A program made the position numbers and the translations under genes. DNA of 64,000 nt from Fimbriiglobus sp. (GTDB lineage Bacteria; Planctomycetota; Planctomycetia; Gemmatales; Gemmataceae): NCBI GenBank assembly GCA_036493815.1, contig DASXPC010000221.1, positions 11,174-75,173 on the forward strand. Reading direction: 5' to 3'. The notes under the pieces were generated by a model that saw nothing but the letters and a program-made list of their open reading frames with translations, ran no database searches and was not told the DNA's origin. Shown here piece by piece: positions 1-64,000 of this stretch (within the stretch, counting starts at the first letter, position 1; each line of letters starts with the position of its first letter).

Positions 1-1
1 C

Positions 2-499
2 GGGAAGCGGACGATCTACGTCTACTTTCCGAGCAAGGAAGAGGTGGTCCTCTGCACCATCGACCGCATCGTCGATCGGTTGGTCGCCCGGCTGCGGGGG
101 CACGCTGCCGCCCCCGGGCCGGCGGCCGACCGGATGCGGGCGGTGCTGGTCGAACGGGTGATGTACCGGTTCGACAGCGTTCGCGGATACTCCCACGGAC
201 TGGACGAATTATTTGCGTCGTTGCGGCCGGCGTACTTGGCCCGGCGGGAAAAGTATTTCGCGGCCGAGGCGGCCATTCTCGAAACCATTTTGAAAGCCGG
301 CCACGACGCCGGCGAATTCGATTGCCCCGACCCGGTTCGGGCAGCCGAAGCGATCCTCCTGGCAACAAACAGCCTCATCCCCTACGCCCTGAGCACGAAG
401 GAACTGGGCCGACGGAAAATCGTCGAAGCCCGGGTACATCAAGTCGTTGATCTGCTGCTGTTCGGTTTGTGTCGGGGCAGCAAGCGGCGATCCCGGTAA
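2..499 (+). CDS. TetR/AcrR-family transcriptional regulator, 3' part (5' end outside window)
   Basis: The frame is open from the window edge. GKRTIYVYFPSKEEVV resembles the end of a TetR HTH and is followed by helical ligand-domain-like sequence. Stop at 497-499. Confidence 0.65.
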   Translation, partial: GKRTIYVYFPSKEEVVLCTIDRIVDRLVARLRGHAAAPGPAADRMRAVLVERVMYRFDSVRGYSHGLDELFASLRPAYLARREKYFAAEAAILETILKAGHDAGEFDCPDPVRAAEAILLATNSLIPYALSTKELGRRKIVEARVHQVVDLLLFGLCRGSKRRSR

Positions 500-605
500 T
501 TCCAGTTCATCAACCGCCATCGGCTCGCCCTGGAAAAGTCAGCCCGGAAGCATGCCGGCGATATGGAAACGGTCGTCGGAGAGCAAGCGGGTCCACTGGA
601 GGCGG

Positions 606-1097
606 CTACGGCACGGTGAAAGAGTCCACCATCCACGCTCCGTTTTCTTCTACCAGGGTCAGCGTGCAGGTCAACCCGTTGTTTGGTGCTGTGAGCGTGT
701 ACTGGATCCGGAATTGATCGATGCCATTCATCTTCATCATGTTGAAACTACCAGCGGTTCGATTCGTATGTTCGGTAAGGATCGGGAACTGGGCGACGAA
801 TTTCTCGAATTGCTGTTGGGTATGACTGGCCTGATAAGTTTGGCTGGTAACCCGGTAAGCGGCCGGAAGATGCCCGGCTTGGATTTGGTTCAAAAAACTC
901 TCCGCCGTCCCGGTCGCCGAGGAGATTTGGTTGAACATGTCTTTCGCCGCTCGGAAGCCGAAAAACGCGACGCCGCCACAGACGAGAATGAGGGTAAGTA
1001 ACAGCGCCCCCACTACGCCAAGTACGATCCAAAGTGTTTTGTTCGAACTCCGGACGGGCCGGCGGTCGTATTCGTCAATTTGGTCTTCGTACGCCAT
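606..1097 (-). CDS. hypothetical membrane-anchored protein (163 aa)
   Basis: ATG at 1095-1097 (MAYEDQ...). One TM helix (LWIVLGVVGALLLTLILVCGGVAFF) precedes a small globular domain. The 533-aa track ORF is an Arg/Pro/Gly-rich artefactual extension antisense to the FHA gene. Confidence 0.6.
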   Translation of the reverse strand: MAYEDQIDEYDRRPVRSSNKTLWIVLGVVGALLLTLILVCGGVAFFGFRAAKDMFNQISSATGTAESFLNQIQAGHLPAAYRVTSQTYQASHTQQQFEKFVAQFPILTEHTNRTAGSFNMMKMNGIDQFRIQYTLTAPNNGLTCTLTLVEENGAWMVDSFTVP

Positions 1098-1186
1098 CAC
1101 TCCGGCCTCCGGTGGGAATGACTTAAAGTCTATTGTTGTGCAATGGCAAATTGCAGAAAAGCTTATCTTCGCGAGAATCGATCTGC

Positions 1187-2614
1187 TTATTTCTTCCCCG
1201 CCGGCTCGACCGTGAAATTGATAGCGTCCGCCGTGACGCCACCGGGCATGGGGAGGGCCGTGCGGCCTTTTGCGGCCTGTCCGCCGACCACGTAGTCGCC
1301 GTCGTACCGCACGCCCAGACCGTCCTTGGCCCGGTAGAGGATTACGTTCTGGTCGGCCTCGGGCAGAATCACGTGAGCGTCCGGGCCGGGGCCGAGGATC
1401 AGGGTTTCGGCCATGAGAATCACCGCATCGACGGCGACTTGGAACCGGTGGCCGCTGACGAGTTCCAGGACGGCCGTGGGCACGAGCGGCACCGGTTGGT
1501 GGAAGACGAATTGACACGTCGAGCCCACGGTCACCCGGTCGCCCGGCTGCAAAACTTTCCGATCGGCAGGTTGTCCGTTCACCTGGACGCCGCGGGCACT
1601 GGCGAGCAGATATCCCTCGGCGTCGCGGGTGATTTCGGCGTGGACGCGGGCGAGGTCGGCGTAGACGGGGACGTCGGCCGGGGTGTCGCCGGCGGCCTGG
1701 CCGACGGTCACGCGGGCAGCCAGGCAGACGAGGTACCCGCCGATGCCGTCGACCCAGAGGAAGAACCGCTTGGGCAGGCCGGGGTTGGCCACGGACGAAA
1801 GGCCGGCGGTGACGGTTCCGCCGGTTGCGGCGGCGAGGGCGGCCGGGTCGCGCGGTACCGCACTCCCCCTCGACGGCTGCGACATCGGTGTGGTCGGCCG
1901 GTCCGGATTCGCCGCGTGACGGACCGTAGTCCAGACAGTTTGCTGCAATCGTTTCGCGTCCGGATGGGTCGGTGCGGCCGCGACGGCTTCCTCGGCGGAC
2001 GTCAGTGCCGCCGGCCAGTCCTTCCGATCCACCGCCGCCGTTAACCGGGCAAATGCTGCGGCGAAGAGGTCGCTCCGCTTCGCCAACACGTCGGAAAACT
2101 TTTCGACGCCCAGCGGCAGAAACCCCATCTTGCGGCGGACGCCGTCCACCGCGTGCTTCGCCAGGGCGAACTCGCCCCGGTCGGCGAATTCCTTCGCCAG
2201 CACCCAACTCTGGCCCGCGTCGGTGAGCAATTCGAGTTGCGGGTGATTACACCGGTGGTCCCGGAGCGCCTTGGCCTTTCGCAACAATTCGACCGGGTCG
2301 CCGGCGTCGAGGGCGGCCCGGCACCCGGCCAGGGCCGCTTTGGTCAGGTCGATTCGGAGTTCGGAAACGGTCGGCTCGCCGGTGTTCAGCGTTTCCGCCG
2401 CATAGAGGTCGTCCCAGCCCTGATCGATCCGGCCCGCGAGCAGGTTTTGCCGGCCCCGCGCCGCGAACGACCGGGCTACTTCTTTCAATAGTGGGACGGC
2501 CGAAGGGTGGGGCGGGTCGAGGTAAGGTTGGAGATACCGCTCCGCGTTCTCGGGGCGGCCGGCTTTCAGGGCGTCCCGGACGTGCCGGGCGGTGAGCGGG
2601 AACGGCAGAGTCAT
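1187..2614 (-). CDS. FHA domain-containing protein with helical-repeat N-terminus
   Basis: ATG at 2612-2614. The C-terminal half has an FHA-like pattern (VTVGQ...ADVPVYADLARVHAEITRDAEGYLLASARGVQVNGQ...LQPGDRVTVGSTCQFVF). Confidence 0.75.
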   Translation of the reverse strand: MTLPFPLTARHVRDALKAGRPENAERYLQPYLDPPHPSAVPLLKEVARSFAARGRQNLLAGRIDQGWDDLYAAETLNTGEPTVSELRIDLTKAALAGCRAALDAGDPVELLRKAKALRDHRCNHPQLELLTDAGQSWVLAKEFADRGEFALAKHAVDGVRRKMGFLPLGVEKFSDVLAKRSDLFAAAFARLTAAVDRKDWPAALTSAEEAVAAAPTHPDAKRLQQTVWTTVRHAANPDRPTTPMSQPSRGSAVPRDPAALAAATGGTVTAGLSSVANPGLPKRFFLWVDGIGGYLVCLAARVTVGQAAGDTPADVPVYADLARVHAEITRDAEGYLLASARGVQVNGQPADRKVLQPGDRVTVGSTCQFVFHQPVPLVPTAVLELVSGHRFQVAVDAVILMAETLILGPGPDAHVILPEADQNVILYRAKDGLGVRYDGDYVVGGQAAKGRTALPMPGGVTADAINFTVEPAGKK

Positions 2615-2661
2615 CGCGGCCCGCGGAGAAGGGATCGGGTGACGAGATTATAGAAACGCCA

Positions 2662-2688
2662 CCGGGGGGAGCGTCGCGCTCCCCCCGG
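2662..2688 (-). terminator. GC hairpin downstream of the coiled-coil gene (candidate terminator)
   Basis: CCGGGGGGAGCG (2662-2673) pairs with CGCTCCCCCCGG (2677-2688), giving a 12-bp stem and 3-nt loop 27 nt after the stop at 2715. On the minus strand it is followed by TGGCGTTTCTATAAT. That TATAAT (complement of 2647-2652) could be a -10 box for the FHA gene. Confidence 0.45.
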
Positions 2689-2714
2689 CAGTGGACCCCG
2701 GCAGCCGGGGGCGG

Positions 2715-3509
2715 TTATTTCTTGCTGATCTTCGACCCGTCATTCGAGGTGGTCAGCGGGGCGAGAATGTCCTCGACCGAGTCGTTGGCGGTCGTGGTCG
2801 GGGCGGTGGTGTCCTCGTTACCCAGCGGAGCCAGCTTCAATTCTTCCCGCTGGACGTCGATCTTCTTGCGCAGCTCGCGGATCGAGTCCTTGATGTGGGC
2901 CAACCGGGTGTCGTCGAACTGGTACTTGTTCTCCATCTGCTTGAGTTGGAGGTCCTTGAGTTCGACTTCGATCGAATCGATCGCCGTCGCCAGCGAACTC
3001 TTCTTGGACTTCAGCTCGTCGAGTTGGCCTTCCAGGATCGTCTTGATTTTCTCGCGTGCGGCCAAGTTGGATTCCATGTTTTCCAGGGTCTTTTTGTTGT
3101 TCATGTGCCGCACGACGTCGGCTTTCAAGAGTTCCTTGGCCTTCACGGGGTTCATCGGCCGGCCGCCGTACTTGACCTGTTCGGTCGCGTTCTTGATCCG
3201 TTCACCGGCGGACAGAATCCGTTCCTGATCGGCATCGACTCGCACGCGGAGCTTGTCCGAGTCTTCTTTGATGTACCGGCATTCGACGATCTCGCGGGCC
3301 AGTTTGCCCTTCACGGCGTCGATGTCCTTGTCGAGCGCGGACACTTCCTTCCGGAGCCGGGCGATTTCCTTCTCCGGCGGAACCTTGGATTCGCACCAGG
3401 ACCGCAGGCTGGCGATTTCGTCCTTCGCATAGCTGGCGACCTTGGTGCCGTGGAACACGAAGGCGGCCGCCCCGACAACGACCGCCACAATCAAAATCTT
3501 CTTGAACAT
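2715..3509 (-). CDS. hypothetical N-terminally anchored coiled-coil protein
   Basis: ATG at 3507-3509. An N-terminal TM helix (ILIVAVVVGAAAFVF) precedes about 200 aa of heptad-like K/E/L-rich sequence. No family recognised. Confidence 0.7.
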   Translation of the reverse strand: MFKKILIVAVVVGAAAFVFHGTKVASYAKDEIASLRSWCESKVPPEKEIARLRKEVSALDKDIDAVKGKLAREIVECRYIKEDSDKLRVRVDADQERILSAGERIKNATEQVKYGGRPMNPVKAKELLKADVVRHMNNKKTLENMESNLAAREKIKTILEGQLDELKSKKSSLATAIDSIEVELKDLQLKQMENKYQFDDTRLAHIKDSIRELRKKIDVQREELKLAPLGNEDTTAPTTTANDSVEDILAPLTTSNDGSKISKK

Positions 3510-3642
3510 GCCCGGAACCTCATGGGGGATGGGCTGGTGTCGCGGTCGTCTCGTGGGCCACCCGCAAGACGCGACCGACGGTTCAACAAGAAGTTCTTCG
3601 CCGGCGCAGGGAAGGGATTTTCCGGAATTGAAGAAAAACAGG

Positions 3643-4995
3643 TTAGCGGAAGAAAATCAGGGAAGCGACGAAAAGGACCGGCATCAGCACGGCACCCGAA
3701 TAAGCCATGTACCCGAAGAACGACGGCATCCGATACCCGCTTTCCTCGGCGATGGCTTTCACCATAAAGTTTGGCCCGTTCCCGATATAGGTCATCGCAC
3801 CGAGGAAGACGGCCCCGCAACTGACGGCCGCGAGCAGGTGAGGGGCGGTGGTGGTGAGCCCCCTCAGACCGTCCGAATTCGTCACCGTGGCCGCCAGGGT
3901 TCCCAGAGTGAGGTAGGTCGGGGCATTGTCGAGAATGGCTGATAGGGCACCCGACACCCAGAAGAATTGCATGGGACTTGCCAAGCCGAGTTCCCCGCCG
4001 TGCCGTTCAAGCAGGGCGAGCATGGGAACCATGCAGACGAAAATTCCCAGGAACAAGATCGCCACTTCCAGAATCGGCCCCCAACTGTACCGATTGAGTT
4101 CGCGAAGGTTGCGCGGCGTCTTCCACCAGGAAATCAATGCCAGCCCCGCCATCGCGGCGTCCCCGGCCGGGAACGGCAGATATTTTTGCAGCAACACGAC
4201 GCCGACAACAGCCAGGAGCAGCACGCCGTTCAGTTTCCAGCCCCGGAAGCCGAGCGGTTGCACGTTCGAGAGGTCCCGGGCTAAATCCGCAGGCGTTTCG
4301 CGGGAATACGCCCGCAGGTCCCAGATCCAAAAGATCAGGAGAAGGATTCCCACGACAACCAGCCACTGCGGCCAGAGTTGCAGGGTCCAGGTAAACGGTA
4401 CGCCGTTCAGAAAGCCCAGGAATAGCGGCGGTCCGAGCGGAACGAGCAAACCGCCGGCGTTCGACACCAGGAAAATGAAGAATACCGGCACGTGATTTTT
4501 TCGTTTGCGTTCGCTGTTCGTTTTCAGCAGCGGGCGGATGAGCAGAATGCTCGCCCCGGTCGTGCCGATGAAGTTGGCCAATACGGTCCCGGCGGCGAGA
4601 AAGGCGACATTCGTTCGCGGGCGGGCCAGAACGTCCCCCGAGATCACGATTCCGCCGTTGATGACGTACAACGCCGTCAAAATCACCATGAACGAAACGT
4701 AAGACTGGAGTTCGTGCAGGAGGGCGCGAAGACTCGCCCCGTTGGTGTCTCCGTTAAGGGCCAGGAGGTAGGCCACAACCGGCAGTGCAAAGCCGAGCGC
4801 GATGATCAAGCGGTTGCGATTCGATCGCCACCAATGCCCCGCGGCCAACGGGAGGATGGCAATGGCCAGCAGCAGCAGTGCGAACGGGGCCGGGGCCCAC
4901 GGGGCGACGTCGAAACCGGCGGCGGAGAAAATCGGAAACATGCCTCCCTTTTTTGAGGAATCGGACACTTGGGTTTTAGTATACGTGCGTATCAT
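3643..4995 (-). CDS. ArsB/NhaD-superfamily ion transporter (putative sodium:proton antiporter / citrate-transporter-like)
   Basis: Polytopic membrane protein with more than 10 hydrophobic helices and a typical permease pattern. The likelier start is the ATG at 4939-4941 (MFPIFSAAGF...). Confidence 0.7.
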   Translation of the reverse strand: MIRTYTKTQVSDSSKKGGMFPIFSAAGFDVAPWAPAPFALLLLAIAILPLAAGHWWRSNRNRLIIALGFALPVVAYLLALNGDTNGASLRALLHELQSYVSFMVILTALYVINGGIVISGDVLARPRTNVAFLAAGTVLANFIGTTGASILLIRPLLKTNSERKRKNHVPVFFIFLVSNAGGLLVPLGPPLFLGFLNGVPFTWTLQLWPQWLVVVGILLLIFWIWDLRAYSRETPADLARDLSNVQPLGFRGWKLNGVLLLAVVGVVLLQKYLPFPAGDAAMAGLALISWWKTPRNLRELNRYSWGPILEVAILFLGIFVCMVPMLALLERHGGELGLASPMQFFWVSGALSAILDNAPTYLTLGTLAATVTNSDGLRGLTTTAPHLLAAVSCGAVFLGAMTYIGNGPNFMVKAIAEESGYRMPSFFGYMAYSGAVLMPVLFVASLIFFR

Positions 4996-5027
4996 TCCCG
5001 CAGAGACGCATCTGGAGGCTTGTCGCC

Positions 5028-5657
5028 ATGCCGCCTTTCGCCGTTCGAACGTTGCCCGTTTCCCGACTCAAACCGGCACGGTACAACCCCCGCAAACCCC
5101 TGTCCCCGCAATCCCCGGCATATCGGAAACTTCGGGCCAGCATCGAGCGGTTCGGTCTGGTCGAACCGCTCGTCTGGAACGCCCGCTCCGGCCGGCTCGT
5201 CGGCGGACACGCCCGCCTCCGCATCCTGAAAGACCTCGGCGTATGCGAAATCCCCGTTTCCGTCGTCCGACTTTCCCCGGCCAAAGAGAAAGCCCTGAAC
5301 ATCGTGCTGAACAACCGGGAGGCCCAGGGCCGATACGATCCGAAGAAGCTCACAGCATTACTGCACGAATTGAAGGATTTGCCCGAATTCGAAGATTCCG
5401 GGTTTTCGGAGGACACCCTGCGAACGCTCGATTGCCGTGAGAATGGCCTGCCGGACCCGCCACCCGATGCGAACCGGGTTGAGGTTACGCTGGTCGCCTC
5501 GAAAACAGTATACTCGGCCCTCGAGCCGAAACTCGACGCCCTGGTGAGGGAGTATGACCTGTTAAGTCACGTGCTTTTCGGCAGTGAATACCCGAAGGAC
5601 CAGGCACGGAATCCGGGTGGAACCGATGGTTCAAGGCGGCGAAAGAGGAAGGTTTGA
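5028..5657 (+). CDS. ParB/Srx-like N-terminal domain protein (stand-alone)
   Basis: The segment LPVSRLKPARYNPRK...LVEPLVWNARSGRLVGGHARLRILKDLG matches the ParB-like nuclease-domain motif (..NPR.., GGH.R). No methyltransferase or HTH domain follows. Confidence 0.6.
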   Translation: MPPFAVRTLPVSRLKPARYNPRKPLSPQSPAYRKLRASIERFGLVEPLVWNARSGRLVGGHARLRILKDLGVCEIPVSVVRLSPAKEKALNIVLNNREAQGRYDPKKLTALLHELKDLPEFEDSGFSEDTLRTLDCRENGLPDPPPDANRVEVTLVASKTVYSALEPKLDALVREYDLLSHVLFGSEYPKDQARNPGGTDGSRRRKRKV

Positions 5658-5706
5658 TTGCGTTGCGACGCCACCCCTGCCTGCAAATCACTAGGAAGAT
5701 AATGCC

Positions 5707-6633
5707 ATGAGAACAATCGCCTTCTTTCTCCTCTTCGCACCGGCCGCGATTGCGGCAGACGTGCCGACGGCCAAACTGCTGACGAAAAGCCAAATCCAAG
5801 TCGATCGAAACATCCCCTTCGAAACGATTTCCGGGAAAACGCTCCGACTGGATCTTGCGATCCCGAAGACCCCCGGCCCGCATCCGCTCGTCGTTTGCCT
5901 GCACGGCGGGGCCTGGAAGTTCGGCGACCGGACCGAGCTTTCCCGAAAGCCTCTCGATCCCGAGTTGAGCAAGGCGTCGAACGGAATGAGCATGATCGAA
6001 GGCCTCGCTGCCCGGGGTTTCGCCGCGGCCACCGTCGGCTACCGGAACGTGCCGGGCTGTACGTTCCCCGCGCCGCTCGAAGACTGTAAAACCGCCGTTC
6101 GGTTTCTGCGGAGTCGGGCGAAGGAATACGATCTCGATCCGAACCGCGTGGCCGCCCTCGGATTTTCTGCCGGCGGACACCTCGCCGCCCTCCTGGGCCT
6201 GACCGGAGCTAGCGCGGGATTCGAAGGGACGCAGTACCTTGATCAATCGAGCCGGGTGAATTGCGTCGTCGACCTCTTCGGCCCGACCGATTTGACACTC
6301 TATGCCGGGTCCGAAGGGCTGAACGCCGGCTTTATGGTCCCGCTGTTGGGGCCGAAGGCGAAAAAGGGTACGGAACTGCACAGGAAGGCGTCGCCGCTGA
6401 CATACGTCACGAAAGACTCGCCACCATTCCTGATCATTCACGGAACGGTGGACCTGATCGTGCCCATTATCCATTCCGAGCGACTCGTGGCAAAACTCAA
6501 AGCGTGCGGCGTGCCGTGCGAGTTCGTGAAGGTGCCGGGCAAAGGCCACGGGTGGTCCGGTGAAACGGCCAAAGAGACGAGCGATACGGTGACGACATTT
6601 CTGCGAGAGCAACTTATGAAGGGCGACAAGTGA
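5707..6633 (+). CDS. alpha/beta hydrolase (esterase/lipase-like), secreted
   Basis: Signal peptide, oxyanion-type LHGGAWKFGDR and nucleophile elbow GFSAGGHLA. A C-terminal His region is present (GKGHGW). Confidence 0.85.
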   Translation: MRTIAFFLLFAPAAIAADVPTAKLLTKSQIQVDRNIPFETISGKTLRLDLAIPKTPGPHPLVVCLHGGAWKFGDRTELSRKPLDPELSKASNGMSMIEGLAARGFAAATVGYRNVPGCTFPAPLEDCKTAVRFLRSRAKEYDLDPNRVAALGFSAGGHLAALLGLTGASAGFEGTQYLDQSSRVNCVVDLFGPTDLTLYAGSEGLNAGFMVPLLGPKAKKGTELHRKASPLTYVTKDSPPFLIIHGTVDLIVPIIHSERLVAKLKACGVPCEFVKVPGKGHGWSGETAKETSDTVTTFLREQLMKGDK

Positions 6634-6660
6634 TGGTCACAAGTCTTGCTCCCACGCCCG

Positions 6661-6685
6661 GCGTCGGACCTCACGAGTCCGACGC
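6661..6685. terminator. hairpin between convergent genes (candidate terminator)
   Basis: GCGTCGGAC (6661-6669) pairs with GTCCGACGC (6677-6685), a 9-bp stem and 7-nt loop 28 nt after the esterase stop. There is no clear U-tract. Confidence 0.35.
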
Positions 6686-6813
6686 ACAACGTCGATTTGG
6701 CAGAAGTTCGACACTCCGATGGCAATTGCTTTTCTTGTTCGTGTTCGTTCCGATCTTTCCCCTTTTCGCCCACGGCTGTCACGGGGACGACTTGGACAAC
6801 GAACCGATGGTTT

Positions 6814-8370
6814 TTATCCCGGATGAGGGACATGCGGGCGGGCCTTTGCCAGGGAAATGACCGCGTCGATCAACCCTTCGGCGGTAAACCGTTCCGCCTC
6901 GGCCGCCACGGGATAACCCAACTCCCGAATTGCCCGACCGGTTTCGGGACTGATTGCGACCAGTTCGATTTCTCCGCGTCGGACGCGCGCGTTTGTGGTC
7001 TCGTCGAAGCCCGCCAAGACGGCCTTCGCAACGTTGGAACTGGATAGTGCGACGAAACGGATCTCCCCCCGGCGTAAAAGACCGTAGGCCTCGTGATGCG
7101 GATCGGCCGCGTCGATCTGGTCGTAAACGGTGACCCGATCCACGACGGCTGTCTTGGACAACTCTTCCGATAAAAACTCGCGGCCACGGTTAGCACGGGC
7201 TAGCAGCACTCGCGTCCCGGCCACGTGTGGGGCGAGGGTCGCTGCCAGGCCTTCGGAGGAAAACGTACTCGGAGGAGTCGTGTCCGGTTCGAGGTGGTAT
7301 CCACGAAGAGCGGCCGCGGTTTTTGGCCCGATCGCGGCCAATTTTACGCCGCCAAATACCCGCAGATCGAGGCCGAGGTGCTTCACCCGATTCACGAAGA
7401 AATCGACCCCGTTGGCACTCGTAAAGACGATCCACTGCCAGTTGTTCAGCAAGCGGATCGCGGCATCGAGCGGCCCCGGGTCGGTCGGAGGGCGGATTTC
7501 GACGGCGGGCAGGTGGTACGTTACTGCTCCCAGCGATTCGAGCCGTTGGATCATTGTTTCGGCCTGATGCCGCGGCCGGGTCACCAACACGCGTTGGCCG
7601 AAGAGGGGCCGACTTTCAAACCAGGAAGGATCCCGGCGGTGGGTGACGGCCTCGCCGATCAGGATCAGTCCCGGGGCTTCGAGCCCGGCTTGGCGACGGG
7701 CGTCGTCGAGGGACGCCAGCGTGGCCGTGACGGACCGCATGTCGCCGGTGCCGGCCCGTTCAACCACGCACGCCGGCGTTTCCGGTCGCTTCCCGAACCG
7801 AATCAGCTCGGCGACGATCAGCGGCAACCGGGCAATTCCCATGTAGATCGCGAGCGTGCCGGGGAACTTGGCCAGGGCCTCCCAGTCGATGCGATTCCCG
7901 GGCTTCGACGGCAATTCGTGTCCGGTAATGAGGGCGACGGCGCTGGCATAGCCGCGGTGGGTCAGGGGCATGTCGAGGAATGCCGAGGCCGCGAGGGCAG
8001 CCGTCACCCCGGGGACGATCTCATAGGCCACCCCAGCCGCCCGCAACGCCTCGGCTTCTTCCCCGCCCCGGCCGAAGACGAGCGGATCGCCTCCCTTGAG
8101 TCGAACGACACATTGTCCGAGGTTCGCCCGGTCCACGAGAAGCGAGTAGATGTGCGGGTACTTTTCCGGGTGCTGGCCGGGCAGGTCGCGGACGCAGATG
8201 ATTTCCGCCCCGGGGTTCGCAAGATCGAGGATTCGGCGCGGGACGAGCTGATCGTGAACGACGAGGTCGGCGCGGGCGAGCACTTCGGCCGCCCGGAGAG
8301 TAAGGAGGCCGGCGGCGCCGGGACCGGCGCCGACGAGAAAAACATGTGGGTCGGAAGATGGAGGGTTCAC
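6814..8370 (-). CDS. cobA: uroporphyrinogen-III C-methyltransferase fused to uroporphyrinogen-III synthase (CobA/HemD)
   Basis: GTG start at 8368-8370. The N-terminus carries VFLVGAGPGAAGLLTLRA...VVRLKGGDPLVFGRGGEE (SUMT motifs). The C-terminal roughly 250 aa are HemD-like (RVLVTRP...). Confidence 0.85.
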   Translation of the reverse strand: MNPPSSDPHVFLVGAGPGAAGLLTLRAAEVLARADLVVHDQLVPRRILDLANPGAEIICVRDLPGQHPEKYPHIYSLLVDRANLGQCVVRLKGGDPLVFGRGGEEAEALRAAGVAYEIVPGVTAALAASAFLDMPLTHRGYASAVALITGHELPSKPGNRIDWEALAKFPGTLAIYMGIARLPLIVAELIRFGKRPETPACVVERAGTGDMRSVTATLASLDDARRQAGLEAPGLILIGEAVTHRRDPSWFESRPLFGQRVLVTRPRHQAETMIQRLESLGAVTYHLPAVEIRPPTDPGPLDAAIRLLNNWQWIVFTSANGVDFFVNRVKHLGLDLRVFGGVKLAAIGPKTAAALRGYHLEPDTTPPSTFSSEGLAATLAPHVAGTRVLLARANRGREFLSEELSKTAVVDRVTVYDQIDAADPHHEAYGLLRRGEIRFVALSSSNVAKAVLAGFDETTNARVRRGEIELVAISPETGRAIRELGYPVAAEAERFTAEGLIDAVISLAKARPHVPHPG

Positions 8371-8492
8371 AGAGAAATGATACGGATGCCGTGACGGGTC
8401 GAATTCTCTTGAGCCTCCCTACCGTCATTGCTCAGGATGTTTGTCGATCCGTACCAGCATAGTTGTGAGTACCCGGTAGCACACGCGAGTTT

Positions 8493-10184
8493 TTACCCCG
8501 CCAGCTTGTCCAGCAGCGGCTTGATCTGAGCTTTGGTGACGTCGCCCATAACGGCGATCTGGACGAGGCCTCGGTCGGCGAGATAACCGGACTGGCCGGC
8601 GACCTGGAACCCCCACTTCCGGCAAGTGGCGACGAAATCGGCAGCAGTCTGGCCGGCCGGTGGAGCGAACGTGACGATCGAAGGATTGGCGTACGCCTGG
8701 GGGGCGAGCGGAGTAAGGCCCAGGGCCGAGAGTCGGCTGCGGAGATACCCGCCGACGTCGGCGACCCGCTGCAGCCGGGTATTCCGCTTCTCCGGCGTCG
8801 AAAACGCCGTCAACGCCACATCCAGTGCCCGAATCAACGGGCTGGGTACGGTGAACCGGGGGCCGTGCGTGGCCAACGTCGCCGCCACGTCGAGATACGA
8901 TGGGATCGCATCGGATTCGAGATGGGTGAGGTCATCCGGGTTGGCGAACACGACGGCGACGCCGGCATACGACCCGATCGCCTTTCCGGACGAACCGGAA
9001 CCGAGGTAGACGCCGGACAGGTCCACGTCGGTTGTGCCAATGCTGCTGACGCAATCGGCGCAGACGCGGATGCCGTGCGTTTTCGCCAATCTGGTGAGAC
9101 CGGGCAGGTCGTTCAGGACTCCGGTGCTGGTTTCGTGATGAACGCCCCAAACCCACCCGTTTTTCGGGAGTTTGGCGAGGGCGGCGTTCACCGCGGGCAA
9201 GTCCCAGGACGCCCCCCAGTCCCAGGAGAGCACCTGCGGGTCGAGGCCCCAGCGGCGGGCCTGCTTAAGGATTCGTCCGCCGAATTCGCCGTTTACCAAA
9301 ACCAAGCCGGCGTCCCGAAACGGGTCAGCAGCCAAGGTTGCAGCGACGACGTCGTTGGCGAGCGTGCCCGAGCCGATGAATAAGGCTGCCGGTTTACCAC
9401 CTACCAGGGCCGACAATCGCGACCGGACCCGTTCGAACAGTGGCACGAACTCATCCGCACGGTGGTAGACGAGCGGTTCGCGGAACGCATCGTGGACGTC
9501 ATCGGCTATGGCAACCGGGCCGGGAAGTAAACAAACGGGAGCGGTGGCGAGCGGTGCCGAACGTGCAAGCGCGGCCGTAAGAAGGTCCATCCCCCCCAAT
9601 TCGGGGGATCGTTCCCGCTTCGCTCGCTTTTCCCACAATCGCATGGATTGCCCCATCTTGTCTTGAATCATCCCCAGCGACGCCCACATCGGCAGGAAAC
9701 TCGCCCGCCCCGAACCCGCCGGTCGGCCCAAGGCCACGAATCCCAAGTGTTCGTACAGTGTCTGCTGTTCCACCACCGCCGAAATTACGAAATGGGTAAA
9801 CCCCGAATCGCGGGCGTAGTGGAACAGGTTAATCACCAGTCCGAGCATCAGGGCCGAATCCCGTTCGTCGGGGTCGACCGCGAGAAGTCGGATTTCGACC
9901 GGCCTTACGCCTTTCTTGGTCAGTATTGTTGGGTCGGGCAACCGGTCCGCTACCGAAAACGGCGGTTCGTGGTGGGCGGCCAGCATGCCCGCCACACGTC
10001 CGTCCTTGACGCAGATGAAATATCGATTCTTGTGGTGGAACTTGTCAACCAGTCGGCCGTCCGCACCCGCGCCGGCGTGCTGGGGAATCTCCTGTACGAA
10101 AGTGCGGAAGTTGAGCCGGTGAACTTGGTCCAGTTCGTCCGCCGTGTCGGCGAGCTTGAACAAGTAAGGTCCGACTCGAACCAT
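8493..10184 (-). CDS. fusion protein: N-terminal GNAT-fold acyltransferase-like domain + C-terminal class V (PLP) aminotransferase
   Basis: ATG at 10182-10184. Residues 1-180 are GNAT-like (VEIRLLAVDPDERDSALMLGLV...YEHLGFVALG). Residues 200-563 are AGXT/class-V-like (LLPGPVAI...GSGTLAND...GSGSSGKAIGS, with a candidate PLP lysine). Confidence 0.7.
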   Translation of the reverse strand: MVRVGPYLFKLADTADELDQVHRLNFRTFVQEIPQHAGAGADGRLVDKFHHKNRYFICVKDGRVAGMLAAHHEPPFSVADRLPDPTILTKKGVRPVEIRLLAVDPDERDSALMLGLVINLFHYARDSGFTHFVISAVVEQQTLYEHLGFVALGRPAGSGRASFLPMWASLGMIQDKMGQSMRLWEKRAKRERSPELGGMDLLTAALARSAPLATAPVCLLPGPVAIADDVHDAFREPLVYHRADEFVPLFERVRSRLSALVGGKPAALFIGSGTLANDVVAATLAADPFRDAGLVLVNGEFGGRILKQARRWGLDPQVLSWDWGASWDLPAVNAALAKLPKNGWVWGVHHETSTGVLNDLPGLTRLAKTHGIRVCADCVSSIGTTDVDLSGVYLGSGSSGKAIGSYAGVAVVFANPDDLTHLESDAIPSYLDVAATLATHGPRFTVPSPLIRALDVALTAFSTPEKRNTRLQRVADVGGYLRSRLSALGLTPLAPQAYANPSIVTFAPPAGQTAADFVATCRKWGFQVAGQSGYLADRGLVQIAVMGDVTKAQIKPLLDKLAG

Positions 10185-10302
10185 GGAACCCGAAACCCGT
10201 TGGGCGGTGGGTGGGGCGCGGCACGTACCAGCGACAAACCCCCTTGACCTAAATCGGGCCGGTCAGACAACCTGGGTAAAACTTAGAAATGCCATTGGCC
10301 AT

Positions 10303-10317
10303 TGGCAAGCAATTTGC
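10303..10317 (+). promoter_or_regulatory. sigma54-type -24/-12 promoter-like element
   Basis: TGGCAAGCAATTTGC has the GG (10304-10305) and GC (10316-10317) at the canonical 12-nt offset. It lies 100 nt upstream of the molybdopterin oxidoreductase ATG and is preceded by the tandem GCCATTG GCCATTG. Confidence 0.35.
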
Positions 10318-10416
10318 GCCGGTACGCCCGGCACTTCTGCTACTGTCCCACCCTGTTCACCACCGTATCATGCAGCCGAGCGGTGTGATTTGACGAGCGA
10401 AGAATAGGACGCAACC

Positions 10417-11028
10417 ATGAGCGATGTCATCCTTTCCAGCGATACCGAGCGGGAAAATCGACTCCCTCCGAACCAGGTCCGCACTCATAAATGGCCCGTT
10501 CTCCATGTCGGAATGGTGCCTCCATTTGATTCGGGTTGTTGGGATTTTACCGTTTTTCCGGTCCCCTTTGTGTCTAAAATCAAGCGATTCACCTGGTCCG
10601 AATTCGCCGTGCTTCCGCGGGTGAAAGTGTTCGCGGACATGCACTGCGTGACCCGGTGGAGTCGGCTGGAAAACCTTTGGGAAGGGGTGCCGACTCGTGA
10701 CCTTCTCCGTCACGTAACCGTAAACCCGACCGCGAAATACGTGATGATTCACTGCGAGTATGGTTTCACGACAAATCTGCCTGTCGAGGATTTCTTCGCG
10801 GAGGATGCACTTTTCGCGCTCCGGCACGACGGGAAAGATCTCGACCCGGACCACGGCTATCCGGTTCGGTTGGTGGTTCCCCGACTCTATGCCTGGAAAA
10901 GTGCGAAGTGGGTACGCGGAGTGGAATTCATGGATTCGGATCGTCCGGGATATTGGGAACGACCCGAGAACGGGGCCTACCACATGCGTGGCGACCCCTG
11001 GGCGGAAGAACGGCATCGGAATTCGTGA
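10417..11028 (+). CDS. molybdopterin-dependent oxidoreductase (sulfite-oxidase-like/YedY-like catalytic domain)
   Basis: FADMHCVTRWSRLENLWEGVP...GYPVRLVVPRLYAWKSAKWVRGVEF is the typical Mo-cofactor oxidoreductase domain pattern. Confidence 0.8.
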   Translation: MSDVILSSDTERENRLPPNQVRTHKWPVLHVGMVPPFDSGCWDFTVFPVPFVSKIKRFTWSEFAVLPRVKVFADMHCVTRWSRLENLWEGVPTRDLLRHVTVNPTAKYVMIHCEYGFTTNLPVEDFFAEDALFALRHDGKDLDPDHGYPVRLVVPRLYAWKSAKWVRGVEFMDSDRPGYWERPENGAYHMRGDPWAEERHRNS

Positions 11029-11289
11029 TTATGCCTTCGTGGCGGCCACCGGCTTCACATTCACCCGTCGGCCTTCTCGATCGAAGAAGATCGTTCCGGG
11101 GCACAGGGCAAAAAGCGTGTCGTCTTTCGCCCGCTTCACGTTTTTACCCGGGTGCCATTTTGTGCCGCACTGCCGAATGATAATACCCCCGGTCGTCACC
11201 GATTCGCCGGCGTAGAGTTTGATTCCGCGGCGCTGGGCGTTCGAGTCCCGGCCGTTTCGAACCGAGCCTTGCCCTTTCTTATGGGCCAT
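11029..11289 (-). CDS. rpmA: 50S ribosomal protein L27
   Basis: [46 protein letters not shown] is the canonical L27 sequence. ATG at 11287-11289. Confidence 0.95.
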
Positions 11290-11395
11290 GACGGTATCCT
11301 CGCGTATCGAATTCGATATCCCTGGGACCGGATATGATAGCGGCGACGGCCACCGGAGCAACGCCGACCCTCCGAAAAACGGGATGCCCGCAACC

Positions 11396-12067
11396 ATGAC
11401 CAGCCACGTGACCCCGACCCCTCTCACGCCGGCGCTGTACGACTACGTCCTTTCCGTTTCCCTCCGCGAACCGGACGTGCTCCGGGAATTGCGGGCCGAG
11501 ACGGCGAAGTTGCCCAACGGCGAAATGTCCATCGCCCCGGAGCAGGGACCGCTTCTCGCGTTTCTTATCGAAGTGCTCGGGGCGAAAAAAGTGATCGAAC
11601 TCGGCACTTTCACCGGTACCAGCACACTTTGGATGGCTCGGGCTCTTCCTCCGGGCGGGCGGATTCTTGCCTGTGATGTGAGTCCGGAATACACGTCCAC
11701 GGCGAAACGCTACTGGGATAAGGCCGGCGTCGCGGATCGGATTGATTTGGTCCTTCAACCCGGCCTGACGACGCTCGACGCCCGCTTGGCGGCCGGGGAG
11801 GCCGGAACGTTCGACCTGGCCTTCATCGACGCGGACAAGACGAATTACGACGGGTACTTCGAACGGTGCCTGAAACTCCTCCGACCCGGGGGGATAATTG
11901 CCATCGACAACACGCTCTGGGACGGCAAAGTGGCGGACCCGACCGTTACGGATCCGGACACCGTCGCCATCCGGAACCTGAACGCGAAATTGTTCCTCGA
12001 AGAGCGGGTGACGCTGAGTTTTCTGCCGATATCGGACGGATTGACGCTGTGTCGGAAACGAGGTTGA
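11396..12067 (+). CDS. class I SAM-dependent O-methyltransferase (caffeoyl-CoA OMT-like)
   Basis: Carries [16 protein letters not shown] (SAM motif I) and [31 protein letters not shown] at 11396, with an alternative at 11384. Confidence 0.85.
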
Positions 12068-12069
12068 CC

Positions 12070-12492
12070 GTGGGTGACTACGCGATACGCAAACTCACTT
12101 CGCCCGAGTGGCCGCAGGCCTATGCGGTCATTCACGAACTACGAACTCACTTGACCCAACCCGATTTTTTGGCCCGCACCGCCCGAATGACGGGGTACGG
12201 CTACGAGTTGATCGGCGCATTCGATTCGGACGGCTTGATCGTCGGAGCGATGGGTTACCGGCCGCTCGAAACGTACACCCGGGGTTGGCACCTGCACGTG
12301 GACGACCTGGTTACCGCTGCTTCAGTACAAGGCCGCGGCGTCGGCACGGCTTTACTGAAATTCGCCGAAGCCGAAGCGGTCGCCCGCGGCATGATTTGCC
12401 TGTTTTTGGATTCCCGGCCGACGGCCGAGACGTTTTACCTCTCGCGTGGTTTCGCCCGGCAGTCGCCTTATCCAATGAGGAAGCCGGTGTGA
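12070..12492 (+). CDS. GNAT-family N-acetyltransferase
   Basis: GTG at 12070 (or TTG at 12064, overlapping the upstream stop). VQGRGVGTALLKFAEAEAVARG is an acetyl-CoA-binding Q/RxxGxG/A motif. Confidence 0.75.
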   Translation: MGDYAIRKLTSPEWPQAYAVIHELRTHLTQPDFLARTARMTGYGYELIGAFDSDGLIVGAMGYRPLETYTRGWHLHVDDLVTAASVQGRGVGTALLKFAEAEAVARGMICLFLDSRPTAETFYLSRGFARQSPYPMRKPV

Positions 12493-12610
12493 GCTCAACT
12501 CATCGACTCGAAAGTGGACGATTATTCCCCATCTGGGATGTTGCAGAACGAGACAATTCCCGCTTTAGTCGCGAGTTCAAAAACACAGGCAAAAAATAGT
12601 CTTCCGAATG

Positions 12611-12651
12611 TGAATGAGGTAACTCATTACCATGAATGAGGTTAATTCATT
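12611..12651. promoter_or_regulatory. two tandem imperfect palindromes (operator/UAS-like)
   Basis: TGAATGAGGTAACTCATT (12611-12628, core AATGAG-N4-CTCATT) and TGAATGAGGTTAATTCATT (12633-12651, core TGAAT-N7-ATTCA). Their starts are 22 bp apart. Confidence 0.4.
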
Positions 12652-12683
12652 TTATCCGCGAGTTTGATTCGGCGGTTTTTTCT

Positions 12684-12698
12684 TGGCATCGGGCTTGC
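12684..12698 (+). promoter_or_regulatory. sigma54-type -24/-12 promoter-like element
   Basis: TGGCATCGGGCTTGC has GG at 12685-12686 and GC at 12697-12698 (12-nt offset). It sits 35-75 bp downstream of the tandem palindromes. Confidence 0.35.
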
Positions 12699-12711
12699 CT
12701 AAGTCTTTAGG

Positions 12712-12835
12712 TGTCGGCCGACGGAAAGCGAGTCCCGGCGGCCGGTGCGAAGGGGTTAGACCCGACGCTGCCACCCCTCCAATAACGGGCACGAGACTAG
12801 CCGGGAATGCGAGTCCCCGGCCGAATCTCGTGCCC
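12712..12835 (+). ncRNA. candidate structured RNA element (leader or small RNA), family unknown
   Basis: Palindrome GTCGGCCGAC at 12712-12721. A repeated motif occurs as GGAAAGCGAGTCCCGGC (12723-12739) and GGAATGCGAGTCCCCGGC (12804-12821). A 10-bp closing stem GGGCACGAGA (12787-12796)/TCTCGTGCCC (12826-12835) encloses GCCGGG (12800-12805)/CCCGGC (12816-12821) and is followed by CACGTCTTTATCTT. Confidence 0.3.
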
Positions 12836-13014
12836 CACGTCTTTATCTTAAAGATATGACACTTATTGGACTATTATAAATTGTGTTTATTTGCCAAATA
12901 ATATCTTTTGCCGGACGAACATCTAATGTTCTTTTCCAGTCGGGGTCAAACGGGCGGTCAGGTGGCGGCGGTCGCCCCCGACAGGCCCGACACCCATACG
13001 GGAGTGACGCTGCC

Positions 13015-13257
13015 ATGTCACGATTTACCGGGTACGCAATGATTCTGGCCGGGACGGCCCTGGCCGTCGTGGCGTTGGGTTCCGACAGCCCGCGGTTTGG
13101 CGGGGTCAAACCCGCACCCGAGGCGGTCGATGCCAATTTGCTTATTCCTCACGGCACGAGGAGGAACCTGCCGCTGCCGCCGGTCGCGGCAGTCGCGGCG
13201 TGCGACTCGCTGGTCGTGGGCGGAAATGACGTCACCAAAACGGTCGTCATTGATTAA
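13015..13257 (+). CDS. small hypothetical protein (80 aa) with N-terminal hydrophobic segment
   Basis: ATG at 13015 (MSRFTGYAMILAGTALAVVALG...). No family recognised. The 3' end overlaps the convergent gene by 4 nt. Confidence 0.4.
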   Translation: MSRFTGYAMILAGTALAVVALGSDSPRFGGVKPAPEAVDANLLIPHGTRRNLPLPPVAAVAACDSLVVGGNDVTKTVVID

Positions 13258-14072
13258 CTTTCGGGGGTGCATTCCAACTGCCGGCGGAGGGCGGCCGCGC
13301 CGAGCTCGGCGACCCCCGCCGGCTTCGATTTCCACAGTTCCGGGTTCATCAATTCCAGTGAAACGTACCCGTCATAACCGATCGCACGCAGCCGGGTCAT
13401 GATCGGTTCGAGTCGGAAGTCTCCTTCCCCTGGGAAGACGCGGTCGGAATCGCCCATGAGTTCTCGCGGCACTCCCGCGACGTCGCACACTTGAACGTGA
13501 GCCAGGTTCTCCCGCGTGAGTCGGTTGAGGTCTTCCAGCTTGCTCGGCCCCGCGTAGTAGTGGAACGCATCCAGGCAGACGCCGACGTTCGGTTCTTCGC
13601 ACGCTTCGACTAGCGACACGGCGGTGTCCAGGCAGGCGCAAACAGGCCCGGGCCGAAATTCGAGAGCGAGGGTGACGCCGAACCCTTCAGCCCAGCGGGA
13701 AGCCTCTGCCAGTCCGGCGACGGCGGCGGCGAATGCCGCCGGATCGGGCTTCACCACCACGTCCGGGGCGAGTACCATCATGCGAATTCCGAGTGCCTGA
13801 CACAGGTCGAGCCTCCGCCGAAAATGTTCAAAATGGGCGAGCTTCTGCTCCCCGCGGGATAAAAGCAAACCGCCCTGATACGCGGCAGCGGCAAGGATAA
13901 TCCCTTGGGCTTCGACTAGTTTTCGGGTGTCGGCAACGGATTGCGTTTGGAGATGCGTTTCCAGTTTCGTCAACCAAACTTCGACGGCCGGGCAGCCGGA
14001 GCCCGCGGCCGCGTCGAGATCCTCGGCAAACGGCGTCGTCAGGGTCGTCACCTGGCTCAGGCAGGGTCGCAT
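13254..14072 (-). CDS. sugar phosphate isomerase/epimerase (xylose-isomerase-like TIM barrel)
   Basis: ATG at 14070-14072 (MRPCLSQVTT...). LALEFRPGP, DAFHYY and VSLELMN are typical AP-endonuclease-2/TIM-barrel family patterns. Confidence 0.85.
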   Translation of the reverse strand: MRPCLSQVTTLTTPFAEDLDAAAGSGCPAVEVWLTKLETHLQTQSVADTRKLVEAQGIILAAAAYQGGLLLSRGEQKLAHFEHFRRRLDLCQALGIRMMVLAPDVVVKPDPAAFAAAVAGLAEASRWAEGFGVTLALEFRPGPVCACLDTAVSLVEACEEPNVGVCLDAFHYYAGPSKLEDLNRLTRENLAHVQVCDVAGVPRELMGDSDRVFPGEGDFRLEPIMTRLRAIGYDGYVSLELMNPELWKSKPAGVAELGAAALRRQLECTPES

Positions 14073-14077
14073 CGCGG

Positions 14078-14368
14078 TTACTTTTTCTTCTTCACGGCCG
14101 GGCCGGGATCGCCGTCCGATTCGCACCCTTGCACGAAGAGCAACAGCCACCCGGCCAACCCGATTGCCCAAAGCACGCCACCGACGATCAACCACATCCT
14201 CAACCTCGACCGGGCCGAGACCGCCGGACCGGGCCGACCGTTCCGCGTCGCCGGATTCGTCGGAAACGGCTCGTATTCGTCCGGGACGAACGTCGAGCCC
14301 TCGGGCTCCCCGACCGGAGCCGGAGTCAGTGGAACGGCGGAATCCGGCACGGGGTCGTCGGGCGACAT
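14078..14368 (-). CDS. small hypothetical membrane protein (96 aa)
   Basis: Pro-rich N-terminus, one TM helix (MWLIVGGVLWAIGLAGWLLLFV) and a KKKK tail. Its stop is 6 nt upstream of the isomerase start. Confidence 0.5.
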   Translation of the reverse strand: MSPDDPVPDSAVPLTPAPVGEPEGSTFVPDEYEPFPTNPATRNGRPGPAVSARSRLRMWLIVGGVLWAIGLAGWLLLFVQGCESDGDPGPAVKKKK

Positions 14369-14411
14369 GTATTAAATTGTAGAAGTGAATCGGTCCGCTT
14401 GCCCGGTTGCT

Positions 14412-15299
14412 TCAGGAAGGCTCTGCGGGAGGCACCCAACCCGCTTCCACAAACGCTTCTTCGAGCAGGTCCGATAGATTCAAATCTGCGGCCCACCGCC
14501 GTAGGTACGCCCCGTCGAGATGGTCGGCTTGCGTTTTGATCATGCCTTGGACGTCCCCCCACTGCCGGTCGGAGACACCGCCACCGAGGCGGAACCAGTC
14601 TAGCTTCAGGAGGATCATGTCTTCCGCAGTAAAAAGCATGACCTCACCGCCGGGAACCTCCGCAAATGGGAAGGGGAATCTGCGGCCGAACGCCGAACGG
14701 TCGAACGGCTTGTCCTTTTGAACGAATACGTCGATCTTGTAACCGGTCGGCGGGTGGAGAATGTTGAACGACGAACGCGTCCGGATCGCTTCGCGGACGG
14801 CTTGCTCGGACAAGTAGTATTCGCTCTCAGGGAAAGACGAGAGGAAGGCGTCAACTTTTCCGCCAAACGGAACTGCGGTCAGATCGGCATCCCGTGTCAT
14901 TCGCCCAATTCCGTGGAGCGAACTGGCAATCGATCCGCCGATAGCGTATTCGATTCCGAGACGATCCAGCGTCCGAATGGTATGGAATAGGATGGGTTTC
15001 ACGTCGTCAGAGATCGAGTCCATGAGCATCTCCGAAAACTGGCAGTTCCACCCGCTTCCGAACGAGTGCCCAAGCCACTCAATCTGAATCTCGCGATTCG
15101 ATGCGTTCGGATTTCGATGACTGTATCCGGCTCGATGGAGAGACCGGGCCATTCGATAATCTTCGAATAAGTTCTGCCACCGTTGTGCCACCGACATCCG
15201 GCGGTAGCTTTCGACGAGCATCCGTTCCACGTCCGGCGACGTATCGCTGATTCCACGCACGCGCTCGCCCTCCTGAAAACTTCCGACATTAAACCACAA
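14412..15299 (-). CDS. nucleotidyltransferase-fold protein (MNT/AbiEii-like core), family unverified
   Basis: YAIGGSIASSLHGIGRMTRDADL matches the GS...DxD nucleotidyltransferase signature. The track start is TTG. Alternative starts are GTG at 15260 and ATG at 15221. Confidence 0.5.
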   Translation of the reverse strand: MWFNVGSFQEGERVRGISDTSPDVERMLVESYRRMSVAQRWQNLFEDYRMARSLHRAGYSHRNPNASNREIQIEWLGHSFGSGWNCQFSEMLMDSISDDVKPILFHTIRTLDRLGIEYAIGGSIASSLHGIGRMTRDADLTAVPFGGKVDAFLSSFPESEYYLSEQAVREAIRTRSSFNILHPPTGYKIDVFVQKDKPFDRSAFGRRFPFPFAEVPGGEVMLFTAEDMILLKLDWFRLGGGVSDRQWGDVQGMIKTQADHLDGAYLRRWAADLNLSDLLEEAFVEAGWVPPAEPS

Positions 15300-15399
15300 T
15301 CGGGCTGTTTATTAGCGGGAATTCGGCGTGACTTCTCCCCAGGACTGGGGCATAATAACTTGCCTGCCGGTACTTCGCTTCGCCATCCGGTTTTGCCCT

Positions 15400-17544
15400 A
15401 TGCGATTTTGCCCTGTCCTGCTCTATGGCATTGCGTTCGCCTTACCCGGAATCGTCCGGGCCGGCGAGTCGGAAGACCTTTTTGAGAAGAAGATCCGCCC
15501 CGTACTCGTCGAGCATTGCTACAAGTGCCACTCCGCCGAAGCGAAACGGAAGGGTAAGCTTAAAGGTGGCCTGTTGTTGGATACGAGGGCCGGCATGCGG
15601 GCGGGGGGCGACGGCGGACCGGCGGTGGCTCCGGGCCAGCCGGGTAAGGGGACGCTGCTGGCGGCGTTGCGGTACGACGGCGACACGAAGATGCCCCCCG
15701 CCGGCAAACTGCCCGGCACGGTGGTGAAGGATTTCGAGCGGTGGATCGAAACCGGCGCCTTCGACCCGCGCGTACCCGTTGCCCCGCGGGCCGGGCCTTC
15801 TGCCGCGGACCTAGTCGCGGCCAGGAAACACTGGGCATTTCAGCGACCGCAGGTGCACCCGGCCCCGCCGGTCCAGCATACGAGTTGGCCGACGCAACCG
15901 ATCGATGCGTTCGTATTGGCGAAGCTGGAAGCCGCCAACATTTCGCCGTCGCCGCCGGCCGGGCCGCGAGCTCTGGCCCGCAGGCTCTCGTTCGACCTCA
16001 CTGGTCTGCCGCCGACGCCAGAAGTAGTGGAAGCGTTCGCCGCCGATCCTTCGCCCGCCGCCTACCGGAAACTCGTCGAACAAATGCTTGGGTCCCCGGC
16101 CTATGGCGAGAAATGGGCCCGCCTCTGGCTCGACGTCGCCCGGTACGCCGAAGATCAGGCCCACATCGTCGGCGACGACCAATCGCTCTTTTATCCGAAT
16201 GCTTACCTTTATCGCGACTGGGTGATCGGGGCGTTCAACAAGGACCTGCCCTTCGACCGATTCGTGACGCTGCAACTGGCCGCGGACCTCGTCTCCTGGC
16301 CCGGGTCGAAAGATCTGCCCGCCCTCGGTTTCCTCGGCCTCGGGCCGAAATATTACGGCCGCGGCTCGCTCACCGTCATGGCGGATGAATGGGAAGACCG
16401 TGTCGACGTCGTCGGGAGGGGACTTCAGGGCCTTACGTTCGCGTGTGCCCGCTGCCACGACCACAAGTACGACCCGATCCGGACCGAGGACTATTACGGA
16501 CTGGCTGGGGTGTTCGCCGGTACGAAGATGTTTAACCGGCCACTGACGGACAAGACCGAGAAGAACGGCGACGGCCAGTCGAAATCGCCGAAAAACGCAA
16601 TGCACATCGTCCGCGAGGGGAAGCCGACCGACCTGACGGTCTTTATCCGCGGCGACGTGAACAATAAGGGGGCCGTGACCCCCCGGCATTTCCCGGCCGT
16701 GCTTTGCAGCGGCGACACGAAGCCGTGGAAGACCGGCAGCGGCCGTAAAGACCTTGCCGCCGTTATTGCTTCGCCGAACAACCCGCTCACCGCCCGGGTC
16801 ATCGTCAACCGCATCTGGGCGGCTTACTTTGGCACCGGCATCGTCGGCACGCCGAGCAATTTCGGGGCATTAGGCGAACGCCCCACCCACCCCGAACTCC
16901 TCGACGACCTGGCCGTGCGGTTCATGCAAAACGGCTGGTCGCTGAAATGGCTTCACCGGCAGATCGTACTTTCCTCCACCTACCGCCAGTCCGCCGGCAC
17001 GAACCCGAACGACCCAGACCACCGGCTACTGAGTGCCATGCCCCGCCGCCGGCTCGGAGCCGAAGGCTGGCGGGACGCCGTCCTCGCCGCGGCCGGGACG
17101 CTCGACACGACCAAAGTCGGCGGCCCGTCGATCGACCCGATGGACGTTAAGAGTCATCGCCGAACCGTCTACTCCCGCGTCAGCCGGCTCGAATTGAACA
17201 AGTTCCTCGCGATGTTCGACTTCCCCGACGCCAACGTTTCGGCCGAGAAGCGGGCCGAGACGATCACGCCGTTGCAGAAGCTGTTTCTGATGAACGGCCC
17301 GTTCGTCGCCGCCCAGGCGAAAGCCCTGAGCGACCGGCTGGCGAAGGAAGTACCCGACGAAACAAGCGAGGGAGTGAAGAAGCGGATCGACCGGGCGTAC
17401 CGGGTGCTGTATTCGCGGCCGGCGACGGAGGCGGAAATGAATTTGGGGATCGAGTTCCTGGGAGGCGGGCCGGATCAAGGGGCACGGTGGAAGCAATACG
17501 CCCAGGTGTTATTGATGGCGAACGAGATGATGTATGTCGATTGA
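15400..17544 (+). CDS. PSCyt1/DUF1549/DUF1553-type planctomycete cytochrome-domain protein
   Basis: Signal peptide, then CYKCHS (heme c CxxCH), ...WARLWLDVARYAED... (DUF1549-like) and CARCHDHKYDP (DUF1553-like). ATG at 15400. Confidence 0.9.
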   Translation: MRFCPVLLYGIAFALPGIVRAGESEDLFEKKIRPVLVEHCYKCHSAEAKRKGKLKGGLLLDTRAGMRAGGDGGPAVAPGQPGKGTLLAALRYDGDTKMPPAGKLPGTVVKDFERWIETGAFDPRVPVAPRAGPSAADLVAARKHWAFQRPQVHPAPPVQHTSWPTQPIDAFVLAKLEAANISPSPPAGPRALARRLSFDLTGLPPTPEVVEAFAADPSPAAYRKLVEQMLGSPAYGEKWARLWLDVARYAEDQAHIVGDDQSLFYPNAYLYRDWVIGAFNKDLPFDRFVTLQLAADLVSWPGSKDLPALGFLGLGPKYYGRGSLTVMADEWEDRVDVVGRGLQGLTFACARCHDHKYDPIRTEDYYGLAGVFAGTKMFNRPLTDKTEKNGDGQSKSPKNAMHIVREGKPTDLTVFIRGDVNNKGAVTPRHFPAVLCSGDTKPWKTGSGRKDLAAVIASPNNPLTARVIVNRIWAAYFGTGIVGTPSNFGALGERPTHPELLDDLAVRFMQNGWSLKWLHRQIVLSSTYRQSAGTNPNDPDHRLLSAMPRRRLGAEGWRDAVLAAAGTLDTTKVGGPSIDPMDVKSHRRTVYSRVSRLELNKFLAMFDFPDANVSAEKRAETITPLQKLFLMNGPFVAAQAKALSDRLAKEVPDETSEGVKKRIDRAYRVLYSRPATEAEMNLGIEFLGGGPDQGARWKQYAQVLLMANEMMYVD

Positions 17545-17560
17545 AAAATAGAGAGACATC

Positions 17561-17932
17561 ATGAGTTTTGATCTTGGAGTTTGGCACACAACCAATCGAC
17601 TTTCCGATAAGGAGGCAGGCGAGTTATATGTTGAACTATGCGAGTCTCGTATTGGAGGCGTGTCTCCGCATCCAAGGGTTGAGTCATTCTATGCGGATTT
17701 GATTGCAAAATATCCCGAGATCGACACGGTTCCCGATGATCACATCGATGATCACGATTATTGCCCTTGGAGTTGCGCTCTCGACCATTCATCGGGGCAT
17801 GTCTTAATGCCTTGCGTTTGGTCACAAGCCGAAAAAGTCGAATGTGTGGTTCGCGAACTTGCTCGAAAACATGGGTTGGCCGTTTACGACCCACAGCAAG
17901 GGCGGATTTATTATCCGGACGAACGTAAATAG
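17561..17932 (+). CDS. hypothetical protein (123 aa), lower GC than flanks
   Basis: ATG at 17561, 16 nt after the upstream stop. No family recognised. A hand-counted 60-nt line (17641-17700) has 31/60 GC, against roughly 40/60 in flanking genes. Confidence 0.55.
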   Translation: MSFDLGVWHTTNRLSDKEAGELYVELCESRIGGVSPHPRVESFYADLIAKYPEIDTVPDDHIDDHDYCPWSCALDHSSGHVLMPCVWSQAEKVECVVRELARKHGLAVYDPQQGRIYYPDERK

Positions 17933-17989
17933 TCACTTGATGAGCCGGAAAACAAAAAGGCAGCTATACGTGTCATTCGAGGTAAATAA

Positions 17990-19375
17990 ATGTATTCCTT
18001 CACTCGCCGCGAACTCCTGTCCCGCGCCGGCATGGGCGTCGGCATGCTCGGCCTCGCGAGCGTGATGCACCGCGGCGGCCTCCTTGCCGCGGATGCCAGC
18101 CCGCGTCGACTCGACTTTGCCCCGCGGGCCAAGCGGGTCATTTTCCTGTTCATGAACGGCGGGCCGTCGCACGTGGACACGTTCGACCCGAAGCCGGCAC
18201 TCGCGAAACATGTCGGGCAGAAGCCGAAGGGTTCGAACGGGCAGAAAGTGGCCGCCGGGTTCATTCCCTCGCCGTTTGCCTTCGCCCCGCACGGCAAAAG
18301 CGGCGTCGTCATGAGCGAACTTTTTCCCCGCCTGGCCGAACGGGCGGACGATCTTTGCGTCGTCCGTTCGATGCACACCGACGTTCCGAATCACGAGCCC
18401 GGCCTCATCCTGATGCATTCTGGCGTTCAGCAGCCGGTCCGGCCGAGCATGGGTTCGTGGGTAAGTTACGGCCTCGGAACCGAAAACGAAAACCTGCCCG
18501 GGTTCATCGTCTTGGCTCCGCGGAAACCCGTCGTCGGACCGCACCTCTGGAGTTCGTCGTTCCTCCCCGGTGCGTATCAGGGCACGGCCCTCGACACCGC
18601 CGATTTCGCCGTGGACAAACTCGTGGCCAATTTGCGGAACCCCACGATCGGCCGGACGGACCAGCGGGAACAACTCGACCTGCTCGGCAAACTGAACGCC
18701 ATCCATGCCGAGCGGCGGGAGACGAATACCGCGTTCGACGCCCAGGTCAAGGCGATGGAAACGGCGTTCCGAATGCAGACCGACGCGGCCGAGGCGTTCG
18801 ACATTTCCAGGGAATCGCCCCGGACCCGCGACCGGTACGGTCATACGAACTTCGGCAAGCAGTGCCTCCTCGCCCGCCGCCTGTCCGAGCGGGGCGTGCG
18901 GTTCGTGCAGGCGTACTACCTCGACCCGAAGAACAACCAGCCCTGGGACACGCACGCGAATAATAACGAGGGGCACCGGAAATTGTGTGCGGACAGCGAC
19001 CGGGCCACGGCCGCGCTGCTGGAAGACTTGAAAGACCGCGGTTTGCTGGACGAAACGCTCGTGGTATGGACGGGTGAGTTCGGCCGGACGCCCTACGCCC
19101 AACCGGTCGAAAAGGGCGGCCACGGCCGGGACCACCACCACACCGCCTTCTGCACCCTCCTCGCCGGCGGTGGCATCAAGGGCGGCCTCATGTACGGAGC
19201 CTCCGACGACGTCGGCATGCACGCTGTCGAAAACCGCGTTCACATCCACGACCTGCACGCCACAATCCTTTACCTCCTCGGCATCGACCACGAAAAACTG
19301 ACGTTCCGCTACTCCGGACGCGACTTCCGGCTCACGGACGTGAAGGGCGTGGTGGTGAAGGGGGTTTTGGCGTAA
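17990..19375 (+). CDS. DUF1501 domain protein (sulfatase-fold, Tat signal)
   Basis: The Tat-like signal is MYSFTRRELLSRAGMGVGMLGLASV. The rest carries FLFMNGGPSHVDTFDPKP...GRDHH, the typical DUF1501 pattern. It is the usual partner of DUF1553 proteins. Confidence 0.9.
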   Translation: MYSFTRRELLSRAGMGVGMLGLASVMHRGGLLAADASPRRLDFAPRAKRVIFLFMNGGPSHVDTFDPKPALAKHVGQKPKGSNGQKVAAGFIPSPFAFAPHGKSGVVMSELFPRLAERADDLCVVRSMHTDVPNHEPGLILMHSGVQQPVRPSMGSWVSYGLGTENENLPGFIVLAPRKPVVGPHLWSSSFLPGAYQGTALDTADFAVDKLVANLRNPTIGRTDQREQLDLLGKLNAIHAERRETNTAFDAQVKAMETAFRMQTDAAEAFDISRESPRTRDRYGHTNFGKQCLLARRLSERGVRFVQAYYLDPKNNQPWDTHANNNEGHRKLCADSDRATAALLEDLKDRGLLDETLVVWTGEFGRTPYAQPVEKGGHGRDHHHTAFCTLLAGGGIKGGLMYGASDDVGMHAVENRVHIHDLHATILYLLGIDHEKLTFRYSGRDFRLTDVKGVVVKGVLA

Positions 19376-19399
19376 TTTTGTACATTCCTATTTTTCCCG

Positions 19400-19424
19400 A
19401 CGGTCAATACCACACCGTTTTTTA
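19400..19424 (+). terminator. weak intrinsic-terminator-like hairpin + T-tract
   Basis: ACGGT (19400-19404) pairs with ACCGT (19414-19418) and is followed by TTTTT. It lies 25 nt after the DUF1501 stop. Confidence 0.35.
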
Positions 19425-19591
19425 TTGGGAAAGAATGGCAAACAAACCGATTGACACCGCTACCTCAAGCGCTCGCTAGAGTCTCGGATCGTCCACTTTT
19501 CTTGGCGATTGAAGTGCCGGATTGCCGATACCGCTATACAGCGTCTCGCGACGAACCGTTGCCGGATGTCGTTGTCGTCGGAGCACGTACG

Positions 19592-21172
19592 ATGAAATTT
19601 CGGACGGGAATCGTACTAGCGGCTCTGGGCTTGGCGGGTTCGACCGGCCTGGGGCAATATTCCCCGCCACCGATGCCGCGCGGGGGCGATAATCCCCCGT
19701 CACTCAGTTCGCAAGAGCCCCCGCAGCCGATCGACCTCCGGGCCGCCTTGCGTCTCGGTACGACGACGAATCTGGATATCGCATTCGCCCGCGCGACTCT
19801 CGACCTGGCCCGGGCGTCTCGGCAGCGGGCGGACAGTCGGATCCTGCCGAACGTCGGAACCGGTGCGACCTACGTCGATCACGACGGCCGGATTCAACAG
19901 GCAAACGGAAACATTCTCAACGTGAACCGGACGTCGCTGGCCGTCGGCGTCACCCCGACGCTGTCCCTCGACTTTGCGGACGCGATCTTCCTTCCACTCG
20001 CTGCCCGCCAACTGGAACAGTCCGCGCTCGCGGCGACGGTCCGCACGACGAACGACACTGCGGTCGCGATCGCGGACGCCTACCTGGCCGTGCTGCGCGG
20101 GCAACGACGGCTCGAACGCGTGAACCTCGTCCTGTCGTATCTCACGGACGAAAAGCCCGCGCCGCAACGATCCGATTCAAAGGGGTTGTATCCGCTCGTC
20201 CGGGACGTCGTAGAGTCCGGCGGTAAAGACGCGTTCCGATCCGACCTTGCCCGCCTGAAGGTGGAAGTGATCCGCCGCAATGAAGAGCGGACCGTGATCG
20301 AGCAGGACCTCCGCGTGGCCTCGGCGGAGTTGGCCAGGCTTCTGCGGCTCGATCCGCAAACCCGTTTCAGCCCGGTGGAAGACCGGTGGGCCGCCGTCCC
20401 GTTGCCCGGGGCCGATTGGCTCAAGCTGGACGTGGGCACGTTAATTACCTTTGCTCTCGGCAACCGGCCGGAAATTACCGAAGCCGAGGCCCTGGCCCGC
20501 TACGCGGTCGAACGCGAACGGGGCGCCCGATACCGGCCCTATCTGCCGGTCGTTCAAGTGGCGTACTTTGCCGGCGGGTTTGGCGGAGGGCCGCTCCGCG
20601 ACCCCCGCAGCAAGATCACGCAGGACTTGAATGGGCCGATCGACAAGCCCGTTTCCCCCACGGACGAGATCGGCCGGTTCGGCCACCGGTCCGACCTCGC
20701 CTTAACCCTCGGCTGGCAGTTACAAGGGTTCGGGCTCGGAAACGTCGCCGAGATTCGCGAAGCCCGTGCGGTTCACACCCAGGCGGAAATCCGGCTCCTG
20801 TCCGTACGGGAACGGGTCAGTGCGCAGGTCGTTCAAGCCCACGCGGCGGTCGTTCAGAACCTCGAGCGGCTCTGGACCTCGTGGGAAGCCCTGGCCGACA
20901 AGAACGGCAAACCCGCGGGTCCGGTGTACGAATCCCTCCGGCTGAACTTCGCGCGGTTCCGTGGGGGGGAAGGGCGGCCGCTGGAAGCACTCGAATCGAT
21001 TCGGGGGTTGAACGACATCCTGGAAGGGTATGCGAATGGCCTCAGCGATTACGATCGCACACACGTCCGCCTGCTTCTGGCGTTAGGACTCCCAGCCGCG
21101 GCCCTTTACAATCCCGAGTGCATGCCTCCCCCGCCTCAGGTCTCGACGACGCCCGTCCGGCGGAATCCGTGA
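19592..21172 (+). CDS. TolC-family outer-membrane efflux protein
   Basis: ATG at 19592 (MKFRTGIVLAALGLAGSTG signal). Two helical/beta repeat halves are present, and the gene lies upstream of the RND pump. Confidence 0.8.
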   Translation: MKFRTGIVLAALGLAGSTGLGQYSPPPMPRGGDNPPSLSSQEPPQPIDLRAALRLGTTTNLDIAFARATLDLARASRQRADSRILPNVGTGATYVDHDGRIQQANGNILNVNRTSLAVGVTPTLSLDFADAIFLPLAARQLEQSALAATVRTTNDTAVAIADAYLAVLRGQRRLERVNLVLSYLTDEKPAPQRSDSKGLYPLVRDVVESGGKDAFRSDLARLKVEVIRRNEERTVIEQDLRVASAELARLLRLDPQTRFSPVEDRWAAVPLPGADWLKLDVGTLITFALGNRPEITEAEALARYAVERERGARYRPYLPVVQVAYFAGGFGGGPLRDPRSKITQDLNGPIDKPVSPTDEIGRFGHRSDLALTLGWQLQGFGLGNVAEIREARAVHTQAEIRLLSVRERVSAQVVQAHAAVVQNLERLWTSWEALADKNGKPAGPVYESLRLNFARFRGGEGRPLEALESIRGLNDILEGYANGLSDYDRTHVRLLLALGLPAAALYNPECMPPPPQVSTTPVRRNP

Positions 21173-21445
21173 GAGATCGGTGAACGGTGCGGACTGGCCT
21201 CGCCAGGATTCGACCCGCACGATACACTCGGTAAATGACCTGGTAGTCCGGGTGAAACCCGGACCGTGGTGGGAAACACTTCTCCCCTTGCGAGATTCCG
21301 GAAAATTGTGCACGAAATGAATTCGTTCCGACAGGTTTTCGTGGCGTGAAGGACCGCGATTCTCGCAATGGAAAAACCCTAAACCCGACCGTAGCCGGTC
21401 CGGGTACTTTCGGTCCGGGCACGGTTTTTCGTTTGAGGTTTATGT

Positions 21446-24400
21446 ATGTGGATCGTTTTGTTGGCATTAAGTCGGCCGTACACCGTCTGGGTTGGAATGC
21501 TGCTCGTCACACTACTGGGTACTGTGAGTTACCTCCGTACGCCTACGGACATTCTGCCGACGATGAAAACGCCGGTCGTGGTCGTGTTCGCGTCGTACCG
21601 CGGGATGCCCGCGCCGGAGATGGAGCAGAGTGTGGTCGCGGTGTTGGAACGGTCGCTAACCAAGTGTGACCGTCTCCGCTACATCGAATCGCGGTCTCTG
21701 CTCGGGATTGGAATGATTCGTATTTACTTCCGCCCCGACGTCGATCCAGACGTGGCGGCGAGTCAGGTGGCCGCACAAGTCAGCGCCGAAATGCAGAACA
21801 TGCCGCCCGGGATGCAACTGCCCACGATCTTCAAATTCGATGCTTCGGCGATTCCGGTCGGTCAACTCGTCGTGCGCAGCGACCGGGCCGACGACAAAGA
21901 ACTCCTCGACCTCGCGGACACCCGCATCCGCGACGAACTGGCGGGCATTGAAGGTCTCGCGAGCGCACCGGTATTTGGTGGCACATTCCGGCAGGTGCAA
22001 ATCTACGTCGACCCCCGGGCCTTGGAGGCGTATCGGCTGACGACGGCCGACGTCGCGAAGATCGTCAACGCACAAAGTCAGGTTCTCCCCACCGGGGAAA
22101 TCCGCATCGACGCCCGCACGTTTTACCTCAGTTCGAACAGCATGGCCCGCACCTTGGAGGAATTCGAACAGATTCCGTTGTGGACCGACGGCCGGAAAGT
22201 CGTTCGACTCCGCGACGTTGCCCGCGTCGAGGACGGCCAGAGGTGGCGGACCAACGTGGTCCGCGCCGAGGGCCGCCGAGCAGTTTACATGCCCCTGTTG
22301 CGGCAGGGGGGGGCCAGCGCGGTGACGGTGGTGGACAACGTCCGCGAATTCCTGCCGAAACTGCACGAACGTGGTGCGATCCCCGACGACGTCGAAGTGG
22401 AACTGGTGTTCGATCAGTCCCAATACGTTCGCGAGGCGATGGGCAACCTGCGGTTCGAGGCCGGTGCCGGTGCCGTGCTCGCCTCGCTCGTGGTCCTTCT
22501 GTTTCTCAGCAGTCTCCGCGCGACGGCGATTGTCGGATTGTCGATCCCGCTGTCGGTACTGGCCGCCCTAATCGGGCTTTACGTTACCGGTCACACGCTC
22601 AACATCATGACGCTCGGCGGGCTGGCGCTCGTCCTCGGCCGCGTCATCGACGACTGCATCGTGGACATCGAAAACACCAGCCGGCACCTCGGCATGGGTA
22701 AGCCGTCCCTGCGGGCGGCGACCGACAGCGCCCGCGAGATTTCCTTGCCGGTCCTGATGGCCACCGTCTCGACGATGATCGTTTTCGCACCCGTGATGTT
22801 GATGGAAGGAATGGGGAAGTACCTGTTCACGCCCCTGGCGGTTGCGGCGTGTCTGGCGATGGCCGCGAGTTATGTCGTCGCCCGTACGGTCTCGCCGTTG
22901 TGCTGCTCGCTCTTCCTGAAACCGCACGGGTACGAAGAGCGACTTCCGCGCTGGTTGCGGCTGGCGAGCGGAATCGTCTTGTTCCTGGCCGGCGGTGCGC
23001 TGCTGGTAGCCACCCGTCGCCCCGTTTGGGCGGCCGATTGGCCACTTTGGCTGCTCGCCGCACTTCCTTTGATCACAGCCGGTGCTGGCGTGGCGTTTGC
23101 CGTGGTCGTGCTCTCCCGTCTGGCTCGGAAATTCGACCGGTGGTACGAACGCAGGGCCGACCGATACCTCGCCGTTTTGACTTGGGTACTGCGGCGGCGG
23201 TGGGTCGTGGGATTGTTCGTCGTCGCCTCCGCCCTCCCGGCGGTCTGGGCGTATCGGCATACCGGGAAAGAACTTTTCCCCGACGTCGATACCGGGGAAT
23301 TTACCATTCACCTCCGGGCCGTCGGCGGACCGCGGGTTGAAGAAACCGAGCGGATGGTGGCCGAAATCGAGCAGATTGCGTCGGACGTCATTCCCGATAT
23401 CGATCTGGACCTGATCCTGTCGAACGCGGGCTTGTCGTCACGGTGGTCGGCCATTTACACGCCCAACAACGGCCCGCACGCCGCGTTCGTCCGTGTGCAA
23501 TTGCGGAGCGGGTTCGCGGGGCGGTCCACGCCGACGTCCAATTATGTCGAGAAAATCCGCCTACGCCTGGCCGAACGCTTTCCCGACCACACCTTTTTCT
23601 TCGAGACCGGCGGAATGATTCGACGGATATTAAATGGCGGGGCCACCGCGCCGATCGAGATCCAGGTTTCCGGCCGGGACAACGTCGCGCGGCGTGCGTT
23701 CGGAGACATGCTGACACAGAAGGTGGCAACAATACCGGCGGTCCAGGACACGTATCGCCCGCAGTCCATCGACCTGCCCCAGGTGCGGATCAAAGTGGAT
23801 CGGGATCGGGCCGCCCTGCTCGGGTTGACCGAGTCGGACGTCATACGAAACGTCGTCATGGCCCTAATGTCCAGTGCGCAACTGGCGCCAAACATCTGGA
23901 TCGACCCGAAGAGCGGGAACCCGTACGTAATCGGCGTGCAATACCCCGAACACCTCGTCCGCGACCTCCACACCCTCGAAGACATCCCCATCGCCCCGGA
24001 ACGCGGGTTCGGCCCGGGGCGCGGGTCCGGGCCTCTGCCGCGAACGCTGAAAGATGTGGCGACCATCGTGCCGGCCCAGGATCCGGTCGAGGTTTTTCAT
24101 TCCAAACTCACTCGCGTCAGTCAGATATACGTCGGTGTGGCGGGAGACGACATCGCCGGAGTCGCAGCGGACGTCGAACGCATCGTGGGGGAATTGACCA
24201 TTCCGAAGGGACTACGCGTGGAGGTGTTGGGTGAAGTTCCGAGCATGCGGTCGTCGTTCCGCGAGATGGCGTTCGCACTCATATTGGCCGTCGTGCTCGT
24301 TTACCTCCTATTGACCGCTCAGTTCTCCTCCTGGGTAGACCCGTTGATCGTTGTCGCATCGGCCCCGCTCGGACTGGTGGGTGTGGCAGTAATACTTTGG

Positions 24401-24802
24401 GTCACCGGGTCTTCGCTGAACATTCAATCGTGCATGGGCGTACTGATGCTGGTGGGTATCAGCGTCTCCAACGCGGTGCTCCTTGTAAAATTCGCGAACG
24501 AGCAACGGGAGGCGGGACATCCGACCCGTGAGGCGATACTGTTGGCTGCCCGTACCCGCCTTCGCCCGATCCTCATGACGACGCTGGCAACCATCGGAGG
24601 GTTGTTGCCGCTCGCCGTTCACTTGCACCCCGGTGACGAAATGAACCTTCCACTCGCACGCGCCGTAATCGGGGGGATGCTAAGTTCGATGGTCTTGACG
24701 CTTTTCGTGATTCCCGCGCTATATACGCTGTTCAAACCTTCCGGCCCGGCCGTGCCGGCAGATATGATCGAACTGACCCCCGCCCGGCCCGAGGAGGCCT
24801 GA
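21446..24802 (+). CDS. RND efflux transporter permease (AcrB/CzcA superfamily)
   Basis: 1118 aa with two periplasmic porter/docking halves and TM bundles typical of RND. It has an extra hydrophobic hairpin in the central loop (see findings). Confidence 0.9.
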   Translation: MWIVLLALSRPYTVWVGMLLVTLLGTVSYLRTPTDILPTMKTPVVVVFASYRGMPAPEMEQSVVAVLERSLTKCDRLRYIESRSLLGIGMIRIYFRPDVDPDVAASQVAAQVSAEMQNMPPGMQLPTIFKFDASAIPVGQLVVRSDRADDKELLDLADTRIRDELAGIEGLASAPVFGGTFRQVQIYVDPRALEAYRLTTADVAKIVNAQSQVLPTGEIRIDARTFYLSSNSMARTLEEFEQIPLWTDGRKVVRLRDVARVEDGQRWRTNVVRAEGRRAVYMPLLRQGGASAVTVVDNVREFLPKLHERGAIPDDVEVELVFDQSQYVREAMGNLRFEAGAGAVLASLVVLLFLSSLRATAIVGLSIPLSVLAALIGLYVTGHTLNIMTLGGLALVLGRVIDDCIVDIENTSRHLGMGKPSLRAATDSAREISLPVLMATVSTMIVFAPVMLMEGMGKYLFTPLAVAACLAMAASYVVARTVSPLCCSLFLKPHGYEERLPRWLRLASGIVLFLAGGALLVATRRPVWAADWPLWLLAALPLITAGAGVAFAVVVLSRLARKFDRWYERRADRYLAVLTWVLRRRWVVGLFVVASALPAVWAYRHTGKELFPDVDTGEFTIHLRAVGGPRVEETERMVAEIEQIASDVIPDIDLDLILSNAGLSSRWSAIYTPNNGPHAAFVRVQLRSGFAGRSTPTSNYVEKIRLRLAERFPDHTFFFETGGMIRRILNGGATAPIEIQVSGRDNVARRAFGDMLTQKVATIPAVQDTYRPQSIDLPQVRIKVDRDRAALLGLTESDVIRNVVMALMSSAQLAPNIWIDPKSGNPYVIGVQYPEHLVRDLHTLEDIPIAPERGFGPGRGSGPLPRTLKDVATIVPAQDPVEVFHSKLTRVSQIYVGVAGDDIAGVAADVERIVGELTIPKGLRVEVLGEVPSMRSSFREMAFALILAVVLVYLLLTAQFSSWVDPLIVVASAPLGLVGVAVILWVTGSSLNIQSCMGVLMLVGISVSNAVLLVKFANEQREAGHPTREAILLAARTRLRPILMTTLATIGGLLPLAVHLHPGDEMNLPLARAVIGGMLSSMVLTLFVIPALYTLFKPSGPAVPADMIELTPARPEEA

Positions 24803-26220
24803 TGCGTTCCACGTTTCCGATCCTTGTAATTCTGTTAGTGACCGGGTGCGGGTCGCCCGCCACCTCCACCCCGCCGCGGGACCGTCTGGTGCGGGTGGAA
24901 ACCACGGTCCCGACTGTGGAAACGTTTCCGATCCGGGTCGACCTTTCGGCCACCGTCGAGCCGCTTTATCGGGTGGACGTCTGCGCCCGGGTAACGGGAG
25001 TCGTGGCCGAATTTTTTCCCGCGAATCTCGACGTCGGTCAGCGCGTCGCGGCGGGGGCGCCGATTCTCCGCCTGGACGTTCCTGAATTGGATGCGCAGCG
25101 GGAGCAACGCAAGGCCGCCCTGGCCCTGGCGAAAGACCAGGTCGGACAGGCAAAGGAGGCCGAGCGGGTGGCGGAGCAGGAAGTGATCGAATCCGAAGCC
25201 CAGCTCAAGCGTTATGCCGCGGACGTGAAGTACCGCCGGTTGGAAACCAAACGCGTGACCGAATTGTCCGCGAAGGGCGTAATCCAGCCGGAACGGGTTG
25301 AGGAAGCGGAGCGGCAGTTGGACGTGGCGGAAGCGACAGCCGACGCGGCCCGGGCGGCAGTCGACACCAAAAAGGTGAAACGCTCTTCCGCCGGGGCCGA
25401 CCGGCGGACGGCGGAATCCCGCGTGTCCGTTGCGGCCGCGGACCTCAAAACGACCGAAGAAATGATCGCCCTGGCCACAATCAAGGCGCCGCCCCCGTCC
25501 GAAGGTATTCCGTCCCTCGCGAGCAACGACGTTCCCTCCACCTACATCGTTACCCGGCGGAATGTGGACCGAGGGGCTACGGTCAAAGACTCGGCGCAAA
25601 CTTTACTGACCCTCATGCAACTGGAAACAGTTCGGGTTTTGGTGGACGTTTCGGAACGCGACGTGCCAGCGGTGGAAGAACTTCTTCGGAATTCCAAAAA
25701 TGCTTCCTCGACCGAGGGGAACGCCGTACTGACGTTGCCCGCGCTTCGGGAGGCGCCATCTCACGGCGTGTTCCGTGGCCGAATTGCCCGCACCGCGGGA
25801 GTGATTGACCCCACGACACGTACGATGCGAACGGAAATCGAGTTCGACAACCGCCGGGGCGACTTGCGGCCGGGAATGTTCGGGACCATGACGCTGACGC
25901 TCGGCACCCGGACGAATGCCTTGATCCTCCCGTCTTCGTCGTTCGTGCGGCGGGATTCCGGCCCGGAAGTCCTCGTGGTCGACCCGTCTGCCGACAACCC
26001 GGCGCGGGGTGTCGTTCGTGTGGTGCCGGTCAAAATTGGCTACGACGACGGAAGGCGGGTCCAAGTCACCGCGGGGCTGACCGGAAAAGAACGTGTGATC
26101 GTTCGAGGAAACACACCTATTACTACGGGAGACCTCGTCATACCAGTCGAGTCGCGGCTTGTCACTAACGGTGCGACGAAAGAGAGTTCGCCCAACGCAT
26201 TGCGGTCCAAAGATCGGTAA
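24802..26220 (+). CDS. RND efflux periplasmic adaptor (membrane fusion protein, HlyD-like), lipoprotein
   Basis: The ATG overlaps the RND stop. It has a lipobox (LLVTGCGS), a coiled-coil hairpin and beta-barrel domains. Confidence 0.85.
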   Translation: MRSTFPILVILLVTGCGSPATSTPPRDRLVRVETTVPTVETFPIRVDLSATVEPLYRVDVCARVTGVVAEFFPANLDVGQRVAAGAPILRLDVPELDAQREQRKAALALAKDQVGQAKEAERVAEQEVIESEAQLKRYAADVKYRRLETKRVTELSAKGVIQPERVEEAERQLDVAEATADAARAAVDTKKVKRSSAGADRRTAESRVSVAAADLKTTEEMIALATIKAPPPSEGIPSLASNDVPSTYIVTRRNVDRGATVKDSAQTLLTLMQLETVRVLVDVSERDVPAVEELLRNSKNASSTEGNAVLTLPALREAPSHGVFRGRIARTAGVIDPTTRTMRTEIEFDNRRGDLRPGMFGTMTLTLGTRTNALILPSSSFVRRDSGPEVLVVDPSADNPARGVVRVVPVKIGYDDGRRVQVTAGLTGKERVIVRGNTPITTGDLVIPVESRLVTNGATKESSPNALRSKDR

Positions 26221-26504
26221 GTGTTGGAATACTGCAAAACGACCGTGCTTGCACAAAGGAGCTCGGCCGCAATTCTTACGTCGAGCGGAGCGGGTACGTC
26301 TCTTCTCTGCCAGTACTCCGGGTGAATTTCGCCTGCGATGAACGTGTCCGTTCATACGGAATGAATTCCGGCTGAACCGCATCGGTATTCCGGCCGAGGT
26401 TTACCCGACCGATTACGGGGAGGACTTTCTGATTGGCAAAGTTCGTACCCCGTACCAACCCAGTCGGATAAACTTGTGGCGTCGGTCCCAACCGGAGTCA
26501 AGCA

Positions 26505-29099
26505 ATGCACCGCATTCTCTCCCTGCTAATTCTCTCAGCTTTTCTTCCTCCTGTTTTGGCGGCTGACGACAAACGGCCGCCGAACATTGTCATCGTCTTC
26601 GTTGACGACCTCGGTTGCTATGGGGCCAAAGATTGGAAAACTCCGTACCTGGACCGAATGGCGCAAAACGGCATGAAGTTCACGGATTTTTACGTCGCCC
26701 AACCAGTCTGCTCGGCCAGCCGGGCGGCCTTACTCACGGGCTGCTACCCGAACCGGGTCGGGATTTCCGGGGCGCTCGGCCCGGGGTCGAAAGTGGGGAT
26801 CAGCGACAAGGAGGTGACACTGGCCCAGCTTTGCAAGGGGAAGGGGTATGCAACCGGGATGGTGGGGAAGTGGCATCTGGGTCATCACCCGCAATTCCTG
26901 CCGACCCGGCATGGGTTCGACGAGTGGTTGGGGCTGCCGTACTCGAACGACATGTGGCCGTACCACCCGGAGGCGAAACCGGGGACTTATCCGCCTCTAC
27001 CCTTGTTCGACGGAGAGAAGGTTGTTAACCCGAACGTGACCGCGGCCGATCAGGCGAAACTGACCCGGCAATACACGGAACGGGCGGTCGATTTCATTGG
27101 GAGAAACAAGGACAAGCCGTTTTTTCTTTATGTCGCCCACACGATGCCGCACGTGCCGCTTTTCGCTGGCGAAAAGTTCAAGGGTATTTCGGCCGGCGGA
27201 GTGTACGGGGACGTTTGCGAGGAAATCGACTGGTCGGTTGGACAGATTATTGCCGCACTGAATCGGAACGGGTTGGAAAAGAATACGCTGGTGATCTTTA
27301 CGAGCGACAACGGTCCGTGGCTCTCTTACGGCAACCACAGCGGCTCGGCCGGGTCGCTCCGCGAAGGCAAAGGCACCGTCTGGGAGGGTGGCGTGCGCGA
27401 GCCGTTCATCGCCAGTTGGCCCGGAGTGATCCCGGCCGGGACGGTGTGTCGGGAGCCGGCGATGACGATTGATCTGTTCCCCACGATCGCGAAACTGATC
27501 GGGGCAGACTTGCCAAAGCAGCGGATCGACGGCAGCGACATCGGGCCGTTTTTGCGGGGAACGGTCGAAAAACCTGCCACGACACTATCGTTCCCCGATC
27601 CCGACACCGTGTTCGCGAAGCCCGGTGAATTCCGCACCCGCAGGCCCGGGAATGGTATTTACTTCTTTTATTACAACCAGAACGATCTTCAGGCGGTGCG
27701 GTTTGAGCGATGGAAGTTGATGTTGCCGCAGACGTACCGCACGATGGCGGGTCAGTCCCCGGGGAAGAACGGGACGCCGGGGAAGTACAGACAGGTGAAA
27801 CTGACCAAGCCGGAACTGTACGATCTCGTTGCCGACCCGGACGAAACGACGGACGTGGCCGGGAAGAATCCCGGTGTACTGCGGTCGATGCTCGGGCTTG
27901 CCGAGGCCGCCCGGGAGGAATTGGGCGACGCACGCACCAACCGGCCCGGCTCCGGCCGGCACGAGCCGGGACGAATTCCGACGGTACCCAAAAAGGCCGA
28001 ATTCGAATCTGAACTGGTTTTCCCTCTCCACCCGCAACACAACCATGCCCCGGGCATTGTCGAGTGCCCGAACGGGGATCTGCTGGTTTCATGGTACCGT
28101 GGATCCGGCGAACGCGGGGCTGACGACGTGGCCGTCTACGGGGCCAGGCGAAAGAAAGGGGAAGCGAAATGGTCCGATGCGTTTCTGATGGTCGATACGC
28201 CCGGGTTCCCGGATTGCAACACGACGATGTGGATTGACGCGAAGGGAAAACTCTGGCTGTTCTGGCCGGTGATTCTCGCCAACACGTGGGAGAGTTGTTT
28301 AACGCAATTTCGCGTGGCCGCGAAGTACGACGGACCGGGTGCCCCGGTCTGGGACTGGCAAGGCACTCTCTTTTTGAAACCCGTCGATTTTGTAAATGAA
28401 ATGAAGCGGGGTTGGGCCGACTATGCCAAAGCGTTCGGCAGCGAATTGACGAAAAAGGTCGGCGAAGAGTACTGGGAAAAGCGAATCAACGACAAACTTT
28501 CTTCCCGCCTCGGCTGGCAGCCGCGGTGCAAGCCGACGGTTCTGAGGGACGGCCGGATTCTACTCCCCCTCTACTCGGATACTTACTCGGCGGGACTGAT
28601 GGCGATTTCCGACGACGGGGGAAAAACCTGGACCGCATCCAAACCGCTCGCCGGGTACGGCAGCATTCAACCGAGCGTACTTGAGAAAACCAACGGCACT
28701 CTGGTCGCTTATATGCGGGAGAACGGGCCGCTCAACAAAGTGCGCGTTTCCGAGTCGAAGGACCGCGGCCTGACGTGGGGGCCGGTCGGCGTCACGGCGA
28801 TCCCCAACCCCGGTTCCGGCCTCGATACCGTGCGACTGAAGAACGGCCATTGGCTCATTGTTTCCAATGACTCGGCCCGCGGTCGAAATTCGCTTGCGGT
28901 GAAAATATCGGACGACGAGGGAAAGACCTGGAAGTGGACAAGGCACCTGGAAAAGCACCCGACCGGCTCGTTCCATTACCCGGCCGTCATTCAGGCCTGG
29001 GACGGCTCGATTCACTGCGTCTACAGCTATTTCGTCGCCGGCGGCAAAAGCATGAAGCATGCCCGGTTCAACGAAGAATGGGTGCGGGCAGGGGATTGA
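26505..29099 (+). CDS. fusion protein: N-terminal arylsulfatase domain + C-terminal BNR/sialidase-like beta-propeller
   Basis: The sulfatase part shows PNIVIVFVDDLG, an FGly motif variant CSASRAALLTG and GKWHLG. The C-terminus has three BNR Asp-boxes (SDDGGKTW, SKDRGLTW, SDDEGKTW). Confidence 0.85.
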   Translation: MHRILSLLILSAFLPPVLAADDKRPPNIVIVFVDDLGCYGAKDWKTPYLDRMAQNGMKFTDFYVAQPVCSASRAALLTGCYPNRVGISGALGPGSKVGISDKEVTLAQLCKGKGYATGMVGKWHLGHHPQFLPTRHGFDEWLGLPYSNDMWPYHPEAKPGTYPPLPLFDGEKVVNPNVTAADQAKLTRQYTERAVDFIGRNKDKPFFLYVAHTMPHVPLFAGEKFKGISAGGVYGDVCEEIDWSVGQIIAALNRNGLEKNTLVIFTSDNGPWLSYGNHSGSAGSLREGKGTVWEGGVREPFIASWPGVIPAGTVCREPAMTIDLFPTIAKLIGADLPKQRIDGSDIGPFLRGTVEKPATTLSFPDPDTVFAKPGEFRTRRPGNGIYFFYYNQNDLQAVRFERWKLMLPQTYRTMAGQSPGKNGTPGKYRQVKLTKPELYDLVADPDETTDVAGKNPGVLRSMLGLAEAAREELGDARTNRPGSGRHEPGRIPTVPKKAEFESELVFPLHPQHNHAPGIVECPNGDLLVSWYRGSGERGADDVAVYGARRKKGEAKWSDAFLMVDTPGFPDCNTTMWIDAKGKLWLFWPVILANTWESCLTQFRVAAKYDGPGAPVWDWQGTLFLKPVDFVNEMKRGWADYAKAFGSELTKKVGEEYWEKRINDKLSSRLGWQPRCKPTVLRDGRILLPLYSDTYSAGLMAISDDGGKTWTASKPLAGYGSIQPSVLEKTNGTLVAYMRENGPLNKVRVSESKDRGLTWGPVGVTAIPNPGSGLDTVRLKNGHWLIVSNDSARGRNSLAVKISDDEGKTWKWTRHLEKHPTGSFHYPAVIQAWDGSIHCVYSYFVAGGKSMKHARFNEEWVRAGD

Positions 29100-29228
29100 A
29101 AGGAAACACCGCAGGCGCCGGGGTAGACTGGGTGCTTGTCCGACTCGATGACTGGCCGAAAGTATTATGTATAAAAGTCAATAATGTTGAAGGTTACAGA
29201 ATCGTATCCTTCATACAGAGTGGTGTTT

Positions 29229-30572
29229 CTATAACGCTTTTTGTAAAGCAGCCACCAGCCCGTCGATCTCGGCTTTCGTACGCTTTTCCGTGACCGCGAC
29301 CGTCATGCCGTTTTTTCGGTTCGGGAACCAGTTACCGAGTGGCAATCCGGCGTGAAAGCCGGCCGTTCGGAGGTTCGCCAAAACGGATGGGACATCCCCA
29401 GGCAGGGTCAGTGTGAATTCCTTGAAGAAGGGCCGTTCGAACGCCAATTTCACGCCGGGGACGTTCGTCAAAACGTCCGCTGCGTACCGGGCTTTCCGGA
29501 AGCAAAGTTCGGCCGTCTCTTTCAACCCGTTCGGTCCCAGCGCAGTGAGGAATACGGCCGCGCGAAGGGCAAAAAGGCCTTGATTCGTGCAGATGTTACT
29601 GGTGGCTTTTTCCCGGCGGATGTGTTGTTCGCGGGTGCTCAGGGTGAGTACCCAGCAACGTTTGCCGTTGCGGTCGGTGGTTTCGCCGACGAGCCGGCCG
29701 GGCATTTTGCGGACGTATTCCTGCCGGCAGGCCATGATCCCGAGATACGGTCCGCCGTAGCCGAGCGGGGTGCCGAGCCCCTGTCCTTCAGCCACCGCAA
29801 TGTCGGCCCCGTACTGACCGGGTCGTTTGAGGAGGCCGAGGGAGATCGGGTCGAAACTTGCGACGAAAAGGGCTCCCGCGGAATGGGCCGCGTCGCCGAC
29901 CGATTGCATTTCTTCCAGGTGCCCGAAGAAATTCGGGTTCTGGGTGACGACCGCGACCGTTTCATCCGTTACCGCCTTCTTCACGTCGTCCGGATTTAAG
30001 AATCCGTTCGGTGTCGGAAGCGTGATGATTTTGATGCCCGGGTTCAACAAGTAGGTGGCGAGCGTTTGGCGGTATTCCGGATGGACGCTTTCCGCAACGA
30101 GAACGTGCCCCCGCCGACCGGTGACGGCAACGGCCATGAGCACCGCTTCGGCCACGGCCGACCCGCCTTCGTACAGCGACGCATTCGCCACGTCCATGCC
30201 GGTGAGTTCGCAGATCAGCGTCTGATACTCGTAGAACGCCTGCAAACTGCCCTGGCTGGCCTCGGCCTGGTAGGGGGTATATGCGGTGTAGAATTCGCTG
30301 CGTCCGGCGATCGCGTCGACCACACTGGGGATGAAGTGGTCGTAGGCCCCACCGCCGAGGAAGCAGACCAGGTCGGCCGCCGATTGATTTTTCCGGGCCA
30401 AGAGCTGGATGTGCCGGGTCAGATCCTGCTCGGGCATGGCCGGCGGAATGTTCAACGACCGTTTCAGCCGCAATTCGGCCGGGATCGGCGAAAACAATTC
30501 TTCGACCGATTTCGCCCCGATCCGGGCAAGCATTTCGGTACGGTCGGCATCCGTATTCGGCAGGTAAGGCAC
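29229..30572 (-). CDS. gcvPA: glycine dehydrogenase (aminomethyl-transferring) subunit 1
   Basis: GTG start. MPYLPNTDADRTEMLARIG...SEFYTAYTPYQAEASQG is the canonical GcvPA sequence. Confidence 0.9.
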   Translation of the reverse strand: MPYLPNTDADRTEMLARIGAKSVEELFSPIPAELRLKRSLNIPPAMPEQDLTRHIQLLARKNQSAADLVCFLGGGAYDHFIPSVVDAIAGRSEFYTAYTPYQAEASQGSLQAFYEYQTLICELTGMDVANASLYEGGSAVAEAVLMAVAVTGRRGHVLVAESVHPEYRQTLATYLLNPGIKIITLPTPNGFLNPDDVKKAVTDETVAVVTQNPNFFGHLEEMQSVGDAAHSAGALFVASFDPISLGLLKRPGQYGADIAVAEGQGLGTPLGYGGPYLGIMACRQEYVRKMPGRLVGETTDRNGKRCWVLTLSTREQHIRREKATSNICTNQGLFALRAAVFLTALGPNGLKETAELCFRKARYAADVLTNVPGVKLAFERPFFKEFTLTLPGDVPSVLANLRTAGFHAGLPLGNWFPNRKNGMTVAVTEKRTKAEIDGLVAALQKAL

Positions 30573-30606
30573 GTGCGGCGACTCCGAAAATTATGGTCCT
30601 CGGGAA

Positions 30607-30987
30607 TTAGTGTCCCGCACACTTTGCATCGTACTGGGCCTTCGACAGCATGTGGTCGAGGTTGGTGCCGGGGGCGACCCGGAATTTGACCAGCCAGCCG
30701 GCTCCGAACGGATCGGCGGTGACCGCGTTCGTGTTTTTCACCGCTTCGGCGTTTACTTCAACGACTTCGCCCGCAACCGGGGCATAAAGGGACGACGTGG
30801 CTTTCACCGATTCGATCACCCCGAATTCCTGCCCTTTGTCCAATTTCTTTCCGACCGACGGGAGTTCGAGGTAGGTCACGTCCGTGAGTTGTTCTACGGC
30901 GAACGCGGTGACCCCGACGGTGAGCGTATCGCCGTCGAGACGTGCCCATTCGTCGGACGACGTATAGCGGAGGGCGTTCAAATCCAT
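30607..30987 (-). CDS. gcvH: glycine cleavage system protein H
   Basis: Carries the lipoyl-lysine motif ESVKATS. 126 aa. Confidence 0.95.
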   Translation of the reverse strand: MDLNALRYTSSDEWARLDGDTLTVGVTAFAVEQLTDVTYLELPSVGKKLDKGQEFGVIESVKATSSLYAPVAGEVVEVNAEAVKNTNAVTADPFGAGWLVKFRVAPGTNLDHMLSKAQYDAKCAGH

Positions 30988-31014
30988 GTCTTCAATCCTT
31001 GGAGAGATTCGAGG

Positions 31015-32097
31015 TTACCTGGCGCGTTTGTAGAACGGCAGCGCGATAACCGTGGCCGGGACCGCGGTGCCGCGGATGTCGATTTTCAGCCCCGTTCCCG
31101 GGACCGATTGTTCGCGGGGTACGTATCCCATTGCGATGGAACGATCGAGGTGCGGGGCGTAGCTCCCGCTGGTGACTGTGCCGACCGGGGTATCGTCTTC
31201 CTTTAAGATCGGACTGCCTTCGCGCGCGGCCCGTTTTCCGCCGAGCACGAGGCCGACCCGCGTCGGTTTGGACTTATCGAGTGCCGCCGATACGAGTGTC
31301 TCCCGGCCCACGAACGGTCCCTTTTCCAGTTTGACCGCCCAACTTAACCCCGCCTGGAACGGGTTAATCTCTTCGGTCAGTTCGTGCCCGTAAAGTGGCA
31401 TGGCCGCTTCGAGCCGGAGCGTGTCGCGGGCGCCCAGACCGCAGGGCACCGCCCCTTTCGCTATCAATTCGTCCCACAGCATGGGGCCGACGGCGTTAGG
31501 CACCATTGCCTCGAATCCGTCTTCGCCCGTGTATCCGGTCCGGCTGACGACGCAGCCCTTGTCCTGATACCGCGTCGGAATGGCGAAGTAGTACTTTAGA
31601 GCGGAAATATCGGCCTCGAATAAACCGGACGCGAGTGATATGGCCCGCGGCCCTTGAGCCGCGATCATGGTCGTATCGAATGTTTGGTCCATGATCTGGA
31701 CGTTCTTCCCGGCTTTGCGGACGTCGAGCCAGTTGAGAATCTTCTCCCGGTTCCCGGCGTTCACCACCATCGCGTAGCCGTAAGGCCACTTGTATACGAG
31801 TACGTCGTCGAGGATGCCGCCGGATTCGTTGCAGACGAGTCCGTACCGCACCTGCGTGTCTTTCATGCCGGCGACGGAGTTGGTGAACACGTCTTCCAGG
31901 AGTGCAAGGGCGTCCGGGCCGGCGAACGACAAGCGGGCCATGTGCGAAACGTCAAAAACTCCCACCCCACTTCGAACCGCTTTATGTTCCGGTATCACGC
32001 CGGAATACTGCACCGGCATGTCCCACCCGCCGAAGGGTACCATCCGGGCTCCCAACGCAACGTGCCGATCGTACAGCGGGGTGCGGCGGTTCGACAT
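31015..32097 (-). CDS. gcvT: glycine cleavage system aminomethyltransferase T
   Basis: TPLYDRHVALGARMVPFGGWDMPVQY is the canonical GcvT N-terminus. Confidence 0.95.
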   Translation of the reverse strand: MSNRRTPLYDRHVALGARMVPFGGWDMPVQYSGVIPEHKAVRSGVGVFDVSHMARLSFAGPDALALLEDVFTNSVAGMKDTQVRYGLVCNESGGILDDVLVYKWPYGYAMVVNAGNREKILNWLDVRKAGKNVQIMDQTFDTTMIAAQGPRAISLASGLFEADISALKYYFAIPTRYQDKGCVVSRTGYTGEDGFEAMVPNAVGPMLWDELIAKGAVPCGLGARDTLRLEAAMPLYGHELTEEINPFQAGLSWAVKLEKGPFVGRETLVSAALDKSKPTRVGLVLGGKRAAREGSPILKEDDTPVGTVTSGSYAPHLDRSIAMGYVPREQSVPGTGLKIDIRGTAVPATVIALPFYKRAR

Positions 32098-32120
32098 GGC
32101 AACGGCTCGATCAAGAAGGG

Positions 32121-32158
32121 CCGAAAAAACAGGGGTGGTTCCCGTCCGGAACCACCCC
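32121..32158 (-). terminator. intrinsic-terminator-type hairpin inside the gcvT 5' leader (attenuator or riboswitch expression platform candidate)
   Basis: The minus strand reads GGGGTGGTTCC-GGACG-GGAACCACCCC-TGTTTTTTCGG, an 11-bp stem at 32132-32142/32148-32158 with a T6 run at 32124-32129. It ends 24 nt upstream of the gcvT ATG on the same strand. Confidence 0.65.
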
Positions 32159-32226
32159 CACGCCTATCTTACTTCGGCGGGTAAAGTTGTCCATCGTTCG
32201 GTCGGTGCATTGGTACACTTCTTATT

Positions 32227-35211
32227 ATGGCCCGATGCCCGCTTTATCGCGTTAGCCCCGGTGCGTCCCCCGTCGAAGCAATGCAGCCATTGTCCTGTTC
32301 CGTTCCCGACGGATCGACGCTACGGATCGACTCGGAAGAAAAATTGGTCGAATTTGCATTCCGGTCCGATCCGACGGCCATGCCGCTCGACGAAATCCGC
32401 CGTCGCATTCTCATCGGGCAGGCTATTGAAGATGTGGGGAAGAGCTGGAAATACTTCGGTCGGATTGGCGACACCCGCGGATTTGTGGACCGGGCAGCCG
32501 GTACGATTGACGATCTGAAGCGATTGGGATTTTCCGGACATATGCCGAAGGTCGAAGGCCGCCTCGCGGACGTCGGGCGGCTCTTCGCCGCCTTCGAGAA
32601 ACGGCGACTGGCAACTGGACTAAACAGCCCGGAGGATCAACTCCTGCGGGCTGCCGCCGTTTGGAGGAGCGACAAACCTATTGCGTTCAAAGACCTCCGA
32701 GTCGTCGTAGTTGAACGTTTTGTGGACTTCTCCGAACCGCAAAAAAAACTGATCGAAGCCATCTCGAATCGCGTGGATATCGTGGCCGTGTCGCTTCCTG
32801 CTGAGGGCGACCCGGCCTTGGCCGGGTGGGTTCGAAACCTGGGGCCGGGCGAAGATATTGACATTGTGCATGTCGGCGATTCAGCTGCCGTCGAGTTGAT
32901 GGAGGCACCCGGGCACATCGGCGAAGCGAGAATGGTGGCCCGCCGGATTCGGAAATTGCAGGCATCGGGCACGTCCCCCGGTGACATCGTCGTGACCGCC
33001 AGAGACTGGGAAACCTCGGCCGACATGTTCGCCGAAGTGTTCGACGAGTACGCGATTCCGGTGCACGGGTTCCCTGCAACGCCACTGGGTCGCGCCCCAG
33101 CCGTTGCGTTTTTCCTGCAGGCTTGGCGTGTTCCGTCACGCGGGTTTTCTTTTTCCGATGTAGCCGCGATCCTGAGGTCCATTTTTTTTCGCCTTCCGGG
33201 TTTCGACCCTGACCTGCCGTTGAAAGCCGAGACATTACTGCGGAAGATCGGCGGACCCGACGGCAAGGAGAACTTCCTGCGTTCGGTCGACCGGTGGGCC
33301 GAGTCGCCGCCGTTGCCACTGGAAGACGAAACCGCGGAGGCGGGAACGCGGCGGCGGACGCACGAGTTGGCAAGGACGTGCAGGCCCTTTTTGAATTCGT
33401 TCTTCGCTTTGTGGGACGGAATCCCCTCTAACGCGAAACCGGAAAAATGGGTCGAGCGGATCCGAAAATTCGCACGGGTTTGCGGTCTCGAAACAAACGC
33501 GAATCCGAACGATACGTCTGCGATCGACGTGCTGTGGGAAGGCCTCGCCGCTTGGTCCGGAACGGCGTCCCCCGTGAAGCCCCTGCCGGCCGCTGCACTG
33601 ACTTCGGCGCTCGACGCCATCACTTCCGCCGCAACCGTACCCGTAGCCCCGCCTGCCGAACCGGCCGTTCGCATCCTCACCGCGGAGAATGCCCGCTTCG
33701 CCGACTGCGACTACCTCTTCCTCACCGGCCTGGAAGAAGGTTTGTTCCCCAACCTCGCCCCACCCGAGTCGCTGTTGACCGATGCGGATCGGGTTTTTCT
33801 TCGCGGGGCCGGATTGTCGATTCCAGACCCCGCCGACCGACGCCCGGCCGAGCAGGCGTTGTTCAACGACCTGCTGGCTCGCCCGCGGTTGCGGCTCGTT
33901 TTGAGTTATCCTGCCGTGGACGAAAAGGGACGGGAAAAATTGCCGAGTTCGTTCCTTGCGGAATGGCGCGAGCAAAACCCGGACGTCGAAACCAAAAAGC
34001 AAATGATGTTGATTCAGGATTACGCGGCAGGAGAAATCTATTCCGACGCGGAGCGGCGAGTTCGGTACGCCAACTCTCTGGTGCGGGGAATTACCGACAA
34101 AAGTGAAACCGGATTGCCGGTACCGGTTGTTGAGAATTTGAAGCGAGTTCAACAAATCGCCAGAGCCCGGTTCGACGGAAAGGCGTTCGGCCGATTCGAC
34201 GGGGGAATCCGTCCCGAATTCCTGAACGCGAACCTCGACCTCCTCGGCCGGGGCCACGTGTTCGAACCGGGTCACGTATTCAGTCCGTCCGGGCTGGAAA
34301 CCTACGTCGCCTGTCCATTCCGTTTCTGGCTCGAACGCGTTCTGGGCGTCGCACCGTTGGACGACCCGCCGGACGCTGTCGAAAGGACCCGTCACGGTTC
34401 GGCGATCCATCGGGCGATGGCCAGATACCATTTGGCCGGTCCCAGTCCGGACGATCCAAAATCCGTCGCGTCGGGTGTTCGCAGTCAGTTCGACGCGGCC
34501 GTGGCCGAATATCAAGCCCGTTCGGGCGGGTCCGTCCCGGCGGCAATGTGGGATCTTGAACGATTGCGACTGCACCGGACCGCCAACCGATACCCCGAAC
34601 AGTGGCAATCGTTCCGGGCGAAGGAATCGAAGACCGGTCCGACTCCTGTTCCCCGTTTATTCGAAGCCACGTTCGGCCTGACGTCGACCGATGAGCGTCC
34701 GAGTGGGCCTCCGCTTGTCCTTTCGTTGAACGGGTTGGAGGTACGCATCGGCGGCACCGTGGACCGCATCGACACGGCCGACGTGCCCGACGGCCTCGGC
34801 TTCTGGATCGTCGACTACAAATCTGGTCGGGGTTCTTACTACACCGGCACCGCCGTCGCCAACCTCGATGCCCTGCAACTCCCGCTCTATGCCCTGGCCG
34901 CGGAACGCGTGCTCTTCCCCGGCCAGCCTGCCCGACTCCTCGGTCTGGCCTACTGGCTCGTCTCCCACACGGGATCGAAATCCGTCCTACCGAAAATGGC
35001 ATGGGACCAATTCCGCAACCAACTCGAACGGTGGGTAGTAGATCTTGTGACGTACATTCGCCGGGGGGCATTTCCCCTCGCCCCGCGGTCGAAGACGTGC
35101 ACCGCCACGTGCCCGCACGGTCCGGTCTGCCGAATCGCCCAGCATCGCAATTCGGGGAAACGGTTCGACCTCTCCCTGCCGATTGCAGACGGACCGGACG
35201 AGGTTGGGTAA
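32227..35211 (+). CDS. AddB-like PD-(D/E)XK helicase-nuclease subunit with Fe-S cluster cysteines
   Basis: The C-terminal nuclease domain shows ETYVACPFRFWLERVLG, DRIDTADV...IVDYKSGR and CTATCPHGPVC. The start is uncertain: ATG at 32227 or ATG at 32281 (MQPLS...). Confidence 0.75.
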   Translation: MARCPLYRVSPGASPVEAMQPLSCSVPDGSTLRIDSEEKLVEFAFRSDPTAMPLDEIRRRILIGQAIEDVGKSWKYFGRIGDTRGFVDRAAGTIDDLKRLGFSGHMPKVEGRLADVGRLFAAFEKRRLATGLNSPEDQLLRAAAVWRSDKPIAFKDLRVVVVERFVDFSEPQKKLIEAISNRVDIVAVSLPAEGDPALAGWVRNLGPGEDIDIVHVGDSAAVELMEAPGHIGEARMVARRIRKLQASGTSPGDIVVTARDWETSADMFAEVFDEYAIPVHGFPATPLGRAPAVAFFLQAWRVPSRGFSFSDVAAILRSIFFRLPGFDPDLPLKAETLLRKIGGPDGKENFLRSVDRWAESPPLPLEDETAEAGTRRRTHELARTCRPFLNSFFALWDGIPSNAKPEKWVERIRKFARVCGLETNANPNDTSAIDVLWEGLAAWSGTASPVKPLPAAALTSALDAITSAATVPVAPPAEPAVRILTAENARFADCDYLFLTGLEEGLFPNLAPPESLLTDADRVFLRGAGLSIPDPADRRPAEQALFNDLLARPRLRLVLSYPAVDEKGREKLPSSFLAEWREQNPDVETKKQMMLIQDYAAGEIYSDAERRVRYANSLVRGITDKSETGLPVPVVENLKRVQQIARARFDGKAFGRFDGGIRPEFLNANLDLLGRGHVFEPGHVFSPSGLETYVACPFRFWLERVLGVAPLDDPPDAVERTRHGSAIHRAMARYHLAGPSPDDPKSVASGVRSQFDAAVAEYQARSGGSVPAAMWDLERLRLHRTANRYPEQWQSFRAKESKTGPTPVPRLFEATFGLTSTDERPSGPPLVLSLNGLEVRIGGTVDRIDTADVPDGLGFWIVDYKSGRGSYYTGTAVANLDALQLPLYALAAERVLFPGQPARLLGLAYWLVSHTGSKSVLPKMAWDQFRNQLERWVVDLVTYIRRGAFPLAPRSKTCTATCPHGPVCRIAQHRNSGKRFDLSLPIADGPDEVG

Positions 35212-35271
35212 GACTTGCAAACGCCGGTCTGCGCGGTCATGATATCATTCCCGCCGAAAGAGCCCGTCACC

Positions 35272-36639
35272 ATGCCCGAATTTCCTTCCGGATGCCGCGA
35301 TTTCCAACAACACTTGCCAAATCGGCGGTGTGCGATTCGGGTAGGAGCCGCGGGTCTTGCGGGGCTGACGTTGTCGAGTCTGCTGCGTGCCGAAGGAAAA
35401 AGATCGAAACGAAAGGCGACCGCCAAGAGTGTCATCCTGCTTTTCCAGTTCGGCGGGGCGAGCCACATTGACACGTTCGACCCGAAACCGGACGCGGCGG
35501 CCGAAATCCGCGGCGAGTTCAAGACTATTAAGACGAGGACGGCGGGGCTGCTCCTTTCCGAACACCTTCCGAAACTCGCCGCCCGGTCCGACAAGTTCGC
35601 CGTGATCCGCAGCGTCTCGCACAATCGGGCGAACCACAACCCCGGGGCGTACTACTCGCTCGTCGGCCGGGAACCGCTTACCGATTTCGTGACGGCAAAC
35701 GCCGCGGCCACCGACTTTCCCCATCCCGGCAGTGTGGTCGATTACCTCGTTCCCGGGCCGAAAGACGTTCCGGCGTCGGTCGCCCTTCCGACCATGATTG
35801 CCGACGGGCCGTTCCGAACGCCGGGCGAGTTCGCCGGCTTCCTCGGCAAGCAGTACGACCCCCTCTGGGTTCTGGCCGACCCTAACCGGAAAGGGTTTAA
35901 GGTCACCGAACTGACGCTGCCTGATGGAATCGATGTCAAACGGATCGCCAACCGCGACGCGATCCGATCCGACCTGGCGAAGTTGTCGTCCCTCGCGGAA
36001 AAATCGGCCGCGGCGAAGGGCCTGGCCGATTATCAGGCCCGGGCCGTCGACCTCCTCACCTCGCCGAAAACGCGGGCGGCGTTCGACATTTCGGCGGAGT
36101 CCCCGGCCACGAGGGACAAGTACGGCCGCAATACCTACGGCCAGAGCGTGCTCCTCGCCCGCCGGCTCGTCGAAGCGGGAGTCCGGTTCGTCACCGTCTA
36201 TTACTCCCCCGGCATCGGCGGCTGGGACACCCACAAGGACAACTTCAGAACGCTGAAGACCAGCCGACTGCCGCACACCGACGCCGCCCTCTCGGCCCTG
36301 CTCGAAGACCTTTCGGACCGCGGATTGCTGAACGAAACACTGGTCTACTGGACCGGCGATTTCGGGCGGACGCCGAAAGTCAACAAGGACGCCGGCCGAG
36401 ACCATTGGCCGCCGTGCCAGTCCGTTGTCATGGCCGGCGGCGGAATCAAGGGCGGCGTCACCTACGGCGCCTCCGACCCGACCGGAGCTTACCCGAAAGA
36501 CAACCCTCTTCGGCCCGACGACGTCACGGCCACCGTATTCCACGCCCTCGGCCTCGACCCGAAAACCGAAATCAAAGACCAACTCGCCCGCCCGATGCCC
36601 ATTTCCACCGGCGACCCGGTCGAAGACCTGTTCGCCTGA
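35272..36639 (+). CDS. DUF1501 domain protein (no adjacent DUF1553 partner)
   Basis: ATG at 35272. ILLFQFGGASHIDTFDPKP...GRDHW is the same family pattern as 17990-19375. Confidence 0.85.
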   Translation: MPEFPSGCRDFQQHLPNRRCAIRVGAAGLAGLTLSSLLRAEGKRSKRKATAKSVILLFQFGGASHIDTFDPKPDAAAEIRGEFKTIKTRTAGLLLSEHLPKLAARSDKFAVIRSVSHNRANHNPGAYYSLVGREPLTDFVTANAAATDFPHPGSVVDYLVPGPKDVPASVALPTMIADGPFRTPGEFAGFLGKQYDPLWVLADPNRKGFKVTELTLPDGIDVKRIANRDAIRSDLAKLSSLAEKSAAAKGLADYQARAVDLLTSPKTRAAFDISAESPATRDKYGRNTYGQSVLLARRLVEAGVRFVTVYYSPGIGGWDTHKDNFRTLKTSRLPHTDAALSALLEDLSDRGLLNETLVYWTGDFGRTPKVNKDAGRDHWPPCQSVVMAGGGIKGGVTYGASDPTGAYPKDNPLRPDDVTATVFHALGLDPKTEIKDQLARPMPISTGDPVEDLFA

Positions 36640-36722
36640 CGACGAATAAGCGTCCACAATTCGACGTTCGGAGGGAAGGGACGGTCTTCACCAACGACAT
36701 TTCCCCATCGGAGTGGAACCCC

Positions 36723-38183
36723 ATGAAGAAACCTGCACCGTTTCCGATTCTCGTCACATCGAATCGACGTCGGTTCCTGATCAAAGTACCCGCTTTCGCG
36801 GTTTGTGCGGCGTCCGCAATTGCCGCTCTCTTCCTGGAAACACCGGCGTATTCGGCCGACACCAAGCACCCGAACATCGTCGTGATGATGACCGACGATC
36901 AGCGGTTCGATTTCATGAGCTGTGCCGGGCACCCGTTCCTGCAAACGCCGAACATGGACCGGATCGCAAAGGAAGGCGTGCGATTTCGGAACATGTTCGT
37001 GACGAACTCGTTATGCGCCCCGAGTCGGGCGACGCTGATGACCGGCCTGTACAGCCACGCCAACGGGGTGAAAGACAACCTCGGTTCGACGCTCGATCCC
37101 GCCGTGACTTGGATGCCGGACCTGCTTCGGGCGGCGGGTTACGACGTGGCTTTTTGCGGCAAGTCGCACGTGCCGGGTAATTTTCGGCAGAAAAAGTGGG
37201 ACTACTACTTCGGGTTTCGCGGACAGGGGATTTACGTGAACCCCCGAATTGCCGAGAGCCAAGCGGACGGAACAATCGGTCCCGACCGCCAGTACCAGGG
37301 TTGGGTCGACGACGTGTTGACCGACCACGCGGTCGCGTGGATGAAACGGGACCGCGGGGAAAAGCCGTTCTGCTTGTTCCTGTTCTTCAAGTCGCCACAC
37401 CGGCGGTGGGTTCCTCCGGACCGGTACAAGGACAAATATGCCGACGTGAAGGTGGTGAAGCCGGCACTGTGGGACGACCCTGGTGTCGGCAAACCCCGGG
37501 CGTTTTTGCAGGCGGCGAACATGATCGGCCAGTACCCGGATACGAAGGATTTCGACGGCATGATCCGCGACTACAGCCGCTGCCTCACCGGGGTGGACGA
37601 CAACGTGGGTAAAGTGCTGAAAGCCCTGGAAGACAAGAAGTGCCTGGACGAGACGGCGATCCTTTACACGTCGGACAACGGGTTCTTCCTCGGCGAATGG
37701 CAGCGGTTCGACAAGCGATTCATGCACGAGCCGTCGATCCGGGTGCCCTTGTTACTGCGATACCCGCCGATGGTGAAGGCGGGCACCGAACGGAAGGAAA
37801 TGGTCCTGAACGTGGACATCGCCCCGACGCTATTGGCCCTTGCGGGGACAAAGTCGCCAACGCCGATGCACGGCCGAAGCCTGACCGACCTGTTTGCAAC
37901 CGGGAAAGCGCCCTGGCGGGACGCCTGGTACTACGAATATTTTGAGTTCCCGGACATCTCGCACAACGTGGTGAAGCATCGCGGCGTTCGGACGGAGAAA
38001 TACAAGTTCATCGATTACTACGAGCCGCCGTTCCCGAAATGGCGGGAGGAATTTGAACTTTACGACCTCGAAAAAGACCCCGAGGAGCGGGTGAACCTCT
38101 ACTCCCGGCCCGCCATGAAGCCGGTCGTCGAGAAATTGAAACTGCGGATGACGGAGTTGCGGAAGGACCTGGGGGAGAAGTAA
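36723..38183 (+). CDS. sulfatase (arylsulfatase family), secreted
   Basis: ATG at 36723 with a signal peptide. PNIVVMMTDDQR and the FGly motif CAPSRATLMTG are present. Confidence 0.9.
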   Translation: MKKPAPFPILVTSNRRRFLIKVPAFAVCAASAIAALFLETPAYSADTKHPNIVVMMTDDQRFDFMSCAGHPFLQTPNMDRIAKEGVRFRNMFVTNSLCAPSRATLMTGLYSHANGVKDNLGSTLDPAVTWMPDLLRAAGYDVAFCGKSHVPGNFRQKKWDYYFGFRGQGIYVNPRIAESQADGTIGPDRQYQGWVDDVLTDHAVAWMKRDRGEKPFCLFLFFKSPHRRWVPPDRYKDKYADVKVVKPALWDDPGVGKPRAFLQAANMIGQYPDTKDFDGMIRDYSRCLTGVDDNVGKVLKALEDKKCLDETAILYTSDNGFFLGEWQRFDKRFMHEPSIRVPLLLRYPPMVKAGTERKEMVLNVDIAPTLLALAGTKSPTPMHGRSLTDLFATGKAPWRDAWYYEYFEFPDISHNVVKHRGVRTEKYKFIDYYEPPFPKWREEFELYDLEKDPEERVNLYSRPAMKPVVEKLKLRMTELRKDLGEK

Positions 38184-38346
38184 GGGAGAAGAATGATGAA
38201 CCGGCGGCTTGTCTTCATCCCAACCCGGCAATTACGAAGTGTTACGGTTACCAGGATATTACTCCGCCATCCTGATAGTCTTCTGCAACCGGTTCAAAGA
38301 CTCCCGCCACAGCCCGAGGTTGCCACCAATTCCTTGGACCCTAACG

Positions 38347-38396
38347 AATCGGGAGTCAGTGACCGGAGGACTTCCTCCGGTCACTGACTCCCGATT
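38347..38396. terminator. 24-bp perfect inverted repeat between convergent genes (candidate bidirectional terminator)
   Basis: AATCGGGAGTCAGTGACCGGAGGA (38347-38370), then CT, then TCCTCCGGTCACTGACTCCCGATT (38373-38396). Confidence 0.55.
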
Positions 38397-38419
38397 TGAC
38401 AACAAACTCGCAGGCTTTT

Positions 38420-41400
38420 CTATTCGTCCTTGAATTTACTGAGAAGTTTCTTCAGTTCTTCGATCATCTTTTCCTTTACGCCTTCGTGTTCGTCGTCCTC
38501 GTCGCCGGTATCGACGGTGACTTCTTCGGACGAGGTGACCCCGGCCGGGAGGTTGGGGTCGTTTTCGACGGCGAATCCCTGGGAGTAATCCTTGCCGTCG
38601 ACGGTGAGGGTTACGCGGTAGCTGCCTGCGAGGATGACACCTCCTCGGCCGAAGCCTCCTCGGCCTCGGCCGCCGCCCCCGCCGAAGCCGCCTCGGCCCC
38701 CACGACCGCCCTGGTCGCCACCGATGGTGCCGCGGGCGAGCGTCCATTGCAGGTGGTGGAAGCCGGCCGTTTTCGGCGGCGTGACGAATTCGCAAACGAC
38801 CTTATTCGACACGTCGAAGATTTTCAGCGTCACGGTCTTTGCGGCGTCTTTCAGGAAGTAGTCGACGGCCGTGCCGCGGGGCGGGTTGGAGCCGACAAAC
38901 TTGCGGAGCGTTTCGGAATACGGCGATTCCCCGCCGGCGCCGATCCGCCACTTGACGGCCGGGGCAGGTGCGAACAACGTGGCATCCTCCTTGAACGTCT
39001 CGGGTTTCATCTGGCGGATGCTACTGATGTCGGCCACCCAGAGGCTGCGGCCGTGGGTCGCTATCACGATTTCTTCGGCCACCGTCGGCTGGGCGAACTC
39101 GTGCACCGCCACGGTCGGAAGGTTGTCGCCGAACTTCGTCCACGACGCGCCTTTATTCGCCGACACGAACGCCCCGAACTCGGTCCCGCAATAGAGCACC
39201 TGCGGGTTCTTGTAGTCTTCCCGAATGCAGCGGGTGGAACCGAATTCGGGCAAGTTGTGACTGATGTTTTTCCAACTCGCCCCGTAGTCGTCGGTGACCA
39301 GGATATAGGGTTTGTCGTCGTTACTGCGGTGGGCGTCGAGGGCGACGTAGCATTTGCCTTCCCGTTCCCGCGACGGTTCGAGGGCGGCGACGCACCGCGG
39401 GCCCGGTACGCCGGCCTTGTGAAGGTTTTCCGTGATGTTCTTCCAATTGAGGCCGCCGTCCCGGGTGACCCAGAGGTAGCCGTCGTCGGTGCCGACGTAG
39501 AGCAGGTCCGGGTTTTTCGGAGATTCGGCGAGAGCGGTTGCACTGCCGTTCTTGGTCCGGGTGATGTCGGGTGAAATCTTCTTAAGGGCGGACCCCTTCT
39601 CGATGGACCGGAAAACGTACTGGCCGGCCGAGTAGAAGATGCTCGAGTTGTGGCTGGAAAGGATGTATGGGGTATTCCAGTTGAAACGCAGGGCTTCGGT
39701 CCGGCCTCCGCCGGCTCCGCCGCGGCCCCCACCCCCACCTCCACCGGCTCCGCCGCGGCCACCGCCTCCAATCCCCGGCCGGGCTCCGCCCTGCTCGCCG
39801 GTACGGAGATTCCGACGTTGAATCGCACCGCCCTGACTTTCAGCGTAGATCAGGTCGGGGTCGTTCGGATCGACCCGGCAGACGAACCCGTCGCCGCCGT
39901 TGATGTAGATGGAATCTTCGTTGTACGGCCCGGTGCGGCGGAGGGTGGCCGACGGGAGGCCCCAACTGCCGTTGTCCTGGAGGCCGCCGTAGACGTGGTA
40001 GGGTCGTTTGTTGTCCACGGCGACATGGTAGAACTGGCCGATGGCGACGTGGTTGAGGTGGTCCCACGTGGCACCCCGATCGTATGTGCAATAGGTCCCA
40101 CCGTCGCAGCCGACGAGCATGTGTTTGGCGTTAGCGGGGTCGATCCAAAAGGCGTGCAGGTCGGCGTGCACGCCGCGGACAGGGGCCTGGGAAAAAGTTT
40201 TACCCGAGTCGGTAGTGCGGTAAAGGCCGGCCGAGTTCCCGCCGCCGTTTCCGGTGTCGGCCAGGACGTAGACGTTTTTCGAGTCGGTCGGGTCGACGCG
40301 GATTTGGCTGAAGTACATGGGCCTCGGGTTGAGGCTGTTGACGCGGGTCCAGGTGCTGCCGCTATCTTTGCTCATGAAGACGCCGCCGGTCTGGTAGCCG
40401 TCCTTGCCCTGTCGGTCCTGAACGTTCGGCCGTTGTCCGCCGAGCCCGAGTCCATTGGGCCGGGCCGGGTTCGCCCCACGTCCGCCACCGCCGCCGCCGA
40501 AAGGCAGTTGCAGCGGCGTTTCGACGAGGGCGAGTTCGAGAGTGGTTTCTTTTTCGCCTTGTTTGAACGTGATTTTCACTTTGTCACCGGCCTTCCGAGG
40601 ATCTTCGGACCGGGCGGTGACGCGAAGTTCTGTGAGAAGTTCGCGGAAATCTTCGACGGCGACTCCGTTCACTTTGGTGACAAGCGCGCCCGGCTTGATG
40701 CCGCCTTTTTCGACCGGACCACCCGCGGGGACTTTTTCGACCGTGACCGGTTCACCGAATCCGACGGCCGGCGTAAATCCGGGCATGAGGATGGTATTGG
40801 CTCCCTGGGCTCCGCCCCGTCCGCCGGCTCCGCCTCGTCCGCCGGCTCCACCACGCCCGCCGCCAGCCCCGCCCCGTCCGCCGCGGCCGCCTCCTTGAGC
40901 AGCCGCGGCCGCCTGGGCGTCTTCCGGACGTACGCCGAGAATCAGGTCGATGACCATGTCTTTACCGTCCCGCTTGATCGCCACCAGGACCTTGTCCCCG
41001 GGCTTCTTGGTTCGGACGTATTCCAGCATTTTGTCGTTGTCATCGAATTTCTTGCCGTCCACTGTAATGATGACGTCGCCGGCCTTGAACCCGGCCTTCT
41101 CGCTCGGCCCGCCCTCGGTGACCGACTCGATTTTGATGCCGACGTCTTTCACGTCCTCGGCCACGATACCCATGTAAATGGGCAGGTTTGCATTCCCCTT
41201 GCCGACGTCTTCAGTGTCGATGATGGCGTACACCACGCCCTTGGTTCGCAAAGAGAAATCGATGCCGATCCGGCCGGTTTTTACGGTCGGCAGTCCGTTC
41301 CCCTTGTTGTTCTTCACGTCGTTAATTTTCTTCCACGTCTTTCCGCCGTCGGTCGTCTTGAAGATGCCGCCGCCGGGTCCGTGGGATACGACGGGGCCGT

Positions 41401-42301
41401 ACTGGTCGGGGACGTCGGCCGGCTGGGTTCCGGGGAAGTAGCCGTCGTACTCGTCCCGTTTCCGGTTCCACATGCCGACGACCAGCGTGTTCGGGTCGAA
41501 CGGGTCCATGCAGAAGTCGATGACGCCGGTCTTGTCGTCGACGTAGAGGACCTTGTCCCACGTCTTGCCGCCGTCGGTCGATTTGAACAGGCCGCGCTCC
41601 TCGTTCGGGCCGTAAAGCCGGCCGAGGGCGCCGACGTAGACAATGTTCGGGTCTTTAGGGTGGACGACGATCTTGCCGATTTGGAACGACTGCTTGAGGC
41701 CGACGTGATTCCAGGTTTTTCCGCCGTCGGTGCTCTTGTAGACGCCGTCGCCGTAGGAAACGGAGTTGCGCGGGTTCTTTTCGCCGGTGCCGACGTAAAC
41801 GATATTCGGGTTCGACGGGGCGTGGGCGACGTCGCCGATGGAAACGGTCGTCTCCTTATCGAACTGGTGTTCGAAGGTGGTGCCGTTGTTGGTGGTTTTA
41901 AGCAGACCCCCGGACGCGGTCGCGATCCAGTACGTGGAGGGGTCGTTGTCGACGACCGAGAAGCCGACGATCCGGCCGCTCATGTTTGCCGGGCCGATAC
42001 TCCGCCAGGTTATCTGCTTGCTGACCGATTCGGGAATGGTCCCTTCGACCGGAGTTTTCGTCGGGGAAGGAGCGCCTTCCTTTTTCTTTCCGGCGGAATT
42101 GGACGTCGTACCTTTCAACTCTTCCGCTTGCTTTTTCAACGCCTCGATCTGCTTTTGTATCTCTTCGATCTTTTTCTGTTTCGCGTCCTTCGTTTGTGGC
42201 TGCCCGTCGTCGGATTGGGCCCGGCTATTCGGCAGGGCGATCAGGAGGGCGAACATCAGGAGCAGGAACGACCATCGACTGAGGGATACGATGCGGCTCA
42301 C
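38420..42301 (-). CDS. BNR/sortilin(VPS10)-like beta-propeller protein with two inserted PDZ domains and four Gly/Arg-rich tracts
   Basis: GTG start with a signal peptide. It has many Asp-box motifs (STDGGKTW x3, TTDGGKTW, SKDSGSTW, TTDSGKTF, TRDGGLNW, TDDYGASW) and PDZ-like segments (GGPSEKAGFKAGDVIITVDG; GGPVEKGGIKPGALVTKVNG). Confidence 0.85.
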   Translation of the reverse strand: MSRIVSLSRWSFLLLMFALLIALPNSRAQSDDGQPQTKDAKQKKIEEIQKQIEALKKQAEELKGTTSNSAGKKKEGAPSPTKTPVEGTIPESVSKQITWRSIGPANMSGRIVGFSVVDNDPSTYWIATASGGLLKTTNNGTTFEHQFDKETTVSIGDVAHAPSNPNIVYVGTGEKNPRNSVSYGDGVYKSTDGGKTWNHVGLKQSFQIGKIVVHPKDPNIVYVGALGRLYGPNEERGLFKSTDGGKTWDKVLYVDDKTGVIDFCMDPFDPNTLVVGMWNRKRDEYDGYFPGTQPADVPDQYGPVVSHGPGGGIFKTTDGGKTWKKINDVKNNKGNGLPTVKTGRIGIDFSLRTKGVVYAIIDTEDVGKGNANLPIYMGIVAEDVKDVGIKIESVTEGGPSEKAGFKAGDVIITVDGKKFDDNDKMLEYVRTKKPGDKVLVAIKRDGKDMVIDLILGVRPEDAQAAAAAQGGGRGGRGGAGGGRGGAGGRGGAGGRGGAQGANTILMPGFTPAVGFGEPVTVEKVPAGGPVEKGGIKPGALVTKVNGVAVEDFRELLTELRVTARSEDPRKAGDKVKITFKQGEKETTLELALVETPLQLPFGGGGGGRGANPARPNGLGLGGQRPNVQDRQGKDGYQTGGVFMSKDSGSTWTRVNSLNPRPMYFSQIRVDPTDSKNVYVLADTGNGGGNSAGLYRTTDSGKTFSQAPVRGVHADLHAFWIDPANAKHMLVGCDGGTYCTYDRGATWDHLNHVAIGQFYHVAVDNKRPYHVYGGLQDNGSWGLPSATLRRTGPYNEDSIYINGGDGFVCRVDPNDPDLIYAESQGGAIQRRNLRTGEQGGARPGIGGGGRGGAGGGGGGGRGGAGGGRTEALRFNWNTPYILSSHNSSIFYSAGQYVFRSIEKGSALKKISPDITRTKNGSATALAESPKNPDLLYVGTDDGYLWVTRDGGLNWKNITENLHKAGVPGPRCVAALEPSREREGKCYVALDAHRSNDDKPYILVTDDYGASWKNISHNLPEFGSTRCIREDYKNPQVLYCGTEFGAFVSANKGASWTKFGDNLPTVAVHEFAQPTVAEEIVIATHGRSLWVADISSIRQMKPETFKEDATLFAPAPAVKWRIGAGGESPYSETLRKFVGSNPPRGTAVDYFLKDAAKTVTLKIFDVSNKVVCEFVTPPKTAGFHHLQWTLARGTIGGDQGGRGGRGGFGGGGGRGRGGFGRGGVILAGSYRVTLTVDGKDYSQGFAVENDPNLPAGVTSSEEVTVDTGDEDDEHEGVKEKMIEELKKLLSKFKDE

Positions 42302-42593
42302 GGCAGGGTCTCTCTAAACGGGATGAGAAAAAGCCGGCGGGTGGGAAGTCCGACCCGTCCGTCAGAATACCGATGCGAACGGATCATGTTCCCTATTGTC
42401 CCGATCCTATCCAGACGGGAATGCAATCGCCAGCAGGGAGTGATGAAAGAGGGATGAGAACGGCATGGAACGGTAATTCGTTCCGTGTAACTATTGCAAA
42501 GGTAGTACTGCGAATTACACAACATTACAAAATCGTAATCTTGCACACTTAGATTCGCTGGCGAAAAGACCTATTGGAAAGAAAATATGTATT

Positions 42594-42609
42594 TGGCACG
42601 GGGGCTGCA
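42594..42609 (+). promoter_or_regulatory. sigma54-type -24/-12 promoter-like element (near consensus)
   Basis: TGGCACGGGGGCTGCA compared with the consensus TGGCACG-N4-TTGCW. GG at 42595-42596 and GC at 42607-42608 have the 12-nt offset. The single mismatch is C for T at -14. It is preceded by an AT-rich tract containing ATTAC-N6-GTAAT (42524-42539). Confidence 0.45.
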
Positions 42610-42621
42610 TTAGTGTGATTT

Positions 42622-42835
42622 GTCATCCGCGATTCCCCCGAATCCCTGGCGGATGACGCGATGCGGGGCCGGTCCCTTCCCCCGGACCGACCCCGCGAGA
42701 CGGGCCGAGCGGTGTGGTCGCCGATTCCCCCCGTGCGACCGCCGGCATTCCCCCGCCGACGCTCGGTTCGGACCCTTCCCCCTTCCTGTCTGCTTTCCCC
42801 CAATCACGGGCCGCCGGCTCCCCCGCCGGCGGCCC
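42622..42835 (+). ncRNA. candidate repeated-loop structured RNA (array of hairpins displaying TTCCCCC); transcribed strand not established
   Basis: There are 7 copies of (T)TCCCCC. Stems are A 42622-30/42649-57, B 42670-75/42684-89 (+42663-68/42691-96), C 42716-21/42735-40 and E 42808-18/42825-35, each with the motif in its loop. See finding. Confidence 0.4.
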
Positions 42836-42912
42836 GCGTCGTTTCCGCATTCATCCCGGCCGGGTTGGCGCTTATAATCGAATGCACCACCGGAACGGGT
42901 ACCGCCACCGCC

Positions 42913-43341
42913 ATGCAACCGATCTACGTTGCCGCCCCACATTTCAATTTGCCGGAAGCCCCTGCGCCGACCACGGCGTCGGAAGTGGGCGATTTACTCC
43001 GTCACCTGATCGACGGACAACGCGATCAAACCGGCCTCCTCCGCGGCTTGCTCGCGTCGCAGGATCAAAGCCCGAAGTGGAAGGCACTTCTCGCCCGATG
43101 GCATGATGAATTTCCGAACGTGGGGTCGAGTTGCAGGGCCGTGCTTCCCGCCGTGGAGCGGGTTTTCCTGACGATGGTGAATGAAGTGACCGAAAAACTT
43201 TCGGACTCCAGCGCGGACGAGCTGGAAAGCGACTATGCCCTCGGCGAGTTTCTGGACCGATACGGCACGCGTCTGAATCAACTGGCCGGGATCATCAACC
43301 AGCTCACCCCCTTGGCGGAAAACGCCTCGGCACCGACTTAA
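42913..43341 (+). CDS. hypothetical helical protein (142 aa) immediately upstream of the giant TPR gene
   Basis: ATG at 42913, with TATAAT at 42873-42878 upstream. Predicted all-helical. The stop is 14 nt before the TPR gene start. Confidence 0.55.
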   Translation: MQPIYVAAPHFNLPEAPAPTTASEVGDLLRHLIDGQRDQTGLLRGLLASQDQSPKWKALLARWHDEFPNVGSSCRAVLPAVERVFLTMVNEVTEKLSDSSADELESDYALGEFLDRYGTRLNQLAGIINQLTPLAENASAPT

Positions 43342-43355
43342 CGCACGACCGAATT

Positions 43356-46300
43356 GTGGCGGAAACTGCGTCGCCTATTTTGAATACCGTAGACCCGGCC
43401 GACGATCGCATGGACCTGACCCCCGCAGACCTTTCCCCGATCCGCGAGCTGTATACCGCCGGGCGGTATTTTACGGCCCACGCGGAAGGGGCGCGATTCG
43501 GGCCGTACCGGCAGTGGAAGGGGCCGGGCGGAATGGTGCTCGCCGGCCGGTTGGCTATGCAACTCGGGGCCCCGAAGTTTGGCCGCCGACTCCACCTCGC
43601 TGCCGTCCGCCAATTTCCCGTTAACCTCGAAGTCGTCTATTACCACGGCCGGTATCGCATGGAGCGGTTCGGCCCACTCGCCTGCTGGCGGTTTCTGAAA
43701 CTCCATCCCGATTGGTCCGATGCCGCACCGGAGCTACGCGGAGACTGGCTCGCCCTATCCGGATTTGTCGCGGCCCGGCTGCGGGATTTCGACCGGGCCG
43801 ACCGGTTTCTGAATCAGGCCGAAGCGATGGCTCCGAACCGGCCCTGGGTCGCCGTCGAACGGGCGGCGGCGTTCGAGGCGGCCGAGCGGTACGAAGACGC
43901 GCTCGCGTCGGCCCGCCGAAGCCTCGAATTGCAGCCTTGGTTCCGTCCGGGGGTTCAAGCCGCGGCCCACGTCTTACAGAAGCTCGGCCGGGAATCTGAA
44001 GCGATAACCCTTCTCACCGATGCCGTCGAATTTACCGAAAGTGGGCTGATCGTCGCCCAGCTCATCTCTTCCCTGCTCGACGCGCGAAGAGCGGAGGACA
44101 TATCAAAGAGGAATTTGCTCGATCGGTACGAGGAATTGGCACCGCTACGGGAGAAGGAAATTCGCCAATGGCTGTCGGCCCGGCGGTCGGATGTTACGTA
44201 TTTACTCGGCGATACCTGTTCTGCCGCGAAACATGCCCGCGAAGTCAGGGACGACTTTTACGGAGCCTTTGCCCGTGCACTCGAACAATCCGGGGCCGCG
44301 ACGGACCGAAAAATCTTGCCGATCGACATGTCGTACGGAGAAAAGCCGCCAACCGCCCATGATTTGCTCGGCCGATTCTGGGGAATCCCATTCCCTACGG
44401 CTATGGACGACCGCGATTTCACGGACGACGTTCCGGACCCGAGTGACCGGAAGCGAGCCGAGGAGGCGGGCTGGACCGCGGCCGAGTTCACCTTGACCGC
44501 GGATTCCGCTTTCGGATTGTTGGACGCCGGTGTCCCATTCCTCATTACACTGGTCGAAGTCGGAGTGAGTCAGTCGCGGATGGCGATCGGTTACGACCGT
44601 CTCCGACACACGCTATTCCTTGCCGACGGTCAGGATCGGAAGCCGGTCGAGGCCCCACTTTCTGTGTTGTTGTCCCGGTATCGCTCGACCGGTCCGCGGG
44701 CGATCGCCTTCGTTCCGCCGGGGTCGGACAAAACCTGCCTTCTCGCCGGCCTGCCGGACCAGGATGCGTTCACCGCCCTTTATGCGGTTCTGTCGCAGTG
44801 TTGTACCTGGAATTGGCGCGTCGTCCGCGAGTCGTACGACGCGATGGCGGCCCGGTTCCCACAGCACCGATTGACAAAATGGGCCGCTTTGAACCTGGCT
44901 AAAACCCTCGGGCACCCGGTGGAGCAATTACAGGCGGCGGAATCGCTGTTGAAAGAGTTCCCGACCGATCCGACACTGTTAGTCGCTAAGGCGGCAGCCC
45001 TGCGGGACTTGGGTCGTGTCCGTGAACGTCTGGAGTTGCTACGGGTATTCGGCGGGAAATCGGACGCCGATCCGTTGTTGATGCAGTCGCTTGCTCAGAT
45101 GCTGCTCACCGACCCACGGGATCAGGCCGAAGCGGAGCGGTTGTTGCGGCGGTCGGTGCGGGTTCGACCGCAGGCCGCAGCGGGGTATTACCTGCTCGGG
45201 TCTCAATCGTGGGAGCGGCAGGACTTCGGCCCCGCGGCCGATTACTATCGTTTTTCCTGCTGCCTTGACGACCGGGAAGACCAGTTCGCCGACGCATATT
45301 TCCGGGTGGCCCGGTGCGTCGGTCAGGCCCCGGAGGCCCTTCGCCTGTTCCAACAGCGGGTGACACGAACGGCCGCGTCGCCTCCCTCGGCGGTGCGAGC
45401 GTTGTTTAACGCACTGTTCGACCGGGACGAACCGGCCCAGGCGTTCGCCGCACTGAATAAAGCGGTCGAAAAGCTGACTCCTCCGCCGCCGGGAGAAGAA
45501 AAAACGCTGGCGGAGATATTACTTTTTCGGGCGGAGGTGCGGGCAAATTTCGGCGAGTTCGAGGAAGCGGAATCGGACCTTTCGATGGCACGGTCAGCCG
45601 CCCCGGCCGGTGTCTGGCACCGGACCGCCGCCCGGATCGCACGAGTGAAGCCCGACTTGGCGGCCGCGATCTTCCACCTCCGGGCGGCCGTCGATCTCGA
45701 CCCGCTCTGGGCCGACGGGCATCGATTGTTGGTCGGCTTGCTCCTCGATACCGACGGCCGGATCGCAGCCACTACGTATCTCGACGCAGCCTGTGTCCGG
45801 CACCCCTGCTTCTACCCGCTCGTTCGACTCCGTGCCGAATTGTACAGCCCCGAAACGGACGATCGCGGCGTGGCGGCGGTCGAAGGGATGATCGCGGCCT
45901 GTCCGGCCGACGCCTGGGCACACCGGCAGAAAGCCCTCATCTGTGCCGACCGCCTGGAGGACGACAAAGCCCTGGCCGCCCTCGCCGCCGCCGCCGCCCT
46001 CGAACCGGACCACCCGTCGCACTTCGCGGTGGCCGCACATACACACCGCAAGGCCGGCCGGACAGACGCCGCCATAGCCGCGTACAAGGAGGCGATCGCC
46101 TGCAACCCGGACTTCGATTTGGCCATCACCGAGTTGGTCGAAATTTGCCGCGGGCGAAAAGAAAAACTCGCGGCCCTTCGGTATGTCGCCGAACAGTTGA
46201 AGAAGCGGCCCCACACCGGCGACGGTCTAATTGCTTACCGCGATCAGATGCTCGCTCTGCTGAAAGAAGGGGAAGGGCACGAGCGGCTTTACCGCGAAGT

Positions 46301-49253
46301 GCAAAAATACCTCGACGACCGGCCTGATCTCTGGCAGTCGTGGTCGATCAACGTTCAACAACTCGCCATCCTCCACCGTACGGACGAGGCGAACGCCCTC
46401 GCCGTCGATGCGACGGAGCGCTTTCCCTTGTTGGCGAAGCTTTGGGTCGACCGGGCGGAAGTCGCCCGCCTGGCGGACCGGACGGACGACCGGATCGACG
46501 CGTTGAAGCAAGCGGTGGCGGCGGCCCCCGGCTGGACGCCGGCGTCGCGGGAATTGGCCACCGCCCTCGCCGAGGCGGGGCAGGACGACGAAGCCGTGGC
46601 CGTACTCGAACGCGCTGTCGTCCGGAACCCGCTCGACCCGCTCGCCCACGGATTTCTTTCCGAGCAGCTTTGGCACGCCGGGCATTCGCAGGAGGCCCTG
46701 GATCGGGCGAAGCGGGCTGTCCGGCACGAACCGGGATACGACGGGGCCTGGGCAGCCGTTGCCGAGTGGAGCGAACGTCTCGAAGTCCCGGACGATGCGG
46801 TTTCTCTCGCGCGCGACCTGACCCGCGAGCGGCCGGGCGATCCGCGGGTTTGGCTGCGGCTCGTTCGCCTCCTGACGGACCGGTCCGGCATCGACGAAGC
46901 CTTGTTCGCCCTGGAAAAAGCCACCGCCCTCGACCCGAGAAACGTGGAAGCCCACGACCTCAAAGCGGAAAAGCTCGCCGAGGTGGGTCGGTTCGACGAG
47001 GCATTGGCGGCGGCGAAGCCGAGCGAACTCGGGGACGAACTGCCACTGATCCTGCAGGGTCGTGCCGCGTGGGTTGAGGCCCGACGGGGGAACTATTCCG
47101 CCGCCATCGCCCCGATGCAGGCACTCGTGTCGGCTCACCCGGATTATTACTGGGGCTGGCAGCAACTGGCCGACTGGTACAACGAAACCGACCGGCCGCA
47201 AAATTACCTTGAAGCCGCCGGCGAACTCGTCCGCCTCCGCCCCGATCATCCCGTGCCCCTGGCGATGCGGGGCGAAGCCAAGATCAAACTCGACGACCGG
47301 GATGGCGGCAAGGAAGACCTTCGAGAGGCGTTGCGGCTGAACCCGCGATACGCCCCTGCGGCGGCCGTCCTCTTCGACGCCTGCCTCGACGACGGCGAAC
47401 TCCGCGACGCCCGGGCCGCCCTTGCCGTGCTGCAGGAGCACCTCACCGGACCCGAAGTCGCCGTCAAGCAGCTTCAACTCCACGCCCGGACGAACGACGA
47501 AGACGGGGCCGGCCGGGCGTTCGCTGAAGTGTGCGAACACGACGGCGAGACGAACCCGGGCGTGGTGAAGGTGGCGTACGACGCGATGCGGGACGGTGGA
47601 TTTGAATCCCGTGCGGTCGAGACGCTGAAGGCGGCCTGGCAGGCCGGTCGGCCGTTCAACCCCTGGGCCGCCATCTTCTGGGTCGATTCACCAGCCGGCC
47701 TGGAATCCACCCCGTCCGAACGGCTGGCGGCGCTTGACGCAACGGTGACCGCTTACCCGGATTTCGCCGTCGCTTACGATCGCAAAGCGGAAATCCTCGC
47801 CGAAGCAGGCCGGTTCGACGAGGCAATGGCGGCGTGTGCTCCCGTCATTCTCGGCCAACCGCCCCCCGTGGCACTGCGCGGCCGGGCCGCGTGGGTCGTT
47901 GCCGAACGGGGCGATCGGTCGAAGGCGATCACGTTGATGCAAACGGTCTTGACCGAGGACCCGAATTACGTTTGGGGTTGGCGGCAACTGGCCGGCTGGG
48001 CCGAAGCGCTCGGCCGCTCCCGCGAACACCTCACCGCCGCCGGCCACCTCGTCCGACTCTCCCCGGACGACCCGCTCGCGCTCCTGTTCCGCGGCGAAGC
48101 TCGTCGTAACGCGGGGGATCGGGTCGGCGCCCGTGAGGATTTCCGCAGGGCTTACGACCTCGACCCTAACTTCGAACTGGCCGGGATTCACCTGATCGGC
48201 GAACAACTCGCGGCGAATGACGTGGCTGGAGCGGTCGAAACCTTGCGGTCGCTTAAGGGTGAGAACCCCGGACCGCTCGTCCGGCTTCGGGCGGTGCAAG
48301 TGGCTGCCGCGAACCACGACGGCCGGGCCGCCCGGACCGAATTTCGGGCGTTGGCGGCGGATCCGACCGTGAGTCCCGCGGTACTTCGCGAGGCTGCCAC
48401 GGCCCTCGATGACGAAGGCTGGACGTTAGAGGCGGACGACGTCTTAGCCGCACGCGCGACCGACCCGGACGCCCCGCCGGCGGTGGCCACGCTTTGGGCC
48501 GAGAGGGAAGTCCAGGCCGACCGGTTCGAACGGGTCGGCGACAAGTTGCCGCTGCTGGCAAAAGGGAACCCACCGGCGGGTCGGGCGGCGGTATTGGCGT
48601 ATGCTTGGGGGCTGGTGAGTGCGGGCCGGCCGGAAGCCGCCGCCGCCGCCGTTCAGCGATTCAACGACCTGCTGCGTGCCGATGACGATTCGTGGGCCCG
48701 GGCCGGGGCGGTTTTGGCGGAAGCCCGGCACTTCGCCCTCGCCGCCGCTTGGCTTGCCGACTGGCCGAACCGCGTCGCGGTCGAAGGGTGGATGCTCCGA
48801 CCGCTGGCCGATTCGCTCCGGGCCCTCGACCGCGATGCGGAGGCATTGACCGTTTGCCGAAGTGGACTCGCCGCGAACCCGCCGCCCGACGTTGCCGCCG
48901 AGTTTCGTGGCTGGCTCGCCCTCGCCGCCGCCGAGGCGGGGGAACCCGCATCCGCAGCAAATTATCTCAAGGGTATGGACCAGATCGGCCTGCCCGATTC
49001 GGTGAAGCTGGTGCTGGCGATGGCGGAAGCTGTGCTGATGGTGAAGCAGGCCGGGCCGGACGGGAAGGTGTCGGCGTTCGGCGAAGCGAAGGAGCACCTC
49101 AGAGCCGCAGCCGACGCGTGCCCCGAAAATGCCCGCCCGCCGGGCACCGTGAGATGGTTCAAGCGTGTCGTCGCCAGACTCGGCGCCGATGCGGGCACCG
49201 TGAAAGCGAAAGTCTGGGCCTCCTGGCAGCGGGTACGGCCGTGGGTGGGGTAA
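43356..49253 (+). CDS. giant tetratricopeptide-repeat protein (1965 aa)
   Basis: GTG at 43356 (alternative ATG at 43410). Dozens of TPR-like A/L/R-rich helical hairpins and an internally duplicated 274-aa module. Confidence 0.85.
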   Translation: MAETASPILNTVDPADDRMDLTPADLSPIRELYTAGRYFTAHAEGARFGPYRQWKGPGGMVLAGRLAMQLGAPKFGRRLHLAAVRQFPVNLEVVYYHGRYRMERFGPLACWRFLKLHPDWSDAAPELRGDWLALSGFVAARLRDFDRADRFLNQAEAMAPNRPWVAVERAAAFEAAERYEDALASARRSLELQPWFRPGVQAAAHVLQKLGRESEAITLLTDAVEFTESGLIVAQLISSLLDARRAEDISKRNLLDRYEELAPLREKEIRQWLSARRSDVTYLLGDTCSAAKHAREVRDDFYGAFARALEQSGAATDRKILPIDMSYGEKPPTAHDLLGRFWGIPFPTAMDDRDFTDDVPDPSDRKRAEEAGWTAAEFTLTADSAFGLLDAGVPFLITLVEVGVSQSRMAIGYDRLRHTLFLADGQDRKPVEAPLSVLLSRYRSTGPRAIAFVPPGSDKTCLLAGLPDQDAFTALYAVLSQCCTWNWRVVRESYDAMAARFPQHRLTKWAALNLAKTLGHPVEQLQAAESLLKEFPTDPTLLVAKAAALRDLGRVRERLELLRVFGGKSDADPLLMQSLAQMLLTDPRDQAEAERLLRRSVRVRPQAAAGYYLLGSQSWERQDFGPAADYYRFSCCLDDREDQFADAYFRVARCVGQAPEALRLFQQRVTRTAASPPSAVRALFNALFDRDEPAQAFAALNKAVEKLTPPPPGEEKTLAEILLFRAEVRANFGEFEEAESDLSMARSAAPAGVWHRTAARIARVKPDLAAAIFHLRAAVDLDPLWADGHRLLVGLLLDTDGRIAATTYLDAACVRHPCFYPLVRLRAELYSPETDDRGVAAVEGMIAACPADAWAHRQKALICADRLEDDKALAALAAAAALEPDHPSHFAVAAHTHRKAGRTDAAIAAYKEAIACNPDFDLAITELVEICRGRKEKLAALRYVAEQLKKRPHTGDGLIAYRDQMLALLKEGEGHERLYREVQKYLDDRPDLWQSWSINVQQLAILHRTDEANALAVDATERFPLLAKLWVDRAEVARLADRTDDRIDALKQAVAAAPGWTPASRELATALAEAGQDDEAVAVLERAVVRNPLDPLAHGFLSEQLWHAGHSQEALDRAKRAVRHEPGYDGAWAAVAEWSERLEVPDDAVSLARDLTRERPGDPRVWLRLVRLLTDRSGIDEALFALEKATALDPRNVEAHDLKAEKLAEVGRFDEALAAAKPSELGDELPLILQGRAAWVEARRGNYSAAIAPMQALVSAHPDYYWGWQQLADWYNETDRPQNYLEAAGELVRLRPDHPVPLAMRGEAKIKLDDRDGGKEDLREALRLNPRYAPAAAVLFDACLDDGELRDARAALAVLQEHLTGPEVAVKQLQLHARTNDEDGAGRAFAEVCEHDGETNPGVVKVAYDAMRDGGFESRAVETLKAAWQAGRPFNPWAAIFWVDSPAGLESTPSERLAALDATVTAYPDFAVAYDRKAEILAEAGRFDEAMAACAPVILGQPPPVALRGRAAWVVAERGDRSKAITLMQTVLTEDPNYVWGWRQLAGWAEALGRSREHLTAAGHLVRLSPDDPLALLFRGEARRNAGDRVGAREDFRRAYDLDPNFELAGIHLIGEQLAANDVAGAVETLRSLKGENPGPLVRLRAVQVAAANHDGRAARTEFRALAADPTVSPAVLREAATALDDEGWTLEADDVLAARATDPDAPPAVATLWAEREVQADRFERVGDKLPLLAKGNPPAGRAAVLAYAWGLVSAGRPEAAAAAVQRFNDLLRADDDSWARAGAVLAEARHFALAAAWLADWPNRVAVEGWMLRPLADSLRALDRDAEALTVCRSGLAANPPPDVAAEFRGWLALAAAEAGEPASAANYLKGMDQIGLPDSVKLVLAMAEAVLMVKQAGPDGKVSAFGEAKEHLRAAADACPENARPPGTVRWFKRVVARLGADAGTVKAKVWASWQRVRPWVG

Positions 49254-49256
49254 ATT

Positions 49257-51458
49257 TCACCCCCGCCCCTTCCGCGATTTGGCGTGTGGTTTGGCATGTT
49301 TTGTCGGCGCCGCCCCGTTCAACCCGGTAGCGAGTTTTGGTCGTTCGACCGGTGCCTGGGCTTGCTGCTGGCGCCGTTCCGATTCGGCGGCGAGTTCCAA
49401 AAACCGCTGCTGGCTGCGGATCGAGGATTCATCGGCGGCGGGCACGATCCGGTTGTACGTCCCGTCCGACAGCAACTCCCGGGCCTTGCAGTTGTCCGAC
49501 AACGTCGTCTTGAGAATCTCGTCGATCACTCGGGCCTTTAGGTCAGGTTGCTCGATCGGGAATACGACTTCAACGCGACGGGTGAGGTTGCGGTCCATGA
49601 GGTCGGCACTGCCAATGTAAACTTCCGGGTCGCCGGCGTTGCCGAAAAAGAAGATCCGGCTGTGTTCGAGGAAACGGTCCACGACGGAGACGACCCGGAC
49701 GGTTTCGCTGACGCCGGCGACGCCGGGACGGAGAGCACAGACACCCCGGCAGACGATTTCGACCGGCACGCCGGCACGGCTTGCCCGATAGAGGGCCTGG
49801 ACGACCGCCGGTTCGATCAGGCCGTTCACCTTGGCCGCAATCCGGGCCGGTTTCCCGGCCGCCTGGTTCGCAGCTTCCCGATCGATCTTTTCGATCATGA
49901 AGTCCATCAATCGCGACGGAGCGACGATGAGCTTCCGCCACTGAGGCAGTTCGGCGTAGCCGGTCAAGTAATTGAACAACGCCGACACGTCGTCCGCGAA
50001 ATCGGCCCGGCAGGTGAAGAATCCGAGGTCGGTGTAGACGCGTGCCGTTTGGGGGTTGTAGTTGCCGGTGCTCAGATGGACGTACCGGCGGAGAGTGTTG
50101 TCTTCGTCCCGCCGAACAACGAGACAGACCTTGCAATGCGTTTTGAGGCCGACGAACCCGAACACGACGTGGACGCCGGCCTTTTCCAACTCCTTCGCCC
50201 AGAGAATATTCCGCTCTTCGTCCAGACGGGCTTTCAGTTCGATAACGGCCGTCACCTGTTTGCCGCGGTCCGCGGCCCGGCCCAGGGCGCGGATGATCGG
50301 GCTGTCGCTGCTCGTGCGGTAAAGCGTCTGCTTGATGGCCAGAACCCGGTCGTCGTCCGCCGCCGCCTCAACGAAGTCCGTCACGTGTTTGAACGATTCG
50401 TAGGGGTGGTGGATCAGAATGTCCTTCCCGCGGATCGCGGCCCAGGGCGAGGACGCTTGGGCGAATTCGCGGACCGGTGCGGCGACGTATGGCGGGTCCC
50501 GCAGGTCGTTGAACCCGGGCAGGGCGTGGAGTTGAAACAGGCCGGTGAGGTCGAGCAGGCCCGGGATGCGGGTGACGTCGCCGGGGTCGACGTCCACGGC
50601 GCCGACGAGGAACTGCACGACTTCGGCCGGGGCGGTCGCTTCGATTTCCAGCCGGACCGCATGACCCCGCCGCCGTTGCTTGATGTGGTCTTCGATCGCC
50701 CGGAGAAGGTCGTCCACTTCGTCTTCGATTTCGAACTCGCTGTCCCGCGTCACCCGGAAACAGACGGCGTCGCCGATCATCATCCCGGGGAACAGGTCGG
50801 CGAGGTGCAGGCGGATGACGTCTTCCAGCGGGCAGAACGCGAACATGGAAGGTTTCGGTTCGGCGTCGGCGGTTCCGGGCAACGGCACGAACCGGGGCAG
50901 CACGCCGGGCACCTGCACCACCGCGTAGAGCGGTTCCGGGTCGCCGGGACGCCGCAACAGCACCGCCAGGTTCAGCGACTTGTTCGCCAGGTGCGGGAAC
51001 GGGTGTCCGGGGTCGATGGCCAGCGGGGTCAGCACCGGAAAGATCTGCGACCGGAATACGTCCTGCACGTGCCGGTGTTCTTCGGCGGTCAGGTCTTTTT
51101 CCGCCCGGATCACGATCCCACTTTCGCGCAGCTTTGGTAAGACGTCGTCGGTCAGGCACCGGTACTGCTCCGCCACGGCTTCCTTCACCGCGACCGCGAT
51201 CGCTTCCAGTTGGGCGGTCGGCGTCATCCGGTCCGCACCACTCGACCGCGTGATTCCGGCCTGGACCTTTTGCTGCAACCCGCCCACCCGGACCATGAAG
51301 AACTCGTCGAGATTGGAACTGACGATCGCCAGGAATTTGACGCGTTCCAACAACGGCACGCCGGCGTCCTGAGCTTCTTCCAGCACCCGCCGGTTAAACG
51401 AGAGCCAGGACAACTCGCGGTTGATGTACAGGCTCGGGTCGTCGAGGTCGTGGGGCAT
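49257..51458 (-). CDS. ppk: polyphosphate kinase 1
   Basis: INRELSWLSFNRRVLEEA..VPLLERVKFLAIVSSNLDEFFMVRV is the canonical PPK1 N-terminus. Two PLD-like HKx4D-type regions are present (GLKTHCKVCLV). Confidence 0.95.
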   Translation of the reverse strand: MPHDLDDPSLYINRELSWLSFNRRVLEEAQDAGVPLLERVKFLAIVSSNLDEFFMVRVGGLQQKVQAGITRSSGADRMTPTAQLEAIAVAVKEAVAEQYRCLTDDVLPKLRESGIVIRAEKDLTAEEHRHVQDVFRSQIFPVLTPLAIDPGHPFPHLANKSLNLAVLLRRPGDPEPLYAVVQVPGVLPRFVPLPGTADAEPKPSMFAFCPLEDVIRLHLADLFPGMMIGDAVCFRVTRDSEFEIEDEVDDLLRAIEDHIKQRRRGHAVRLEIEATAPAEVVQFLVGAVDVDPGDVTRIPGLLDLTGLFQLHALPGFNDLRDPPYVAAPVREFAQASSPWAAIRGKDILIHHPYESFKHVTDFVEAAADDDRVLAIKQTLYRTSSDSPIIRALGRAADRGKQVTAVIELKARLDEERNILWAKELEKAGVHVVFGFVGLKTHCKVCLVVRRDEDNTLRRYVHLSTGNYNPQTARVYTDLGFFTCRADFADDVSALFNYLTGYAELPQWRKLIVAPSRLMDFMIEKIDREAANQAAGKPARIAAKVNGLIEPAVVQALYRASRAGVPVEIVCRGVCALRPGVAGVSETVRVVSVVDRFLEHSRIFFFGNAGDPEVYIGSADLMDRNLTRRVEVVFPIEQPDLKARVIDEILKTTLSDNCKARELLSDGTYNRIVPAADESSIRSQQRFLELAAESERRQQQAQAPVERPKLATGLNGAAPTKHAKPHAKSRKGRG

Positions 51459-51565
51459 GGGGACACCAACGGTCGGGATAGGGTCAATATAAGCTACGAA
51501 TCCACCGACGCCCCTTCCGGCTTGGGGTTGGCAGCGTCCCGCCGATTTGTCAAACTTCCCCGCTC

Positions 51566-52606
51566 ATGGTGCCGGTTCAGCCCCGAATCACGGTGCGGTT
51601 TCCTCGACTGACCCGCCGGCTCGCTCTGCGTGCCGCCGGATTGAGTCTCGGCGGCGCATTTGCCGCATGGCTCGGGTACGTCGTGCTCGGGCCGAACCGT
51701 CACGAGGTCATTCCCGGCAGGGTCTACCGGTGCAGTCAGCCGGGCCACGACCTCCTGATCCGTACCGTCGACCGCTTCGGGATTCGAACCGTCATCAATC
51801 TCCGCGGATTCAGTCCGGAATACGACTGGTACAAATCCGAGGCGCGGGCCACGGCGGACCGGAATGTCAACCAGGAAGACGTCACTTTTTCCGCGAATCG
51901 GCTGCCGCCGCCGGCCGAACTCCGCCGCCTTATCGATATCCTGGACCGCACAGCCTATCCGATCCTGATCCACTGTAAACAGGGTGCGGATCGTACCGGT
52001 CTTGTCTCGGCGATGACGTTACTCCTTTTCACCGATGCCACGCCGACACGCGCCCGGCAGGAACTCTGGCCGATCCGCGGCCATTTCCGGTTCGGCCGAA
52101 CCGCCGCAATGGACGACTTCTTCGACCGCTATGAGACCTGGCTCACGGGGCGAAACGAATCCCACACCCGCGATCGCTTCCGCGAATGGGCCACCACGTA
52201 TTACTCCCCCGGCCCGGACGTTGCCGACCTGAAATTCCTCGATCCGATTCCCGACGTCGTTCCGGCGAATAAGCCGATCATTCTCCAGGTGCGGGCGACG
52301 AACCGGTCGTCGGAAGCCTGGGAATTGAAGCCCGGAAGCACGGCGGGAATTCACCTCGGCTATTCGGTCTGGTTCCCGGACGAACCGGTACCGCGGTACG
52401 CGGGCAAAGCCGGGTTGTTCCGTCGAACAGTTTCCCCCGGCGAATCGGTGGACCTCGACGTCGTCGTTCCGGCACTGAAGTCTCCGGGTACGTACCTGCT
52501 CAAGATCGAAATGTTCGACTATCGAGGGGCGGGGGTCGACGCGCGGGCGATGGCGTTCGTGCAGTTCGGGGCGGAGCCGCTATTGGCGGGTTTGCGGGTG
52601 AAATAA
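51566..52606 (+). CDS. membrane-anchored protein-tyrosine/dual-specificity-phosphatase-family protein with C-terminal Ig-like domain
   Basis: An N-terminal TM helix and the CX5R P-loop HCKQGADRTG. The C-terminal roughly 130 aa are a beta-rich domain. Confidence 0.75.
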   Translation: MVPVQPRITVRFPRLTRRLALRAAGLSLGGAFAAWLGYVVLGPNRHEVIPGRVYRCSQPGHDLLIRTVDRFGIRTVINLRGFSPEYDWYKSEARATADRNVNQEDVTFSANRLPPPAELRRLIDILDRTAYPILIHCKQGADRTGLVSAMTLLLFTDATPTRARQELWPIRGHFRFGRTAAMDDFFDRYETWLTGRNESHTRDRFREWATTYYSPGPDVADLKFLDPIPDVVPANKPIILQVRATNRSSEAWELKPGSTAGIHLGYSVWFPDEPVPRYAGKAGLFRRTVSPGESVDLDVVVPALKSPGTYLLKIEMFDYRGAGVDARAMAFVQFGAEPLLAGLRVK

Positions 52607-52611
52607 TCCTC

Positions 52612-53583
52612 GTGAGGCTGGTCATGCTTCTTTCCGTCGTCATCCCGATGAAGGACGAGCGGGACAACGTCCGGCCGCTGGTGGAGAAAGTGCGGGCCGC
52701 GTTGCGCGGTTTGTCGTGGGAGCTGGTACTGGTGGACGACGGGAGCACCGACGGCACGCATGAGGAACTGGCCGAAACGGCTGCGGACCCGCGGGTGAAA
52801 GTGATCCGCCTCCGCCGGAACTTTGGGCAATCGGCGGCGACGCAGGCCGGGTTCGATGCCGCCGTCGGTGACGTCATCGCCACCCTCGACGGCGACCTCC
52901 AGAACGACCCGGCCGACTTGCCGTTATTGCTCGCCAAACTGGACGAGGGCTACGACGCAGTGCTCGGGTTGCGACAGAACCGGCAAGACAAAGTTCTCCT
53001 GCGAAAGCTGCCGAGCTTTTGCGCCAACTGGCTGATCCGCAAGTTCCTGCACATTCCGTTCAAGGATTTCGGCTGCACGTTGCGGGTGATGAAACGCGAT
53101 CTCGTGCAGGGCATGAGCCTTTACGGCGAAATGCACCGGTTCATCACCGCTTTGATTCTGCAACAGGGATCCCGCGTCGCCCAGGTGGCGGTCCGGCACC
53201 ATCCGCGGACGGCCGGGAAATCCAAATACACCCTCACCCGTACCGTCCGCGTCGTCCTCGACCTCATGACCGTAAAGTTTCTGGCCAGCTATCAGACCCG
53301 ACCCATGCACCTCTTCGGCGGCCTCGGCCTCCTGATCTTCTCTCTCGGCGGCCTCGGCCTCACCGCCTCCGTGATTATGAAATACACCACCGGCCCCGGC
53401 ATGACCGCCAACCCCCTCTTCCTCCTCGGCGTCATGGCCGAGCTCATCGGCGTTCAGTTCCTCTCCCTCGGCCTTATGGGCGAGGTCATGGCACGCGTCT
53501 ATTTCGAAAGTCAGGGCAAGCGCGCCTACGCCGTCCGGGATACGATCAACTTGGGTGATAATCCCCTTCGACAGGCCGCGTGA
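52612..53583 (+). CDS. GT2 polyprenyl-phosphate glycosyltransferase (ArnC/GtrB-like, two C-terminal TM helices)
   Basis: Carries VVIPMKDE, LVDDGSTDGT and DGDLQNDP, plus C-terminal TM helices. GTG at 12 or ATG at 52624. Confidence 0.85.
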   Translation: MRLVMLLSVVIPMKDERDNVRPLVEKVRAALRGLSWELVLVDDGSTDGTHEELAETAADPRVKVIRLRRNFGQSAATQAGFDAAVGDVIATLDGDLQNDPADLPLLLAKLDEGYDAVLGLRQNRQDKVLLRKLPSFCANWLIRKFLHIPFKDFGCTLRVMKRDLVQGMSLYGEMHRFITALILQQGSRVAQVAVRHHPRTAGKSKYTLTRTVRVVLDLMTVKFLASYQTRPMHLFGGLGLLIFSLGGLGLTASVIMKYTTGPGMTANPLFLLGVMAELIGVQFLSLGLMGEVMARVYFESQGKRAYAVRDTINLGDNPLRQAA

Positions 53584-54191
53584 CCATGCCCGTGGAAGAC
53601 CCGATCGCCGTCACCCGTCAGTGGGTGCGGGACTTCGTCATCGGGCTCAACCTCTGCCCGTTCGCGAAGAAGCCGTTCGACGCGGGGCGGATCCGGTTCG
53701 TGGCGACGGACGTCGAAGGGGAAGGGGACTTGCTGGAGGTCTTGGATATGGAGTTGAAACTCCTCGCCACGTCGCCCCGGGAGGCAATCGAAACGACGAT
53801 CCTCATCCACCCCCGGGCGTTGTTGGACTTCCTCGATTACAACGACTTCCTTCACGCCGCGAACAGGCGATTGAAGAACTTGGGCTACGCCGGCGTTATC
53901 CAGATCGCCAGTTTCCACCCCCGTTACCAATTCGCCGACACTACCCCCGACGACGTGACGAATTACACGAACCGGTCGCGGTACCCGATGCTGCATTTGC
54001 TGCGGGAAGAAAGCATTACGGAGGTCGCGGGAAACCCGGAGGTGTTGGCGGGGATTCCGGGGAGGAATGTGGAACTGCTCCGAAACATGCGACCGGAAAC
54101 CGTTCGTCGACTCACGCGAACTTCAACCGCCCCTTCGGCTCCGGGATCGGCCGACCCAATTCCCGGGCCGTCTCGATCCACTCCCGGATGA
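53580..54191 (+). CDS. DUF1415-like protein
   Basis: WVRDFVIGLNLCPFAKKP...IASFHPRYQF...NYTNRSRYPMLHLLRE matches the pattern I recall for DUF1415. The start overlaps the GT2 stop. The last roughly 27 aa are low-complexity and overlap hicB on the opposite strand. Confidence 0.65.
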   Translation: MTMPVEDPIAVTRQWVRDFVIGLNLCPFAKKPFDAGRIRFVATDVEGEGDLLEVLDMELKLLATSPREAIETTILIHPRALLDFLDYNDFLHAANRRLKNLGYAGVIQIASFHPRYQFADTTPDDVTNYTNRSRYPMLHLLREESITEVAGNPEVLAGIPGRNVELLRNMRPETVRRLTRTSTAPSAPGSADPIPGPSRSTPG

Positions 54192-54372
54192 CGACTTCGG
54201 CGTTGGCCAGGGCCTCCTGGTTCGTCGCCCCGTCCGCCACGCACCCGCGGAACTCCGGCACCTCGGCCAGGAACGCCTCGTCTTGCCGGCTCCAGTACAG
54301 GATGATTTCGTACCGCGATGGATCGGTCTGGTCCGCCTTACCCTTTCGGCGGCGGGGTTGGGTCGAGGGCAT
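54112..54372 (-). CDS. hicB: HicB-family antitoxin-like protein (no hicA partner)
   Basis: YEIILYWSRQDEAFLAEVPEFRGCVADGATNQEALANAEVVIREWIETARELGRPIPEP is a typical HicB N-terminal fold sequence. ATG at 54370-54372, with upstream alternatives at 54408 and 54441. Confidence 0.65.
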   Translation of the reverse strand: MPSTQPRRRKGKADQTDPSRYEIILYWSRQDEAFLAEVPEFRGCVADGATNQEALANAEVVIREWIETARELGRPIPEPKGRLKFA

Positions 54373-54491
54373 CTCTTCCTTATTGGGTGTTGTGTCGTCA
54401 GATCGCATGAATAACAAACGGAATCCATTTATGACGCTCAATGCGGTTGGGAGTCCACGCCTTGGAATTGAGGCATCGTGTCAAGTATGGG

Positions 54492-54767
54492 TCAGGGACG
54501 ACGTCCTGACCCTTGTTTGTTAGTAAAGCTGGAAATTGTTGCCATACCTGTTCCAATCAAAAGAAACAACATAATGGAAACCATCAAGAATGAAAAAACG
54601 ATATTAGCATTACTGAATAGTGCTAATGCGGAAATTGTAAGTAGCCAACCAAAAGCAATCAGTGAAAATAACTTCTCTGAGTCCATCCAGAATAATCTTT
54701 TCTTCCTTTCTTCGGCAGAATTATAGAGAGTGGACCATCCTGTGCCTTCCCCTTTACTCCCCCTCAC
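54492..54767 (-). CDS. small hypothetical membrane protein with two TM helices, in low-GC island
   Basis: The GTG start overlaps the upstream stop (GTGA). An alternative ATG is at 54686. TM helices are LFSLIAFGWLLTISALALF and IVFSFLMVSIMLFLLIGTG. Confidence 0.45.
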   Translation of the reverse strand: MRGSKGEGTGWSTLYNSAEERKKRLFWMDSEKLFSLIAFGWLLTISALALFSNANIVFSFLMVSIMLFLLIGTGMATISSFTNKQGSGRRP

Positions 54768-55375
54768 GTTGCCAACTTCATTGTAAACAGTGCAACGAAA
54801 CCCCTGGAATTCGGTTCATTTGTAATTATTACATGGAATCCAGCCGCGTGAGGGGGAGTAACAGTCGTCGGGTTGGCTGCACCGTCGCAAACTACTTTCA
54901 AAATAACGACTGACTTATGAGGTTTATAAGAATTCAAGAATGGCACCGATACTTCGATTGCTGTAGTCGGAAAGCCCTCCAGCGATGTCGTACTCAGGGT
55001 GTTCGCGACGGCGTCGCAACCGTGTGCCTCGTGAGTGAGATATTTTGTAGTATACGGAAAAACGAATCTTATCAATACGTCTTTACACGTTTCGGACGAC
55101 GTATTGTAAATCTGGAAAACGGACTGAGAAAGAGCTGTGACAAAAACCCGATCATCCATCGTTACCTTTAGACGTGCCCGAACCGATTCGGCAATATTAA
55201 CCAGTGATGTGGATTCTAATTGGTCGATACGAACAAACGGCTGCTTCCGGTTCCACCATACGAGAATTAATTTCCCGATGCCGCCGACGATGGTCACGAA
55301 CAGCGTACTCGAAAGTATGTTTTGCCATGTGAACCATATAGTGGCTGGGGCCGGGTCGTCGGCGAACAGGAACAT
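54764..55375 (-). CDS. hypothetical N-terminally anchored protein (203 aa), in low-GC island
   Basis: ATG at 55373-55375. A 203-codon open frame in roughly 35-40% GC DNA is unlikely by chance. One TM helix (LSSTLFVTIVGGIGKLILVWW) precedes a beta-rich domain. No family recognised. Confidence 0.6.
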   Translation of the reverse strand: MFLFADDPAPATIWFTWQNILSSTLFVTIVGGIGKLILVWWNRKQPFVRIDQLESTSLVNIAESVRARLKVTMDDRVFVTALSQSVFQIYNTSSETCKDVLIRFVFPYTTKYLTHEAHGCDAVANTLSTTSLEGFPTTAIEVSVPFLNSYKPHKSVVILKVVCDGAANPTTVTPPHAAGFHVIITNEPNSRGFVALFTMKLAT

Positions 55376-55428
55376 GGGCGAACCCCTGTAAGAGTGTTCG
55401 CCCGTATTCTACGGTTCTTCTCTTCATA

Positions 55429-55466
55429 GGGCATGAAATCCATCGCGGGCATGAACACAAATCCAT
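55429..55466. repeat. tandem direct repeat upstream of the island ORFs
   Basis: GGGCATGAAATCCAT (55429-55443) and GGGCATGAA-CACAA-ATCCAT (55447-55466). Confidence 0.6.
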
Positions 55467-55519
55467 GCCGGCCGGTAAGCGGAATGGCTCTCATTTTGCT
55501 TGTTAGATAACGAGAGTCG

Positions 55520-57055
55520 TCACCTCGCCCACAACTTCCGGTCCAGCGTTCGGTAGCCGATGGCTTCGGCGACGTCGTCGCCGACAATATTCGCCCGGCC
55601 GGCCAGATCGGCGATGGTTCTGGCGGCACGTAAAATCCTGTCGTGGGCCCTCGCACTTAGGCCCAGATCGGCCATGGCGGTTTCTAGCATCCCTCGTGCC
55701 TCGGCGTCGAGGACGCAGTACTTGCGAATCTGCCGGGAGTTCATGCGGCTGTTCAATCCGCCGACGCGGGCACCGAAGCGTTCCGTTTGAACGGCCCGGG
55801 CCGCGTTCACCTGCTCGCGCATGGCGGCGCTGCCGGTGCCGTCGGCGGGTTTCGATAGATCGGAAAACGGTACGCTAGGGACTTCGATGTGCAGGTCGAT
55901 GCGGTCTAATAGCGGGCCGCTGATTCGCCCCAAGTATTTCTCGACTTGCATCGGCACGCACTTGCACGGTCGGCGGGGGTCGCCGAGGTAGCCGCAGGGA
56001 CAGGGGTTCATGGCGGCGACGAGGATGAAACTGGCGGGAAACTGGGCCGAGTGGGCCGCCCGGCTGATCGTGACTTTGCCTTCCTCCAACGGCTGGCGAA
56101 GGCTTTCCAGGCTGCGGCGGTTGAACTCGGGCAGTTCGTCGAGGAAGAGGATGCCGTGGTGGGCGAGGGAGATTTCGCCCGGCGTGGGCGTGGACCCGCC
56201 GCCAACCATGCCGGCGTCGGAAATCGTGTGGTGCGGGCTGCGGAACGGGCGGGTGGCGAGGAGCGATTCGCCCGGCTTAAGCCGGCCGAGGGAGGAGTAA
56301 ATGCGGGTGGTTTCGAGGCTTTCATCCGCGGTCAACGGGGGAAGAATTGTCGGCAGTCGGCGGGCGAGCATCGTTTTGCCGCTGCCGGGGCTGCCGAGCA
56401 TCAACACGTTGTGGCCGCCCGCGGCCGCGACTACGATCGCCCGCTTCGCGGTCTCCTGCCCGCGGACGTCGGCAAAGTCGATCTCGTACCGGTTGAGTCG
56501 GGCCTCGATTTCCTCTTTTTCCGGTGCGACCGGATCGACTTCGACTGCCCCCGAGACGATGCCGACGGCTTCGGCGAGTGAGGTGACGGGGTAGACTTCC
56601 ACTTCTTGCACGACGGCGGCCTCGCGGGCGTTGGCCGCGGGGACGATCAGTTTCTTCACCCCGAGGTCCCGGGCGGCCATCGAAATGCTGAGGCCGCCCT
56701 TGACGTTTCGGACGGTGCCGTCGAGGGCGAGTTCCCCGACGCTTGCGAACTGATCGACTTGTTCCGGTTTTAGTTGCCGCGTCGAGACCAGGATGCCGAG
56801 GGCGATGGGCAGGTCGAACGCTCCGGCGTCTTTTTTCAGGTCGGCGGGGGCGAGGTTAATGACCGTGCGGCCGGTGGGCCGGGCATAGCCGAGGTTGGCC
56901 AGTGCCCGTTCGATCCGGTGGATGCTTTCCCGGACGGCGAGTTCCGGCAGGCCGACCAGAATGACCTTGGCCATGCCCGGTCCGGCGTCCACCTCGACCT
57001 CGACCGGCACCGCGTCGATGCCCAAAAGGGCGAACGTCCGGAGCTTGGCAAGCAT
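55520..57055 (-). CDS. comM: YifB/ComM-family Mg-chelatase-like AAA+ protein
   Basis: ATG at 57053-57055 (MLAKLRTFALLGIDAVPVEVEVD...). Walker A is LMLGSPGSGKTMLA, followed by the GILFLDELPEF motif. Confidence 0.9.
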   Translation of the reverse strand: MLAKLRTFALLGIDAVPVEVEVDAGPGMAKVILVGLPELAVRESIHRIERALANLGYARPTGRTVINLAPADLKKDAGAFDLPIALGILVSTRQLKPEQVDQFASVGELALDGTVRNVKGGLSISMAARDLGVKKLIVPAANAREAAVVQEVEVYPVTSLAEAVGIVSGAVEVDPVAPEKEEIEARLNRYEIDFADVRGQETAKRAIVVAAAGGHNVLMLGSPGSGKTMLARRLPTILPPLTADESLETTRIYSSLGRLKPGESLLATRPFRSPHHTISDAGMVGGGSTPTPGEISLAHHGILFLDELPEFNRRSLESLRQPLEEGKVTISRAAHSAQFPASFILVAAMNPCPCGYLGDPRRPCKCVPMQVEKYLGRISGPLLDRIDLHIEVPSVPFSDLSKPADGTGSAAMREQVNAARAVQTERFGARVGGLNSRMNSRQIRKYCVLDAEARGMLETAMADLGLSARAHDRILRAARTIADLAGRANIVGDDVAEAIGYRTLDRKLWAR

Positions 57056-57087
57056 GGGCGAATCCCGCGGTACGGACGGGCCGGTTC

Positions 57088-57771
57088 CTACCTCTTGATC
57101 CGTTCCGGCGGCCGGAAGTGGTAGATGAACCGTTTGATCGAAAACTTTGCGAGCTTGTACGAGACCCATAACACCATGACCATGATCCAGAGCGAGAAAC
57201 ACCACGGTTGAACGAGCCAGGTCTTTTTCAGGGTCGTCGGGTTTTTCTCGTCGGATTGGAGGAGGGACCCGTCGAGCCAGTCGGGCATGTCGATCCAGCA
57301 GATGACGGCCCCGGTGATCAGGCCGGCGGCCAGGAGGAAGCAGAAGACGGCCGGGCCGAGATGCTGGAACCAGTCGCCGAACGTGGGGTCGTAAACTTTT
57401 CGGCTCTCTTTGCGCTGGCGGGTCAGCGTGTTGTAGCCGCAGTTCAGGCAGATTTTGGAGTCCGGCGGGTCGAGTTCCTTGGCGCAGTGCGGGCACCGGG
57501 GGGCGTCGCTTTCTTTGATTACGATGTAATCCGACTTGTCGTCCGCTTCGTCTTCGGCCTCCTGGGCGAAGCGTTTTTCGGCCGCGGACTGGTACGCCGC
57601 GGGTTGGTCCTCAACCGGTTTGACCGGCACCGCTTTGGCCGGAGCCGGCCCGGCGGGCACGGTGAGAACTTGCTGACACTGCTTGCACTTCACCTTTTTG
57701 CCGGCCAAGGCCGTGGGCACCTTCAGCGGGGTGGCACAGTTCGGGCAGGTGACGTCGAAAGTGGCGGCCAT
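57088..57771 (-). CDS. zinc-ribbon membrane protein (hypothetical)
   Basis: It has two CxxC pairs twice (CPNC...CKQC; CPHC...CLNC) followed by three hydrophobic helices. It lies 32 nt upstream of comM on the same strand. Confidence 0.7.
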   Translation of the reverse strand: MAATFDVTCPNCATPLKVPTALAGKKVKCKQCQQVLTVPAGPAPAKAVPVKPVEDQPAAYQSAAEKRFAQEAEDEADDKSDYIVIKESDAPRCPHCAKELDPPDSKICLNCGYNTLTRQRKESRKVYDPTFGDWFQHLGPAVFCFLLAAGLITGAVICWIDMPDWLDGSLLQSDEKNPTTLKKTWLVQPWCFSLWIMVMVLWVSYKLAKFSIKRFIYHFRPPERIKR

Positions 57772-57863
57772 GCGATGCCTCGCCGTTGCCGGCGGTCAAG
57801 CGGGAAGACGGCAGGGGACGGTCGATTTCCTATGGTAGAGTATATCTCCGGAGCCGCAACCCG

Positions 57864-58640
57864 ATGCCCGACGGAACCGCCGACTCCCTCTCCGCACGGC
57901 CCATACCACCCGGCCGGTATCTCGTTTCCCTGGCCACGTATAACGAGCGGGAAAACCTTCCGGGTCTTATCGCGGCCATCCTGGCCCAAATCCCGCAAGC
58001 GGACGTGCTCGTCGTGGACGATAATTCCCCGGACGGGACGGGGAAAGTTGTGGACGAACTAGCCGTTGCCGATCCCCGCATCCGAGCAATGCACCGCACA
58101 GGAAAACTCGGGCTCGGCACCGCCATCCTCGCGGCCATGCGGTACGCCATCGAACACGGGTACGATTTCCACGTTAATATGGACGCGGACTTCAGCCACC
58201 CGCCCCGCTACCTCCCCGCGATACTGGCCGGCATGGACCGGCACGACGTGATGATCGGGTCCCGATACGTCGCCGGCGGCGGCACGGAAAATTGGCCCTT
58301 CTCACGACGGTTCGTCAGCAAGTCGGTCAATTTCCTCGTCCGTATCCTCTTCCGGATGCCGGTGAAAGACGCCAGCGGAGCGTATCGCTGCTACCGGGTG
58401 AGCCTGTTGAAGCAGACCGCGCTCGACAAGATCCGATCCCGCGGTTACTCGTTCCAGCAAGAAGTTTTGTTCCGCTGCTTCAAGGCGGGGGCGCGGCTCG
58501 GAGAATCGCCGATCATCTTCGAGAACCGCCGGGCCGGGTCGAGCAAGGTGAACGGGAAGGAATCGGTCCGGTCGCTGAGCATGATTTGTTATATTGGCCT
58601 GCGTAACTGGCTGGGGTTGGAACGACGGACGAAGAGTTAA
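57864..58640 (+). CDS. polyprenol-phosphate mannose synthase-like GT2 (Dpm1/Ppm1-like)
   Basis: ATG at 57864. Carries SLATYNERENL, VVDDNSPDGTG, MDADFSHPP and GSRYV. Confidence 0.85.
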   Translation: MPDGTADSLSARPIPPGRYLVSLATYNERENLPGLIAAILAQIPQADVLVVDDNSPDGTGKVVDELAVADPRIRAMHRTGKLGLGTAILAAMRYAIEHGYDFHVNMDADFSHPPRYLPAILAGMDRHDVMIGSRYVAGGGTENWPFSRRFVSKSVNFLVRILFRMPVKDASGAYRCYRVSLLKQTALDKIRSRGYSFQQEVLFRCFKAGARLGESPIIFENRRAGSSKVNGKESVRSLSMICYIGLRNWLGLERRTKS

Positions 58641-58652
58641 CGACGCGGACAT

Positions 58653-60341
58653 TCAGTTTCCGCCGAGTGGCGCCACTTCCATCAACACCATCTTGTCCCC
58701 GAGTTGATCGATCCCTTCCCAGGGATGGACGGCTTCGCGGAAGAGAATTGTGGCCGGTAAATCGATTCCGGCCAGGTAACGGGTCCGGGCGATGACCCAC
58801 CGCACCGTGCCGGCGCGAATCGCCTTTATCAAAGCGTCCTGCGTAGCGTAGTCCGGAACGGGAGCCGTTCGGCCGAGATCGAACGCCACGTCGCGGGCGT
58901 GGAACAGGGCAAGTCGGTCCGGTTCGTTGCTCGTGCGTTCCCGCACTTCGTTCGAAAACGCTTTCCGAGTCCTGAATTCGTCGGCGGCGGGCATGGCCAC
59001 GAGAAAAGTGTACGCGAGGCCGAGGGTCGCAACGAGTGCGGTGGCCGGGATCAGTCCTTTCTTCCGAATTACCGCGGTGGCGAACCCGCTAGCACCAACA
59101 ACCCAACCGAGGGCGAACGCCCATCGAGCCGGAAGTGGCGGAAGCTGATTGTAAGGGGTGGGCAATAGTCGATCGAATGGCAGGAGGAATGCCCCGGCTG
59201 CCGGCGTGCCGAGGCCCACGCAGACAAACCCTGCGAAGCGTAGCCGGCAGGCCAGCGGACGGAGCGATTCCACCGGTGCCGTCAACGCCCGCCCGATCAA
59301 GAGCGAGACGGCCGGGAGCACCGGCAACAGGTAATAACTGCGCCGCGAGGCCGAGGCGGTGAAGAAGAGGAATACGGCCCAAAAGTACGCCCGGGCGAGG
59401 CGGTAGCCGTCAGTCGTCGTCCGGCCCGGGAATACCGCGGCGGGGAGAAACGCCGACCAGGGCGCGGCCAGAACGAATACCACACCCAGGTAAAGATAAA
59501 CCGGCCCGGTGTGATTGCGCGGGGCGACGAACCGCTGAACGTTTTCCCGGAACACCATCGCCAGTCCGTCACCCGCCCCGGACTGCCATTGCGAGACGAG
59601 GAACGGGGCCAGATACGTGGCAACCGCCAGCGGAACGGCGACGAAGGTCCAGCGGTTAAAGAACCAGCGATTCGCAAGAACGAATTCTCCGGCGAGCGTG
59701 CTTCGCGAACGATTCAACCAGGCCTTCCACGTGCCGAAATACCCCATTGCGACGACGGGGAGGGCAAAACCGAGGAGGCCTTTCGTAAGCGACGTGAAGG
59801 CCATGAGCAACCACAAGATCACCACCCAGCGTTGACCGGTCCCGTTTCGATACCGCTCAAATAGATAGATCGCGGCGAGCAGACCGGTCGCGGTTTCGGC
59901 GTCGGCCGTCGCCCGCCGGGCGTAGGTCACGAACCCGAAACTGGTGGCGAGAATGATCCCCGCGGCGAGGGCGGTGCGTCGGTCGTAGAGCCGGGCGGCG
60001 AGGCACATCACGAACAGTACGCCGAGCCACCCGGCCGCGGCGGCGGGGAGGCGGGCAGTGGCTTCGTCCACGTCGCCCGTGACGTGCGACGCGGCAACGA
60101 TCAGCCAGTACGAGCCGAGAGGCTTGTCGTAATAGGTATGGCCGTTGATGGTCGGGTGGAAGTAGTCGCCGGTAAGCCGCATTTCGCGGGCGACTTCCGC
60201 CCACCGCAACTCTTCGGAAACGACGCCCCTGTCCCCGAGGCGGCCGAAGAAGAGAATCGCTGCGGCGAGGAGTATCGCCGTCCGCCCGACCGCCCAGGCT
60301 CGGTCGGAAAGGTCCGTGAATGCCTCGCCCGTTCGCGGCAT
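58653..60341 (-). CDS. GT39/ArnT-like (PMT_2) polyprenyl-phosphate-sugar-dependent glycosyltransferase
   Basis: A polytopic GT-C protein. Its N-terminal loop is EELRWAEVAREM...YYDKPLGSYWL. ATG at 60339-60341, 1 nt after the upstream stop. Confidence 0.85.
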   Translation of the reverse strand: MPRTGEAFTDLSDRAWAVGRTAILLAAAILFFGRLGDRGVVSEELRWAEVAREMRLTGDYFHPTINGHTYYDKPLGSYWLIVAASHVTGDVDEATARLPAAAAGWLGVLFVMCLAARLYDRRTALAAGIILATSFGFVTYARRATADAETATGLLAAIYLFERYRNGTGQRWVVILWLLMAFTSLTKGLLGFALPVVAMGYFGTWKAWLNRSRSTLAGEFVLANRWFFNRWTFVAVPLAVATYLAPFLVSQWQSGAGDGLAMVFRENVQRFVAPRNHTGPVYLYLGVVFVLAAPWSAFLPAAVFPGRTTTDGYRLARAYFWAVFLFFTASASRRSYYLLPVLPAVSLLIGRALTAPVESLRPLACRLRFAGFVCVGLGTPAAGAFLLPFDRLLPTPYNQLPPLPARWAFALGWVVGASGFATAVIRKKGLIPATALVATLGLAYTFLVAMPAADEFRTRKAFSNEVRERTSNEPDRLALFHARDVAFDLGRTAPVPDYATQDALIKAIRAGTVRWVIARTRYLAGIDLPATILFREAVHPWEGIDQLGDKMVLMEVAPLGGN

Positions 60342-60342
60342 G

Positions 60343-61782
60343 TTACCGCCCCGCGAGTACGGTCTGCCGCCAGGCGGTATCGAGCTTTCGCGCGTCGGTA
60401 TCGTAATTTCGACGGAGTGCGGCCTCGATTCCGTATCGCTGGCCGTCTCGGAGAAACGTGGTAAACGCCTTTTCGCCCCGCAATTTGACGAGGTATTCGA
60501 CCAGCGTCACTGCCGAGGCGTAAAAGCCTGTGACTCTTTCCGCCTTGGGAAAGCCGGGGAGGGCCGTCAAATCGGCGACGGCGAAGAGGTCCTGGGTGCG
60601 GGCGGCCGCGGTCGCGGTGCGGTCGTATCGGCCCAACTCTTCGGGGGAACAGGACAGCACCGCCATGCCCACCTCGGCCCATTTCGGCGGGGCCTGGGTC
60701 GGAAACAGGTCGGCAAGGATCACGTGCGTGAGTTCTCTCGGCAGGGCGTCAGTCGCCGTCGAAGGGTCGTCGGCCCGCAGGTCGATCCGCCGTTCGGTCA
60801 CGGCCCCGTTTTCGAGTTTGACGGTGGCGAGGCCGGTCGCCCCGGCCGGCAGCTTCGTTGCCGACGTGAACCCGACCGCCCCCGGGTGCAGGACGATTTC
60901 GCACTTCGTCCCCCACGCCCCGCGTGGCGGGCCGGACCAGCGGGAGTAGATTTCCGTTCGTTTCACCTCAGCGGCATTCGCCACGGTTTCGGCCACGGAC
61001 CGTGTCCCCTGATGCCGGACGCGGAAATTCGCGGTCTCCACTGCCTCCCACCCGCTGGGGAGCGGGGCCGTGGATGGGGAGGGACCGGTTTTGCCCATTC
61101 GCTTCCGTGCCGCAGCCAGAACCTCGGCGCCGGCTTTCTGCAAGCCTTCGTGGGTCGGCGCGAGAGCCAGCGCCTCGGTGATTTCGGCTTCCACCGCTTT
61201 CGCCACGGCGACGTCGGCTCCGGACCGGTTTAGTTGGTCCGCGGCGACCTTAACCCGGCAGTAGGCCCAGGCGGTAACCTGATCCGGCCGGAGTTCGACT
61301 TTATTTTGGAATGCTTTCTCGAACAGCTTGGCGGCGGCCGAGAAGTTGGCTTTGTTGAAAAAGTCGGTCGCGGCAATGAGGGCGGTGGAGGGCGCCGATG
61401 ATGTAGACGGTGCCAGTTCCTTTGCTGCCGCGGGCACGATCGGCGGGGCCTGCGGGGCCGGTTCGGGCGACAAACCCAACGCGGCCATTCGCGTCGTCAC
61501 CGCCCGGATTCGCTTTTCGTCCGGAGTCGCGGTGACGCGGAGTTGCTTCAGCTCGGCGATGTAAGCCCGGCCCAAAAGCGCGAGGAATTCCGTGCTGCCG
61601 TCGGCGTTCGGGAGCTGAGCTTCGAGTGCGGCCGCAGCCGAGGACGCCTGACCCGCGGCCAGCAATTCCTTCGCGTCGTGGATCGCCTTCTGCACCCCCA
61701 CCGCCCGGGTCACCGGGTCGGGCGGCTCTGCGGCCAAGGCGACCGAAACGAACAACACCGCGGCGAGAACGACTCGAAACAT
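60343..61782 (-). CDS. secreted peptidase-MA-like (DUF1570-like) protein with degenerate zinc motif
   Basis: ATG at 61780-61782 with a signal peptide. The C-terminal domain has RELTH in place of HExxH, followed by WAEVGMA. Confidence 0.55.
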   Translation of the reverse strand: MFRVVLAAVLFVSVALAAEPPDPVTRAVGVQKAIHDAKELLAAGQASSAAAALEAQLPNADGSTEFLALLGRAYIAELKQLRVTATPDEKRIRAVTTRMAALGLSPEPAPQAPPIVPAAAKELAPSTSSAPSTALIAATDFFNKANFSAAAKLFEKAFQNKVELRPDQVTAWAYCRVKVAADQLNRSGADVAVAKAVEAEITEALALAPTHEGLQKAGAEVLAAARKRMGKTGPSPSTAPLPSGWEAVETANFRVRHQGTRSVAETVANAAEVKRTEIYSRWSGPPRGAWGTKCEIVLHPGAVGFTSATKLPAGATGLATVKLENGAVTERRIDLRADDPSTATDALPRELTHVILADLFPTQAPPKWAEVGMAVLSCSPEELGRYDRTATAAARTQDLFAVADLTALPGFPKAERVTGFYASAVTLVEYLVKLRGEKAFTTFLRDGQRYGIEAALRRNYDTDARKLDTAWRQTVLAGR

Positions 61783-61872
61783 GCGTGCATCCTTGCACTG
61801 GGCGGGGCTGTCCTGGCCCCGCGGGCCGGGGAGTATGCGAAAAGTCAAAGATTGGCACAAGGCGAAGCGGAC

Positions 61873-62565
61873 TTACTTCGTTGGCTGCGTTACCTGGAAG
61901 TCTTCGAACACGGCTTCCACCGCGTGGTTGACGCCGTGGCTGGCGAACACGCCGACGTAGACTTTGTGTGGCCAGACATAGGATTGCGTGCCACGCAAGG
62001 TCCAGGCTTTACCGTCCGAGCTCGTGTACCCGTTTACCTGATTCGTTTTTCGCACGAGTCGCAGGTAGATCGGTTTGTCGTTCGAATTATTTTGTGGAAG
62101 TCCAAGTTCCGAGGCACTCGAATCCGGCAGGCGGTGCTGAAACAGGAATTGAGGCGTGTTGCCGGTACCGCCTACTTCCATGTTGATGTACCGGGACATG
62201 GTGATGAATTTGTCGTCGTCGGTGCCGACGAATAGCCCGCCGGCGGTCATGGCCATGCCCTCGGATTTTGGACCGGGGGGAGTCAGGGAAACGACCTTGA
62301 TTCGGATGTCGAAGTCGCCGGAGATTTCCCGCCGTACCCGCGGGGCAGTACTTTTTTCGCTCTCATATCCCGGGGTGAACCGGTGTGGCGTACCCGGAAT
62401 TTGAATCTTCAGACGCGACCCGTCGAGCGTAATCGAGCAATCTTTTCCCGGGTCGTAGATCGTACCGAACATCCTGTGAAAACGGTTTTCGGCGGATTCC
62501 TTTGGAGGCGGGGCGGCGACCGCACTGGATGCGAAGAAGAGTAGGGAAAGAAAAGCCCGGCCCAT
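61873..62565 (-). CDS. secreted jelly-roll/LamG-like (DUF1349-like) protein, paralog 1
   Basis: Signal peptide + AAPPPKE...KDCSITLDGSRLKIQIPG...PIYLRLVRK...SSDGKAW...VYVGVFA. Confidence 0.7.
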   Translation of the reverse strand: MGRAFLSLLFFASSAVAAPPPKESAENRFHRMFGTIYDPGKDCSITLDGSRLKIQIPGTPHRFTPGYESEKSTAPRVRREISGDFDIRIKVVSLTPPGPKSEGMAMTAGGLFVGTDDDKFITMSRYINMEVGGTGNTPQFLFQHRLPDSSASELGLPQNNSNDKPIYLRLVRKTNQVNGYTSSDGKAWTLRGTQSYVWPHKVYVGVFASHGVNHAVEAVFEDFQVTQPTK

Positions 62566-62642
62566 TTCGATTCCTCCGATTCCGTCGGCCGCGGATACTC
62601 CCCCCGCAGTGAGAAGCAGGCGGGGAGTTGCGGGTCACGACC

Positions 62643-63341
62643 TCACTTCTTGTCCGGCGGGGCGATCTTCAGGTTTACGAAGCCGGACTCGAACGCGGCG
62701 TCGGTGTCGTGGGCGACGAATACACCGACTTTTACATTGTTCGGCCAGTCAGCCTTTACAGGCTCGAATGCGTGCCAGTGCTGGCCGTCGGTACTGGACG
62801 CCGTTTCGATCGTGCTTCCCGTGCGGGCGAGCCGAAAGTATACCGGCTTGTCCTGTTTCGGATCGTCCAACGGCGTGCTGGACGACGACCATCCGCCTTG
62901 CGGGCTGTGCGCCATCTCGGCAAACGTCAGCACCCGCTTATATGTACTGCTCGCAATCCGCTCAACGCCGACATAGGCACGATATGCCCCGGCCGTATCG
63001 GTCAAAAGCAGACCCGCGTAGGCAGACGGAGTGATACCGTGTTTGGATTTCGCCGCAAGGGGTAAACGGCCCGGGAAGACTGTCACCGTGGCGACGAAGT
63101 CGCCGGTCCGGTCCTGGAGAACCTGCGGGGCGGTGAGCTTACCGCCCGTGATGTCGTAGGGGTGGGGAGTGGCCGGGATTATTATTCTCAACCTGCCTCC
63201 GGAGAGTTTCACCGTGCAGTCTTTCAACGGGTCGATGACGCTTCCCCACTTCCGGGGGATCGCGTCCGTTCCCTCTTCCTTCGGCGGTGGGGCGGCGGCC
63301 AGGCCGAGCAGGACGACGACAATCGGCAGCACTCGTGCCAC
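62643..63341 (-). CDS. secreted jelly-roll/LamG-like (DUF1349-like) protein, paralog 2
   Basis: GTG start. AAPPPKE...KDCTVKLSGGRLRIIIPA...PVYFRLARTG...STDGQHW...VKVGVFV. Confidence 0.7.
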   Translation of the reverse strand: MARVLPIVVVLLGLAAAPPPKEEGTDAIPRKWGSVIDPLKDCTVKLSGGRLRIIIPATPHPYDITGGKLTAPQVLQDRTGDFVATVTVFPGRLPLAAKSKHGITPSAYAGLLLTDTAGAYRAYVGVERIASSTYKRVLTFAEMAHSPQGGWSSSSTPLDDPKQDKPVYFRLARTGSTIETASSTDGQHWHAFEPVKADWPNNVKVGVFVAHDTDAAFESGFVNLKIAPPDKK

Positions 63342-63343
63342 GG

Positions 63344-64000
63344 TTACTTTTTGTCCCCGGTATCAAGTTTCAATCCCTCGAACACCGCCTCGTAGCCTTT
63401 GACTCCCGTGTTTTCGGCAAATACTCCGACTGTTACTTCAGGCGGGAATTCCCCCTCATACGTCCAGAGCGGCTTCCAGGTTTTCCCGTCGGTCCCGAAC
63501 TTGGACGAGATCGAGTTCCCCTCCCGGACCAGTCGAAAATAGACCGGTTTCGTGGCCTCGTCGTTGTTGGCGCCGCGGCCGCCGGAGGTGGAACTATTGG
63601 TCTTTCGCCCCATCAGTTGAAACGTCGTAGACCTGATCTTACCCTTCGCATCAAGTGTATGGTGCCGGGCGATCGAGCAGGCCGAATCGCTTCCCAGAAT
63701 ATAGACCCCCGCCCCGGTAAGTGCTCCCGCGTTCGCAGCATCGGCCGTCGGCACCGTCTGAAACAGTTGAACCACCAAAGTGAAATCCCCGGTTACCGTT
63801 CGAGTCGTTCGGGGCGCGTTATCTACCAGCCCCCGCCCCCCGTTGTGCATTGCCGCCCGGAACAGGTGGCTCTTTCCGGGGAGTGAAATCTTCAACTTCT
63901 CGCCGTCGAGGGTGAACGCACAATCCTTGTCGACGTCCGTCGTCTCGCCGTAAATCCGCTTCAGTTTGACCGATTCCGGTTCCCTAGGCGGTGGGGCGGC
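63344..64000 (-). CDS. secreted jelly-roll/LamG-like (DUF1349-like) protein, paralog 3 (5' end outside window)
   Basis: I translated the frame by hand and it stays open to the window edge (AAPPPREPESVKLKRIYGETTDVDKDCAFTLDGEKLKISLPG...). The TTG listed as the track start is an internal Leu. PVYFRLVREG...GTDGKTW...VTVGVFA. Confidence 0.7.
   Translation of the reverse strand, partial: AAPPPREPESVKLKRIYGETTDVDKDCAFTLDGEKLKISLPGKSHLFRAAMHNGGRGLVDNAPRTTRTVTGDFTLVVQLFQTVPTADAANAGALTGAGVYILGSDSACSIARHHTLDAKGKIRSTTFQLMGRKTNSSTSGGRGANNDEATKPVYFRLVREGNSISSKFGTDGKTWKPLWTYEGEFPPEVTVGVFAENTGVKGYEAVFEGLKLDTGDKK

Follow-up and report, generated by a model that had tools for sequence, protein, structure and literature searches.

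RNAIII and the Rsa RNAs (RsaE/RoxS) carry UCCC loop motifs that pair with Shine-Dalgarno sequences, and several of these loops may contact one target. Cuckoo RNAs share their transcript with a small-protein gene that lies upstream. CrcZ depends on sigma54 through CbrAB, and Qrr1-5 of Vibrio, GlmY of Enterobacteria, and Pxr of Myxococcus are expressed from -24/-12 promoters with LuxO, GlrR, and an NtrC-like regulator as activators, respectively. Planctomycetota are unusual in their cell biology, and their very large genomes include many genes without assigned function. We know of no characterized small RNA (sRNA) in this phylum, as literature searches likewise indicated, and of no characterized post-transcriptional regulator.

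The sRNA sX13 is Hfq-independent, and its loops of four or five cytosines (4C/5C) require G-rich motifs near the start codons of the mRNAs that it represses; the UCCC-loop class of RNAIII and the Rsa RNAs was also treated in that study (PMC3771888). The C-rich loops of 6C RNA bind G-rich ribosome-binding sites such as AGGGGGG without a chaperone (PMC6486639). Sigma54-dependent promoters and enhancer-binding proteins have been predicted in Planctomycetia by comparative analysis, and the predicted sigma54-regulated genes include those of CsrA-family proteins (COG1551); the same paper refers to previous work on the sigma54 regulon of Pirellula sp. strain 1 (PMC12316311).

Here, we describe a predicted small-RNA gene conserved in Gemmataceae that was previously undescribed. 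On balance, and by analogy with the systems above, we favor the reading that positions 42620-42845 of the + strand encode an independent, trans-acting sRNA of ~225 nt, which would be driven by sigma54 and whose C5 loops would pair with G-rich sites in mRNAs.

Motif array and predicted fold

On the + strand of the window (the whole 64-kb stretch of DNA that was analyzed), TTCCCCC starts at 42633, 42677, 42725, 42748, 42776, and 42795, and TCCCCC at 42819; all seven motif copies fall inside 42633-42824. The + strand of the whole window contains nine copies of TTCCCCC, six of which are packed into 170 nt, and local composition gives an estimate of ~0.1 copies in 285 nt. The total on both strands of the window (17 copies) was close to the shuffle level (20.5), indicating that the non-random part is the clustering. 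The TTCCCCC hairpin array is real, conserved, and beyond chance.

The predicted transcript of ~226 nt (42620-42845, + strand) is bounded by a conserved promoter and terminator and is consistent with the fold and the conservation of the region. The + strand of 42615-42850 had a folding energy of -126.1 kcal/mol, compared with -94.5 +/- 4.2 kcal/mol for dinucleotide shuffles (z = -7.5; none of 200 shuffles was as good). Distant homologues also folded stably, with z = -5.5 for locus L065 and z = -7.9 for Fimbriiglobus ruber.

Hairpin A (H1; 42622-42657, + strand) consists of an outer stem GTCATCCGC/GCGGATGAC and an inner stem GAUU/AAUC, with C5 at its tip. A first hairpin with a C5 loop was found in all homologues on stems of varying sequence: CGCCGCGG/CCGCGGCG in F. 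ruber, TCGAAGCC/GGCTTCGA in locus L007, and GUCG/CGAC plus GGUU/AACC in the core group of homologues. Hairpin B (42663-42696, + strand) has the stems GCGGGG/CCCCGC and CGGTCC/GGACCG and the loop CUUCCCCC. In hairpin C (42716-42740, + strand), the stem GGTCGC/GCGACC encloses a loop containing AUUCCCCCC; its counterparts in loci L065 and L063 lie within a domain of two hairpins that a longer-range helix closes. Hairpin D (42743-42758, + strand) has a 4-bp stem, CGGC/GCCG, and the loop AUUCCCCC. The same stem is retained, with the loop AACCCCC, in L065, whose neighboring protein is 62% identical. Two further UUCCCCC copies (42776-42782 and 42795-42801, + strand) were predicted to be unpaired directly 5' of the terminator. 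A single-stranded C-run at this place was found in all loci and is included in the covariance model R1. The motif (U)UCCCCC(A) of the window RNA is thus placed on five apical loops and two single-stranded linkers. Folding also predicted a long-range helix closing hairpins C and D, both in the window and in L065 and F. ruber; it is not claimed, because the substitutions that distinguish L062, the nearest relative, from the window in this helix were not clearly compensatory.

We further examined the exposure of the cytosine runs. In 27 homologous RNAs, 128 runs of at least five cytosines had a mean unpaired probability of 0.89, compared with 0.31 for other cytosines. In the control, the C-runs were fixed in place and the remainder of each sequence was shuffled. 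Against this control, the unpaired probability of the C-runs was 0.89 vs 0.59 in the window (reached by 0/30 shuffles) and 0.89 vs 0.67 in the 27 homologues (reached by 31/810). CCCC was present in 105 of the 128 predicted hairpin loops of the homologues, and runs of at least four cytosines in the apical loops of stable hairpins are one mark of the base-pairing sRNAs with C-rich loops (sX13, 6C, and RNAIII/Rsa). No G5 run was found in the 27 RNAs. The C-runs were preceded by U in 84% and followed by A in 57% of cases, and each RNA carried two to seven motif copies (median five), with number and spacing differing between relatives. Folding and comparative analysis show a string of hairpins that exposes C5 motifs.

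A preliminary description of this DNA had reported the motif copies and had drawn stems A, B (with its extension), C, D (4 bp), and E. A position check confirmed its motif coordinates, and the stems were exact reverse complements where it had placed them. Its observation that the copies occupy all three reading frames held as well. The hairpin array that it had proposed was in agreement with the + strand being far more stable than shuffles (z = -7.5), and the C-run exposure exceeded that of shuffled sequences, which it had named as a control, in both the window and the 27 homologues.

Predicted promoter and terminator, and conservation of the locus

A sigma54-type -24/-12 promoter, TGGCAC-GGGGG-CTGCA (TGGCACGGGGGCTGCA), was predicted at 42594-42609 on the + strand, with a transcription start at ~42620. 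It was the sole zero-mismatch match to TGGCAC-N5-YTGCW within the window and differed from the consensus TGGCAC-N5-TTGCW only by C for T before GC. The box TGGCAC-N5-YTGC was kept in ~30 loci, 270-350 nt 5' of the homologous gene. A conserved upstream block (42471-42546, + strand) is a candidate enhancer (UAS) for a sigma54 activator and contains, in order, GGTAATTCGTTCC, GTAACTATTGCA, AATTACA, and a second ATTACA/GTAATCTTGCA. Alignment of the upstream regions revealed the shared block GGTAA-N3-TTACCG-(A/G)GTAATTCTTGCA-N15-GAAATTACAA. GTAA-N4-TWCC was found in 21/27 loci at -120 to -157 relative to the -24 box, and GTAA-N3-TTGC in 19/27 loci, 13-14 nt 3' of GTAA-N4-TWCC. The enhancer-like dyads and ATTACA together span about -157 to -100 from the box and are position-locked, and the background of such dyads in the window was 10-11 matches per 128 kb, or ~0.02 per 220 nt. 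Sites for bacterial enhancer-binding proteins (bEBPs) are looked for ~80-150 nt 5' of a sigma54 promoter, which is where the predicted dyads lie. A GAFTGA motif was absent from all six frames of the window, and no bEBP was detected among the 26 window proteins scanned with Pfam. The sole weak Sigma54_activat match in the window belonged to a ComM/Mg-chelatase-type protein.

Hairpin E (42807-42845, + strand) resembles an intrinsic terminator, with the stem CGGGCCGCCGGC/GCCGGCGGCCCG, the loop UCCCCC, and the tail CGUCGUUUC. In an alignment of 31 sequences, its 15-bp helix was 95.4% paired, compared with 29-42% for slid controls, and compensatory changes occurred in 12/15 pairs (74 cells), a level reached by 0/500 shuffles. 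Model R1 scored 56.9 bits at hairpin E and gave no other strong match in the window. Many homologues have U-tails of 4-8 U after this helix. In the window, the U-tract is weak (UUU, 5-6 nt past the stem) and a simple terminator scan gave no flag, so that some read-through into the downstream gene is possible. Stem E is the predicted terminator of the transcript: its 15-bp helix covaries and leads into a U-tail, which suggests that the element is an sRNA gene in its own right and not a leader. We infer from sequence that the transcript exists, where it begins and ends, and that it depends on sigma54.

The nearest downstream gene (42913-43341, + strand) encodes a conserved helical protein of 142 aa, which lies outside the RNA and served as a syntenic anchor. 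The protein had no Pfam match, and its homologues were restricted to Gemmataceae-like sequences. Its AlphaFold model consisted of four helices (pLDDT 73.6), and a Foldseek search against the PDB returned no match with E < 1. It is followed by a giant TPR protein with many Pfam TPR matches (43410-49253, + strand; start according to the gene calls of L001). The co-oriented pair of 142-aa and TPR genes was also present in L062, L063, L064, and L066; the contigs of L064 and L066 begin too near the gene to hold a full RNA. Gene callers placed spurious ORFs on the region of the RNA.

More than 30 independent loci, drawn from metagenomes, a MAG of Gemmataceae, and F. ruber, showed the full layout 5' of a homologue of the 142-aa gene (protein identities of 41-82%). 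Read from 5' to 3', the GTAA-N4-TWCC/GTAA-N3-TTGC block precedes the sigma54 box, which is followed by three to six hairpins whose loops carry (U)UCCCCC(A). A single-stranded C-run then leads into a long GC hairpin, which has C5 in its loop and is followed by a U-tail, and the layout closes with the TATAAT of the downstream gene. The F. ruber counterpart is located at ~736354-736537 on the minus strand of NIDE01000014.1, adjoining a gene of 146 aa. Identity between the window and L062 was 91.2% over the RNA region; it fell to 47-56% in the neighboring spacers and to 51% at the third positions of codons in the neighboring gene. This difference between the RNA and the third codon positions indicates that the RNA is under purifying selection. 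In a sizeable subfamily of the homologous loci, the RNA is missing.

These data bear on further points of the preliminary description. Its near-consensus sigma54 element at 42594-42609 proved unique in the window and kept in ~30 loci, and the covariation that it had proposed to seek in stem E was found in 12 of the 15 pairs. Comparison of orthologous upstream regions, which it had also proposed, revealed C-rich motifs that were kept and exposed on stems differing in sequence. It had suggested a ~220-nt sRNA or a long leader: the predicted terminator and the separate promoter agree with the sRNA, whereas the leader is disfavored because stem E is predicted to terminate the transcript.

Proposed action and alternative readings

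In the mechanism that we propose, an enhancer-binding activator would dock on the GTAA/TTAC-type dyads ~100-150 nt upstream (42471-42546) and switch on RNA polymerase-sigma54 at TGGCAC-N5-CTGCA (42594-42609). Transcription would begin at ~42620 and end at hairpin E and its U-tail (42807-42845). The RNA forms a string of hairpins without a G5 run to mask the motifs, and the exposed C5 motifs may serve as redundant seeds for UGGGGGA-like stretches at or near translation-initiation regions of mRNAs encoded elsewhere in the genome. Pairing would block ribosome access or alter mRNA stability and, with several G-C pairs in each contact, should need no chaperone. By analogy with sX13, 6C, RNAIII, and RsaE, pairing of the C-rich loops with G-rich mRNA sites is the most likely action. 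A G4+ run was found within 25 nt upstream of 2/32 crude gene starts in the window, compared with a background of 8.8%, and a G5 run upstream of none. Complementary G-rich sites were not found in the 5' regions of neighboring genes.

In the main, though more tentative, rival reading, the same sRNA may act as a protein sponge, in which the UCCCCC loops sequester an RNA-binding protein specific for C-rich sequences in the manner of CsrB/RsmZ or CrcZ. Candidate partners are a KH-domain, cold-shock-type, or other regulator, and conceivably Rho. Two to seven motif copies, mostly at hairpin tips and variable in number and spacing, are a hallmark of titrating RNAs, and variation in the copy number of a repeated motif is at least as typical of CsrB, RsmZ, and CrcZ as of base-pairing sRNAs. 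The predicted sigma54 dependence is common to CrcZ, no G-rich target sites were detected close to gene starts of the window, and the flanking U (84%) and A (57%) make the motif wider than the C-run itself. However, we know of no bacterial global regulator with specificity for UCCCCC loops, and none is encoded beside the RNA, where the protein of the conserved neighbor is acidic and helical and shows no signature of nucleic-acid binding. In addition, the experimentally studied bacterial C-rich-loop sRNAs found in the literature all act by base pairing. The absence of G5 runs from the 27 RNAs is expected if C-runs need to remain available for pairing with RNA, and protein binding is also compatible with it. 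It is rather unlikely that the RNA titrates a protein as CsrB does but with a new specificity, in which case four to seven UCCCCC loops would sequester a C-rich-binding global regulator of planctomycetes; in a bolder variant, it would conceivably sequester Rho via YC-binding sites. If the loops bind protein instead of mRNA, the locus would represent a new Csr-like titration system and protein-RNA regulatory pair in the phylum.

It is improbable that the RNA acts in cis as a leader or attenuator, with a factor bound to the C-rich loops deciding whether sigma54 transcripts end at hairpin E or enter the operon. In most loci, the RNA keeps its orientation and its place beside the operon, and the weak U-tract of the window makes read-through plausible. 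However, several homologues have strong U-tracts, and no conserved alternative pairing of the antiterminator kind was found. Moreover, a separate TATAAT (-10 box) at 42873-42878 of the + strand, already noted in the preliminary description, is a conserved promoter element of the downstream gene. In almost every homologous locus, this box (often TGTATAAT) is found downstream of the terminator and ~40-130 nt (mostly 40-65 nt) 5' of the start codon, and loci that lack the sRNA have it as well. The RNA can also stand apart from the gene: a ~500-nt unrelated insert separates the two in L030, and the RNA lies 130-470 nt further 5' behind long spacers in L031, L049, and L050. The 142-aa/TPR operon is, from its sequence context, a syntenic neighbor with its own predicted TATAAT promoter and not the body of the transcript.

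Transcription from the minus strand, which would give GGGGGAA loops and a CsrA/RsmA sponge, is very improbable. The minus strand of 42615-42850 also folded better than shuffles (z = -5.3), which is inevitable for any hairpin array, and the T before 84% of the C-runs gives GGGGGA on the opposite strand. The presence of CsrA-family proteins (COG1551) in the predicted Planctomycetia sigma54 regulon counts for such a sponge (PMC12316311). Nevertheless, the promoter, enhancer, and U-tail are conserved on the + strand. Model R1 scored 57 bits on the + strand vs 18 bits on the minus strand of the window, and 37-72 bits vs at most 29 bits across all loci. If read on the + strand, the terminator helix contains 13 G-U pairs vs 4 A-C mismatches. 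Loops with AACCCCC or ACCCCCAG would read GGGGGUU or CUGGGGGU on the minus strand, without GGA, and the Csr/Rsm families of Rfam gave no match even at E = 10. RNAs of the CsrB/RsmZ type have multiple GGA motifs in the loops of the transcribed strand, whereas the predicted + strand loops were C-rich. The minus-strand CsrA sponge, raised as an alternative in the preliminary description, is rejected on the basis of polarity, model R1 scores, the excess of G-U pairs, and the non-conservation of GGA.

A coding origin (a Pro/Arg-rich N-terminal extension from ATG 42661) or a non-functional array of chance or repeat hairpins has a negligible probability: the ATG and its ORF are present as first noted and continue in frame into the 142-aa gene, and gene callers annotated small ORFs over the equivalent region of other contigs, but the ORF is not conserved, the ATG being AAG in L062, the motif copies lie in all three frames, homologues differ by many indels that are not frame-preserving and vary in hairpin number, gene calls put the protein start at 42913, and a chance array is excluded by the compensatory changes, the fixed position, and the high conservation of the sequence. 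The RNA (model R1) occurs once per locus and nowhere else in the window, which is unlike a mobile repeat.

Comparison with known RNAs

The preliminary description had recognized no described RNA family, and Rfam 15 likewise gave no match at gathering thresholds over the whole window. Searches at E up to 10 returned only chance-level look-alikes (6C, ar14, ar7, asX1, and Scr3920). Full-text literature searches revealed no paper describing such an RNA and no planctomycete sRNA of this kind, and a survey of 224 motifs does not mention planctomycetes. RNAIII/Rsa and CrcZ, named in that description as precedents, are relatives in design, but two close analogues, 6C and sX13, had been missed.

CsrB, RsmY, RsmZ, and CrcZ share with the window RNA the presence of many copies of one short motif, mostly in loops and variable in number. 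Their motifs are GGA (CsrA/RsmA) or A-rich CA (Hfq/Crc) rather than UCCCCC, and their Rfam models gave no match; unlike for CsrB, RsmZ, and CrcZ, we know of no cognate protein for the window RNA. Qrr1-5, GlmY, and Pxr are unrelated to it in sequence and structure and lack an array of C-rich loops; Qrr1-5 and Pxr have single seed regions, and GlmY is a protein decoy.

CcsR/cuckoo RNAs and the alphaproteobacterial ar14 (RF02344) are also hairpin arrays with C-rich, anti-Shine-Dalgarno-like loops (CCUCCUCCC). Hairpin E matched the ar14 hairpin with 13.5 bits, far under the gathering score of 58.8 bits, and the ar14/cuckoo RNAs differ in the loop (CCUCCUCCC vs UCCCCC in the window RNA) and in belonging to Alphaproteobacteria. 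RNAIII and the Rsa RNAs differ in their host phylum (Firmicutes), shorter motifs, and promoters, and RNAIII is 514 nt long and encodes a peptide.

We know of no sigma54 promoter for sX13. In other respects, this RNA is the closest functional model by analogy: it is a trans-encoded RNA of a G+C-rich host (Xanthomonas) with stable stems bearing CCCC/CCCCC apical loops (PMC3771888). It has three such loops, compared with up to seven C5 motifs in the window RNA, and it comes from another phylum without sequence homology; no sX13 Rfam model matched. The 6C RNA (RF01066; B11 in mycobacteria) likewise presents hairpins with loops of approximately six cytosines (PMC6486639). Hairpin B matched the first 6C hairpin with 19.4 bits (E = 1.7-4.2), far under the gathering score of 47 bits. 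6C RNA has two C-rich hairpins in ~75-100 nt, is found in Actinobacteria, and is not sigma54-dependent. The likeness to 6C is one of convergent design and not of homology.

The locus provides an sRNA gene whose limits are well defined and which is validated by evolutionary comparison. Its control region (predicted enhancer and sigma54 promoter) can be read, the C5 motifs are its putative functional surface, and its presence in the cultured species F. ruber allows direct testing. If the preferred reading as a base-pairing sRNA holds, Gemmataceae would be the fourth or fifth independent lineage of G+C-rich bacteria with the design of C-rich loops and G-rich start regions. Within this design, the window RNA would be distinguished by its unusually high motif copy number and its sigma54 input.

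Genomic setting, motif array and promoter

The window contains PSCyt/PSD1 and DUF1501 gene pairs, sulfatases, an RND efflux system and ppk1, and is a typical planctomycete genome segment. The intergenic region that contains the predicted small RNA (42620-42845, plus strand) measures 611 nt. It is flanked upstream by a divergently oriented gene (38420-42301, minus strand), whose product is a Sortilin/BNR/PDZ protein of 1293 aa, and downstream by the gene for a 142-aa protein without Pfam match (42913-43341, plus strand), used here as the anchor gene and followed by a plus-strand gene for a TPR protein of the 1,900-aa class, extending to 49253. Homologues of the 142-aa protein were few and all from Gemmataceae-like sequences, Fimbriiglobus ruber (47% identity) being the sole named organism. 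The small acidic four-helix protein (142-149 aa) and the giant TPR protein (1,950-2,000 aa) form a strictly conserved pair in the window (42913-49253) and in the homologous loci L062, L063, L064 and L066; W56, R62, W63, F67, P68, C74, E82, R83 and a GEFLD motif are invariant in the small protein.

TTCCCCC was present on the plus strand with its first T at 42633, 42677, 42725, 42748, 42776 and 42795, and TCCCCC at 42819, as listed in the preliminary description. The stems it had drawn around these copies (A, B with its extension, C, the 4-bp D and the terminal E) proved to be exact reverse complements. Six of the nine plus-strand copies in the 64-kb window fall inside the same 170 nt, and 17 copies were counted on both strands compared to 20.5 ± 4.1 in dinucleotide shuffles; the unusual feature is the clustering of the word, not its frequency. 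The interval 42615-42850 folded at -126.1 kcal/mol on the plus strand, compared to -94.5 ± 4.2 for shuffled sequences (z = -7.5), while the minus strand gave z = -5.3.

The sigma54-like element TGGCACGGGGGCTGCA (42594-42609, plus strand) matches TGGCAC-N5-YTGCW exactly, as no other site in the window does. Taking its GG as -24 and its GC as -12 places the predicted start near 42620, at the base of stem A. Boxes with one mismatch, both keeping TGGCAC, were found on the minus strand at 63325-63340 (TGGCACGAGTGCTGCC) and 15175-15190 (TGGCACAACGGTGGCA). No gene for an enhancer-binding activator was found within the window.

Conservation of the layout and of the RNA structure

Loci were collected through an alignment of the 142-aa family (one genome locus, from a Gemmataceae MAG, and 56 metagenome loci), and further loci were obtained by exact look-up, namely L062 (the closest relative, 82% protein identity), L063 (F. 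ruber) and L065 (62% identity). The preliminary description had pointed to the orthologous upstream regions, and more than 30 of the collected loci showed one common layout, in the orientation of the gene. It begins with a conserved A+T-rich block. Of 27 loci, 21 have GTAA-N4-TWCC there, between -120 and -157 relative to the promoter box, and 19 have GTAA-N3-TTGC 13-14 nt farther downstream; ATTACA lies near -105. In the window, GTAA-type patterns occur only 10-11 times per 128 kb. There follow the sigma54 box TGGCAC-N5-(C/T)TGC, 270-350 nt upstream of the start codon, three to six hairpins with (U)UCCCCC(A) loops, a single-stranded C-run, and a long G+C-rich hairpin that has C5 in its loop and a U-rich tail after it. 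The last item is the separate TATAAT noted earlier between stem E and the gene at 42913, frequently as TGTATAAT. It lies upstream of the start codon by about 40-130 nt, in most cases 40-65 nt, and is present even in loci lacking all the other items. Between the window and L062, identity was 91.2% in the RNA, 51% at third codon positions of the 142-aa gene and 47-56% in the spacers flanking the RNA. The predicted 3' end at about 42845 gives an RNA of roughly 226 nt, and homologous RNAs measured 113-253 nt. The U-tract in the window is only UUU, a few nucleotides past the stem, and was not listed by a simple terminator scan; several homologues have 6-8 U.

For the terminal helix (stem E, 15 bp), the 3' ends of 31 loci were aligned with MAFFT, without fitting to structure. 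The helix was 95.4% paired, with two-sided changes in 12 of 15 pairs (74 cells), and G-U pairs outnumbered A-C mismatches 13 to 4. None of 500 column shuffles matched it on any of five measures, and pairing fell to 29-42% when the partner strand was shifted by one to three columns. The covariation sought in stem E was recovered. For stems A, B and C the column-wise form of this comparison was not applicable, since internal hairpins vary in number and length; what was found in each homologue was their recurrence, the loop motif staying the same while the stem sequences were unrelated. The first-hairpin stems, for example, are GTCATCCGC/GCGGATGAC in the window, CGCCGCGG/CCGCGGCG in F. ruber and TCGAAGCC/GGCTTCGA in L007. 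In the core group they are GUCG/CGAC plus GGUU/AACC, from which the inner stem of the window, GAUU/AAUC, differs by a double change. The longer-range helix that encloses hairpins C and D in the folding predictions is a candidate only. R1, a covariance model of the 3' module, matched C and D weakly (42713-42779, plus strand; 16.5 bits, E = 0.015), which is consistent with hairpin units arising by internal duplication.

In 27 homologues, 128 runs of five to seven C were counted, and no G5 runs. Their mean unpaired probability was 0.89, compared to 0.31 for the remaining C; when the C-runs were fixed and the rest shuffled, the value was 0.67, and 31 of 810 shuffles reached the observed one. Of 128 predicted hairpin loops, 105 contained CCCC. 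The C-runs are part of a longer motif, position -1 being U in 84%, position -2 U in 55% and position +1 A in 57%. Support for the predicted internal hairpins comes from folding statistics and from the way they recur with differing stems, and, judged from sequence comparison, the RNA structure is under selection.

The RNA accompanies anchor genes whose products begin MNAP(L/I)YV or MQPIYV, and some MHFQF-type genes, where it is placed farther upstream. It was absent at about 19 loci with sufficient upstream sequence, most of the MHFQY type, which has a divergent gene nearby and its own conserved upstream words. Eleven such loci (L015, L026, L029, L038, L039, L043, L047, L048, L052, L054, L056) share a signature about 60-110 nt before TATAAT, in the order CTATCAGAC, AAAAGCCAG(C/T)(G/C)CCG, TATAAT, adjoining a divergent gene with a twin-arginine-like start; it may be an operator or promoter module. 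The 856-kb contig FWPU01000006.1 carries two anchor-gene copies about 380 kb apart (L025, 616282-622692; L027, 233333-239743) with identical match statistics and upstream motif counts (three G5 runs, no C-rich hairpins), which may reflect a recent large duplication or inverted repeat.

Mode of action and alternative readings

From an enhancer-like element and a sigma54-type promoter to a terminator-like end, the comparison shows a putative transcription unit that is conserved and whose predicted product is built to keep several UCCCCC motifs single-stranded. That it is an independent sigma54-dependent sRNA, by whatever mode of action, is highly probable. An enhancer-binding activator would turn the gene on; sigma54-dependent promoters and enhancer-binding proteins have been predicted in Planctomycetia by comparative analysis (PMC12316311). 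By analogy, the C5 motifs would be redundant seeds pairing with G-rich stretches of translation-initiation regions. In 6C RNA, the C-rich loops need no chaperone to bind G-rich 5' UTRs, among them that of panD with its ribosome-binding site AGGGGGG (PMC6486639); likewise, sX13 acts independently of Hfq through 4C/5C loops, on G-rich motifs close to start codons (PMC3771888). With base pairing included, we consider the statement somewhat better than evenly supported.

In the window, a G4+ run lay within 25 nt at 2 of 32 crude gene starts (background 8.8%) and a G5 run at none, and no complementary site was found in neighbouring genes. At these 32 starts, almost none of the predicted genes was preceded within 25 nt by a recognisable G-rich or Shine-Dalgarno element; if the genome as a whole were like this, few initiation regions would be G-rich, and the target set of the sRNA would be selective.

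The main rival, a protein sponge, seems rather unlikely. One loop motif is present in two to seven copies (median five), the number differing between relatives, and a variable multi-copy motif is a trait typical of pairing sRNAs and equally of CsrB/RsmZ/CrcZ-type RNAs; however, we know of no protein with specificity for the UCCCCC loop. A cis-acting leader is still less probable. The preliminary description had allowed either an sRNA of about 220 nt or a long leader, and the sRNA part is the one retained: an independent gene is favoured because polarity, R1 scores, predicted ends, the TATAAT of the downstream gene and separability agree. The insert of about 500 nt between RNA and gene in L030, and the more distant RNA in L031, L049 and L050, provide the separability. 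The L030 insert (596-1088) appears, from translated DNA alone, to encode two short proteins resembling a small antitoxin/toxin pair.

A minus-strand transcript, also raised earlier, is very unlikely. The conserved promoter, upstream block and U-tail share the plus orientation, the excess of G-U pairs over A-C mismatches in stem E points to the same strand, and R1 scored 56.9 bits at 42784-42845 (plus) compared to 18 bits on the minus strand, and 37-72 compared to at most 29 bits in other loci, with one copy per locus and none elsewhere in the window. The region is non-coding: motif copies use all three frames, as noted before, the ATG at 42661 is AAG in L062 (T42662A), insertions and deletions are many among homologues, and gene callers place the protein start at 42913. 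Small ORFs without family are called over the equivalent region elsewhere on either strand, such as those of 61-78 aa at L065:529-980 (minus) and 1041-1226 of the P0005 contig; they are likely annotation artefacts, probably because the hairpin array is G+C-rich and stop-poor.

Relation to known RNA families

The earlier impression that no described family was involved agreed with Rfam 15, in which no family reached its gathering score anywhere in the window. The best permissive plus-strand matches were 6C (19.4 bits, cut-off 47), ar14 (13.5, cut-off 58.8) and ar7 (11.7, cut-off 60). These are themselves C-rich-loop sRNAs, like the RNA in the window, and the sub-threshold matches show convergent design, not membership. 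Full-text literature searches turned up no account of a comparable planctomycete RNA, and a large motif survey of 2017 does not mention Planctomycetota. On these results, we class the element as a new family, a variant of the C-rich-loop regulatory sRNAs. It is distinct from the others in its predicted sigma54/enhancer control, in having up to seven motifs, in displaying the motif also in the terminator loop, and in its phylum.
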